DNA of 57,517 bases, counting the filler, from Dugesia japonica (Eukaryota), in assembly GCA_001938525.1 (NCBI GenBank). It is 5 parts of 5 records of this genome, joined end to end, with 100 filler letters (N's around TTAATTAATTAA, not from the genome) between each part and the next. Parts side by side here need not be neighbours in the genome. Positions count along the whole stretch, not along the records: positions 10,519 to 21,100 come from MQRL01518678.1; 4 more parts are not named here. One strand, written 5' to 3'. Made by a program: the position numbers and the translations under genes. Shown piece by piece: positions 1-57,517 of the stretch. Below the pieces are notes generated by a model. That model ran no database searches, had not been told where the DNA came from, and saw nothing but the letters and a program-made list of their open reading frames with translations. Numbering within the stretch: position 1 is the first letter of the stretch; the number at the start of each line of letters is the position of its first letter.

Positions 1-1365
1 TAAAAAGATCTTACAAATATTTCACAGGCGGTTTATATAAAACACTTAATTTTTTAATTTTTATTTCAGGACTTAATTGGATAATTTCACAATGAATCTC
101 TATTTGAAAACAAAATGTGTTCAATCATGACTACTTTATTGATTCCATATTCATGACTGCTTTGCTGTGTTTATTTTTTAATCGCTGTTTAATAACTATA
201 ATACTTTGTATTGCTCAAAGAAGCTAAACAAACAAATAATATTCCTTAAATCATTAATATAAATAATTTCTATTATTTTCCATGTAAACTTCATTGGAAT
301 TTTTGTTTGTCAATTTTGTAATTTTAAATAAAAATAACACGTTAAAGTAAACAATCTGTTAGGTTTTTAAAAATTATTTTAGATAAATCTCATTCATTAG
401 TAACAATTTTTAAATTGCATTTGAAACATTAGGATAATTAATTGATTTCAATAGAAACATGAAACAAAATTCTTCACGATTTATTATTTGAATTCCTGGC
501 ATCGTTTGTGGTATCTTTGGGTTTTAGTTCTTGTACTACTGACTTGTACCTCGGTGTGTTGCTTATAAAGGAAGTACTTTTCGTCGTCACTGTCCTTTCG
601 AACTTTATTTTAAAGGATGGTGGATTTACTACGTTAATAATGATAAAATTAATTGTAGCTTAATCTTAGAACATTTAGATTAACTAAAGGCGTTAGTATA
701 AATTCAATAAAAAGTTTATGGACGCCCATTGTAAAAGTAAACGGAGATACCAGTGGATAGAGTCAAATATTGTGAGGCTCTTGTTCTGGTCGTCAGTTAA
801 AATATGCCCAATATTCAAGCTGGTCTGGAGCCCTCTGCTTTACTTGTTTGGATACTTGATTGTATGGATTTTTTAATAGCGAATCTGTGCGGTTTCTCCA
901 GTCTCGTGACAAGAGTACCACACTCCTTCCATTTTATGATATTTAAAACAATAAAAAGAATTATTTACGAATATAAACAAAACATGAGAGCCGATTATTC
1001 AGTTTTATTACTATTTTCTCCATTCGATCTAAATCAAACACTTCTGTGAACAATGATAGCTTCGTTTTGTTTGGTTAATCGATTGTACTTGGATAANGAA
1101 AATATAAGAACAACGGTTTAGCCGGATTAATTCCTGCTTATGTCTTATAATTTTAAAAACGACTCATGGAATACTTGCTATGTGGATCTAAATATATTAC
1201 GCAGTTATTACTAAAGGATAACACTCTCCTGATTGGACGATAATTAAATACACGTGGCTTTGTTATATAGAAGCGAGAAAAATTTGAGTTACAATTAAAT
1301 CTAAATGAAGTAATAACCAAAATTTTATTTCAGTAATAAACGAGAAAAATTTGATCTCTATAATC

Positions 1366-1685
1366 CTTGTGTTGTCCAAACATTTTTTAGCTACGGCACA
1401 TTTGCCTGAATTAAAAATTTTCACGGCACACTAATTTTTTGCTTTAATTGCAATTTCTTATTGCACTTTTATTAAAGATTTAAATAAGAAATAAAAATTT
1501 AATTACTTAAAATAAATTTAGTATAAAAGTTAACATTTAGAAAATTTGAGTGAAAAAATTCATAAAAGATAGTTAATGAGATGTATGTGCATGATGGANC
1601 GAACAAATAAGTTACAATCGAGGTGTAACAGGGTATTTTTGACTTTATTTGAAAAATTTCGCGGCACACGGTTTGGACAACACTG
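1366..1685. mobile_element. hAT-type MITE (about 320 bp)
   Basis: TIRs C(TT)GTGTTGTCCAAAC / GTTTGGACAACACTG; perfect 8-bp TSD CTATAATC at 1358-1365 and 1686-1693; subterminal CGGCACA repeats. Confidence 0.85.
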
Positions 1686-2348
1686 CTATAATCTAAGTAA
1701 AAATAATTAATTACCATGCCAATTCTAATGATAAACGAGTAATCCAAAATAATAATAGACGGAAGAAAGGTATAACCCATATCGAATAATTCAAATTTAA
1801 TCCTTGTTATTGAAAAGGAGGACTCTTTTAAATGAGTTCATCAATTCTACTACAGACCGTTGCGAATGACTTATTTATTAATCATTAGATTTAATATAAA
1901 ACTTAATTTAACAATAACAACAGCGTTGTTATGAGGATATTTAATATCGATTTATTATTTATTGACTTTGGTAGCAGGTGCAAAATTGATTCATGTTCTG
2001 ACTAGCAAATTAATTCATAGCTGAGTTCATTGAATTCTTATATTTTAAAGTGAAAATTTAGATATAAATTTTGATAAAAAATTTAGTAATCCTTATCTTA
2101 ACAATTTGAGTGGAACTAATTTTTTTGGAAGCCATCTTACTGAGTCCCTTATTTTGTAATAATGTAGTCACCTATGTTAGAGTTAAGCATAAAATATATA
2201 TTCTAAATACAAAATGACACTGTAACACACACACACATATATATATATATATAGCTTTTGATGAATCAGTTATGCAATAATCTCTGAGCACTAAAATCAT
2301 ACACACATTCAAACAGTCAATCACGCATTCACCTATTATCACATACAT

Positions 2349-3774
2349 GATACACTGACATTTCACATAAAGAATTTTCACATAAAAACTTTATACAAAA
2401 AATTTTTACAGAAAAATTTCACAAAAAGAATTTTCACATAAAAACTTATAATAATAAATTAGATCAAATGCATAAAAGAATAGAAGAACAAATCAGGCAT
2501 TATTAAGAATAAAAAAAATCAAATTATTATATGAGATAATAACATCAGCATGGTTAATGCTTAATTCGATCAAATAGGTTAAAGATTTATTAAATAAATA
2601 CCAGATAATATAATTACAAAATATACAAGTTAATTATTTAAACTTAAATGAAATAATTTACAGTATATCTTGATGAAAAATTGCATTAGCAAGTTAGTCA
2701 ATATTCCAATTTTATCTATTAAAATTAGTAGTTGTTTTAATTGAAACAGATTTGGCGCTAAATTTATAATTTATATGAAACCAAAATTATTTATATAAAC
2801 TTTATTTTTAGAGATTTTAAATGTTTACAGTTACAAAGACAACTAAGAATAACTTAATGCTTACAGATGTTGAGTTGGAATATTACTTAAACTCTAAAAC
2901 GTCAACTAGAATGTACTGGGTTTGCACGAAATTTGAAATATATAATAGTAGGCTAACAACGAATTTGGTTTCTGGCAGCGATTATATCATTGTCAGAAAG
3001 GTGACACAAAGGATAAAGCCTTGGAAAATCCTACTGCCCAGCCTTCTAATACAAAAAGAGCTACGTTCTATAAACGATTTGGATGTTTTGGCCGGTATAG
3101 CAGGGGAAAAAATCAATGCTTAAGACATTTAATAGGATACAGAATTTTTTAAGACTAATTATTCCTAATACTAGTTCATGTTGTATAATAAACTCGCCAT
3201 ATAATACTACATATAGTGGTACACCATTTCTTAGATATGATTCTGGAGTTGAAGATATTCAAAGTTTGATATTTATTCTGATGAAGGGCTTAAATATATC
3301 AGTAGAAGTACTTATTTATATACTGATGGTACATTTAATACAGTTCCAAGTATTTTTTCTATTTATATACAATACACGGAGGGCAGAGCTTTCCTTTTAT
3401 TTATGTTCTGTTTCTTCGTAAATCGAACCAATTATATAAAATAATTTATCAGCATATCATTAGGGCTGCACTTAGCAATCGGTTAATTTTTAATCCAGAA
3501 ACTATTATGACGGACTTTGAAATTGAACCCATAAGCGCAATATCAGAAGTTATTCTAAATCGTCGAGTTAAAGGATGTTTGTTTCATTTTAATCAATCTA
3601 TATGGAGAAAAGTACAAGAAAAAGGTCTTTCTCGGCTATATATAGGTATAGAAAGCATAGAGATAAAAGATTCCTTGTTAAATATCATAACAATATTATA
3701 ATATGTTTTTATGTCAAAAATATTTATGTGAAGAGTTTTTATGTAAAAATTTTTATGTGAAATGTCTGGGTGCC
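2349..3774 (+). mobile_element. Mutator-like (MULE) DNA transposon, internally deleted and decayed
   Basis: TIRs built from GACATTTCACATAAA / TTCACATAAAAA subrepeats at both ends; 8-9 bp TSD (C)ACATACAT at 2340/1-2348 and 3774/5-3782. Confidence 0.85.
2821..3701 (+). pseudogene. MULE transposase pseudogene (FLYWCH-like N-terminus plus MULE DDE domain)
   Basis: Motifs YWVC, YTDGTFNTVP, IMTDFE and GCLFHFNQSIWRKVQ spread over frameshifted fragments. Confidence 0.85.
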
Positions 3775-3844
3775 ACATACATATGTCGATTTACTTATAT
3801 AATGGTCAATATGAAATATTATAATATTAGTCATATCTCACATT

Positions 3845-4510
3845 CCCCCTTTTTAAAGTGTTTTGACCATTCAATATTTCTTATTATTTTTTTACCATTA
3901 GTAAGTTCTTATTTTAAACTCCTATCATGTATTTTCTATATAATTATTGCTGGTCCTTCATATCTGTTTTCATTTTTATGTGAACTTTCTCTTTTTATTA
4001 AAACTGCGTCACAATATTAAATTTTTTAACTGAATAATTCTTCTTTGAATTTGTAGAATTTGCATAGTTGTTTAAATTGTTCATTATTCTTTTACGCTTT
4101 AGATTTATTTCATTTACATTGTTTTTATCATTTCTAACAATCCATTCTTTGTGTAAATTTTTCTCAAAAACTATTTCAGCTGGAGCTACATTCTTCGTTC
4201 TCTGAAGTGTGATGTTCAACATAAATTCTATTTCTGGTATAATTTCAGCCCAGTCCTGTTTTTTCTTATCCTGTAAACTAATTTTAATTGTATCTCTTAA
4301 AATTCGAAATTGTATTGCAATTATTACATTACTTCTATGGTGATATGGACTAGAGTATTGGATTTCGCAATTAAATTCATTAGCTTATTGTTGGAATAGA
4401 TTTGTTTCAAATGATTTTCTACGATCTGTATGTATTTTTCTCGTTGCAACATATTTCAAAATCCATTTATTTTTTAATATTCTAACAGTGATATTTTCAT
4501 TTTTATAGAT
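3845..4510 (-). pseudogene. Ty3/Gypsy integrase core and C-terminus remnant
   Basis: IHTDRRKSFE, YSSPYHH, DWAEIIPEIEFMLN, APAEIVF, YEGPA (GPY/F-like); ends at a PPT. Confidence 0.8.
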
Positions 4511-4511
4511 G

Positions 4512-6043
4512 TGTTGGGGTTTTACTCAAGGTGGGTTTATTTCTTATATGATTAAATCTAGGGGGGTCGAACTTTATATAAAATTACGTCTAGAGTAATT
4601 GACCTGGTAAAACCCCGCAATGAATTTGAATCTGGTGTCCCCAAAAAAATCCAGATCTTCGGAACGGAGCCGTTAACTCGAAATCCGAGTACAGGCTCGC
4701 ATTTCTTTGGTTCGGGTTCGTTTTACATATTACTCGCTTAATTTACTAATCACAATTGTGGGGTGTTCCTTTATTCGGTCACTCTATATTTGATTATAAT
4801 CATAATAGCTATATTATCAATTCGGAAAAACAAAAGAATTTATAAGTGAAAAATATATTATATGATTTAAATTTCACTTTGGGTACAATAACCTAATAAT
4901 TAACATAATTAACAAAACTAATGTGACCTGGGTCCCGATCTTGAGCAAGCACAAGAGCATAACATTCATCCCATTCGTATCCAATAGTTACTCCAGAGGT
5001 CCTCCATAATAATAAGTTGTAGCAATCTAGTCGGAAATCGTTGCATCATCAATCAAATCGCATAAATAATCACCTTTTGTGTTAATTTCGTTTTAATTTC
5101 TGTATTTCCTTGATAAAAAGTGTATATTTATGTGAAAATCATACCGGTTAAAAAAATACCGGTTTCTCTTCACACCCCCATTTATTTTATTGGTGGATAT
5201 AAATTCTTGGCGCTTTTATTGGCTAGATAGTCACATGCGTTCTTTTCATTGCTTGATATTTTTAGATTTCGAATCTATTGGTCCCCCTTCAAACCCTTGT
5301 TTCTTTTTTCTGAGACTCATAACGATTTTTTAACTTAAAATCTCAAGATCTCTGATTTTTTCTTGACCAGAATGTTTTTAATTACTAATTTTTCCACCAT
5401 GGGAAGTCGTTGTTTTTGACATTTTTCACGAAATAATTATTTTTCTTTTTAAAAATACTTTATTTTAAATTGTTCGATTTATTTTATTTAAATAAATAAA
5501 TTATTTATTTTATTTTCTTCCAAAATATTAATTCGATGTTCCTTTCTTTGTTTTGTCTGATATAATTTTAATTTAATTTCATTATTTTCTTTTATTAATT
5601 AATTCATTTAATTAATTTTTCTTTCTTCCAGTATAGTTCAATGTGATTTTCTTGATTTTGTTTAATGAAATAATGGTTATTCATTATTTTTTCTTGTCCT
5701 GCTACAGCTTATATTACTTCTTTTTTTCTTTAGTTTACTTATTTCTGCGTTGTTTCGTGCTGTAATGTTGGTTATTTCGTTGGTTTTAATTACCAATTTT
5801 TTGGGTTTTCCTTTTCAGTATCTCTTCCTTTCACTGAATTATGTTCTTCTTAGGTCTGAGGGCTTTAATTTCTTTTCTGACGACCATGTTTTGAATTTCG
5901 AGTATAATTATCGCCATTTGTATTTTCGGTACCAAGTGTAAGAAAAGAAGTTTCAAAGATTTACTAATAGTGGGTCAGGAAATAGAGTTAAAAGAGAGTA
6001 TAAAAATTAGGTGGTTATATAAAATAACCACCAATGAATAACA
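4512..6043. repeat. Non-coding, LTR-like repeat (boundaries uncertain); shares a diverged segment with 7896-8125
   Basis: Starts TGTT exactly where the integrase remnant stops; homologous blocks recur at about 7900-8125; the right end (AACA at 6043) is a guess with no TSD. Confidence 0.35.
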
Positions 6044-6459
6044 AATTGATACATAAGTAAATCCGCCAAGTAATGATTTTCAGCAATATAAATTAAATTC
6101 CGATCTGTGGTAAAAGAAATTGGTAAAGGAAAGTTTTGTCTATCAAGCTTTCATAACATCAAATAGGTGATTAGACAAAAGTCAACCATGCCACGTCATA
6201 AAACAACCTTCTATAGTAGAACAGTCACGTCTCAGATAAACTGAATAAGGAATTGCTACATTGCTAGCATGTTACACACACTTGCGCATCACAAATTTTT
6301 TTTTATCTAAACATTATGCCATCATATCGTTGTTGTTCACTCGGTTGTTTTTCATACTTCCTGAAAAAATGATTTTTCTATCCAAGGTGGAACATGACAT
6401 CTGACAATTTTCTATCTTTTTTTGTTTATAATTTTATTCTGAATTGATTTCTATCATGT

Positions 6460-7134
6460 TTATTTCTATATGATACGTTTTGGTCGAGAAATATTTGGAT
6501 CAAGGTCAATTTTTCTGATAGAACCACAAATTTTTGTTCAGCAAATCCTATGTGAAATATGTTCAATTTTTAATTCTGAGTTCAACAATATCAAATTTGT
6601 TATTTTATCATTAGTATTTCTAGAAAAAAATAAATTTTCATCCTCGGTGTGACATGGCTCCTGGAAATGTTTGATCTTTTAAACTAAGCATATTTTTACA
6701 GCAAACCCTATATAAAATATGTTCAGAATTTTATTCTTAATTGAATTGTATCATTTACAAAATGATCCGATAAAATTAGGTTGAAAAATGTCAAAAAGAA
6801 TGTCAACTGTTCCCGTGCGCTAGTACCTTTTTCCAGAGAACCAAGCATATTCATATAGAAAACCCTATACAAAAAATATTTACCTTTCAATTCTATGACG
6901 ATCACTACCAAATTCGAAACCATCTGATAAAATCTAACAGAAAAATTTAAATAACAAATTTTCAAAATTCGACCTTCCTGATTTAAAATTCGACCGTTCC
7001 AACCCGAATTCGAAAAATTTTTTCATATATTCGGAATTTCCATTCAAAATGCTACAAATCAAAAAACACCAAAACAACAAAAACACCGAAACAGTTGGTG
7101 GGGGAGGGGGAAGGGTACTGTTCCGTGCGCTAGT
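6460..7134 (+). repeat. Repeat with internal duplications and a duplicated ACTGTTCC(C)GTGCGCTAGTA end (Helitron-like non-autonomous element?)
   Basis: Motif at about 6806-6825 and 7117-7135; about 45-bp diverged duplication at about 6531 and 6693. Confidence 0.35.
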
Positions 7135-7324
7135 ATCCATCTACTATATACCTTTTTTTATCGAACCTTTATATAACATTGAGCATGTAATTATGGAACC
7201 TTTTAATATATTTACCTAAATTTCTATTATTAATAAATTAAATCATCTTATAAAAAAATCTAATTAAAAAAATCTACTCAACATTTAACTTAAAAAATAT
7301 TTATCATAAAAAAATAAACTCACC

Positions 7325-7510
7325 ATTTTTAATTTCAAATATATTTAGTATTATGAAATTAAAAAATCAATAAATTTATTGATTGTTTAATTTCATTACT
7401 ACAAATTGATTTGAAATTAAAAATTTAATTTCATATTACTATAATAATTATGGAAATATTAAATTAATCAATCAATAAATTTATTGATTGGTTAATTTCA
7501 TATTATCACA
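7325..7510. repeat. Tandem imperfect AT-rich palindromes (fold-back)
   Basis: About 100-bp palindrome centred on AATCAATAAA|TTTATTGATT (7365-7384); second centre at about 7470-7490. Confidence 0.7.
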
Positions 7511-8319
7511 ATATGAAATTATTTTAATATAAATTTTTAAAAATTAATCATTCTGAAACAAGAGGCCCCAACTATCTGTATAGAATCAAGAACAGAGATA
7601 ATTTCGCTAGAGTAAGCCAAGTAAGAACCAGTTACAAAGCAAAATAATAAAATATATCCAACGCCACAGCAATCGTTATTTCCACAAGGTAGCGTTCCTT
7701 ATTCAATATATAGCAGACTTAGCTGCTCGGCACAGTTTTTGGGTCATTAGTGAGAGGGATGCTACTGACGAGGAAGCGGCCTTCAACTTTAGCGAGAAAG
7801 CGCCGAATTACTCTTGAATAGTTGTTGAATTATGAAATAATGTTTTATCTGTACAATTCTTATTATGTAAATCGCTTTATAGGATTAGAAATTAGTGGGT
7901 ATATTCAATCCAAACTAAAGGAATACAGACAAGCCCTTAAAATACGAGTTGTGAGTCAACGATCCTATTCCAAAGATCTAGCCTAGGGAAGTGGCCTAGT
8001 GAAACCCAACGAATGATTTAATCTAGTGTCCTCGTTATAGAATGAAGCCCATAACTCGTAACCCGTAGTTCGAGTACATGCTCGCATTTCTTTGGTTAGG
8101 GTTCACAATTAAATATTACTCGCTTTTGTTCAACAGAAAATTTCGGCAATTACTATGGTGGGTTGCTGTATTAGTGATTGATTATAAGGACAGCCTTCTC
8201 GAATTTTCTTCCTGTAATTCTTTACAGCTTTCGTTACTCGAGACTTTATAATTCTGTCAACTTTGTGAGACTAATATTCAGGTTGACATATTGTATGATA
8301 TGTGTACTAGTTACTTTTT

Positions 8320-8920
8320 TGTAAATATCATCATTGTTAGTATTTAATTTTAAAAGGAATGCAAGATGTGTAGTCAATAGATAAATGCCTTGCTGTCAAA
8401 TTTCGTGCTAACTTATTCGATAAGTGATTTTGAAATAGGTTCTTAATTCTTTCAGATAATTATTTCCTGTAATAAATTGTCAATGAGATACTTGAATATT
8501 TTACAGATCAACATTCGCAAATTAAGGAGAGCTACACTTGAAAAGCTTTTACCTAAAAATACAAGGTTTTCAAACAGCTCGCAAAGTTGACAGTGGTAAT
8601 ATGCTTTTTATCTGCTGATCGGATCCATGAAACATTTAAAAAATTATCTACTTTTTATAATGGCAATTAAACCCAGTAGCAGAAAATTCAGAAGTTCTTT
8701 GCATATTTTGAACGAACATGGTTATCAAACATCTCGTTTATTAATTCAATGTTAATTTTTAATCAGTTAATAAAAAACTCACAATGAATTTTGCAGTGCA
8801 CCATGGGAACTCTTAGGTATTTGTGGAAAAGCTAAATTATTTAATTGATGACATAGCTTTGTAATCCATGAGAATTAATAACTTGACTACTTATCGGCAA
8901 CGCGATCCAACAACATTATT
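8320..8920 (+). pseudogene. Highly decayed MULE transposase C-terminal half
   Basis: Fragments ISDFEIG, LFP and AYFERTWL, typical of MULE transposases. Confidence 0.55.
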
Positions 8921-9769
8921 AAGTTTATCATAATTTTTGAAAAAATTATAACAAAGAAAATTTGCAGATTACTAACACTTGAAATGAATATAATTTACTA
9001 TTATGTATATGTTATTTGACTATCTAAATTATTTCATTTTTTTAAATATTTATTTCATAGTCGTAATTATTTCATATTTTTATATTTCATGGCTTTTGAT
9101 AGTAGCTGCCATGAGAATTTTATGAAAATCTTTTCATTGTTATTATTTTATGAAAATTAATTTGTTGTCGAAATTACTACAGAAAATTTTATCTAAAAAA
9201 TTAATCTCAAAATTATAATCAAAATTAACTATAACGTCAAATTATTTCAATATCGAAATTATTTCTTTATCAAAATTATTTATTATGGTAAAAAATGAAC
9301 ATGATTCATTTATTTTTGTTCTAAAGAATACCACGAAATACTAGTAAAATTTAATTTATTACATCTATACTCGTTATCAAATTAAAAAAAAATTTTACAT
9401 TTGGATAAATTTTTTTTTTTGTAATTTTTTTTAATTAAGTACAAACAGATGCTAAAATACGATTAAAAATTGTGTTTATTCATTTTTAATTGTGAGATTT
9501 TTTTATAATAATCGTTTATAATTAATCTAAAAAATATGGAGCAAAAAATAAAGTGATCTGTTCATAAATAATCGAGTCATTTTGATATTTTGAAAAGTTA
9601 ATTTTCTGAAATTTATCTAGCAATAAAAAAATTTTAAATTTCTAAATTTGTTTAATGAAAAAATTTTATTTTAAATTTACTAAATTCCATTAAATTTTTA
9701 TATTGACTTGAAAATAATATTAAAATTTGTTTAATTATTTCAAATCACATAACAACTTTTGTTATAATA

Positions 9770-10043
9770 ATGTCCTCAAATTATGATAAGTTAAAGCAAA
9801 CTTCTAGCAGTAATTCTATAACTTATGATAATGGAGCTACTTACAAAACTATTTTTGAATTATCAAAATTGTTAAATACAGGTTATATATTTTTTATTAA
9901 CTGTCAAATTATTGTGATTTTTAGGCCTTGATGGCGAAGAATTAAGAATATGTCTAAAATTATTAGAAAATGGTATACATCCACAAGCATTGGCAACTAT
10001 TATAAAAAATTTAAAAAGTGCTAAAAGTAAAGAAAATATTTAA
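9770..10043 (+). CDS. MZT1: Mitotic-spindle organizing protein 1 (MOZART1, gamma-tubulin complex); exons 9770-9881 and 9925-10043, 76 aa
   Basis: Spliced translation MSSNYDKLKQTSSSNSITYDNGATYKTIFELSKLLNTGLDGEELRICLKLLENGIHPQALATIIKNLKSAKSKENI matches the MOZART1 signature (EIS.LLNTGLD...L.IC..L.E.GI.P.AL..II); 43-nt GT-AG intron at 9882-9924 keeps the frame. Confidence 0.92.
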
Positions 10044-10418
10044 ATTAGTTGTAAATTAATAAAATTATTTGATTTTACATTTTTTATTTCAAATTTCTAA
10101 TTACATATAAGTTAAACCAATTAATTTAGAAAATGCTAAATTATATTTAAAAGTAGTTAACAATAAATTATGTTAATTAAATAAAATTCTTTCATTAGTT
10201 TTATTCAAGAATTTGTTTCATAAATAACTAATTTTTTATTCTAAATGATTTCATTTGTGAAAATAAATTAAATCCTTTTATTTAAAATAAAACTGGGTAA
10301 ATTTTTAAATAATTTCTTTCAATATCGAATATAATTTTTTATTCGATAATTCAACAAAGGTTCTTTAATATCGAAGATTACGATTTTTGAGGTTGTTTTT
10401 TATACCGAACCATAACTC

Positions 10419-10518
10419 NNNNNNNNNNNNNNNNNNNNNNNNNNNNNNNNNNNNNNNNNNNNTTAATTAATTAANNNNNNNNNNNNNNNNNNNNNNNNNN
10501 NNNNNNNNNNNNNNNNNN
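10419..10518. other. Artificial contig linker
   Basis: 44N + TTAATTAATTAA (stops in all six frames) + 44N. Confidence 0.97.
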
Positions 10519-11302
10519 TGTGTTCTAGCCCAACAAATTACTGGGGGCCCTCAAAAAATTCCGCCCCGGAATTTCTCTCAAAAATTCCTTTTAGTACCAT
10601 TTCCTCTGGAATCTAACAACGTTATTTATCATAGCTCGGCTTTTAATATGATGGAGGCTCTGTCAAATTTCAACAGGTCAAAAGCTCCCTGAAGCAAGAG
10701 TCTAATAGGTCATAAAATTAAGTAAAGTAAAGAAAACAAGATGCAGAAACAAAATACATTATTTCNNNNNNNNNNNNNNNNNNNNNNNNNNNNNNNNNNN
10801 NNNNNNNNNNNNNNNGCAAGAGTCTAATAGGTCATAAAATTAAGTAAAGTAAAGAAAACAAGATGCAGAAACAAAATACATTATTTCATTAGAATATCAA
10901 TACACATGCATAATTTACCATCATACTCATAATTACATAAACAAACCGTCTACCACATTATTGATCAAATACTAGCCACTCAACATTTTAAGTTCGCCGA
11001 TCACATTTATTGTCACCATAANATAGAATCACTATATAACTTTTTAGCTTACTTACTCTTTTGTCAACGGAACCGACTTTGAGATAACTTTAGCATTTGA
11101 GATGAATAGCCGAATTTGGAGACAACTTGGCAGTATAGAGCTGCACGACAAATGGAGATTACCAAATGGACAGTAGAGAACTGCCAGAGCACACTTGGAT
11201 AAATATAATTTGTTCAATTACACAATTATAGAGTTTTGTCACAGGAATCGTGATAGTATTTACATAGTCACTCGCAGCATAGAACTGCTCGAAACGAAAA
11301 TT

Positions 11303-12235
11303 CTATCGGCCCCAGAACAGATCCTCCTCGGACACTGAGAAAGGCCATTGAGATGATTGATCGGGATCGGGGAGAATAGTGGGAGATTGAGAATCGGTTT
11401 TTTGAGCTGCATACTGGTCGAGCAAGCTGATCCGCTGGGCGACTGATCGCCTATTTGTTTTATAGCTGTAGAATGTCTGTTCCACCTTAGTGAGATTTAT
11501 CTGTCGTGGTGGAATTACGACTCGGACTAGGGTTTCTTTGAGCGGGATATTCTCGTCATGTAACTGTTTTACGGTCTCCTCTAAATGTCGAATATTAAAC
11601 TCGCTCTCTTCTGTTTCGTTTTTCCAGCACTGACTTTCTTCGGTGAGGCTCGCAGTTTTAGTTTGAAGGTATTTAATAATATTTTCGAGGTTTTGAATAT
11701 CACTCTGATATTGTTCACGCTCTAATCTCATGGACTGGATTTCTCGCACTAATCTTTCATTATCTCTATGTAGATGATTCAACTTCTCTTGTTGATTCTG
11801 TTGATTGGACNNNNNNNNNNNNNNNNNNNNNNNAATTGTCTTTTCCAACATTTTAATTTTTTTGGCTTGCCACTTTACTTGAGTCTCTAACTCTTGAATT
11901 TGTTGCTGAGCTCTTTTCCAATTGTCTGCCAATTCTCGTTGTTGGCGTGAAATTATTTCATCTTTGCTCCCATCTGACCTTCTCCGATAATTTACTGGTT
12001 TAACGACATTCTCGTTGTACTCTCTCTGCTTCTGCTTCGGATTGTTGTCTTGCCTTGACTCGCACTCTTAGTCAACTGCTCGAGCTTGGGGTTAGAGTTT
12101 CTCTCGGATCTCACCCGATTTTGTTGATTAGTTGTTGTTCACTAACGACTCATTACAAGTTTGGTTATTATTTCGACAGTATCGTTTGATTGCTCCTCTC
12201 TGTCGAGCCATGCTGTTTGAACTTCGGGATGCCAT
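11303..12235 (-). pseudogene. Coiled-coil accessory ORF (track ORF 11303-11932; probable original ATG at 12235, disrupted)
   Basis: Long Q/E/K/L heptad-rich region; the open frame extends upstream of the track TTG start to about 12068; AAAATGG start context at 12235. Confidence 0.55.
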
Positions 12236-12734
12236 TTTCTTAATTGAAATACAGATAAACATGGTATTGAATATTTACACATTAAGACATCGGGAGTAAT
12301 GATGACAACAAATTTACTGGTTAATCAAATTTTAAATGAGATTGATATTTACAAATTGTTTTAATAGTGTTTCATTGGTTACTTCTACTGTACTGTATCC
12401 TGAATTTTTATGTTTATTTACAATTTACCAAGTATCACACTCACAGATACACTACATGCCACTCCTCATTGGGCCATTTACACACTAAATTTGACTTCTC
12501 CGTCAGTATCATCTCCACAACACAACTCCGCAATTTTCGAAAATACTCAGACACTGTATATACAAATTGGAATTATTCTGATTACGCACTTATTAAATAA
12601 CTATAATTTGTGAGTCTACTTATACGATACTTTTACTGTTTTTTATTTTTGGAATATAAGTTTTTTTTTACATAGTAATACAGTTACTATTTAATACATA
12701 TAATCTTCCGTAATCTACAACTCGGCATCCATCA

Positions 12735-13250
12735 TCATACATTACTCTCTTCTCCATACCACATCCTCTCACTAGTCTCGATAGTGTTCAGGATTGTGGA
12801 TACGCTCGGTATTCGGTTAATTTGGGATAAGATAAGCTCTGTATTATAAGTCTGTAACTCCTCTACTTGGTGTATCAGATCCTCTACGACTTCATTAGTT
12901 CCACTCAGGGTTTGCAGGTAAAAGTTCTGATTCTCGGTAATCTGTCGTCTCTGGTTCTCCACTAATTTATTCAAAAGGTGTATCTGCATCACATAAAAAT
13001 TTTGATTCTCCACAAGGGTTACGTTTAATTGTCGTGTCTGTTGTAACTGTTCGTTTAATGCATCAGAATTCCTCATTACACTCCGGCAGTGTTCGTCACA
13101 TAAATTCTCCATTGCAAAATACGGATTTAAAGGTTGATTAAGTAGTTGAGTATAAGTTTGCACCGGTTCCTCCATAATTGCTCTGTCGACATCGTCTAAA
13201 TCCACATTTACTGTTAACAGTCCATTCATTGTTATCTGTTTCTGTTCCAT
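12735..13250 (-). CDS. 171-aa Q/N/E-rich coiled-coil accessory protein, unknown function
   Basis: Intact ATG-to-stop ORF with AAAATGG context; internal repeat ENQNFY x2; heptad pattern. Confidence 0.65.
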   Translation of the reverse strand: MEQKQITMNGLLTVNVDLDDVDRAIMEEPVQTYTQLLNQPLNPYFAMENLCDEHCRSVMRNSDALNEQLQQTRQLNVTLVENQNFYVMQIHLLNKLVENQRRQITENQNFYLQTLSGTNEVVEDLIHQVEELQTYNTELILSQINRIPSVSTILNTIETSERMWYGEESNV

Positions 13251-13578
13251 TTTACTAAATAAATACTATGATAAAAATACTACAGTGATCCATTCTAAAT
13301 CAAGTTTACAAATTGCTCCATATTTTAATTTTAATTTATTCAGCTATGCTCTACTTTACATTTCGAGCTACTCAAAAAACTAAATTGTGTACCTTACTGT
13401 ACCTTACATTTCAGGTAATTTATTTACAACTTTGCTCTCACTATTCTCCTCAATAACTCCGTAACGACTCAGTTCCTCCCTCCGGAACTCCCAACCGCAC
13501 CAACTCTCTTGGTGGGTATAAATATTTCGCCGTCAACTCTCTTAACTCTGGTTCCAATCGCAGTCTCGGATACTGCCC

Positions 13579-15143
13579 TCATTTTGCTTTACAGATTAAT
13601 ATTGTTATAATCGTCATCATGATAATCGTACTGACGCCCGCTACTCCACCACTGAGTCTTGCTGACCAATTCCTTTCATTTTCCAGTTTGCTTTGCAACG
13701 TTGATGCCTCATGCCTCAACTTAGCTTTTACTGGAAATGTCCGTCGTGAACCAGTCCTTACCAACTCTTTCATTAATTTTTTAAAAAAATCCTCTTGCTG
13801 ATTATTTAAAATATTTGATGGCTGCCTCATAGATTTACTTTCAGTTGTCGTTTTCACATACCTCGTCATTGCATGGTTTCTCTTTTTGCTTCGTACACTG
13901 GTTTCTCTCGTGCTTATCTTCATGATAGTTGTTGTCGCCGTTGTGGTCGTTTTCGGATACACCATCGTCGTCAACTTCTCTGTTGTTACCCGGACCGTTG
14001 TCGTCCTCAAGTATGTTTTCGCTTTTGTTCTCTCTTTTGTCGTCGGTTTGACGGGTAGTGCCTTGTTGCCCTGGGGTGCCTCGTCTACTAATACATATTC
14101 TAATTCTAACCACTCCCCATTTTTCCGATTAAGTTTCATTATCATTTCGTGTTGATTACGCTTCCATCTATACTCTGGTAACACTCCGTCTTGCGCTCAA
14201 TATTTAAAGATTGATATTGCTTAATCCGAAACAACAATTTCTTTCTACGCGACACTTGAAACGTATTTTCTGCATCTTGGGGTGTCCTTTGATTCTCTTT
14301 ATCTACTATACTCATTTTCATATCGATCATAGGCCACTCTNNNNNNNNNNNNNNNNNNNNNNNNNNNNNNNNNNNNNNNNNNNNNNNNNNTCTTGGGGTG
14401 TCCTTTGATTCTCTTTATCTACTATACTCATTTTCATATCGATCATAGGCCACTCTCCTCTTCAAAAGGCAGAAGGCTGTCCGCTTACACCTGATGGAAA
14501 CTGGTTCCATTGAATACTTGTTACTGCGACTCGTTTCAACCCTTTCCTTGAGATTGTCTGCACTTGCGTTTTATAGTAAGTCATATAGATTCGATGCTCC
14601 GTATGAATATCCTCGTAATCATTACACTCTTCTCCACTTATCACTTTGAACACCATTAGCAGTAATACCGCATCCATCCACTTGTCCGATTGACTTGTTA
14701 ACGGACTCACATTCCTCGGAATCTCGGTGTCTGGCTGCACTTCACGCTGTAATTTCGCTTGATTATTCACGTTTATTACTAAGATTACGATTGTCACTGC
14801 AAATGCTAATGCNNNNNNNNNNNNNNNNNNNNNNNNNNNNNNNNNNNNNNNNNNNNNNNNNNCGATTATCGTTAGTCGTCTGGTTCACTACAATGGTTGG
14901 TCCTGCTGGCCAATCTCGTTCCATCCCTATCACTTCGTATGTGATCAACGCCATTAGCACATATATCCATTTATTCATTAGCTTGTTTTGTCTATTTGCT
15001 CCACTGGACGCCGTGGCCTACTCGTTGAAATCATACAATTTTGTCACTTGTACTGTTGTTGGCCATGCTACCGCTGTTAGCGTTACTAACCAAAAAATAA
15101 TTATTGATACGGGTATCAATGCTAAGCAAGTCCATATTGTCTT
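13579..15143 (-). pseudogene. Multi-hydrophobic, Thr-rich, C-terminally anchored membrane module (env-like), end of the giant frame
   Basis: Hydrophobic segments IWTCLALIPVSIIIFWLVTLTAVAW, WIYVLMALITYEVIG, ALAFAVTIVILVINV and WMDAVLLLMVFKVISG; Thr-rich stalk; terminal GVAGVSTIIMMTIITILIC. Confidence 0.6.
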
Positions 15144-17400
15144 TCAAAAATTTCTCAGAACAGATGGCTTTGTTTCCTCTCTTGGGTCTCCCAATTCTAT
15201 TTCATAAATATGATCTTGTGATTCTGATTTTGTCATTGCGTATACATAATTTCCTTCTGACGTGTTATTCCCATTCGTGGGTGGTTCTGGTAACGGAGCT
15301 TCTCGACTCGGTCCTTTAATCGTTGCAAGATCCATCATAAAGTTACTTTCTTGTTCTATTATTTGTTGATTTTTTCCAACCTTTCTTTCCTCTTGTTTTT
15401 CTTGAGTTGCTCTAATCTCCTTCATTACCTCAGGTGTGAACGGCATCTCAAACGGGACATTGCCCTTGAGGTCCATCATTCCAATTATTACTATCTCGTC
15501 CTCGACTTTGTCATTATCTTTTGTGTCGCCCTCCAGAGTCCCACAAAAGTTTAACATTTCCGCTTCCTTCAGCGTTTTAGTTTTCGTTTGTGGTTTCGGG
15601 GTTCCATGACATTTTTGCAATCGTTTGCCCCTTCTCCTTTACTCGAATCCTGTTCTCGTTTTTGTTTTGCTCTACGCTGCAGTGCTTGTAGGTGCAATTT
15701 TTGCATCGCTTTACTCTCTTCTACCAACAATGGATGTGGATAAACATAGGCTATTCTCTGGTACTCGATTACTATATCTTCACTCCATCTTAATCTCTCA
15801 TCACACTCTTGTTCGGCAAGTGATTTTCCTCCATTTTTAGATATTCCTCTATCTCTTTGTAGAGCGCACCATATTCTCTTTTATACTCTTGCTCATGATA
15901 CTTCTGAAGTTCTTGATCTGTCGGCCATTTCTCCATCCTATCCCCATCCTGTATCGTGGGGAATTTTTCTCCTGGACGTTCTGTACACCATTTGCGTTTT
16001 TCCCTTGATAATATGCTTGCATTTCTAACTTTTTCTCTTTAGGTATGTCCGTTCCACGACTCAATACTGTTTCTACGGTTAATAATATGGCAGTTTTTAT
16101 TTCCTCATTTTCTTCCTTTCTTTGTCGCTCCTCTTCTGACGTTGGCCGCTTTCCAGACCTCTTTTTATCGTTATACCCTGATACTTCAAGCTTTCCTTCC
16201 TCTTTATGTTTCTGGGCCCATTTTTCATAACATCTTTCACCGTACGCTTCAATCTTTTCTAGCGCGGCTCTTGGCACCTCCACCTTGTCTTTACAATACG
16301 CTCTCAGCATGGCTATCGTCTCGGCATTAAATATTTCATCTTCCTCAGCCCCGGCCCTCTGGCTATTTTCTGCTTAATACTGCTTTCTTTGTGTCAAAAA
16401 CTCCTGCCATACATCACCCTTTAGTTTTGTGATTTTTGGCGTATCGCTCTCGTCTGCTTGCGGTGGTCGTCCACTAAATTCACAATAGTCCATCATTCCT
16501 CTTTTTATTACTTCCTCTAGTGAATCGTAACCATTTTCACCGTTATCATTATCTGAATAAGAATCCATTATTTCCATAGTCGTACTTTGAACTTGCCGTC
16601 TTTTATTTTTATTCTTTCTGTTCCTCTTTCTCCGATTTCCAATTTTTTCCGATGTGCTAAGCAGAGTTTTCAGTTCGCTGTTGTTTTCCTGTTGTAATTT
16701 TAGTTTCTGAGACAGACATGAACGAGTTTCTATCATTTGGGCTTTCTTTTTCGTTAATTTCTCCATCGTTTTTTGTTGCCTCTCTGCTTTTTGTTGAATC
16801 TCTTGTTTATCTTTCTCTAATTTCACTACCACTTGTTCGAAAGCTTGTTCAGAGACCCTGAAGTGGAACAATTAAAAAACGCGGTACAGTGGGTACAAGC
16901 TTTCGAACAAGTGCTGGCCCGTCATTTTCTTTAATAAATTGTAGCATCTCGGTCATCCTATTGGCTTGTTCCGCTTTATATTCCGCATCATTTAGTTTTC
17001 CTTCATATTTTTCTTGACGCTTGCTGTGGGCTTCCTACATAGTTTTCAACTTTTGTTTATTCTCCTCGGAGATAGTTAATTGTGAGTTTTGTCTCTTTAA
17101 ATCGTAGTATGTACTGTTGCTCTCTCGCATCTCTTTCATTATTTGTTTTTTGTCAATTAATTCTTTGTGAATTCTCCGTATTCGCTCATTGAACAACAAC
17201 TCAGGCCAATCACTCCCCCTGTTTGAAAAATCGACGTCCTCGTCGATGCCCTGCATTTGACAATTAGTCTTACTCCACCTTTCCTTCGGTGTTATTGATG
17301 TCAACAATTCTCCTTTAACTGGTATGGCTTGGCCTAGCTTTAACCCTTTCCTGGCCTCGTGTAACACAATAATTGCCTCTTGCAATTGACCGCGCATATC
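15144..17400 (-). pseudogene. Coiled-coil / basic / acidic middle region of the giant frame
   Basis: Track ORFs 17035-17475, 16374-16871 and 15849-16310 join through single stops and a repairable micro-inversion; the link to 15144-15620 needs frameshifts; NLS-like RRKRNRKNKNKRR. Confidence 0.6.
16830..16913. repeat. 19-bp perfect inverted repeat flanking an inverted 46-bp coding segment
   Basis: CACTTGTTCGAAAGCTTGT (16830-16848) and its reverse complement (16895-16913). Confidence 0.9.
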
Positions 17401-19020
17401 GATTGCGCATTCCCAACACAATTCTTTGTATACCGTTTCTAGTACTGGCAACTCCACCTGGACTTTTACGTTCACACAACTGACACAACCTGCACTGTCT
17501 CAAACTCCTGTATCCAGTAACCATTGACCTCTGCGTTCGACTTGTAATAACGACCGTTTAATACTACGCTTCGTCCTTCGGTAACACTTTTTACATAACT
17601 TCATGATATCTACCGCAGTGATAGAGCATCGAGTAGGCTTCCATGCTCTACATTCATCGCACACTGTCGGTTCGATCTCATCATTTTCCTTTGATGTCGA
17701 CTGATCCTTGTAGATCCAATACTCCTCATTCTTTGTAGTAACTATCTAAACACCGGTCAGACATGGTTGGCATAACGGTGTCCATCCACTCTGGGGAATT
17801 AGTCCTTTCATGTTATATCGTCCGCATCTTGGATTGTCACATTTTCGATTCACTTTCTTCCAGTCGTCCGTCACTGAAGAATAATATTGATTAAGCATGT
17901 CTCGTCAATTTTCATAAATATTTGATTGGTCAGTTAATTTGAATTTTTGTAAGATTTCGTCATGAGTTAATTCTTTATCCCGTCTAATAGAATTGACTGC
18001 TGTTAAACCTCTCATATGTACATGTAAGCACTCCAGTTCATTGTCAATAATTCCTTTAGCCTTGCACAGGCAATTATTACACCATTGCTTATATAAATCC
18101 TCGTCTTATTTCAGTTTGAACGCTATTTCATTACATTGTTCACAGGTGGAACCATGGGATTCCTTTCTGTCTTCTCGTAATGATTCTCGTTGGACACTTT
18201 TCTCCATCAACATTAAGTTATCATAGATCGATTGTAAGCAGTGAAAACATGCTTGGCTCATAAGCACTTTATTCAATGGCACTTTATTCGAAGATCTCGT
18301 ACAGTGACATATTTTACATGGCAAGACTAGATTCTCCTGATTGCATATACTCGGATTGTTGTCTACCGCTTTAATAGTTTTCTCAGCTTTAATACTCCTG
18401 CTTAAGATTAACTGATCTTGCTTTTTGCTGGTAACTATTTGCATCACTAACAGACACGGCTCACATATCTGCTTTTCCAGATTACGCCTGCAACATCCTT
18501 GCTCGTTGGAATGCCCACATTGTGGATTATTACATTTTCGACTCCCTTGAGTCACTCCTTCCTTTATAAGCGAGTAATATTGTCTCAATATAACACCGTC
18601 ATTCTCACAGATATCTGAATTATTAACTACCTCATTTTGTTGTACAATCTCATTTGGCGCTGGTTCTATATTCCGTCGTACAGGATTTGCAGCTTTCAAC
18701 CATTTTAAGTGTTTATGTATACACCTAATCTCTGTTGTAGCAATTCTTTGTGCGAAGCTCAAACAACTTCGGCACCACTGTTGGTATTCACTTGTTACAC
18801 TTGGTAATTTAATCGATGTCCGACCACATAATTCGCATGATAATTTGTTCATAATAAACTTCCCTCTCCCCTGCTGGGTAGATTCCCGAATCAAATTCTC
18901 CACTAACTCTGCTACATCATCACACATAACCCGCAAACAATGATAACATGATTTTCCCATTAGTTCTTTGCTTAATGGCACCGAATCCGGTTTTGTTGCC
19001 TCACAGAATATACACCACTT
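17400..19020 (-). pseudogene. Tandemly repeated Cys-rich (CxxC...CxxC) region fused after the integrase
   Basis: Two about 232-aa units plus a partial third, read in frame through stops at about 18106, 17905, 17746 and 17500. Confidence 0.75.
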
Positions 19021-19279
19021 TTCTTGTTTAACACTTTTATTTTCTTGAACTTCACCCTTAGTACTTTTGGTTTTACTGGTCTTCGTATTCATCATCATTA
19101 TTTGTTGTCTGGATCTAATCAGGTATCGATCCTCTTCATCAATGAATCTAGTTTTGAAACTAACTCTTTTTGTCTTTTTAATTTTGTGTTTAACCTCCTC
19201 GTCTTTGTCCTCCATTTTTTGCTTAACTGAGACTCGTCTCACTCTTTCCACAGTCTCCTCATCGCTTTCTTTATCATTG

Positions 19280-21100
19280 TCGTCTTCGGTTGCTGCTAGT
19301 TTACATCTTGATACGTGAACGATACTTGGCGTTTTAAGTGGTTTTCCCACTTCCTTTACTTTTAGATTCGTTGCAGTTGTCTCTAACACTAAATATGGTA
19401 CTTTGTTTGGTCGTTTTAATTTATCCGTGGTTCCAATTTCGATTGTTGGTGTATTAATTAATATCATGTCACTCTTTTTAAACGAATGGGGCTTTGTATC
19501 TCGATCATATAATTCCTTGTAACTCTCCTGGTTAAACTTCGCATTTAACGCTGCCAATCTCCATATTTCTTGCATTCTCTCTTTCATGCCGGTAACGTAA
19601 TCATCCTCGTCCATATATTGCGATATTGGCCACTGATGCTCTAAATCTATTGGCATATTACATTCTCGACCGTACATTAGTTTAAAAGGTGAAGCTTTGG
19701 TCGCGGGATGTTCTTCCATCTGATAGGCAAATAAACATAAATTCAAATGTTTGTCCCAATCTCTCTGCAATTTCGTTGCATAACTCGATAACATTCTAGT
19801 CAATGTCTGATTGAATCGCTCTGTCATTCCATCCGTTTGTGGATGATACTCTGATGTCCGTACTTTATGAATATTAAAATAACTAGTCACTTCTTTCATT
19901 AATTCACTCATGAAATTATTTCCTTGATCTGTCAATATTTTTTCGCTGGGCCGTATCGACTGAATAATTTATCTACTAATACTCGTGCGATTGTCGACGC
20001 TTTTTGATCCTTTATTGCAAATGCCTCGGGAAACTTTGATAAATGGTCCACTACTGTCAAGATATACGCTTTTCCACTGTCCGTTGGTGGGAATGGTCCC
20101 ATGATGTCCATTGCAATTATATCCATTGGTGCCGCTGGCACGGGTATTGATTGTAACGGCACTTTGAATTTCTTTCCCGTTCCTTTTCTTGCCGCACAAA
20201 TCTCGCATTTACTAATCCATTCATTTACACAAGTTGTAATATGAGGCCAGTAATATTTTGCTCGTAATTTTGATTCGGTTTTCTTTGCTGACATATGACC
20301 TCCTAGAATTCCATTATGATACTGCTCCAGTATTTTCGCTCGTCTACATTTTGGTATTACTAATAACCGTTGATCACCTTCCATCATCATTAACCATTCG
20401 TTCACCACAGTCTATCTACCACCTTGTTTCTTTAAATGTGCCTTCATCGCTTTGTTACACTCCACTTTGCTCAAATCAAAGTGAAATATGTACTCTAGAA
20501 TTAATCTTACTTCCTCGTCTTCGTCTTGATCCCTTTTCAATCCGGTAAAATCTTTATTCTCCGCCAATATCATACATAAGGATCGTATGTCTTGATTCAT
20601 CAATTGCTGTAAGTCTATCCATTCGCTTCTGGTTGCTTTATTTTCTACCACCTCCTCCGGTTCGTCTGTAAATTTTGCTCTTGACATATAATCTGCATTT
20701 GAATTTGCTTTTCCTCTTTTGTATTTGACCAGCGGTGCATATTCTTGTAGCTTCATCGCCCATCTGGCTATTCTATTTGCTTGTAAAGGTTTTTGTCCGA
20801 TCATTGTTATTGGCTGATGATCGGTGTAAATTACTTAAGTATGTCCAAATATTAACTGATTAAAATGTTTTACAGCCTTTACTATTGCCAGGATTTCTCG
20901 TTCAGTGGTGCTATAATTCTTTTCAGATCTTTGAAATGTTTTACTAAAATATCCGATCACCCTTTCTCGTCCTTCTTCGTCTAATTGACTCAATACGGCA
21001 CTCATTGCATAACCCCTTGCATTCGTTGCGAGTATAAATGGTTTCCTAAAATCTGGTTGTACCAGTATCGGTGCCGTCATTAACTTTTCTCGAATTGTTT
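19280..21100 (-). pseudogene. pol: Ty3/Gypsy pol: RNase H plus integrase (two in-frame stops, one frameshift in an A-run at about 19940)
   Basis: PDFRKPFILAT, NYSTTEREILAIV, YTDHQP, NADYMSR; YHNG..GGH...CEIC (HHCC); IAMDIMGP / TDQG / DGMTERFNQTL (DDE); KLKRPNKVPY and VHVSRCK. Confidence 0.95.
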
Positions 21101-21200
21101 NNNNNNNNNNNNNNNNNNNNNNNNNNNNNNNNNNNNNNNNNNNNTTAATTAATTAANNNNNNNNNNNNNNNNNNNNNNNNNNNNNNNNNNNNNNNNNNNN
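21101..21200. other. Artificial contig linker
   Basis: 44N + TTAATTAATTAA + 44N. Confidence 0.97.
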
Positions 21201-21539
21201 TATATATATATATATATATAGATTTATTTACCATGCCTAATTTTATTTTTTATTCGTTGAATAGTTTGTATTGTGTTGTTATATTTCACTAGAAATTTAA
21301 TTTTTTATTTAGTCTTTCACTAATTTTAAATTGTAATTTATTTTTAATTTACTTTTTTATTAATTTTGTTAGGTTAAACAGAAAATTCTTGAAGATTACG
21401 AAGAAAACAAAAAGAAATATATTTAACCAAAATTTTTTTTTTAATCGGAAATATAATTTCGATTACTATATATTTGTTTCCATAATTAGGTAGAAGGTCC
21501 ATATCACTAACAAAATATCTGAGCGTTTAATGTCAAAGA

Positions 21540-22250
21540 TCTGATTTAAAAAAATTTGAATGACCTAATGATTTCCGNNNNNNNNNNNNNNNNNNNNNNN
21601 NNAATTAGGAAGGAGTCGGATGGAGCAATATCAGACAAATATTGAAGTGGAAAAAAAATTTCGCAATTCCAGTTTTTTGTGTCTTCTGCTGGGTTTTGAT
21701 TGTAAACTGACATTGTTATGGTTCAGAAGAACATCCTTTTTGTTGCCATAAATCGGATAGTTATTACGTAGTTTGACTGTTATACGAGTCAATTAATCAC
21801 AGAACATAATTAGCTGTAATTGTTTTGCCAGATTGCAACAATTCAACACCTATGACTTCATTTTGATTCCACCAAATAAAAAGAATAGGATTTTGTTGAT
21901 GGATATTCGTTTTTTATGTAGCAAGTACTGGTTATTCTGGTAAAACTTTTACGTATTAAAGTTTTGTATTGAATCTAGTTTTCATCTTCAGTTATCACTA
22001 ATTAAAGTTAGTTCGTATTCATTTCGTAAAAGTANNNNNNNNNTTACAAAAATTCGAGTTAAATTGTTTTTTATGTCAGTTTATGAGATACGAATTTAGA
22101 TCATTTACGAATAAATCCAATTTGATGAATTTATTCTGTAATGTTTGTTTTTGTGAAAGCTGAAGTCACTTTGCGTTTTTCATGATAGTTAAAAATTGAT
22201 TTGCAATCAATTCAGACTTCAACATCAGAAAGCATACCTGAAAACAAAGC
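21540..22250 (-). pseudogene. Decayed mariner transposase
   Basis: ILFIWWNQNEVIGVELLQSGKTITANY and YLSDIAPSDSFL (YSPDLAPSDY-like) fragments. Confidence 0.7.
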
Positions 22251-22349
22251 ATGACGTCTTAGATAAAAGGCTTATTTTAGAATTTTTTTAGCCAAAGTCT
22301 AACTGTTCTTTCTTTAATGTTGTTAGAACTATCTTGTGTATTTGACTCT

Positions 22350-36266: not shown

Positions 36267-36716
36267 GAGTGTTTCCCAACCTTTTTTCGGCATCGCCCAC
36301 TTCGGTATATTGCACTGACTTCATCTCCCACTCATACAAATTCATTAATTTCTGGTAACCATTAACACCTGATAAATAAGGAAGTAACAATGCCATATAA
36401 TGATNNNNNNNNNNNNNNNNNNNNNNNNNNNNNNNNNCAGCATCTAAGTACTTATAAGATGGAGTGTGGTAACTGTGTACGAAAAATCAAAAGTTTGCAA
36501 TTTTTGACTGAATGTCTGTTCAAAAAGAAAGGTAGAAGTTTTATGCTGATGTTAAATTAATGGTCAGATGACCTACTTTCATAAGGCATACAAGTTATAA
36601 AAACTAACTTTTCATCGCTCATCATCGCCAACCAACACTTAATCCACTTTTCATCGCTCATAAATTCTTTTTGATCTCCCATTTTTGAGTGATATCACCC
36701 AGGTTGGGAAACACTG
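36267..36716. mobile_element. hAT-type MITE
   Basis: GAGTGTTTCCCAACC / GGTTGGGAAACACTG TIRs; TSD CTTTAGTA / CTCTAATA (6/8); subterminal CATCGC repeats. Confidence 0.8.
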
Positions 36717-37777
36717 CTCTAATATATAATCATAAAGCAATTTAAAAACAAGTTTTCAAATGTTTAAAATATTGAATAACATTTTAAGCAATCATAAAAT
36801 TATAGAAAGAATTTTTATTAATAAAATCATTGATGAAAAATTAAATGTCTAACAACTTTAACCGCATTGATATTTAAATGATTTCAATAAATTTTTTGAG
36901 GAAAAAAATTTCCATAAATTTCAAAATTACAATTACTTTATTTTAAATCTTAATTTTATACAAAATGATTTTCAATGAAAATTACAGTAACTGTTACACA
37001 ACAAATTCACCAATAAATTCAAATTACTTGTAAGTTTTTTTGTTTAAATTAAAAACGAATATTTTCACAAAAAAAATATTAAAAATTTAGTAATGGAAAA
37101 TTCATAACAACTGTAAAGAAAATATTAAAAATAACCTGTTAAATTTTATTAACTATTTTTTGATGATTTATTTATAAAAAAAAATTATTTCGATTGTATG
37201 GTATGTTTTTGTTGACTTAAACAAATCTATTAAAATTCAGCATAAATTTAATAGATAATTACGATAGAATGTTTTCGTTGAAGTAAAAATTATTTTTCAT
37301 AGTGAATAGTTTTAAATTGTATCAATTCAAAAATGGATTCTGTAATTATCATTAGTTAAAGATAATAAAATTTAGTCGTTTTCCTCAGAAATTTATGAAG
37401 AATTATAAAGCTTTACAAATTATATTGGAATTTCGTTAAATTTTTATTTAATAAAATTATTATAAACATTTTAAAAGATTATTGCTATAGTGGATGAATT
37501 TTTTAAAATAACTATTTATTTCATTATCGGTTTAAAAATAAATTTATGTTGTGAATCACAATCAACCCATTTTTCTAAATTGTTTATTTTAAAAATTAGT
37601 AAAATAATAAACATGTTATTTAATTTAAAAAAAAATTCGTTTGCTATGTTTAACAGATTTTCAGTTTAACGGAAAAGTTCATGAATTTGTAAAATGTATT
37701 TAAATATTTCTATCTGGATATTTTTTTAGGCCAATAAAATCACATTGTTTAATACAATATTTATTTGCTTTTTTATA

Positions 37778-38812
37778 CAGGTAAACCTCGATATAACGTC
37801 CCTCGATTATATGTATTCCTCGATATAAAGTACGTCTTTCCTGTAATTTGTACGGTACAAATAGATATGCTTTACTTTTGTTGAATAATGCGACATATCA
37901 TGAAGTAATTCCACTGTCAAATGTCGAGTTTCATTTTTTACCAAATTATTCTACTGTAATATTACAGTCGATGGATGCTGGTAAAATTAATAGCTTCTAG
38001 ATTAAATATCGAAAAATGTTTTGAAGAAAATTAATTCAAAAAGTGGAAAATAATATCGATTGCACCATTGCAGTCAAAAGTATCAATCTTTCTGAAGCAA
38101 TTGTAATAATATGAGCTTCATGGAATGAACTGACTTCAGAATGCATTTATAACTGTTGGAAGCATACCAAATTTTTTAGTCTGTTGCTCATACTGAGACT
38201 CATCCTTTACAATCGCTTTTGAAAAGCAATGTTTCTTAAATAATTGAGAATATGCAATATCCTTCCATCGAATATCCAGTACTTGTACAAGAATTTATTG
38301 ATTTTGACTCTAGAATAGAGACTACTGAAAAATTAACAGTTAAAGAAATAATTTCAATGGCTACAGAAAACAATGATTTGTCATCTGAATCTAGAAAAAA
38401 AAACGAAAATATGCTCATTAGTAAAAAACTATTTGTCCAACAGTTTGTCAGTTAAATGAAGCATTAAATACTATTAATAGATTTTTAATGTTTTCGCCAA
38501 AGCAGCATCTAGAAATATCAACAAATTTGTTTTTATCCTTTCAAAGCAGAATTCAAAATTCATTGAAACCAACAAGAAAACAAACTTCAATATTAGACTT
38601 TTTAAAAAAAATAAAATTTGTCATCTCAGAGTGTTTTTATTCATTGATAATGTGCTTTTAACGTGTAAAGTATAGAAATTATTATTAGATCATATTGACT
38701 ATTTAATACGTAATCACTTTTAAAAAAATCTCCAAAACCTCAATAAAACGTACCCTCGATATTGCGTGCATTTTTTTGTTGCACTGACAAATACGTTATA
38801 TTGAGGTTTATT
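37778..38812 (+). mobile_element. pogo/Tigger DNA transposon, internally deleted
   Basis: TA|CAGGTAAACCTCGATATAACG and CGTTATATTGAGGTTTA termini; DDE_1 fragments LLLLNNATYH, FLPNYSTVILQSMDAG, IYNCWKH. Confidence 0.85.
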
Positions 38813-39099
38813 AAAAATTTTACATGAAATTAATTGTAAAAATAATAAATATTTTTAGTTTAAAAGCTTTAAAAAGAGTATTATTCGGAAATACGATTCC
38901 ATTGAATACTCCACTGGTAACTAAAATTTATCATACAAAGTCTATAGAATATGACAGATTTAAATAATGAGGAAATATTAGGAGGATTTTATGACAATAA
39001 ATTAGTGAAATCATTTACGATCCTGCTCTAAGACTACGTCTGCTTAAAATATATTTTCAAATATCTTTTCTTTATCTAAATAAATATAATAACAAATAG

Positions 39100-40340
39100 A
39101 AAATTACAACCTGGAAAGGCTTAAGGAAAACAAATCAACTTCTATCAGCAACATAAATGAAGAACTTGTGAAGCTGAAAGACAACAATATCAATTGGAAA
39201 ACATATGAAACTGCATGAAGAAATGTCTTAGAATAAACGAAGGAAAGAAAAATAAAAGAAAAGAACGGCTCGACGAACACAAAGAGGAACTAAAGAAACT
39301 GCATGAAACTATAAGAAAGGAAATCAAGCAAGAATAAATAAAAAGCATGAACAAAGTAAATAAGGATGTATATAAGAAAGCAGCAAGAGAATTAAGAAAC
39401 TTTATCTGGAAATGTATAGAGAAATGGCTAATCATAAAAGGAAAAAAAGTGAAGGCATTAATAAAAACAAATGAGTTAAGGAAATCATATGAAACAATGA
39501 AAGAAATGTTAGGATAGAAGATAATAAAACTCAAACGAAATATGAAATGCTAATTCGGCAAATTGAAGATCATAAATTAGCGACGCACTTTGAAAACCTA
39601 TAAAGAAAATATAAATTAAAGGAAATAAAAGAAACAGAAAAGGTACAGAATGTAAAGAGGCTGAATACAATGAACTTTCAAATAGGTTAAACTATGAAAG
39701 ACATTTAAAGAGATAAAAGGAAAGAAAGTTGTGGGAAAGAGGGCATGCCCACAAATGCGTTCTAGGTTGAAATAGACGGATTAATTGATAGTAAAGAGAA
39801 ACTTGCAAGCTATATTGATGAAAAAAGAAACTTTTCCATAGAAATAGAGAAACGCAAAAGTGAAGATATTATACAAAGGAAAAGGAACAAAAATAGAAAT
39901 ATCGAATTACAGATGAATATTCCTGTTAGAAGCATATGGAGAATACTAACGAGTATATTAAAGGACAAACTCCAAGAATGTAGTAAAAACAAATACTGCG
40001 TGCCAATAAATTTGAATTTGGCACTGAGTATATATAATATTTGAATTATATATACTGAGACGATTACATGAAGAAGCAAGGTACAGAAATAAGAAAATTA
40101 TATGTGTCTTTATAGACCAGAAAAAGCATTTGATAGCATCCAAGAGGAACAATGTAGAAATGTTTCGCAGAAATCGGAGTACCAACAAGAATGATAAAGA
40201 TTATAAAAGAATTTCACAACGGAGTACTAGGTTATATTGAAAAGGAAAAATTCAAAATAAAAAGAGGAGTTAGATAAGAATGTGTACTAAATCCGACACT
40301 TTTTAACAAATTTTTTGATTACATCATTCAAATGGCTAAG
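39100..40340 (+). pseudogene. Non-LTR retrotransposon RT remnant (RTE-like)
   Basis: ENYR-like, ILRRLHEEAR, CVFID.EKAFDSI and RGVR*ECVLNPTLFN fragments. Confidence 0.75.
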
Positions 40341-42421
40341 TTAAAGCCGGAGTTTAGTTGCAGAAAGAGGAAAGAAAGATATTGGAATTATATTCGGATC
40401 GTGTACAAATTAACCATATTTATGGAAACACATGAAAAATGAGCAGAACCAGATGAAAATAAAGTTAAAAGAACCGCCATTCAAATGTCCTTACAACTAG
40501 TGCTTCATTATTACCCTATTATGAACAGACCCATTTTTCATCATGAGGAAAGCTTTTTCATAGTAGTTCTTTAGACAATGTATAGACAGCTTTCGGTTTT
40601 AAGTGGAATGATATTTCTGTCAAGTTGAAAAATTAAAAGTTGAATTTCATAATTTGATGATTATATAATAAGAAAAACATTTTTAAAGATATGTTTCACA
40701 TAATATATAATCAAATTTTCATTCTCTAACGAACATTGTAAGGTTTAAAATTGTAAATTAAAAAATGACGACTGTATGCAGTTTTTGAAATTTTAAATCT
40801 TTAAATAATTTTTCAATGTTATATCTGACTAAAATTTCTACTAACCATAATATTCGTCATGTGATTACGTATACAACGATACCAAGATTGTTGTCAGGGG
40901 AGTTCTACTCCTGAACTTAAAAAAACATTAAAGTAAAATTACAAAAATAAAAGTGCAAAAGAAAATTTAGAGTTACTAGAATTTATTAATTCTCTTAATT
41001 TTTCTTCTGTTACGTTTACATTAATTTAAATCAAAATATATAAATAAAAAAATGATTGGTTTTTACATAAAATAATGGTAATGAGTGTCGGTTTGAGAAT
41101 AAAAGATATTTGAAAGTTTATATTGTGAGAGGACTAAAATAGTCATTATAGAAATAGAACAGTTATAATGGTTTAAATTATTAGCTAATTTTCTGTAACT
41201 TTATACATATGGCTGTGATAAAAAATTCCAAAATTGTAACTAGTTAAACTGTTTTTCTTTAATATTACTTCATTGCATTTTAAGTGTTTCTTATGAAATT
41301 TACTGACCCATCCATAGCTTGTTTAATCTTCATTGAAAATTTGCAGTGGTGAGTTTTATCTGATTATCACAATAGTTTTATAAAATTTTGTTTTATAGTG
41401 ACCCATAAATCGAGAAATTGACATTTATTTCGACATGGACTACTTACAAAACACATGTGATGAAATGAACTCTGTACATGTCTATTGTTGGATACGTAAT
41501 TTTCAAATAATTTATATTATTACAGTGATCATATATCTAGTACAATTTTCATTTTACAATATACTTCAGAAAATTTATTTCAATCGATTTCTAAATTTAT
41601 GATTTATTGATCTGCATTGGTTGTAAATAATTGTCACCGTAGTAAAATATCAATGTGGACAATTCTTATACGTTTAAAACAATATTAATTGTATCACGTT
41701 ACATAATGTCATAAATTACAATTCATTTCTAGTAAATACTTTTTTAATAATAATAGCAATAATTATTATTAATATTATGATTAAAATTTTATATTCATAG
41801 AATTTTCTATTTATAGTGAATAAATTTCTCAGTTTTCATCATACGCCGAATTCTTTTTTACGTGATAGATTTGTTCCGTGGCAACTCGCGTAAAAAAGCG
41901 TATCCATATTAAAAAGGCGATTGGTTCTACATTTGAAATATCACCTAAAATCAGATGAATAATGTAAATTCATGGTTCTTATATGGTTTATACATATATT
42001 TTATTTGAACAAAAATTAAAAGAAAAGAAAATTCATTTAATAATTATTTTATAAAAAAGCATAATTTTATAAAAAAAACATTCTTAATTTTACAAAAATT
42101 ATCAGAAAAATCAATAAAGAATTCATAACTTATTGAAACAAAACCATTCATAATTTCACAAAAATTTAAACCACGTAAAAACAGAGTGCAATATTTTTTT
42201 TGAATCGAGTAAAACAGAATTAGTTGTATTTGCTAAAGTAGGTAAATAATTGTTTTCTAGTTGATTAAATGTGAGAATTGTTAAAGTGTATTGGATAACA
42301 AACATATTTGTATATATTGAGATCAGGTATAAAAATTATTCAATTTACCCTGTTGACAATATATCATACAGTCAAGCATGTTAATTCATTCGGATATGCA
42401 AGGAATCGTATTATTACCCAA

Positions 42422-42560
42422 TTTATATAAATAAAAATGTAAATGTAAATGTTCGTTTGTTCAAAATCGATAAAATCCAAAAGTTGTCACCGATTGCCTT
42501 GAAATTTTGACAGAACGTTGCATTCGAATCCAGACATGGTCATATATACCTATTATATTT
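42422..42560 (+). mobile_element. Helitron-like 5' fragment
   Basis: ATATAAATAAAAATGTAAATGT..TTCGTTTGTTCAAAATC, the same start as the element at 44153. Confidence 0.5.
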
Positions 42561-44152
42561 GAATATGCATATGTAATTTTTTTTAAATGAACTTAATTAA
42601 TTCATTTTGAAGTTTAATTTGTTTTTAATGTTATTTAATAACTGTGAGCGGTTTTGAAAATCAAGTTGAAATTTTTGTGTGATTGGTGATTTTATTTTTA
42701 AAATCTTTTGTTTAAAAGAGAGATTTAAATTATTGATGAAAAATTTAAATAAACAAATATTTGGTTTAAGGACAAATGAAAATTTTTGAAATAAATAAAA
42801 TTTTAAAAGTAAGTGAAAAGAAAAAAAAATTTTAATGAAAATTAAGTAAATAAATAAAATGCTTTCATTTTTAATTTTGGAAAAAAGATCACCAATTAAA
42901 ACACGGGATTTTAATTTGTTTGATTAACAAAAATTGTTGGTTATAGTTTCTTATATTAATAAATCGTTGTAATGAATTTGAATTCTGAGATTAATGATTC
43001 GATGAGTTTTCAAAACCCAACTAACAATAAAAATATTTTTAAATCTAATTTAAATAAATTTCTTATTATATCAAAAGTTGATAACAATAATTTAAGTTAA
43101 TATAATTTAGTTTTTGTTTCATTTTTAATATTATAATATACATTTTATTATTTTTAAACTCTGAATTGAAATATCTGAAGATTACAAATATTGGCCTGAA
43201 ATTGAAATTTTAATTCGAACTCGATTAGGATTTTTTGTTTCATATCCTCATATTTTAGATATTGGGAATAAAATCAATCATAAAACAATTTTTACTTTAG
43301 GTAAATTGCTGGATTATTACAACGATATCTAGACAAAATCCAATTTGATTGCAAAAGTTAAAAATGGATTTATTAATACAAAAAAACCAAAATTCTTTCG
43401 CGTATTACGAATACTGTGTGCTCGGAGATTACGAGCATGTAGTTTTTACTAAGGAGATTTTTTTAGATGAAAGTGTAACATCAGCTTTAATTACTAGAAT
43501 AATTACATCGATAAATATTGAAAATCGCGATTTCGCGGTAGCTGGTTGCTAAATTAGTAATATTAATCAAATATTTTGTTTACTGAAATATTTATGCTCA
43601 TTTGAAAAATTGGTTTCTCATTTGTCTTTCTCTGTCTACTACTTTCTACTTAGTATAGGATTTTATACTCCCAATAATCTTAAAATACCAGATATACCTC
43701 TGATTCCTATCACAATTTCAACATGTAATCTTACCAATTTATTATTGTATCACTTTAAACATGATTTTTATCTTACACAATTCATAATATTTTATGAATT
43801 CCTATGTTATGTAAATAATGAATTGTAGATCTAATTAATACTCACTGGTTAGAAATAAGTGTAATTTACCTCAATATATAGCTACAATAAACTTTTCATG
43901 ATTTAATTTATCAATTAAAAAATGGTCACGACCATCGGCAGATTTAAACTTTTTGGTTTAGGACGACAAAGTCTTTGGAGCTCCTAAAATCAAGTGGTTA
44001 AGTCAAGTTTTCTCTTACAATAATTTTTTTCTTCGGATTTGCTGTCTATTTTTAAGGAGTGAATTCAATAAAAAAAATTGTTAAAGAGAAGGCAAGAATA
44101 GAACTAACAGCTGACTGTTCATCTGGATATATTTAAAAGTCGGGATTTTTCA

Positions 44153-44359
44153 CAATATAAATAAAAATGTAAATATTCGGTTGTTCAAAATCAAAAAACT
44201 GCAAGCAATCTATAAATCCACACAAACAATGCAACTACAAAAATATTGTATATCCACAAACAATTTCAAATTAAATATATTAGAAAAGTATTCATTCTTT
44301 TTTCTTCTGTTTCATTTAACCACCGTGAGCCACAGTAACGCGTGGCCGGAAATGGCTAG
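44153..44359 (+). mobile_element. Non-autonomous Helitron
   Basis: 3' hairpin GCCACAGTAACGCGTGGC followed by CTAG|T; 5' end shared with 42422. Confidence 0.65.
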
Positions 44360-45150
44360 TATTAAATAAATTTAAATTAAATCAATTTTGAATTTCACAT
44401 AGTTAATTCGAATAAATTTTCAATCGGAAAAAAACTAACAGAACTATAATAAATAAATATAAAAGCAATAACAAAACCCCAAATGTATGTATCATTTATT
44501 TGTAAATTTATCATCAATTTGCAAAGTGAAGGTACACAAAGCAATTAAAATATGAACAAACAGGGTATAGGAAAACTAGAATTTCGGATATCGTCGACCA
44601 AAAAATAAAATGAAAAATCGAAATTTAATTACAATTCCAATAATAAAATTCATAAATAATCTACAATTTTAATAATTTTGATTTGCAATTCTCATTAATT
44701 TATCATTGTAAATAAATAGTCATGCTGCCGAACAAAAAAGAATCTCGAACAAAAAACAGTAAAATACAAAATACCATTTAAAATTACAAATAATCTTCAA
44801 TGTACACATAAAAACAATTGATTTTCACAATTGAAAGCTCTAGAAAAAAGAGTAAAAACAAAAACAAAATTCTTTGTAATTTTGTTTTCTTGATAGCTGG
44901 TTACATTTTTTTATTATCATTAATTTCCATTNNNNNNNNNNNNNNNNNNNNNNNNNNNNNNNNNNNNNNNNNNNNNNNNNNNNNNNNNNNNNNNNNNNNN
45001 NNNNNNNNNNNNNNNNNNNNNATCATCAATCTGTATTTATATATGTATAACAAATGTTAATTAGTCAATATCAAATGAAAAATCTATGGAAAAAATATTA
45101 TATTTTCAATAATGAGTATTGTGGTATTTCTATGGCATGTATTACTAGTA

Positions 45151-45819
45151 TCAGATAAACTGATAATCATCAATCGTACTTTGTTCATTCCTTATGGTGT
45201 TAAAAAAATCTAACCATTGTAAATCAAATTGGGATTTACTCCACGATAAAAATTGGTCCAAAGAATTTAAACGCTGCTCAACAGTGTCTGTTTGTACAAT
45301 ATCACAAGCTGTTACAAAAACACTTTTTAAATCATAAATCAATTTCGAAAGGGTTCCACTCGAAATATTTGGTGACGAATCTCGTCTTAATAATGAATTA
45401 TTCCAATTAAGATCACAATATTCTTCTTTTGTTCGTGTAATGATAATTTTTAATAAAGCATATAAACCATAAAATACAGGAGTTGGACTGAGAAAATTTG
45501 ATAATCCCGAACAGTATTTATCTAAATATTGTAAAGACGAATATCTGATGTTATCTAATTCAAAAAACCGAGTTGATAATAAAGTCAAGTTAACATGAGC
45601 GTTAACTAAATTGATAGTATGATCGATTGGATCACGATTACTGACTGAAAAATAAACTGTTGGATTATCCAATGAGTCCAAATGATTAAGATTTGAATTG
45701 TGTTCTGAAAAAGGAAAATTATGTGCTTCCTTATCGGATTGAAATCTGTCATTTTCTAGTTTAGGAAATCTTGTTATCAAATTGGAAAATATTATTGGAA
45801 TAATAAGCAACAAAAGAGT
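45151..45819 (-). CDS. Probable terminal exon of an unknown host gene (about 222 aa, N-terminal hydrophobic stretch)
   Basis: Stop-free 669 nt in very AT-rich DNA; preceded by a TTTTTTTCTAG acceptor; starts TLLLLIIPIIFS; no recognisable domain. Confidence 0.6.
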   Translation of the reverse strand, partial: TLLLLIIPIIFSNLITRFPKLENDRFQSDKEAHNFPFSEHNSNLNHLDSLDNPTVYFSVSNRDPIDHTINLVNAHVNLTLLSTRFFELDNIRYSSLQYLDKYCSGLSNFLSPTPVFYGLYALLKIIITRTKEEYCDLNWNNSLLRRDSSPNISSGTLSKLIYDLKSVFVTACDIVQTDTVEQRLNSLDQFLSWSKSQFDLQWLDFFNTIRNEQSTIDDYQFI

Positions 45820-45974
45820 CTAGAAAAAAANNNNNNNNNNNNNNTTAATAATATAACTACGATATAACTATCAATACATAAATTTTATCGTTTATTATTT
45901 CAATTTTATTAATAAATTTTTATATTATTTAAATATATCTTAAAACTATTAAAATAATGATGAACAATGCGGAT

Positions 45975-46640
45975 CTATTTATCAAACGTAATTTTAAATG
46001 CTGCATTAACTCCTGAGAAACGTTCTTTTGCTATGCCTCTTTTTACTGCGTTGCTGTAACTCTCCACCGTATTTATATTATCTGCTTCTTTCAGGTCCTC
46101 CTTTAGTTCATCATTTGCTTTTATTGTTTCAAATACCTCTTCCGAGTTAGCTAGTTTGCCTCCTTTAACCTTTATTTGCATCAATTTATCGCNGCAACTA
46201 TTGAATATTAATTCTTTTGTCATCTCTTCTTTGTCTAGTTTGTGTGCAAAGATTTAATCGACCAGTGTTAAAATCTTTTTCTTTTACACATAAACGTGTT
46301 CATCCATTCTCTTGTATTTTAAAGCTTTCTCCAAGTCTTGTATTAGAGTAGTCTTTTAGTGGAACGCTTTTCTCAGCCGGTCCTCAAAATCTAATAATTC
46401 ATCTTGGCATTCGTATGCTTCTCTTAATTCTCGATCAATTAAGCCAACCNNNNNNNNNNNNNNNNNNNNNNNNNNNNNNNNNNNNNNNNNNNNNNNNNNN
46501 NNNNNNNNNNNNNNNNNCTGTTCAATATCATCACCATGCCGGTAAATTCCTGGGTGTAGTGCTTCTCGAATGCGGTCCATTAAAGCATTGGTCGCCATGT
46601 TAGTTACTGATAAACTTTCTGAAAAGTCCATTAAATTCAA
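45975..46640 (-). pseudogene. Gypsy gag remnant with LTR end and PBS (related to the gag at 24600-25545)
   Basis: ...CTAACA|TGGCGACCA; MATNALMDRIREALHPGIYRHGDDIEQ parallels MVAPVNTDSITERLLPNVFC*RHDIEK. Confidence 0.7.
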
Positions 46641-46913
46641 TAAATTTTTATTTATANNNNNNNNNNNNNNNNNNNNNNNNNNNNNNNNNNNNNNNNNNNN
46701 NNNNNNCCAAAAAACTATATTTATAAAAGCTGAAAATTTAAGCAAACATTTTAAATATTTTAAAAAATTCTTGAAATCTTAAATAACATTTTCTTCAAAC
46801 TTTAAATTGCGATTTCCATTTTTTAATCCTTAAATATTTTTAAAAATTCTTGAAATCTTTTATAACGTTTTCTTTAAACTTTAAATTGCAATTTTCAATC
46901 TTTAATCCTTACA

Positions 46914-46942
46914 ATTATTATTATTACTATTATTATTATTAC

Positions 46943-46982
<40 letters not shown>

Positions 46983-47032
46983 NNNNNNNNNNNNNNNNNN
47001 NNNNNNNNNNNNNNNNNNNNNNNNNNNNNNNN

Positions 47033-47074
<42 letters not shown>
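46914..47074. repeat. (ATT)n microsatellite
   Basis: Direct reading. Confidence 0.95.
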
Positions 47075-49028
47075 CAACAGCAGGATTGTTTATTCATAAA
47101 ATAAATTCAAAAAACTTTGAAAAGAAAATTGAATTAAGTTTATAAATTTAATTGATTTTTATATAATTTTTAATTAGTATTTTTCACCAATAAAAAGTAA
47201 GATAAGTAAAATTAATATAAAAATATTATCAATTGATTGAAGTAAAATATTAAAATATAAAATACATGAATCTAAATAGTCCAAATCGGAAAACAAATAA
47301 TTTAAAATCAAGTAAGTTTATAGTCCGTGTTTCTTTTCATTGAGAAAATTAAATAAAATTAGTATTAGCAAAATATAAACTAAAAAATAATTAAACAATC
47401 TGGTAAGTTTATTTTGAGATATTGATAATTAATAAATGAGATTAAATAATAGTAGAAAATCTTAATTTTAATTTACATGGAAGAATTTCAGGGGAAGAGC
47501 TTATTTGAGCGGGATAAACAGGAATACCAATTAAAGATTTTAACAGTATGAAATTATAATTTTACTTAATAACACAAGAAATTTTTGATATCGATACATT
47601 CGAGAACCTTGGAAATTTTCAATTAATTTTATGAATAAATATGGGATTACGTAAAGAAGACTTGATAATCGTTCCAAATATTACAATTTATACTGTATCA
47701 CTATTTAAATGTTAAAACAAGAATCAATCAAAGTAGAAAATGAATACTCTTACGTATATTTAATTTAATACTAATTCATGAATGCCATTAGTTATTTGAA
47801 ACGACTCATCATTTACAACAGCGATTCGTAAATTATNNNNNNNNNNNNNNNNNNNNNNNNNNNNNNNNNNNNNNNNNNNNNNNNNNNNATAATGCAGTCA
47901 AATTAAATCCGAGCACTTAAATTTCATTTTATAGAAAATGAGTTGTGTGTGTCTATTTATATGTTTTATTTTGTAATCAATAGGTGGGTCGAGAAAAATC
48001 TCATGATGAAAATAGGGTGATTTATGCAAGTTTAAGAAGCACAGCATTACAACGTGGCATTGTACTTTTAAATACAACAATTGTCAAAAATATCGAATTT
48101 TAAGTTAATTAGATGTTAATTAATTAATAAAAATAATTGGATATAAATTATCTCCAATTATTTTTATTNNNNNNNNNNNNNNNNNNNNNNNNNNNNNNNN
48201 NNNNNNNNNNNNNNNNNNNNNNNNNNNNNNNNNNNNNNNNNNNNNNNNNNNNNNNNNNNNNNNNNNNNNNNNNNNNNNNNNNNNNNTTATTTTTTAGCTT
48301 TTATTGAAAATTAACAATGAAATAAATAAAAATAACAATAAAATCGGCCAAATCTGGCAGACAGAAAATTCTGACCGATACCATATAATGATGATTAACT
48401 GTTAAATATCGAAACAAAAAATACTATCTCAGATCTCAGCGAAATTATTTTTAGTTTAAATTATAATACTGAAATAAATTCATTAATTGAAATTTAAATT
48501 GAAAAAATTTTGATTTTAAATGAAAACAGGAAGAAAACTACAATTTCAAATTATATTGTATAATAAAAAATATCGGCAGACATTTCAAAATCTAATGTTT
48601 TACGCTTAATCATCGAATTTCACTATTTGTCATTTAATGTTAATTTCATTAATAGCAATCAGATTAAAATCGCGATGCAGACAAATGAGAACGTCGATGC
48701 AATCGAAAGATTATACTGTTATCAATAATAGAATTGAAACGTTACATGTAGTAAGAAAATATTTTTTTTCTAGAATATCAATCAAATTAGAATCAATCAC
48801 ATTTTAATAAAATCGATTTATAATAAACGTAACAGATACCAAATAATTTATGAAAATAAATCTGATAGCTTGAATAAATTGAATGGACACACGATTTTCC
48901 AATTATGATTGATCAACTGATCAAAATCAAGGTCTAATATCAGAAAATGTTCATTAAGATATTGAAAAGACATTAATTGAAATTCATCAAATTGGCGTCA
49001 TAATGGATTTAATAAATAATTTCTTTAT

Positions 49029-49128
49029 NNNNNNNNNNNNNNNNNNNNNNNNNNNNNNNNNNNNNNNNNNNNTTAATTAATTAANNNNNNNNNNNNNNNN
49101 NNNNNNNNNNNNNNNNNNNNNNNNNNNN
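49029..49128. other. Artificial contig linker
   Basis: 44N + TTAATTAATTAA + 44N. Confidence 0.97.
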
Positions 49129-49690
49129 TATTCTCATTATAACATCTTCTACTTTATCATCAGGTATTCATGTTCCATCATCATTCTCATCAAAATTGCC
49201 TTGTTTTTCTTGAATATCTACTGTATTTAACATCTTTGTTTTTAATTTCTTACTTTTGGGATCATCATGTGGCATTAGACATTGTGCACATGTACCGCAT
49301 TTACTCCTTGACAACATATCCGCATTTGTATGAAGNNNNNNNNNNNNNTATTCCAATTTTATATCTAAACTCCTCAAATAATTAATCCAGGTTTGAAACT
49401 GTGATGTAATGGCTTCTTGGTATATAGCATAAATGTGATGGCTTTATGGTCTGTTCTGAGGATAAATATCTTCGCATATAAGTAAAGTCTGGAATTAATA
49501 CAAAAGTAATAAATTGCGAGCAGTTCTTTCTGTGTAGTACAATATCTTTTCTCATGACTCGTCATTGCGTGTGACCCATATGCAATTACTCTTTATTGCC
49601 CATTGTTGTCCTTTTGAGATAGTACTGCCTCAATCGTATCAAAACTTGAATCCGTGTTCCAAATAAATCCTCTATTTATATTGGTGGTGG
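49129..49690 (-). pseudogene. Gypsy RNase H remnant, same lineage as 22545-22964
   Basis: MTSHEKRYCTTQKELLAIYYFC, FILRTDHKAITFM, NADMLSR. Confidence 0.88.
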
Positions 49691-50062
49691 ACATAATACA
49701 AGCAGATATTCAAGATGGATTGAATGATTTTCCAATTGCAGTGAAAAATTAAAATGCTCTAGTAGTAGAATGAAAATATTAATACTAACTCATTACCCAA
49801 AAGATAATTATGTCATACATTAAAGGTTACTGCAAATATGCTTTTAGCTGGGTGAACATGTGAAAAAGATACAGAGAAGTATTAAATTTAGCCAGGCATC
49901 GAATTTTAAAAGTTCCACAAAATTAATATTGATCATTTACACCAACAATAATGTAGAACATATAATTATTAATTTTTGGTAAATTTATTTAAAAGTAAAA
50001 TGTTATTAAGGCACCCTTAATTATATTCATAATATTATTTCTTAAAGAGTAGGCTTTAGAAG

Positions 50063-50237
50063 TCATATGTTTAAAGGTTCCTTGATTGCTGTCCATGAAT
50101 TGGAGGACACTTCATATTTTTCTGGATTCTTTAACAGCCGTTTTGCATCACTTCTCCATTTTACTAGCTTCTGTAAGTGTTTTGTTGCTAATAATAAAGT
50201 TGAAACTTTTGAAACTTTTTTATAAGTGTGTAACTTC
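50063..50237 (-). CDS. Possible exon encoding a bHLH loop-helix 2-like segment
   Basis: Follows a pyrimidine tract plus CAG; KKVSKVSTLLLATKHLQKL resembles bHLH KLSK..TL.LA..YI..L; upstream exon not resolved. Confidence 0.35.
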
Positions 50238-50649
50238 CTGAAGAAGATAAAATTGAAAATTTTAAAAAGAAACAAACAAAAAAGTTTCAAAAAATGTTTC
50301 TTTTTAAAATTTTTATTTAAGTAACAAAATTCTTTTCAAAAAAAACATTTTTATTTTTACCTAAATTTTCGATTTTATTTTCTTCTGTAAGTTACTACGC
50401 CTTAGTTTATTTTCGTAGTTTTGAAAATATTTAATTTTTTTAATTCACAGATCAATGGTTAAAAATTCTAAAAAATGAATAATTATACAAAGTGTAATTT
50501 TCACAATAAACAAAAAAGAGTAACTTCGCATTTGAGTTTTCAGTTGTGCACGAAGAAGATATTGTATTATCAAATTCAATTGGTGAAGGATATTTAATTC
50601 AATAAGATAATATAACGTTAAATAATTATTTTAGACTAAATTTTAATAC

Positions 50650-51010
50650 AGTTATTCATGCGGGGTCTTGGAGAAGTCTAATTCAGACAATATATAAACT
50701 GCGCGTTTAAAATCTAAAATTTCTTCATAGACCTTAATGCAGTTATTTTATTCAATCTGGTTTTTGTTTTAGTATAGGAGGTAGAGCCTTCACGATTCTC
50801 TTCTGTATCCTTTTATATTCTTTGCCATATTGATCAATTTATGATATGTTCCTACTGGAGCTTGAGCATGTCATTTGGTTGTTGAAGTTGTTTTGGAGAT
50901 GCTTCACATTTGAATTCCATCTCACAACTATTTACTTGAATATAAATGAACATGGTGGTCCATCTTTAGAGCTTTCAATATCTTTTTACATGGTATTATA
51001 GCTTTGTTGT
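50650..51010 (-). pseudogene. Possible hAT transposase remnant
   Basis: Only the VVRWNS motif is recognisable. Confidence 0.25.
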
Positions 51011-52139
51011 TCATATTAAGTGAAACAAAAGTTCATTGGTGATTACTGACCATTGATAATAGAATAAATATAACTTGTTTATATCAAAACAAAAATTTCA
51101 AATATGATAACAGTTTTATTTACGGATCTGAATCTGCAAAATTTACAAAGGTTAACACTCAATTTTCTCCATTTTACTAGCTTCTGTAAGTGTTTTGTTG
51201 CTAATAATAAAGTTGAAGAGTTTTTTTGAGCTAACAACAGTTCGGAGATTAAAAATTTCCTTGCGAATTCATTTTGAAATCTATTCAAAAATCATTGAAA
51301 ATTTTAATTTAATAATTTTTTCTGACAAAAGAAAATCAAAAATAATTTGAAATTCTCATACTATCTTTTCTCTTCTACACAGATTCTATCGCTTTTTAAG
51401 ATCTTTGTAACAATTTTACCATCTTTAAAATTTTAATTTCCTAATTGATCTCATAAGTAACCAAGCCCGAGGGAGAATAGTTTTGATAAATTAATTACAG
51501 TGAGTTTCTCTTCTTTGGATTCGCCTTACATTTGTTTGAAATATCTCGCTTTTTTTGGAAATTGTTAAAGTCGATTAGAGAATCAAATTATTTCAAGCTC
51601 AATTACGCCAATAAATTTGGTATTAATTAATTTTTTTAATACATACTAATGTTTATACAGAAATTACTTTTGATAAAAGTCTAATATTTATTATTTGTCT
51701 TTTGTTTTAATCTTGAATTCATTGCACACACAAATCTTGCATAAACAGATTTATATGTAATATGCTAAGTTTTCAACATTAATAATTAGATATTATTAAA
51801 ATAATAGTTTCGATCAAATTGCTGTTTTGGTTTTTATTTGGAAGATATTCTTCTTCATCAATATCAATAATCAAAATTTCGAATAATTACCAAAAAAGAA
51901 ATAATTTGATCAAAGCTATTATTTTAATGAAATCTATAATATGATCAATAGTTAAGTCTAATAATTATTCTCGCAATAATTCTTGTAATTGTAAAATAAA
52001 ATTGATAACATTTTCAGTTGAAAAATCTTATTTTCTTTTGAAATAATGAATCCTGATTGATTACGTATTTTTATTTCCATTTTCCCATTTGAACTGTCCA
52101 ATATTCTCGACATCAGTTTGGAGACCCATGGTTTAAACC

Positions 52140-53530
52140 ATAGTAATGATGAAGAACGTTTGAAACCAATTGCAATCTCGTCAAGGAAATTAAATACTGC
52201 GGAAGAAAATATTCAACGTTTGATGGTGAATTATCATCAATTTTTCACAATTTCAAGAACTTTGAACATCACTTAAAAGGATTTCATTTCAAAATTAGAA
52301 CGGATCATAAAGAACCATAAAATTTCAATGGCGATGGATTCGGTATTTATCTCAATTTGATATGTAGATTCATATATTAAAGGACCTTGTAACATATTAG
52401 CTAATCTTTTTTCTTTCTAAAAAGAATAGGAATTTATATATATAATACAACCTATTTACTGAATTCAATGCTACAGAAATCAGGAATTCACAACATTTCG
52501 GTATCAGACTTACTAACAGCTCAACAAGATAATATGTTTCTGAAAGAAATCAAAAAATTATCATTGATTTCTCATCACACCAAAGAAGGTATCGTGGTTG
52601 ACAAATAAAAAGTAAAGTAAAAAATTATCTTACCTTTACAAATGAGGTTTACAGAGTTTGAGAAACTTTTATGCTTCAGTAATCAAGGATCAAACGCAAC
52701 TATCGAGATATATCTCGCCTAAAATGAAGACCGAAATTCGAAAAATGTGTAAACACTGTCAGAATTTCCAAACGAGTAAAATACAACAACATACAAAAAC
52801 ACCACAAGAATCTCTATCATACAGAAGAAATTTCAAAGTGGTTCATATAAATATTGTTGGACCACTTTCAATAAATAAAAGTAAAAAAATTATTTTCACG
52901 ATTGTAGACCAAGTCATATCTTAAATTTAAACCTTGCCACTTTAGGAAATAAATGCAGAATCAATTTTTTCGGAATTTTGATGAGATTGAATACGGAGAT
53001 TCGGTGCTCCTGAGATTAGCAACAATGTGGGCAATGTATTTTAAACCTTCTGAAAAAAATTATGGAACTGAACATCACAATAAAACTCATTATTACCCCA
53101 AATGTAATGGAAAATAGAACCTTTTAGCTGAACACTAAAAATGCATAGAAAACATGGTTAGAAGATATAACAGAGGTGCTTGTAAGAACACACTATACAG
53201 TTAACACAAAAACACAACTATCTCTATCACAGTCTTAGTCGCAACTATTAAACTTCCAAGAGATATTATTATTCAATTCATACCTCATAATATAAGAAAC
53301 AGTAGCTTACTGACTACATGGATTTCAATAGTCATTCTTACCTAAAGACTTACAAAGCTGCAAGCAAGTATTAGTCAAAACTGAAAAAAGACGATCTATT
53401 CAACCAATTTACGAATGTCCATTCACAGTTATTAGTAGACGCTGCGACATGAAAACAATAACAGTTTAAAAACGAGAACATCAGCAGAATATAGCAGTTG
53501 ATAAAGCTAAACTAAAATATGTTAAAAATG
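52140..53530 (+). pseudogene. Ty3/Gypsy RNase H plus integrase remnant
   Basis: LKPIAISSRKLNTAEE, FKIRTDHK, CKHCQ, VHINIVGPL, RFGAP, IQPIYECPF. Confidence 0.85.
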
Positions 53531-53719
53531 TATCATTCTGCAAATTAAATTACATATTTAAATATGGTATTTAAATAAAGGAAACTTTGTTTAAATACTT
53601 TATTTTAATGAAATAAACACTTCTCAAAATTTTTCATTCATTTTTAATTTTGTATGTCCAGATGCCGATATCATCAAACATATTCTTTTTGGTCTGTCTG
53701 TTTCAGCTCCTGGTATTAA

Positions 53720-56210
53720 CAATATCACTTAAATTCCTATCTAGCGGGATTACCCCTGATAGATGGCGGATATTTTCGACTCTTATGATACCCAAGCTGG
53801 GTGAAGCTGGATCATATCACTTTGTCTCGTCTTGGAGACCGATTGCGTTGCTTGATTGCTTTTATAAGCTTTCTATGGCCTGGTTAGCTTCACAACTGTC
53901 TGATTGGGTTCAAAAATTGAAACTCTTACACAATCTACAGATGAGTATTGGAGAATAAGAGAAGTGCTCTGAACAAATTTTTTTGCTTTGCCATCTCCTT
54001 GAAAAACAGAGCCAAAATTAAATGCTTAATCGTCATATTGGCTTCTCGAATATTTCTGATGCTTTTGATAGCATCTCTATTGATCACATTCTTGCTCTTT
54101 CTTCCCGAATAAAGATTTCAAATGTAGCTACTAAGTTGATTAGGAGTCTTTACTAAGATTGATCCAGCTACTATATTTGCAATGGGGTTTACACTAGTCA
54201 CAAAACGAATCATAGTTGGGTACGTCAGAGTTGCTTCTTATCAATGTTATTGTTCAACATAGGTAATGATCCGTTTATTAACAAATTATCTCGGCTCAAA
54301 GGTATGGAGATAAAATGAGCAGGTCACTAAGTTTTTGTGCTAGGCTATGCTGATGACCTTACTCTTGTAGCGTCATCTAAGGCTGCTCTTCAAGACATGG
54401 TTAATGTCGCAGTCAGATTGGCTGACTGATCTTCTATGGAGTTCCGTCCTGATAAATGTGCTTACCTCTCATGCCTTGAAAATCATCCTCTAATTCAATT
54501 CATTATCAAGTGTCAAGCAATTCCTATAATTGTTGATAAAAATTNNNNNNNNNNNNNNNNNNNNNNNNNNNNNNNNNNNNNNNNNNNNNNNNNNNNNNNN
54601 NNNNNNNNNNNNNNNNNNNNNNNNNNNNNNNNNNNNNNNNNNNNNNNNNNNNNNNNNNNNNNNNNNNNNNNNNNNNNNNNNNNNNNNNNNNNNNNNNNNN
54701 NNNNNNNNNNCTTTCAGGAATTTTAACATACCCGTTGGTAAATTTTGGTTGAGTAGGTTTTCCTAAAATTGGGCTGTTTTTTGACCTAAAGAGACTGACA
54801 AATGCATTAGAGATAATATTAAGAGCTGCTCCGTCTGATTATGGTGGGGTAGGTCTTACATCAGCTCGGGATGAGTATTCAATTCAGTCGATTGTGCAAG
54901 GCTTTAAAATACTCATCTACTAGCCATCATTGTTAGAGATTTGGCAAGCAATGCCCTTATTCACGCTGCCACTAAATATGTCAAACAAGCTAAAATCTGC
55001 TCCATTATTGAGGCACTTGATTAATTTCACACTAGAATCACTCAATCTTATTACCAGTGTTGGTGGTCAAGGTTCAAACGGAGATTGAGTACCTCATGAA
55101 TAACCTTGATATTGAGATTAGATTCCAACGCACTAGGCTTGGAGTCTGTCTCTAAATTGTTGATAGATTGTCTGCAGGAAGCCATCTTATTTCATTTAAA
55201 GAGAAGCGGTATGTGACTAACTGTTAGATGAGTTTGGAGTACTTATTGGATCATCAATATCATAACTCAATTCCATAGGAAAATTTATTCAAAAACAAAA
55301 CTATAACCAACATTATTTGTTTATTCAAACAAATTAAAATCTCATGTTTTAATTGGTGACCATTTTTCAAATTATTTAAAAATTTTACTGTACTATTCAA
55401 TCGTCATTTTAAAATTTCAAACCAAATTTTCGTTATTTAAAATTATCCTCTATAATTTAAATTTTTTTTTAAATAAAAGATTTTTAAAAAATATGATCAA
55501 CAATAACACAAAGGTTTCAACTCGCTTTTCAAAACACACTAACATTAACTTTCTTCATTTTCTTGTAAGCTTGTCACACACTAGGAAATGAAACTCTCTC
55601 AATAAATCAGGTCCTCTTTCTAAAGCGATTGGCACTTCATCCATCTCCAATAGACCTCTCTATAATTGATCCATTTCGATGGGTAATTGGAGATTTATTC
55701 ATAGAGCGCGCACTTAAATACTTCCAGTAGGGTGTAGCAAATTCATTGATTACAGAGAGTGTGCTTTTCATCACGAGACTCAATCGCATGTTTTTTACAT
55801 TGTTGTCCAACCTCAGCCTTCCACACTGGGTGACACAGTGATCTGCTTGAGTATCTTGCTAGTTTTATCAAAACCAACACTAGTTTCAAGGGCATTGTCG
55901 ATCAGACATGTGAAATTGTGAACAGGACTGATCGCGTTGATCTTCAATAAATTGCCAAAACTAGAAGAAGAATTATTTCGCTTGATTTAAAGACACGATA
56001 TGACTCTCAAGTCAACATCAATGTTGTCAGGGACAGAAATATTGCCAAATACACACCACTTCCGGGTGATATTAAACGGAANTTACTGAATTGGTTCGTT
56101 TTCCTTGAACCGATCTCAGTTGGTTGCCTGGGATCGTAGTAGGTAGAAAATGAGCAAGTGCTCAAATATGCGGGTCTAAAAGCTAACACTATCAAGAAGT
56201 TTGCTATTGA
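53720..56210 (+). mobile_element. Decayed RLE-type non-LTR retrotransposon (R2/NeSL/Utopia group): RT, zinc knuckle and restriction-like endonuclease; interrupted at about 55250-55560
   Basis: WRPIALLDCFYKL, DAFDSI, GVRQSCFLSMLLFN, GYADDLTL, FRPDKCA, WRFIHRAR, DRVDL, LDLKTRYD, IAKY, VGCLGS. Confidence 0.85.
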
Positions 56211-57517
56211 TATTGTTAAAATTCGTTTACTTACTATTAATATTACTATAATTTATTATAATTATTATAATTTATAGGATTATTTTATTATTTACAATGA
56301 ATTGAATTGAATATTTCATATTATTGAAACCGAATTATTGTTTGATATTTTCATACATTACAGAAGTGACTAGTTGAAAAATAATTTAATTATAAGAATT
56401 AGATGTTGATTATCAGAAATTTACAAATGTTTTGGTATATTATTATTGAAAAGGATTTAAGAATTGATTGATTGATGATAAAATATTGGGTGGTTCAACC
56501 AAGCCGGGAAATTTTGAAAAATCTTAGAAATTTGAAAATATTTCCGGAAATTAATAAAATGATATACAACAAACGCAGGAATCCAAGGTAAAGAAACCAT
56601 ATACTATTACCACTGTGGGATAGCATCCATTGTTGCATGAAGCCTTGTGTACCTTGTTTAGAATCTGGACTCCTTTCAATATATCGGTGCACAATATATT
56701 CTGTTACCAAAACAGTTATACTATCAGTTCTATATTCTATGAAGACGAATTGATTATTAATTTTACATTTATCATGTTACACACAGTAAATAAAGAAAAA
56801 TTTTACAGGTCCAAGTGATATTTAATATAAAAATTGAAAAATTGTATTGATTACAAATATAAAGTAGCTAAACAAAAAGTAAAATAAATTATTCACATAA
56901 AATTTTTAACATACCAATATTTATCAGAGAAATTTAATTAAAGCTTTATTTTTCCAAAACAATGAATTTCACGGCCCCATTCGAATAAAACTTTAATTTA
57001 GCCTTTTATCCTAAATAATTTCAAATAATTTTTTTTAATTCTTACGAAGTACTTAATATTGAATTAATCGAACTGAAATCATAGAATCAAATAAACTCTT
57101 TAGTTTCCAATATTGCGCCTCCATTCAGAACGAATTTCAAAGTTTATCTAATATTTTGAATGCTTTTTGTGGTCTTTTGTCACTACTTAGCTATTTGAAA
57201 ACGCATTTTCAGCAATTATTGACATCAAAACTAAATTGAAGATAATTTAAGAATTTATGAACAGGTGAGTGAAGAAGATCCTCGCATCGTTANGGTTTTG
57301 AGTTTCCAAATTCTTCAGTAAATTTTGTAACAAACTGGAAATCTTGAAAACAAATAACCCAAGAAATTAGTTATAACTGACGCAACAAAAACGGAAAACA
57401 TTATCAAAATTTTGAATTATAATTCAGAGTTAATCAATAATTTTGAAGATCCGAAGGAGTCAAATAACCAGTTACGAGAGGGATATTTTGCTATAATGAA
57501 ACAGCCAATGGAAACCA

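Follow-up and report, generated by a model that had tools for sequence, protein, structure and literature searches.

A Ty3/Gypsy element, of which the 3' half survives in decayed form, lies on the minus strand of the scaffold at positions 10519-21100 of the window (the whole 57,517-nt stretch of Dugesia japonica DNA analyzed, from GCA_001938525.1). Its pol groups with those of elements laid out as gag–fusion protein–pol, and its pol frame probably once ran unbroken for ~1,850 residues beyond the integrase, through a slot in which this lineage carries cargo. As nine stops and seven frame changes now lie past the integrase, the unbroken ancestral frame is one that we infer. Features are presented in Table 1.

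Pfam matches within 21098-19938 followed the order RT_RNaseH, Integrase_H2C2 and rve, that of a Gypsy-type pol of the Metaviridae, and the chromodomain of a chromovirus had no Pfam match after the integrase. The GPY/F position of the integrase reads VPY, and the protein is 41-50% identical to P0010-P0013. Inside RNase H the element runs up against a scaffold spacer (21101-21200), so that it lacks gag, protease, RT and the 5' LTR. An RT at 23860-23050 was considered as the missing 5' half and rejected; it lies on another scaffold and has its own RNase H, which is 30% identical. A check for LTRs found nothing of the scaffold repeated elsewhere in the window, and the downstream region holds a sole polypurine tract candidate.

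Table 1. Features of the element, in positions of the window.
Feature	Position	Strand	Basis or remark
RNase H, Ty3/Gypsy pol	20739..21098	-	Pfam RT_RNaseH E 2e-35; domain cut by scaffold edge; stop at 20835-20837
Integrase: H2C2 zinc finger, core, C-terminal domain	19303..20357	-	Pfam Integrase_H2C2 E 1e-17, rve
Post-integrase YxLRxR motif, YLIRSR	19108..19125	-	resembles foamy-virus Gag nucleosome-binding sequence; function putative
Eight four-cysteine finger-like units (C-x2-4-C ... C-x2-C), 2.5 tandem repeats of ~230 aa	17305..19026	-	finger pairing, repeat alignment
Finger repeat 1	18361..19026	-	
Finger repeat 2	17686..18324	-	
Finger repeat 3 (partial)	17305..17661	-	
Charged, probably helical/coiled-coil region	16004..17304	-	translations, composition; coiled coil judged by eye from sequence
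Micro-inversion, perfect 19-nt arms (16830-16848, 16895-16913) 46 nt apart	16830..16913	.	also a frame change
Weakest link, three frame changes, net zero	15631..16004	-	codon model; still coding-like
Four hydrophobic segments (15143-15057, 14966-14922, 14812-14762, 14680-14633)	14633..15143	-	hydropathy
Predicted ectodomain, ~170 aa	14032..14632	-	stop 14462, N gap 14341-14390, frame change near 14198
Thr-rich stalk (22 Thr + 5 Ser in 67 aa, 14031-13831), linker, C-terminal transmembrane helix (13650-13590), stop (13581-13579)	13579..14031	-	
Candidate polypurine tract	13473..13483	-	11 purines then C-TG
Downstream ORF A, separate, 171 aa	12735..13250	-	probably helical
Downstream ORF B, separate, ~310 codons	11303..12235	-	coiled-coil-like; three stops in 5' part

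A sequence-only reading had taken the separate minus-strand ORFs for largely one frame with a slip at an A-run, continuing ~5.7 kb past the integrase, and on these points it was borne out: the ORFs are largely one coding path, the frame changes near 19937 at an A-run inside the integrase, and from the integrase end at 19303 the path covers 5,724 nt before its stop at 13579, coding for ~1,850 aa. Directly past the integrase 394 codons are open (19290-18109; chance ~1e-18 at the off-frame stop rate), after which the frame reads, as had been claimed as far as 17035, through stops at 18106, 17905, 17746, 17500 and 17035; further stops on the path lie at 16374, 15144, 15018 and 14462. When scored by a codon model trained on pol alone, the extension reached -11.9. 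Its shuffles (100) stood at -325±21 and got no higher than -270, its plus strand scored -252, and 38 other stretches of the window ranged from -172 to -311. From pol to 13579, GC stays at 0.38-0.42 and purine bias at 0.59-0.69, with a GC of 0.22 outside. Over its 2,502 codons, the whole path from RNase H to 13579 is interrupted by 11 internal stops and shifts frame 8 times. The 602 codons of pol account for 2 of these stops and 1 frame change, and the 1,864 codons of the extension for the other 9 and 7 (2 of the frame changes at N gaps), a similar stop density. Several stops sit in repeat units whose sister unit stays open. The number of codons open after a stop (23-174 for internal stops, 42 for the final one) did not separate the two kinds.

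With respect to the breaks, the micro-inversion that had been proposed is real, as seen from its perfect arms and flipped purine bias (0.36 vs ~0.6), but its repair does not restore the frame. The flanking frames differ and inversion alone cannot alter phase, so that the site is also a frame change and was kept as a break in the path. The frame had been thought to hold to 15849, with uncertainty confined to ~15620-15850; instead the best path meets an extra stop at 16374 and leaves that frame near 16004, and the uncertain zone covers ~370 nt with frame changes at about 16004, 15816 and 15631. Five frame changes outside gaps and one unphased gap separate the fingers from the membrane protein, while pol has one frame change. 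Distally, the read-through claimed from 15620 to 14190 stood insofar as the path does reach 13579, with a frame change near 14198, but it crosses three stops not previously counted (15144, 15018, 14462) and a second 50-N gap. This second gap (14341-14390) is flanked on each side by an identical 66 nt and is an unmerged contig overlap; the other 50-N gap (14813-14862) lies within the hydrophobic-segment region.

Finger repeats 1 and 2 are 35% identical (E 4e-42), and the first is stop-free. The repeats have diverged under selection on the protein (pN/pS 0.53, bootstrap 0.44-0.64) and, from a pS of 0.73, are old. Judged from their sequence the four-cysteine units would bind zinc; AlphaFold modelled repeat 1 with a pLDDT of 32. 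The charged region that follows has a basic stretch (~16634-16596) as well as acidic stretches, includes the stops at 17035 and 16374, and gave nothing significant in Pfam. Towards its end the extension becomes a predicted cell-surface protein. Hydrophobic segments 2 and 4 are duplicates of signal-peptide-like character, whose score was reached by 0/1000 shuffles, and they flank the 14813-14862 gap, one per side. Membership of the ectodomain in the ectodomain families of the relatives was rejected, since its profile scores were matched by 7-196 of 200 shuffles. AlphaFold returned a low-confidence model with three strands for the ectodomain piece (pLDDT 48), for which Foldseek found no match at E ≤ 0.001.

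In the pol tree, a quick search without bootstrap in which clade members are unnamed records and named reference, Ogre and Burro sequences were not among the rows, the window fell in a 9-row clade of elements with the GAG-ENV-POL layout (SH-aLRT 99) and, with L011, in a 10-row clade (97), on a long branch (1.07). Ogre belongs to the plant Tat lineage, and the plant-named rows P0061, P0065 and P0074 lay in a distant clade. The nearest pol relatives, drawn from few datasets, are intact single-frame polyproteins of up to 3,735 aa, the complete members of which are ordered gag–fusion protein–pol. The fusion protein, a glycoprotein of class III (PF24664), precedes the protease in P0011, P0013, P0079, P0082 and L003. 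An in-frame tail of 325-1,157 aa follows the integrase in 10/13 near relatives, which together with C. elegans Cer1 (PMC10309623) contradicts the premise that Gypsy integrases stop soon after GPY/F. The remaining three (L007, L009, L010) stop 6-26 residues past the integrase match. L010 is truncated; L007 and L009 pick up again after the stop, in an unchanged frame, with the motif and a signal-like segment.

The tails of the relatives share a plan of YxLRxR motif, signal-like segment, ectodomain and C-terminal membrane anchor, and every intact tail has the motif and at least two hydrophobic segments. A strict membrane segment after the integrase was present in 10/10 intact relatives versus 1/146 other integrase matches, and the motif in 10/10 versus 0/146. 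Long tails as such were rejected as a general Gypsy trait: 60 of the 146 other matches run at least 300 aa past the integrase, none with the motif and one with a membrane segment. P0014 consists of two pols in tandem, and L012 has its integrase before the RT. What the slot contains varies, from nothing extra to a protease-like domain or protease-like and ankyrin domains, and in L004 and L005 cytosolic cargo including ankyrin repeats runs unbroken and in frame between motif and signal. The window tail is the longest of the clade. Because intact relatives carry shorter tails at the same place, the integrase end can be regarded as a cargo slot of the lineage, one that from these sequences is likely used for swappable extra proteins.

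The tyrosine and anchor arginine of the motif are kept in the window and in all 10 relatives, 4 of which have exactly YNLRPR, as in PFV Gag GGYNLRPRTYQP. In the PFV Gag peptide, Tyr and Arg contact the nucleosome acidic patch (PMC12125541, Table 1), and it is the YNLRPR identity that constitutes the likeness to the chromatin-binding sequence of prototype foamy virus Gag (PMC12125541, PMC6021111). The motif sits in Gag in that virus but behind the integrase in the window clade, and a six-residue match is a lead only. No paper on a YxLRxR motif in Gypsy integrases appeared in the literature listings.

Searches for the cargo itself were blank. The 577-aa finger array had no phmmer match in 1.84 billion representatives, a JGI metagenome scan found the cargo in 0/43 candidate stretches, the distal 205 aa were found in 0/1,491 candidates, and ten tail pieces gave nothing by tblastn against 81 loci. 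In the ESM Atlas the best cargo score was 0.88, under the Atlas recognition level, and a 72-aa piece (last signal-like segment and ectodomain start) had no usable match. An IMG/VR search returned two distant loci. The tail cargo had nothing above cut-off in Pfam, BIR, ankyrin, MATH and Bcl-2 included, and one chance match only in a PDB profile search. A literature search whose scope lay outside Grohme 2018 and Sacco 2022 found no description of a Gypsy integrase continued by a tail of signal peptide, ectodomain and membrane segment, or by a finger array; the parts of PMC8532177 and PMC11410931 covered give no domain order. The view that the extension is coding, part of the element and loaded with cargo of no assignable family was upheld. 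Because the cargo was found nowhere else searched, its link to pol rests on this single scaffold, and one broken copy is the sole known carrier.

A rather unlikely, though possible, explanation is that the element is the same but that its cargo was not all fused to Pol, with pol and fingers ending in 16850-15630 or at the 14813 gap, or with the tail used via spliced RNAs as separate accessory proteins like CERV of Cer1. The clustering of breaks at 16851-15631 fits this explanation, as do the post-integrase frame of Cer1, expressed from a spliced mRNA (PMC10309623), the run of Met codons just past the motif in the window, and the separate downstream ORFs, which encode an RNase T-type exonuclease and RING in relatives and which in the window (ORFs A and B) are each preceded by pyrimidine-rich AG sites. 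Yet the junction zone is coding-like, with a GC of 0.41 versus 0.29-0.37 in the element's own spacers, its three frame changes sum to zero, and L004 and L005 fuse cytosolic cargo and membrane protein without a break; splicing and fusion are, moreover, compatible with each other.

That the distal part derives from another element, whether mis-scaffolded over the 14813-14862 gap or brought in by a nested insertion long ago, would agree with a fragmented assembly of many N gaps, in which an overlap artefact is proven at 14341-14390 and the size of the 14813-14862 gap is unset. Such a chimera is nevertheless very improbable, as composition is equal on both sides of that gap, the duplicated signal-like segments straddle it, there is neither a gap between the integrase and 14862 nor an internal terminal repeat, and the order ends as in the relatives. 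Scarcely credible is the recent capture of a host gene (e.g. a zinc-finger or receptor gene) in frame by accident: LTR elements do capture ORFs downstream of pol (PMC6431247, PMC5408684), but no homologue was found in the 1.84 billion representatives, Pfam or PDB, codon use is that of pol, and the repeats are old.

The suggestion of a Burro-like giant element was sound with respect to the gag–fusion protein–pol layout of the nearest relatives and to intact relatives reading through, while Burro identity, giant size and a single unbroken 1,850-codon frame go beyond what the sequence shows. The Burro/GYPSM1 elements, giant Gypsies of planarians, encode one polyprotein of 4,873-5,140 aa in which gag and protease flank an in-frame env, and the stretch between gag and protease is also the only place to which the text covered assigns cargo (PMC6431247). 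Of the Burro cargo (MATH, ubiquitin-like, Bcl-2-like, BIR, ankyrin) none was found by Pfam in the part of the element present in the window, from which the 5' cargo region is missing; ankyrin repeats do occur in relatives (L004, L005), as does, ahead of env, a weak match of Bcl-2-like type (Pfam E 0.14; Bcl-xL E 0.3). The Burro motifs listed in that text include neither four-cysteine repeats nor a stalked membrane protein after the integrase (PMC6431247), a separation by description, not sequence. The internal region of Burro reaches 25 kb and its total >30 kb; the part of the element seen here, from RNase H to the end of ORF B, spans 9.8 kb and would come to 15-18 kb with a relative's 5' half. 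The same addition (1,800-2,700 aa) would bring the broken 2,502-codon path to a polyprotein of ~4,300-5,200 aa, against ~5,000 aa in Burro.

Errantiviruses of the GAG-ENV-POL HSV/gB type, described from Platyhelminthes, Nematoda and Bryozoa (Chary and Hayashi, PMC13524379), share gene order and PF24664 with the window's nearest pol relatives; chromodomains after the integrase are described in the part of that paper covered, a post-integrase membrane protein or finger array not. An env of the window element is one that we can only infer, because the window lacks the 5' half. In Cer1 the integrase extends to about aa 1873 and the polyprotein alignment to aa 2272, and its CERV is a nuclear RNA-export regulator made from spliced mRNA (PMC10309623). 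Like the window element, Cer1 has a Gypsy polyprotein frame that goes on beyond the integrase, by ~400 aa in its case, and carries cargo that lacks outside homology; compared by description, the window tail is 4-5 times as long and ends in a predicted membrane protein. LTR elements of bdelloid rotifers have captured varied cargo after pol as ORF3s, including DEDD-type exonucleases such as those of L003-L005 (PMC5408684), but as separate ORFs, where the window cargo is an in-frame tail.

In the preferred reading, of a pol frame once continuous through the cargo slot, a single polyprotein would be made, from which the element's protease would free an integrase with a YxLRxR tail. That tail would anchor the integration complex on nucleosomes, in the manner of its counterpart motif in foamy-virus Gag. 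The accessory protein made up of finger repeats and charged helical region would remain cytosolic or nuclear and bind nucleic acid or host proteins. Led by the internal hydrophobic segments, the remainder would enter the ER; cleavage by signal peptidase there would yield a type I surface protein carried on a mucin-like stalk, and this protein would most likely be an attachment partner of the fusion protein encoded upstream of pol in relatives.

Giant polyproteins (Burro) and post-integrase tails (Cer1) are known precedents. Tentatively, and with somewhat more doubt than confidence, we propose that an enveloped Gypsy lineage made its pol end a modular cargo bay, with a foamy-virus-like nucleosome anchor at one edge and a second, swappable surface protein at the other; here the bay would hold ~1,400 residues, among them tandem four-cysteine zinc-finger regulators of a new family, within a ~5,000-residue polyprotein with fusion and attachment proteins. 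The finding would show the extent to which an LTR retrotransposon can expand through in-frame accretion behind its integrase, with cargo differing among close relatives, a strategy like that of complex retroviruses in an invertebrate-type element. It also offers two leads, a candidate nucleosome-anchor motif on the integrase tail that is confined to the clade among the matches examined, and a finger repeat without known relatives.

Between 21098 and 19938 Pfam recognised RNase H together with the zinc finger and core of the integrase, and a codon model trained on the 602 pol codons alone returned one best coding path, from 21098 to a stop at 13579. The extension past the integrase scored -11.9, whereas 100 shuffles gave -325±21 and none of 38 other stretches exceeded -172. 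Its first 394 codons carry no breaks; the 9 stops and 7 frame changes found among its 1,864 codons all lie beyond them. The sequence-only reading had joined the separate minus-strand ORFs into largely one frame, a picture which held in outline while undercounting these breaks; the micro-inversion it had repaired has perfect 19-nt arms, but the inversion site changes phase too. Two gaps are overlaps that were left unmerged: the one at 14341-14390, with an identical 66 nt on either side, and the 50-N gap within 10694-10887, flanked by an identical 72 nt. Phase across the gap at 14813-14862 cannot be set. On the evidence of one copy in the window and relatives from elsewhere, the extended coding feature is real, and we infer that its frame was originally unbroken.

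The tail carries YLIRSR, the window's form of the clade's post-integrase motif YxLRxR, and eight four-cysteine units in a 3+3+2 arrangement with repeats of about 230 aa. Repeats 1 and 2 (35% identity, E 4e-42) evolved as protein, since their divergence is greatest at third codon positions and pN/pS is 0.53. The region that follows is charged and probably helical, with a basic stretch. Beyond it lie four hydrophobic segments, the second and fourth being signal-peptide-like duplicates. Behind them the tail runs through a predicted ectodomain (about 170 aa) and a stalk in which 22 of 67 residues are Thr, and closes with a C-terminal membrane helix ahead of the stop. No cargo homologues were found in Pfam, PDB, protein and metagenome searches or in the relatives' loci, and neither of two structure predictions for tail pieces was usable.

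Coordinates of features in the window and, where prefixed with L, on the sequence of the named pol relative
Feature	Coordinates	Strand	Description
Integrase end	19303	-	charged linker next
Motif YLIRSR	19125-19108	-	after charged linker
Frame change 1 of 7			at inversion
Frame changes 2-4 of 7	near 16004, 15816, 15631		net sum zero
Frame changes 5-6 of 7			at two N gaps
Frame change 7 of 7	near 14198
ORF A	13250-12735	-	separate, probably helical, accessory; pyrimidine-rich AG in front
ORF B	12235-11303	-	separate, helical, accessory; pyrimidine-rich AG in front
L004 tail	L004:3645-7106		~1,150 aa, pol frame; extra aspartic protease-like domain, ankyrin repeats, long ectodomain
L005 tail	L005:3235-6660		~1,150 aa, pol frame; extra aspartic protease-like domain, ankyrin repeats, long ectodomain
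ORF after polyprotein	L003:10617-12104		separate; RNase T (DEDD-type) exonuclease
ORF after polyprotein	L004:9043-10371		separate; RNase T (DEDD-type) exonuclease
ORF after polyprotein	L005:8592-9920		separate; RNase T (DEDD-type) exonuclease
ORF after polyprotein	L008:2055-3389		separate; RING finger protein
Second Gypsy element	22500-25800	-	gag-like region in which zinc knuckles were seen by eye; protease-like stretch; RT and RNase H
Third Gypsy RNase H fragment	49400-49710	-	adjoins scaffold spacer
MULE transposase fragment	3339-3698	+	Pfam E 6e-9
Integrase-like fragment	4001-4384	-	by eye
Stretch like start of non-LTR reverse transcriptase	53617-53955	+	judged by eye; Pfam gave nothing at E 0.01
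Open frame, 222 codons	45154-45819	-	no Pfam match

The window is AT-rich DNA from several scaffolds, with N44-TTAATTAATTAA-N44 spacers at 10419-10518, 21101-21200, 34157-34256 and 49029-49128. The finding is confined to one scaffold of 10.6 kb (10519-21100; GC 0.38-0.42 in coding parts versus 0.22 for neighbours), and what is present of the element begins within RNase H, where the scaffold ends. An RT past the spacer was rejected as part of it, and belongs to another element, because an RNase H that has just 30% identity to that of the finding accompanies it. The second Gypsy element, on the next scaffold, is heavily decayed and unrelated to the finding's pol.

The closest pols (P0010/P0079, P0011, P0012, P0013/L006, P0082 and L003-L010) matched at 41-52% over the C-terminal half of the integrase. 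A 42-row RNase H–integrase tree was built with all 41 of 172 hits spanning both domains, omitting P0010 and P0013 as near-duplicates and L008, which has no RNase H. The window fell inside a nine-row clade (SH-aLRT 99), joined by L011 at 97, in a quick search without bootstrap in which the window's branch is long. Because L003-L006 have a common record prefix and L007, L009 and L010 another, the 13 relatives are not 13 independent hosts. Clade members with a known 5' part consist of one frame each, the longest 3,735 aa, and place a class III fusion glycoprotein (PF24664) after gag and before protease. This equals the GAG-ENV-POL order reported, in the available text of PMC13524379, for flatworm, nematode and bryozoan errantiviruses; Burro shares it as well, a likeness of layout as described in the available part of PMC6431247. 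A helical domain ahead of env in relatives gave a weak Bcl-2 match (E 0.14 and 0.3), which may serve as a lead towards Burro and is not a test of membership.

In-frame tails of 325-1,157 aa follow the integrase in 10 of the 13 near relatives. All ten carry YxLRxR, or nearly that sequence, together with a signal-like segment, and have a membrane segment at the C terminus. The motif occurred in 0/146 other hits and a strict membrane segment in 1/146, the three broken near relatives included, against a background rate of about 0.01 per 170 residues. These three (L007, L009, L010) stop early; in L007 and L009 the same frame reopens into motif and signal-like segment, and L010 is truncated. Content between motif and signal is small in L003, L008 and P0079, a protease-like stretch (by eye) in L006, and protease-like plus ankyrin domains in L004 and L005. 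More than one family is represented among the relatives' ectodomains, and that of the window shows no match to any of them. An ORF with weak ubiquitin likeness closes L004.

Coding path, clade membership and slot architecture are established. For expression, the main rival would have the tail made from spliced or separate messages, as CERV of Cer1 is through a spliced message according to the available part of PMC10309623. A misjoined assembly or a host gene captured recently is unlikely as the origin of the tail. Should the purine tract at 13483 be the PPT, ORFs A and B, each preceded by a pyrimidine-rich AG, may be part of a long LTR. Under the fused-polyprotein reading, the element's own protease would free the integrase, and YxLRxR might tether it to chromatin. 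Four of the ten relatives read YNLRPR at the motif, as does foamy-virus Gag, in which the acidic patch of H2A-H2B is bound through the Tyr and Arg of this sequence (PMC12125541, available part); for the elements here the six-residue match serves as a lead. The finger repeats would be a cytosolic or nuclear protein, and signal peptidase would release a stalked surface protein, a putative attachment partner for the upstream fusion protein.

Both giant polyproteins and in-frame tails have precedents among Gypsy elements. The literature searched, which covered Burro and errantiviruses in part, yielded neither the variable cargo slot nor the clade-specific motif nor the orphan finger repeats. Given the in-frame tails and varying content among relatives, the window's tail, with some 1,400 residues ahead of the signal region, is the longest load of a lineage-wide slot.

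What the first reader, a model, noticed from the sequence alone, without database searches (positions are those of the whole stretch)
13579..15143. Non-canonical env-like membrane module at the end of the retroelement frame
Seen: four hydrophobic segments at about 15140-15063, 14978-14925, 14812-14770 and 14680-14633. Two of them share a signal-peptide-like pattern (NKWIYVLMALITYEVIG / DKWMDAVLLLMVFKVISG), each following a TM segment. Then come a roughly 170-aa non-repetitive stretch, a Thr-rich mucin-like stalk (TTTVRVTTEKLTT..TTTTATTT) and a terminal TM with a 3-aa basic tail. N-glycosylation sequons NQT, NVS and NWS are present. Known: env sits at this position in errantiviruses, but those ectodomains are Cys-rich fusion proteins and this one is Cys-poor. 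Inference: signalase-processed surface proteins, possibly a new route to cell-to-cell transfer or host-cell manipulation.
Basis: partly seen in the sequence, partly recalled or inferred. Interest (0 to 1): 0.75.

Follow-up and report, generated by a model that had tools for sequence, protein, structure and literature searches.

The report
Second surface protein in env-carrying retroelement
A decayed jumping gene in an animal genome ends in a membrane-anchored protein that is probably not its fusion machine but a second, variable surface protein; its relatives carry the real fusion protein elsewhere and put adhesion-type domains in this slot, hinting at a two-part entry system.

Summary
The membrane module is real and belongs to a high-copy Ty3/gypsy family, but this copy is decayed: five stops, a frame change and two assembly gaps lie in it. 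The '3-aa tail' is probably a premature stop; the sequons are at chance level. It is probably not the element's env. The RNase H-integrase piece groups with 17 polyproteins; 15 of 17 carry a Monjiviricetes-type fusion glycoprotein upstream of RT, the GAG-ENV-POL layout described for Burro and flatworm/nematode errantiviruses. Sixteen of 17 also have a signal-like segment after integrase, and 14 a clear terminal TM with tail: a second type I membrane protein. Its ectodomain varies: FN3-like in 11 (one unit modelled at pLDDT 90.5, Foldseek hits FN3), Ig in 2, small Cys-rich in 2. The window's version has the same slot and layout and weak tail similarity, but an unrelated ectodomain and an extra hydrophobic pair. 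Best reading: accessory surface (attachment/adhesion) protein beside a separate fusogen. The family's own upstream env is unseen because the contig ends. I found no description of this second protein in the papers searched.

The parts
20001..21098 (-). RNase H, integrase zinc finger and start of integrase core; cut at the 5' side by a contig-join spacer (N run, 12 letters, N run at 21101-21200), so gag, any upstream env, protease and RT are not in view
   Evidence: Pfam RT_RNaseH 1.8e-35, Integrase_H2C2 1.1e-17; two stops; N runs
19279..19968 (-). Rest of integrase core and C-terminal part, after a frame change
   Evidence: 45-50% identity to 17 GAG-ENV-POL-type polyproteins, 34-38% to the others examined
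17400..19020 (-). Cys-rich extension with 14 CxxC motifs and an internal duplication of about 230 aa; putative zinc-binding, cytosolic
   Evidence: motifs; 34% over 226 aa, E 3e-43; no Pfam hit; single-sequence model uninformative, pLDDT 38
15147..17400 (-). Coiled-coil-like and charged region in several broken frames, ending in a Pro/Tyr-rich stretch just before segment 1; no hydrophobic segment in the pieces scanned
15063..15140 (-). Hydrophobic segment 1 (26 aa with a central Pro); internal signal or hairpin, orientation unresolved
   Evidence: KD19 2.5; net charge +2 before, 0 after
14925..14978 (-). Segment 2, short signal-like (K-W start, small residues at -3/-1), weakly hydrophobic
   Evidence: KD13 2.03; charge +3 before, -1 after; cleavage rule recalled, not run
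14770..14812 (-). Segment 3, visible half of a TM; its start lies in the N gap 14813-14862
   Evidence: KD13 3.17; 17 contigs of other copies run on into the gap (table 7), with further hydrophobic codons as read by eye
14633..14686 (-). Segment 4, internal signal-like segment leading the main ectodomain; counterpart of the post-integrase signal in relatives
   Evidence: KD13 2.3; charge 0 before, -4 after; 16 of 17 relatives have such a segment
14056..14632 (-). Ectodomain of about 155-160 aa, 1 Cys, one R-x-K-R site, no fusion-peptide-like segment; broken by two stops, a frame change and an assembly duplicate with gap
   Evidence: no match to Pfam, to relatives' ectodomains or to their FN3 profile
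13807..14055 (-). Basic, Thr-rich stalk
   Evidence: 24 T and 19 K/R in 83 aa; 19 S+T in the best 40 residues against 8-18 in 16 relatives
13591..13647 (-). Terminal TM, followed by basic residues (type I anchor)
   Evidence: KD19 2.29; charge +3 after
13450..13590 (-). Probable cytoplasmic tail: 3 codons, a stop, then 42 open codons with K-Y-x-x-P-P and L-Y-P-x-x-x-L
   Evidence: contig pieces about 84% alike span 13404-13714 in both DNA runs (table 8)
12735..13265 (-). Downstream intact 176-codon ORF of the same repeat family, no assigned family
   Evidence: depth like the module; Pfam below cut-offs, Atlas best 0.77

Best explanation
The module is the decayed, divergent form of a second, accessory type I membrane protein encoded at the 3' end of the polyprotein frame of a GAG-ENV-POL-type Ty3/gypsy element (Burro/flatworm-errantivirus-like). 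Inferred mechanism: the long frame is threaded through the ER more than once; an internal signal after integrase (segment 4 here) is cut by signal peptidase, a roughly 160-aa globular domain is lifted on an O-glycosylatable Thr-rich stalk, the terminal TM stops transfer, and a roughly 46-aa tail with Tyr/Pro motifs steers trafficking or budding. Segments 1-3 would release one more small membrane peptide in front of it. Fusion is done by a separate class III glycoprotein upstream of protease. The most likely job of the post-integrase protein is attachment or adhesion (particle to target cell, or producer cell to neighbour), because relatives fill this slot with FN3 or Ig domains. Shown: position, hydrophobic pattern, family-level presence, pol kinship, relatives' layout and FN3/Ig domains. 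Inferred: topology, cleavage, this family's own upstream env, homology of the window's module to the relatives' unit, and function.
For: Pol: best hits are PF24664-carrying polyproteins; tree places the window in an 18-row group with 15 env carriers and two 5'-incomplete proteins. Env-like region upstream of RT in 15 of 17 (Pfam 1.5e-83 to 1.8e-105 in all ten env carriers scanned). Post-integrase signal-like segment in 16 of 17, clear terminal TM with tail in 14 of 17; none in the six outside proteins examined the same way. FN3-like unit in 11 of 17; one unit modelled at pLDDT 90.5 as seven strands, 14 PDB matches at E up to 0.001 and the listed hits are FN3 domains or FN3-containing proteins; 7 of 7 held-out units scored 19.7-34.8 against a best 14.35 in 124 control tiles. 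Ig in P0162 (above cut-off) and P0163 (below). Tail: PP 13-26 residues after the TM in 9 of 14 relatives, 26 in the window; profile score reached by 1 of 1000 shuffles; [KR][YF]x(1-2)PP in 4 of 14 tails and the window against 1 in 43,500 background residues. Depth over the module of the same order as over pol in two DNA runs; other copies differ at the stop codons at 14464-14462 and 14199-14197 in at least 99% of depth.
Against: No upstream env is seen for this family: the contig piece ends at 21100 and no env-like match exists in the window. The window's branch is long (1.17) and the 18-row group has only 90/77 support; the smallest starred group (21 rows) also holds a plant element. The window's ectodomain matches neither the FN3 profile (probability 0.3%) nor any relative's post-integrase region (best E 0.14-0.9), so homology rests on position, layout and a short tail motif. 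That motif was defined by eye after seeing both sides; 4 of 245 real tiles of the element score as high, and a TM-plus-tail profile did not place this region among its top 10 matches. Whether other copies lack the stops at 15146-15144, 15020-15018 and 13581-13579 was not among the rows shown. Five hydrophobic segments give odd parity, so one must be a hairpin or not span the membrane. RNA reads are few and mostly from diverged copies (306 and 45 laid). No functional data.
Confidence: 0.6

Rival explanations
1. Same accessory type I protein, but it acts on the host cell rather than in attachment: a receptor decoy, interference factor against related elements, or a signalling/trafficking modulator, in line with the BCL2-like, ubiquitin-like and ankyrin cargo of these elements.
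For: Relatives' FN3 unit resembles host receptor domains; ubiquitin-like and ankyrin domains in P0009, P0150, P0156; Burro cargo described in PMC6431247; Tyr motifs in most tails, though at background rate.
Against: Co-encoding in the Gag frame and a long stalk fit display on particles equally well; no test here separates the two roles.
Confidence: 0.2
2. The module is this family's own, new kind of fusogen that replaced the upstream env.
For: No env seen in the window; long branch; an R-x-K-R site in the ectodomain; two extra hydrophobic segments and a huge Cys-rich extension not seen in the relatives' post-integrase regions.
Against: About 160 aa and 1 Cys against roughly 600-aa env regions in relatives; no hydrophobic segment after the R-x-K-R site; no Pfam fusogen match; the 5' half is missing only because the contig ends.
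Confidence: 0.08
3. Segments 1-3 release a small FAST/sORF2-like cell-cell fusogen.
For: A short luminal piece followed by a TM is small enough for a FAST ectodomain (10-50 aa in 10.1101/2025.03.14.642691).
Against: No MGxxxS/T; 1 and 2 K/R in the 15 residues after segments 1 and 3, below the paper's threshold of 3; only the terminal TM has 4, and its ectodomain is about 330 aa. Not a separate small ORF.
Confidence: 0.05
4. Separate host gene, independent insertion, or chance hydrophobic patches in decayed DNA.
For: No sequence homologue of the module among 1.84 billion representatives (only a tandem-repeat translation), in IMG/VR or in 58 integrase loci.
Against: GC 0.41 and strand skew like pol, against GC 0.18 in the flank; high, continuous depth across pol and module in two DNA runs; 0 of 1000 shuffles give as many hydrophobic segments; same slot filled in 16 of 17 relatives.
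Confidence: 0.05

Closest known systems
Burro / GYPSM1 giant gypsy elements of planarians (PMC6431247, section on planarian elements read whole)
   Same: One huge polyprotein with many accessory domains; mononegavirus-like env in frame between gag and pol; ubiquitin-like, BCL2-like and ankyrin parts as in P0009 (Pfam; BCL2 likeness by eye). High copy number.
   Different: That section names no membrane protein after integrase. The window's 5' half is missing, so Burro's hallmark domains and size could not be checked.
GAG-ENV-POL errantiviruses with HSV/gB-type env of Nematoda, Bryozoa and Platyhelminthes (PMC13524379; abstract, passages and supplement rows seen)
   Same: Gene order and env class of the window's nearest pol relatives; the listed flatworm env fragments resemble those of P0009 and P0010 by eye.
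   Different: Main text has 0 occurrences of 'fibronectin', 'immunoglobulin' or 'accessory'. The post-integrase surface protein is not among the passages seen; figures and the GitHub data were not seen.
Drosophila-type errantivirus env (GAG-POL-ENV)
   Same: Position 3' of integrase; signal, ectodomain, TM, tail.
   Different: Their env is a large structured F- or gB-type fusogen with conserved cysteine bridges; this ectodomain has about 160 aa and 1 Cys.
MDG1-group sORF2 and reovirus FAST proteins (10.1101/2025.03.14.642691, passages seen)
   Same: Accessory membrane protein of a gypsy element, possible role in cell-to-cell passage.
   Different: Those are 60-210-aa single-TM proteins with myristoylation motif, 10-50-aa ectodomain and polybasic patch; not met here.
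Two-component viral entry systems (paramyxovirus/pneumovirus attachment protein plus F; herpesvirus receptor binders plus gB) (recalled, no call)
   Same: Works-like analogy: conserved fusogen plus a separate, fast-changing stalked surface protein.
   Different: No sequence or fold relation tested or implied; here both would come from one polyprotein.

Membership tests
Ty3/gypsy LTR retroelement | RNase H followed by H2C2 and core integrase | tested here: met
Ty3/gypsy LTR retroelement | RT, protease, gag and paired LTRs | not testable with these tools
   contig piece ends at 21100; no genome held
GAG-ENV-POL errantivirus / Burro-like group | pol groups with elements of this layout | tested here: met
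   18-row group 90/77, smallest starred group 21 rows 100/92; top identities; moderate support only
GAG-ENV-POL errantivirus / Burro-like group | class III env between gag and protease | not testable with these tools
   that part is outside the contig piece; no env match in window
Burro in the strict sense | over 30 kb, BIR/MATH/BCL2/ankyrin cargo | not testable with these tools
   none of these Pfam families in the visible half; 5' half missing
Errantivirus env (F-type or gB-type fusogen) | large ectodomain with conserved cysteine bridges | tested here: not met
   about 160 aa, 1 Cys; no Pfam match
Errantivirus env (F-type or gB-type fusogen) | furin site followed by hydrophobic fusion peptide (F type) | tested here: not met
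   R-x-K-R present, no hydrophobic window behind it
Errantivirus env (F-type or gB-type fusogen) | fusogen fold | not tested
   the window's ectodomain is in pieces and was not modelled
FAST / sORF2 | MGxxxS/T motif, 10-50-aa ectodomain, 3 or more K/R in 15 residues after the TM, small own ORF | tested here: not met
Post-integrase type I protein of the relatives (defined here) | internal signal, ectodomain, terminal TM, tail, at the end of the polyprotein | tested here: met
Post-integrase type I protein of the relatives (defined here) | FN3 or Ig ectodomain | tested here: not met
   P0158, P0159 and P0160 lack it too
Post-integrase type I protein of the relatives (defined here) | basic then Tyr/Phe-Pro-Pro tail motif | tested here: inconclusive
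   present behind a stop; 1 of 1000 shuffles but 4 of 245 real tiles score as high

The most novel reading that the evidence does not exclude
GAG-ENV-POL retroelements of invertebrates have a two-component entry apparatus cut from one polyprotein: a conserved class III fusogen before the enzymes and, after integrase, a swappable attachment protein built from captured FN3, Ig or novel domains that sets which cells the particle binds. The window's family carries a new ectodomain, an added small membrane peptide and a tail with an ALIX-type late-domain motif (motif meaning recalled) that couples it to budding.
Probability: 0.3. Interest if true: 0.82.

Novelty: new variant of a known kind. Interest (0 to 1): 0.58.

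Why it matters
How env-carrying retrotransposons outside Drosophila choose and reach target cells is open (PMC13524379 says the mechanism of transmission remains elusive for most elements). A second surface protein kept in the same slot in 16 of 17 relatives while its ectodomain is exchanged (FN3, Ig, Cys-rich, unknown) is a concrete candidate for the cell-targeting part and can be tested by knockdown and localisation in the host. It also warns that a TM protein after integrase need not be env. The copy in this window is dead; the interest lies in the family and the group.

Tried and rejected
No whole genome is held, so other copies could not be read as loci. Search of 1.84 billion representatives with the stop-free 116-aa piece 14812-14465: one hit, P0149, E 2.6e-5, a translation of tandem-repeat DNA; rejected. 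IMG/VR scans with integrase and with the stalk-TM ORF: no relative; a scan with the FN3 alignment could not run. JGI metagenome scan: 58 integrase loci, none matching the seven non-integrase pieces at E 0.01. ESM Atlas: stalk-TM ORF best 0.78, with podoplanin and herpes gN at 0.76, below the reliable range and explained by mucin-plus-TM make-up; downstream ORF best 0.77; the ectodomain itself has no Atlas result. Pairwise BLAST of module pieces with P0009: TM and tail align in register but E 8.3. TM-plus-tail profile: top hits were microsatellite translations. My error: the first ectodomain piece was read in the wrong frame and gave a weak FN3 score (18.8, probability 4%, E 0.01, four stops in it); in the right frame the score is 11.8; the off-frame match is the best of 186 tiles of the element, which chance allows at E 0.01; rejected. 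The profile included four wrongly picked units and matches its own members by construction; the held-out test used the cleaner alignment. Single-sequence model of a Cys-rich repeat: pLDDT 38, not used. No RNA holder listed. The gypsy element at about 22500-25400 is a separate one with its own RNase H (31% identity), not the missing 5' half. Grohme et al. 2018 is not held. Earlier scan findings: nothing in three look-ups. An earlier count gave the first stop as 15144-15142; it is 15146-15144.

Full report
Setting. The finding lies on the minus strand of a GC-richer island (about 0.38-0.41 against 0.18-0.30 around it) in an AT-rich, repeat-filled animal-type sequence. The island sits on a contig piece 10519-21100 bounded by join spacers. 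Pfam gives RNase H and integrase zinc finger at its 5' end; gag, protease and RT are cut off. After integrase come a Cys-rich region with 14 CxxC motifs and a 230-aa internal duplication, a charged region, the membrane module, and two further ORFs. The host was not determined; a planarian is my guess from the nearest described elements, not a test.

The observation. Segments 2 and 4 are short and have signal-like charge asymmetry. The Thr-rich stalk is real and strongly basic. But this copy is broken by stops at 15146-15144, 15020-15018, 14464-14462, 14199-14197 and 13581-13579, a frame change near 14200 and two 50-N gaps, one flanked by an exact 66-nt duplicate. The ectodomain is about 158 residues with 1 Cys. 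The three sequons are at chance level (3.8 expected). The frame stays open for 42 codons after the stop behind the terminal TM (chance 0.04), so the short tail is probably damage.

Family context. Of 24 listed runs four were laid. In two DNA runs 14,010 and 8,283 contigs lie on the stretch; summed depth over the module bins is 18,000-53,000 and 7,500-20,000, against 27,000-50,000 and 14,000-20,000 over pol, with single contigs at 4-32. This is no copy number, but shows a large family in which module and pol go together. At the stop codons 14464-14462 and 14199-14197, at least 99% of the depth reads otherwise, and part of the depth shows a length difference near the frame change; 1,191 rows were not shown, so the other three stops are untested. 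Pieces about 84% alike span the TM and the tail beyond the stop in both runs. Two RNA runs gave 306 and 45 reads from about a quarter of each run, mostly diverged or partial and on both strands: no sign that this copy is expressed.

Relatives. Three protein searches gave a set of long polyproteins from unnamed metagenome assemblies. A tree of 48 RNase H-integrase pieces (49 relatives chosen by me from these hits, two dropped as short, plus the window) puts the window, on a long branch, in an 18-row group (90/77). Fifteen of its 17 relatives have a Monjiviricetes-type fusion glycoprotein upstream of RT; the other two are 5'-incomplete. This is the layout described for Burro (PMC6431247) and for GAG-ENV-POL errantiviruses of nematodes, bryozoans and flatworms (PMC13524379). 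So in this lineage env is not behind integrase.

What is behind integrase. Sixteen of the 17 have a signal-like hydrophobic segment after integrase, 14 a clear terminal TM followed by a 28-122-residue tail; P0162 has a borderline window at its very end, P0163 none, P0152 neither; six outside proteins examined alike lack the pair. Ectodomains are 106-395 residues with 0-12 Cys. Eleven share a repeat unit; one unit, folded with an 11-row alignment, gives a confident seven-strand sandwich (pLDDT 90.5) whose PDB matches are FN3 domains (sequence-profile hits to neogenin, DCC and PTPRF are weak, best E 0.009; viral-library matches are mostly FN3-type phage and giant-virus proteins). P0162 and P0163 carry Ig domains, P0158 and P0159 a small Cys-rich domain, P0160 a Cys-free unassigned one. 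The slot is kept while the ectodomain is exchanged.

Does the window's module belong to this unit? By position and layout yes: signal, globular part, Thr-rich stalk (19 S+T in 40, relatives 8-18), TM, basic residues, then a Tyr-Pro-Pro motif 26 residues on (13-26 in 9 of 14 relatives). By sequence of the ectodomain no. The tail evidence is modest: motif chosen by eye, 1 of 1000 shuffles but 4 of 245 real tiles as good, and a wider profile missed it. The window's tail and that of P0009 both hold L-Y-P-x-x-x-L, and two relatives hold PPxY; reading these as late-domain motifs is recalled knowledge. The window differs from the relatives in the three extra hydrophobic segments and the long Cys-rich extension.

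Mechanism. With a cytosolic start, five segments cannot all span the membrane and leave the stalk outside. Either segment 1 is a signal, segment 2 is carried through and segment 3 anchors a 70-residue peptide, or segment 1 is a hairpin, segment 2 the signal and segment 3 anchors a peptide of about 20 residues. Both put NQT outside, NVS inside, and make segment 4 the signal of the main protein. I take the main product to be an attachment or adhesion protein working beside a separate class III fusogen (0.6); a decoy or host-modulating role of the same protein is the main rival (0.2); a replacement fusogen (0.08), FAST-like peptide (0.05; criteria not met) or foreign insertion (0.05) fit poorly.

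Novelty. The element type is known. A second, FN3/Ig-bearing surface protein after integrase was not found in print in my searches (term counts; section). The library lacks most subscription papers, including the original Burro and nematode ERV papers; figures, Repbase entries and the GitHub data of PMC13524379 were not seen and may annotate it. Verdict: new variant of a known kind, interest 0.58.

Noticed in passing
window 19020-17400 (minus): Post-integrase Cys-rich extension with 14 CxxC motifs in pairs and a 230-aa internal duplication (34% identity); no Pfam match and no match in the relatives' polyproteins; looks like tandem zinc fingers spaced by helices.
   Followed up: partly
window 13265-12735 (minus): Intact 176-codon ORF downstream of the module, at family-level depth, covered by diverged contig pieces and by the highest RNA bin of run X18; no family assigned. 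Three of its tiles outscore the window's tail on the tail profile.
   Followed up: partly
window 12067-11303 (minus): 254-codon coiled-coil-like ORF at lower laid depth than the element body; may be an optional accessory ORF or another repeat.
   Followed up: partly
P0009 residues about 770-1190 and 2120-2330: Ubiquitin-like, BCL2-like (by eye) and ankyrin domains in one polyprotein with env, as described for Burro.
   Followed up: partly
P0030 residues 48-231 and 1456-1780: Two FN3-type membrane units in one frame, one before protease and one after integrase, suggesting the unit can duplicate and move.
   Followed up: partly
P0010, P0151-P0157, P0159, just after integrase: An extra protease-like domain sits between integrase and the internal signal in nine relatives (mutual BLAST matches; several protease stretches in Pfam for four of them); it might release the membrane protein.
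   Followed up: no
window 22500-25400 (minus) and 49400-49700 (minus): Separate decayed gypsy elements with their own RNase H; RT Pfam hit at 23312-23692.
   Followed up: partly
window 2821-3698 (plus): Decayed MULE transposase with FLYWCH-like start.
   Followed up: no
window 10694-10887 and 14275-14456: Exact duplicates on both sides of 50-N gaps, and N-run/12-letter/N-run join spacers at 10419-10518, 21101-21200, 34157-34256, 49029-49128: assembly artefacts that can mimic repeats and frameshifts.
   Followed up: yes
window 45819-45151 (minus): 222-codon open frame with no Pfam match.
   Followed up: no

Follow-up and report, generated by a model that had tools for sequence, protein, structure and literature searches.

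The Ty3/Gypsy element carried on this stretch of Dugesia japonica DNA encodes, behind its integrase and in the same reading frame, an array of eight C4 zinc-finger-like modules arranged in tandem units. At a probability of roughly 0.4, we read this array as an internal, duplicated part of pol that would act, once released by the protease from a long polyprotein, as a zinc-finger-like adaptor with several binding sites for host proteins.

Layout of the element and its array

The window, that is the whole stretch analysed (57,517 nucleotides, filler included), is AT-rich, with a GC content of 0.17-0.40 per 2 kb and about 0.25 across most of its length; it also contains AAT repeats and mariner-like and Gypsy fragments. 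Its short scaffolds are separated by linkers of 100 N's with a central stop word, at 10419-10518, 21101-21200, 34157-34256 and 49029-49128. The element makes up nearly all of the scaffold at 10519-21100 (MQRL01518678.1), lies on the minus strand and has a GC content near 0.38. In its pol, RNase H precedes integrase (H2C2, core), an order that places it by sequence in Ty3/Gypsy (Metaviridae). Reverse transcriptase, protease, gag and the 5′ LTR are absent from the window because the end of the scaffold at 21100 truncates RNase H. In reading order, the features are:

20739..21098, minus strand: RNase H of Ty3/Gypsy pol (PF17917, E 7e-36)
20184..20357, minus strand: integrase H2C2 zinc domain (PF17921, E 4e-18)
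19645..20132, minus strand: integrase catalytic core, frameshifted near 19935-19968 in the present copy
19300..19476, minus strand: likely SH3-like integrase C-terminal domain
19021..19296, minus strand: charged linker of 92 residues (24 K/R and 21 D/E)
18328..19023, minus strand: unit 1, zero stops; modules A 19014-18937, B 18837-18763, C 18534-18454
17671..18327, minus strand: unit 2, three stops; modules A 18318-18238, B 18144-18070, C 17841-17761
17344..17670, minus strand: unit 3, diverged and partial, one stop; modules A′ 17661-17584, B′ 17487-17407
17038..17343, minus strand: continuation of the array frame, also matched at 17208-17247 by diverged RNA reads and followed by a stop at 17035-17037
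14871..16871, minus strand: charged coding stretches whose frame changes, matching no Pfam family; hydrophobic peak from 15125
13450..14809, minus strand: membrane-protein-like region with signal-like hydrophobic segments, a Thr-rich stretch, a peak from 13647 and N gaps
11303..13265, minus strand: two more open frames, 13265-12735 and 12067-11303 (coiled-coil-like)

The first half of the integrase core matches PF00665 (E 6e-7, Pfam), and its second half resembles the integrases of foamy virus (E 3e-7) and Ty3 (E 4e-7). The SH3-like end scores only E 0.15 with PF18697 and displays a degenerate GPY/F motif by eye; it aligns to residue 223 with the integrase ends of three metagenomic loci (L001, L007 and L008). 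Within the window, no Pfam match to a chromodomain, PHD finger, BIR or ankyrin domain was found in the element's frames.

A preliminary description had reported about eight C4 modules in tandem together with a series of motifs, and all of these are present in a single minus-strand frame. Eight matches to C-x2-4-C-x15-22-C-x2-C run from 19014 to 17407, with starts at 19014, 18837, 18534, 18318, 18144, 17841, 17661 and 17487, a count far above that obtained on shuffling the same 544 residues 2000 times (mean 0.34, maximum 5). The order is A-B-C, A-B-C, A′-B′; type C is recognized by a four-residue first gap, and a C-x-H-x-H comes after type B in units 1 and 2. The modules are separated by 31-76 residues, and the whole array measures about 560 residues. 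An eight-module profile revealed no further modules in the six frames of the window.

The 232-residue repeat proposed earlier is borne out for units 1 and 2, the first modules of which are 232 codons apart (219 for units 2 and 3). These two units share 77 of 220 aligned residues (35%) and have kept 14 of 18 cysteines, including all 12 ligand positions; aligned with the rest of the array, unit 1 scores 372 (1000 shuffles: mean 40, maximum 67). The diverged, partial third unit is likewise present, with modules A′ and B′, at a weak score of 55 that 4 of 1000 shuffles equalled. When the cysteines were held fixed and the remaining residues shuffled 1000 times for all 28 module pairs, pairs 1-4, 2-5 and 3-6 stood far above chance (0/1000 each) and module 8 resembled module 5 (2/1000); module 7 is only marginally like module 1 (85/1000). 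Types A, B and C exhibit no clear mutual likeness, the lowest cross-type value being 26/1000.

The fusion to a Gypsy integrase also stands, the array following it in frame with the charged linker between them. The array is internal rather than terminal, coding frames running about 3.5 kb past it, and the coding-like DNA from RNase H onward amounts to about 9.8 kb; past 17038, stops, frameshifts and N gaps interrupt the coding continuity of the present copy. The membrane-protein-like region matched no family in Pfam and nothing in the ESM Atlas. The two open frames at the far end (GC 0.37-0.40) are probably part of the same element.

The preliminary description likened the array to the chromodomain of chromoviruses. 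What remains of this analogy is the position behind the integrase, in frame; it is weakened because the array is internal and coding frames continue beyond it, into hydrophobic segments. In a related reading, the mature integrase would retain the array and use it to tether the integration complex to chromatin or a chromatin protein, as a chromodomain, PHD finger or MBD does elsewhere. We consider this possible, if somewhat doubtful. The array is indeed the first domain behind the integrase, and its 92-residue linker is presumably flexible; chromodomains, PHD fingers and MBD beside integrases have been described as targeting modules (PMC6673714, PMC9289625), and tandem copies would raise avidity. 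Against a tether speak the internal position, the lack of similarity to any chromatin-reader family in Pfam, and a size far above that of a chromodomain. Separation from the integrase by cleavage would still leave a targeting role possible (PMC6673714), and for that reason the tether and the preferred reading, a released adaptor, overlap.

Fold and homology of the modules

No Pfam family matched the array, in keeping with the earlier remark that no named family could be recognized. A word-indexed search against longer proteins gave 0 of 608 candidates, and alignment of the three units with proteins of near length 0 of 974. The only phmmer match among 1.84 billion representatives (P0002) was rejected as a tandem-repeat protein sharing a short C-x-H-x-H and devoid of C4 modules. 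In the ESM Atlas nothing exceeded 0.80 for the array, a Stc1 entry at 0.78 being at noise level. The array was found in no viral contig and in 0 of 43 metagenome stretches, libraries so poor in animal repeat DNA that these blanks do not show absence. The module profile matched 0 of 58 metagenome integrase loci (best E 0.28), and the cysteine pattern occurred in 2 of the 32 integrase loci with at least 1500 downstream bases, once in each and in neither case in the integrase frame.

AlphaFold2 modeling of module 1 from a six-module alignment gave a pLDDT of 80.5 and a helix at residues 29-48 that starts at the second CxxC; the first 20 residues reached a pLDDT of 68-69, and the model contains no strand or β-hairpin. 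A single 310-residue sequence gave a pLDDT of only 33. With the module model, Foldseek returned 0 matches in the PDB and 1 in BFVD at E 9.6; the best VIA-align rows (Z 3.4) were generic helices with no finger among the leading rows, ZAD appearing at rank 50 (Z 2.5). By profile comparison, PINCH1 LIM5 matches the modules with its second finger (E 1.5e-4), a weak match that may rest on cysteine spacing and that weakens to E 0.003 with all eight modules in the profile; the ClpX zinc domain follows at E 0.5.

A treble clef consists of knuckle, loop, hairpin and helix, the knuckle and the helix start giving two ligands each (PMC4999995). The ligand pattern of a knuckle and helix start is found in 8 of 8 modules. 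We therefore retain from the treble-clef-like character proposed previously the knuckle-plus-helix pattern and the weak LIM and ClpX matches, against which Foldseek and VIA-align returned no zinc finger of note. The modules are predicted to fold as small zinc-held knuckle-and-helix fingers whose ligand pattern fits a treble clef. Like the LIM second finger, ClpX and GATA, they possess cysteine pairs 17-22 residues apart, the second of which opens a helix; they differ from these treble clefs in that they lack a family-level match, their model shows no hairpin, and 31-76 residues lie between one module and the next.

The better known C4-type fingers were considered individually. LIM domains comprise two fingers directly in tandem with a His ligand; here 31-76 residues separate the modules, the match is confined to the second finger and Pfam gives no LIM hit. 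PHD fingers interleave C4HC3 ligands within about 50 residues, an arrangement to which the module spacing is unsuited, and no Pfam match was found. GATA fingers are marked by a conserved finger sequence and a basic tail; neither Pfam nor the PDB gave a match, and the module charge is mixed.

GATA-like fingers have the form C-x2-C-x17-20-C-x2-C plus a helix, and the module spacing and helix are similar. It is conceivable, though we think it quite unlikely, that the modules bind DNA or RNA directly, in a GATA-like manner, so as to package the long genome, keep hold of the LTR ends or control the element's promoter. Two modules, 2 and 7, are basic (+6 and +9), as this would lead one to expect; conversely, three of the eight carry a net negative charge, neither unit 1 (+6) nor unit 2 (0) departs far from neutrality, and no GATA or other DNA-binding family scored. 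The array might instead have a structural or dimerizing function in the particle or in an accessory complex associated with the membrane, comparable to the helix-dimerizing zinc domains of ClpX or ZAD. The long helix modeled behind each second CxxC, the faint ClpX match and the membrane region downstream all point in this direction, which we nevertheless regard as highly improbable, the ClpX and ZAD matches being at chance level and the three distinct module types suggesting several different partners.

Decay, selection and family copies

The present copy is decayed. Within the array it has stops at 18108, 17907, 17748 and 17502, and the array frame contains 5 stops per 1000 codons (19900-16900) versus 12-23 per 200 in the other two minus frames; from the second half of the integrase core through unit 1 and module 4 there are none. 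Identity between units 1 and 2 is 54% at first, 62% at second and 43% at third codon positions, and 10 of 21 fourfold sites are equal. Because second positions are the best conserved and third positions the least, the comparison argues for selection on the array at the protein level since the duplication of the units.

Contigs of four public DNA-type runs (three studies, two species labels) were compared with the element. In 4 of 4 runs, all 30 bins of 16900-20500 were covered, by 848 to 5499 contigs per run; the element thus belongs to a large repeat family, contig depth not being a copy number. Nearly all of this depth differs from the present copy at the array stops 17907 and 17748 and at the stop behind the array (17036), which suggests that other family members are likely read through these positions. 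Stops 18108 and 17502 lie outside the 40 differences listed out of 396. None of the 23 near-fixed differences listed inside the array falls on the 32 module cysteines; with 1.4 expected, this is weak.

In all four DNA-type runs, the mean depth of unit 1 is 2.5 to 4.5 times below that of unit 2. One contig from run X3 joins 18384 to 19091 with a net change of -702 bases, an in-frame loss of all unit 1 modules; it is a single contig with 23 letters on its short side. These data hint that unit number may vary among copies, and greater divergence of unit 1 would lower its depth too.

Four RNA runs of one species label, sampled at 10.5-13.6 million reads per run (6-25% of each), yielded 4, 95, 5 and 7 reads, and in these partial samples reads on the array were next to none. 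The 95 reads, from run X16, are mostly less than 95% alike to the element and fall on pol and the region downstream, with 0 on the array. Of 96 differences in these reads, 40 were listed, 27 of them at third codon positions; within the coding stretches at 14871..16871, 5 of 8 and 5 of 6 listed differences are at third positions. A related subfamily is thus weakly transcribed, and its downstream frames were formerly under selection. Loss of SMEDWI-2 raises the levels of planarian Gypsy and Burro elements (PMC8532177), and by analogy the scarcity of array RNA would fit silencing in normal tissue.

The near absence of array RNA would also suit a captured piece of a host or viral gene, a passenger useless to the element, and the lower contig depth of unit 1 suggests many copies that lack it or have diverged there. 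We give this explanation hardly any credence, given protein-level selection since a duplication old enough for 35% identity, in frame with pol, and the failure of the protein searches to find a donor.

Proposed role and related elements

We favor the released adaptor because the array is internal, large and near neutral, because its sole lead is a protein-binding finger, and because Burro accessory domains concern ubiquitination and apoptosis. Each module would bind one zinc through its two cysteine pairs, and type B may hold a second metal through C-x-H-x-H. An intact family member would presumably encode one polyprotein running from pol through the array to the membrane region. Such a polyprotein, if it reaches the membrane region as in the metagenomic locus L001, would have to be cut, the question being on which side of the array; the array may thus be a separately released piece, which the element's protease would cut out as a protein-binding accessory. 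From the near-neutral charge of the units, and from a LIM finger being the only lead in sequence, we surmise that the partners are proteins rather than nucleic acid; the basic module 7 (+9), resembling nucleic-acid binders, counts against the released adaptor. By analogy with Burro accessory domains, the purpose might be to counter or steer host control, be it silencing, ubiquitination or cell death.

L001 was the best match among the 58 loci of the metagenome contig scan with integrase, both for RNase H (141 bits, the next 114) and for both integrase halves (37-43% identity). It is a single ORF of 2693 residues encoding gag, a fusion protein, protease, reverse transcriptase, RNase H, integrase, a signal peptide and a second membrane protein; the fusion protein between gag and protease is of the mononegavirus/Monjiviricetes type (PF24664, E 1e-88). 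Its pol is thus the closest to that of the window element among these loci, and its integrase continues in frame into the signal peptide and membrane protein; unlike the window element it lacks C4 modules, only about 65 residues separating integrase and signal peptide, and the membrane regions of the two elements could not be aligned.

Trees were built for integrase from 23 of 55 matching loci (at least 150 residues) and for RNase H from 19 of 28 (at least 110). The window element falls in an open fork with L001, L007, L008 and elements with integrase ahead of reverse transcriptase. In the integrase tree it belongs to a 14-member set (100/98) that excludes L020, on a long end branch, so that its placing is not firm. 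L020 carries a chromodomain (PF00385, E 5e-15) found by the same kind of scan that gave none in the window. The element is not a chromovirus: the window's frame contains no Chromo hit, and the set in which the tree places its integrase, if not firmly, lacks L020. Chromoviruses, PHD-carrying retrotransposons and CopiaMBD do resemble the window element in having an extra domain in frame next to the integrase; theirs are single recognizable chromatin readers, whereas the array of the window comprises eight modules, belongs to no known family and is flanked on both sides by coding sequence.

The giant Gypsy-like Burro (GYPSM1) elements of dugesiid planarians are characterized by many copies, a very long internal region of up to 25 kb, one polyprotein of about 4900-5100 residues whose pol is loaded with accessory domains, and decayed copies (PMC6431247). 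The domains named are AIR1 knuckles, Smc, MATH, SUMO-like, BCL2, env, dUTPase, BIR and ankyrin; env lies in frame between gag and protease, and in Burro1 several accessory domains are upstream of the protease (PMC6431247). The window element is similar in its many copies, stops and frameshifts and may also be so in a long internal region and an accessory-laden pol, its coding-like DNA being interrupted in the present copy; L001 shares with Burro the envelope between gag and pol. The window element is likely Burro-like and possibly enveloped. Kinship with Burro should be taken as a lead only: the open fork in the trees, the identity to L001 of no more than 37-43%, the failure of the two membrane regions to align and the lack of modules in L001 count against it, and Pfam revealed none of the Burro domains (BIR, ankyrin, MATH, BCL2 and others) in the part of the element within the window. 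Troyka was rejected as a relative since it is without envelope and GPY/F and flatworms are missing from its host table (PMC12440569).

Section 7 of the Burro review names no C4 array behind the integrase (PMC6431247), and the array may exist unnamed in a known Burro family. In the literature examined no description of such an array was found; its novelty may depend on what the original Burro description, with its figures and supplements, and Repbase contain. That giant Gypsy polyproteins carry accessory domains is already known, and it is the present array that is unnamed in this literature. A bolder interpretation, which we consider unlikely, is that it represents a zinc repeat of three fingers, so far undescribed and differing in copy number among family members, that serves a giant, enveloped Gypsy lineage, either by reading chromatin for the integrase or by disabling host silencing. 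If true, this would add to the accessory domains of retroelements a new class, which a single animal lineage invented or captured, and would help to explain how such elements became numerous in a host with strong piRNA control.

Fixed extra domains are uncommon in LTR elements, and those known (chromodomain, MBD, AlkB) have revealed site choice or host resistance. About half of the Burro polyprotein was without annotation at the time of review (PMC6431247). The array is described here from one decayed copy and may already be present, without a name, in a repeat library; it is a defined, selected and repeated domain, and its unit 1 is naturally free of stops and expressible as it stands.

Membrane-protein-like region and related integrase loci

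Downstream of the C4 module array, the decayed Ty3/Gypsy copy contains a membrane-protein-like region, for which a family was sought and none found:

15130-13450, minus strand: a number of signal-like, hydrophobic segments; a stretch rich in Thr; a hydrophobic segment at the end

Its sequence is consistent with a possible surface glycoprotein of this element. Scanning metagenome contigs with the element's integrase gave 58 loci, including L002, L003, L004, L005, L009, L011, and L027, where integrase precedes RT and RNase H, a Gmr1-like order. The best pol match, L001, is a single ORF of 2693 residues (L001:440-8521), on a metagenome contig. Its gag and protease are separated by a mononegavirus-type fusion protein, and integrase is followed in frame by another membrane protein, which is unclassified. 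The L001 element is compact, and its fusion protein takes the env position of the giant planarian Burro elements (PMC6431247).

Conserved motifs and assembly overlaps

Diverged RNA reads with non-fitting flanks match three short stretches:

17208-17247, 15750-15799 and 15187-15275: matches to diverged RNA reads

These are conserved motifs common to the element and a related subfamily. Identical repeats of 72 and 66 bases flank 50-N gaps at 10694-10887 and 14275-14456; they are assembly overlaps rather than biological repeats.

Other features of the window

45151-45819, minus strand: open frame of 222 codons
21600-25500, minus strand: second Gypsy element with gag knuckles, protease, RT (PF00078) and RNase H
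3339-3701 (plus), 3998-4384 (minus), 35404-35676 (minus), 52646-52924 (plus) and 53617-54726 (plus): transposon-type fragments

The open frame, which is without a Pfam family, is possibly a host exon. The second Gypsy element, of ordinary type and more decayed than the studied copy, sits on the next scaffold and is not contiguous with that copy. The five fragments come from integrases, from transposases of MULE (PF10551) and Tc1/mariner-like type, and from what is likely a non-LTR reverse transcriptase.
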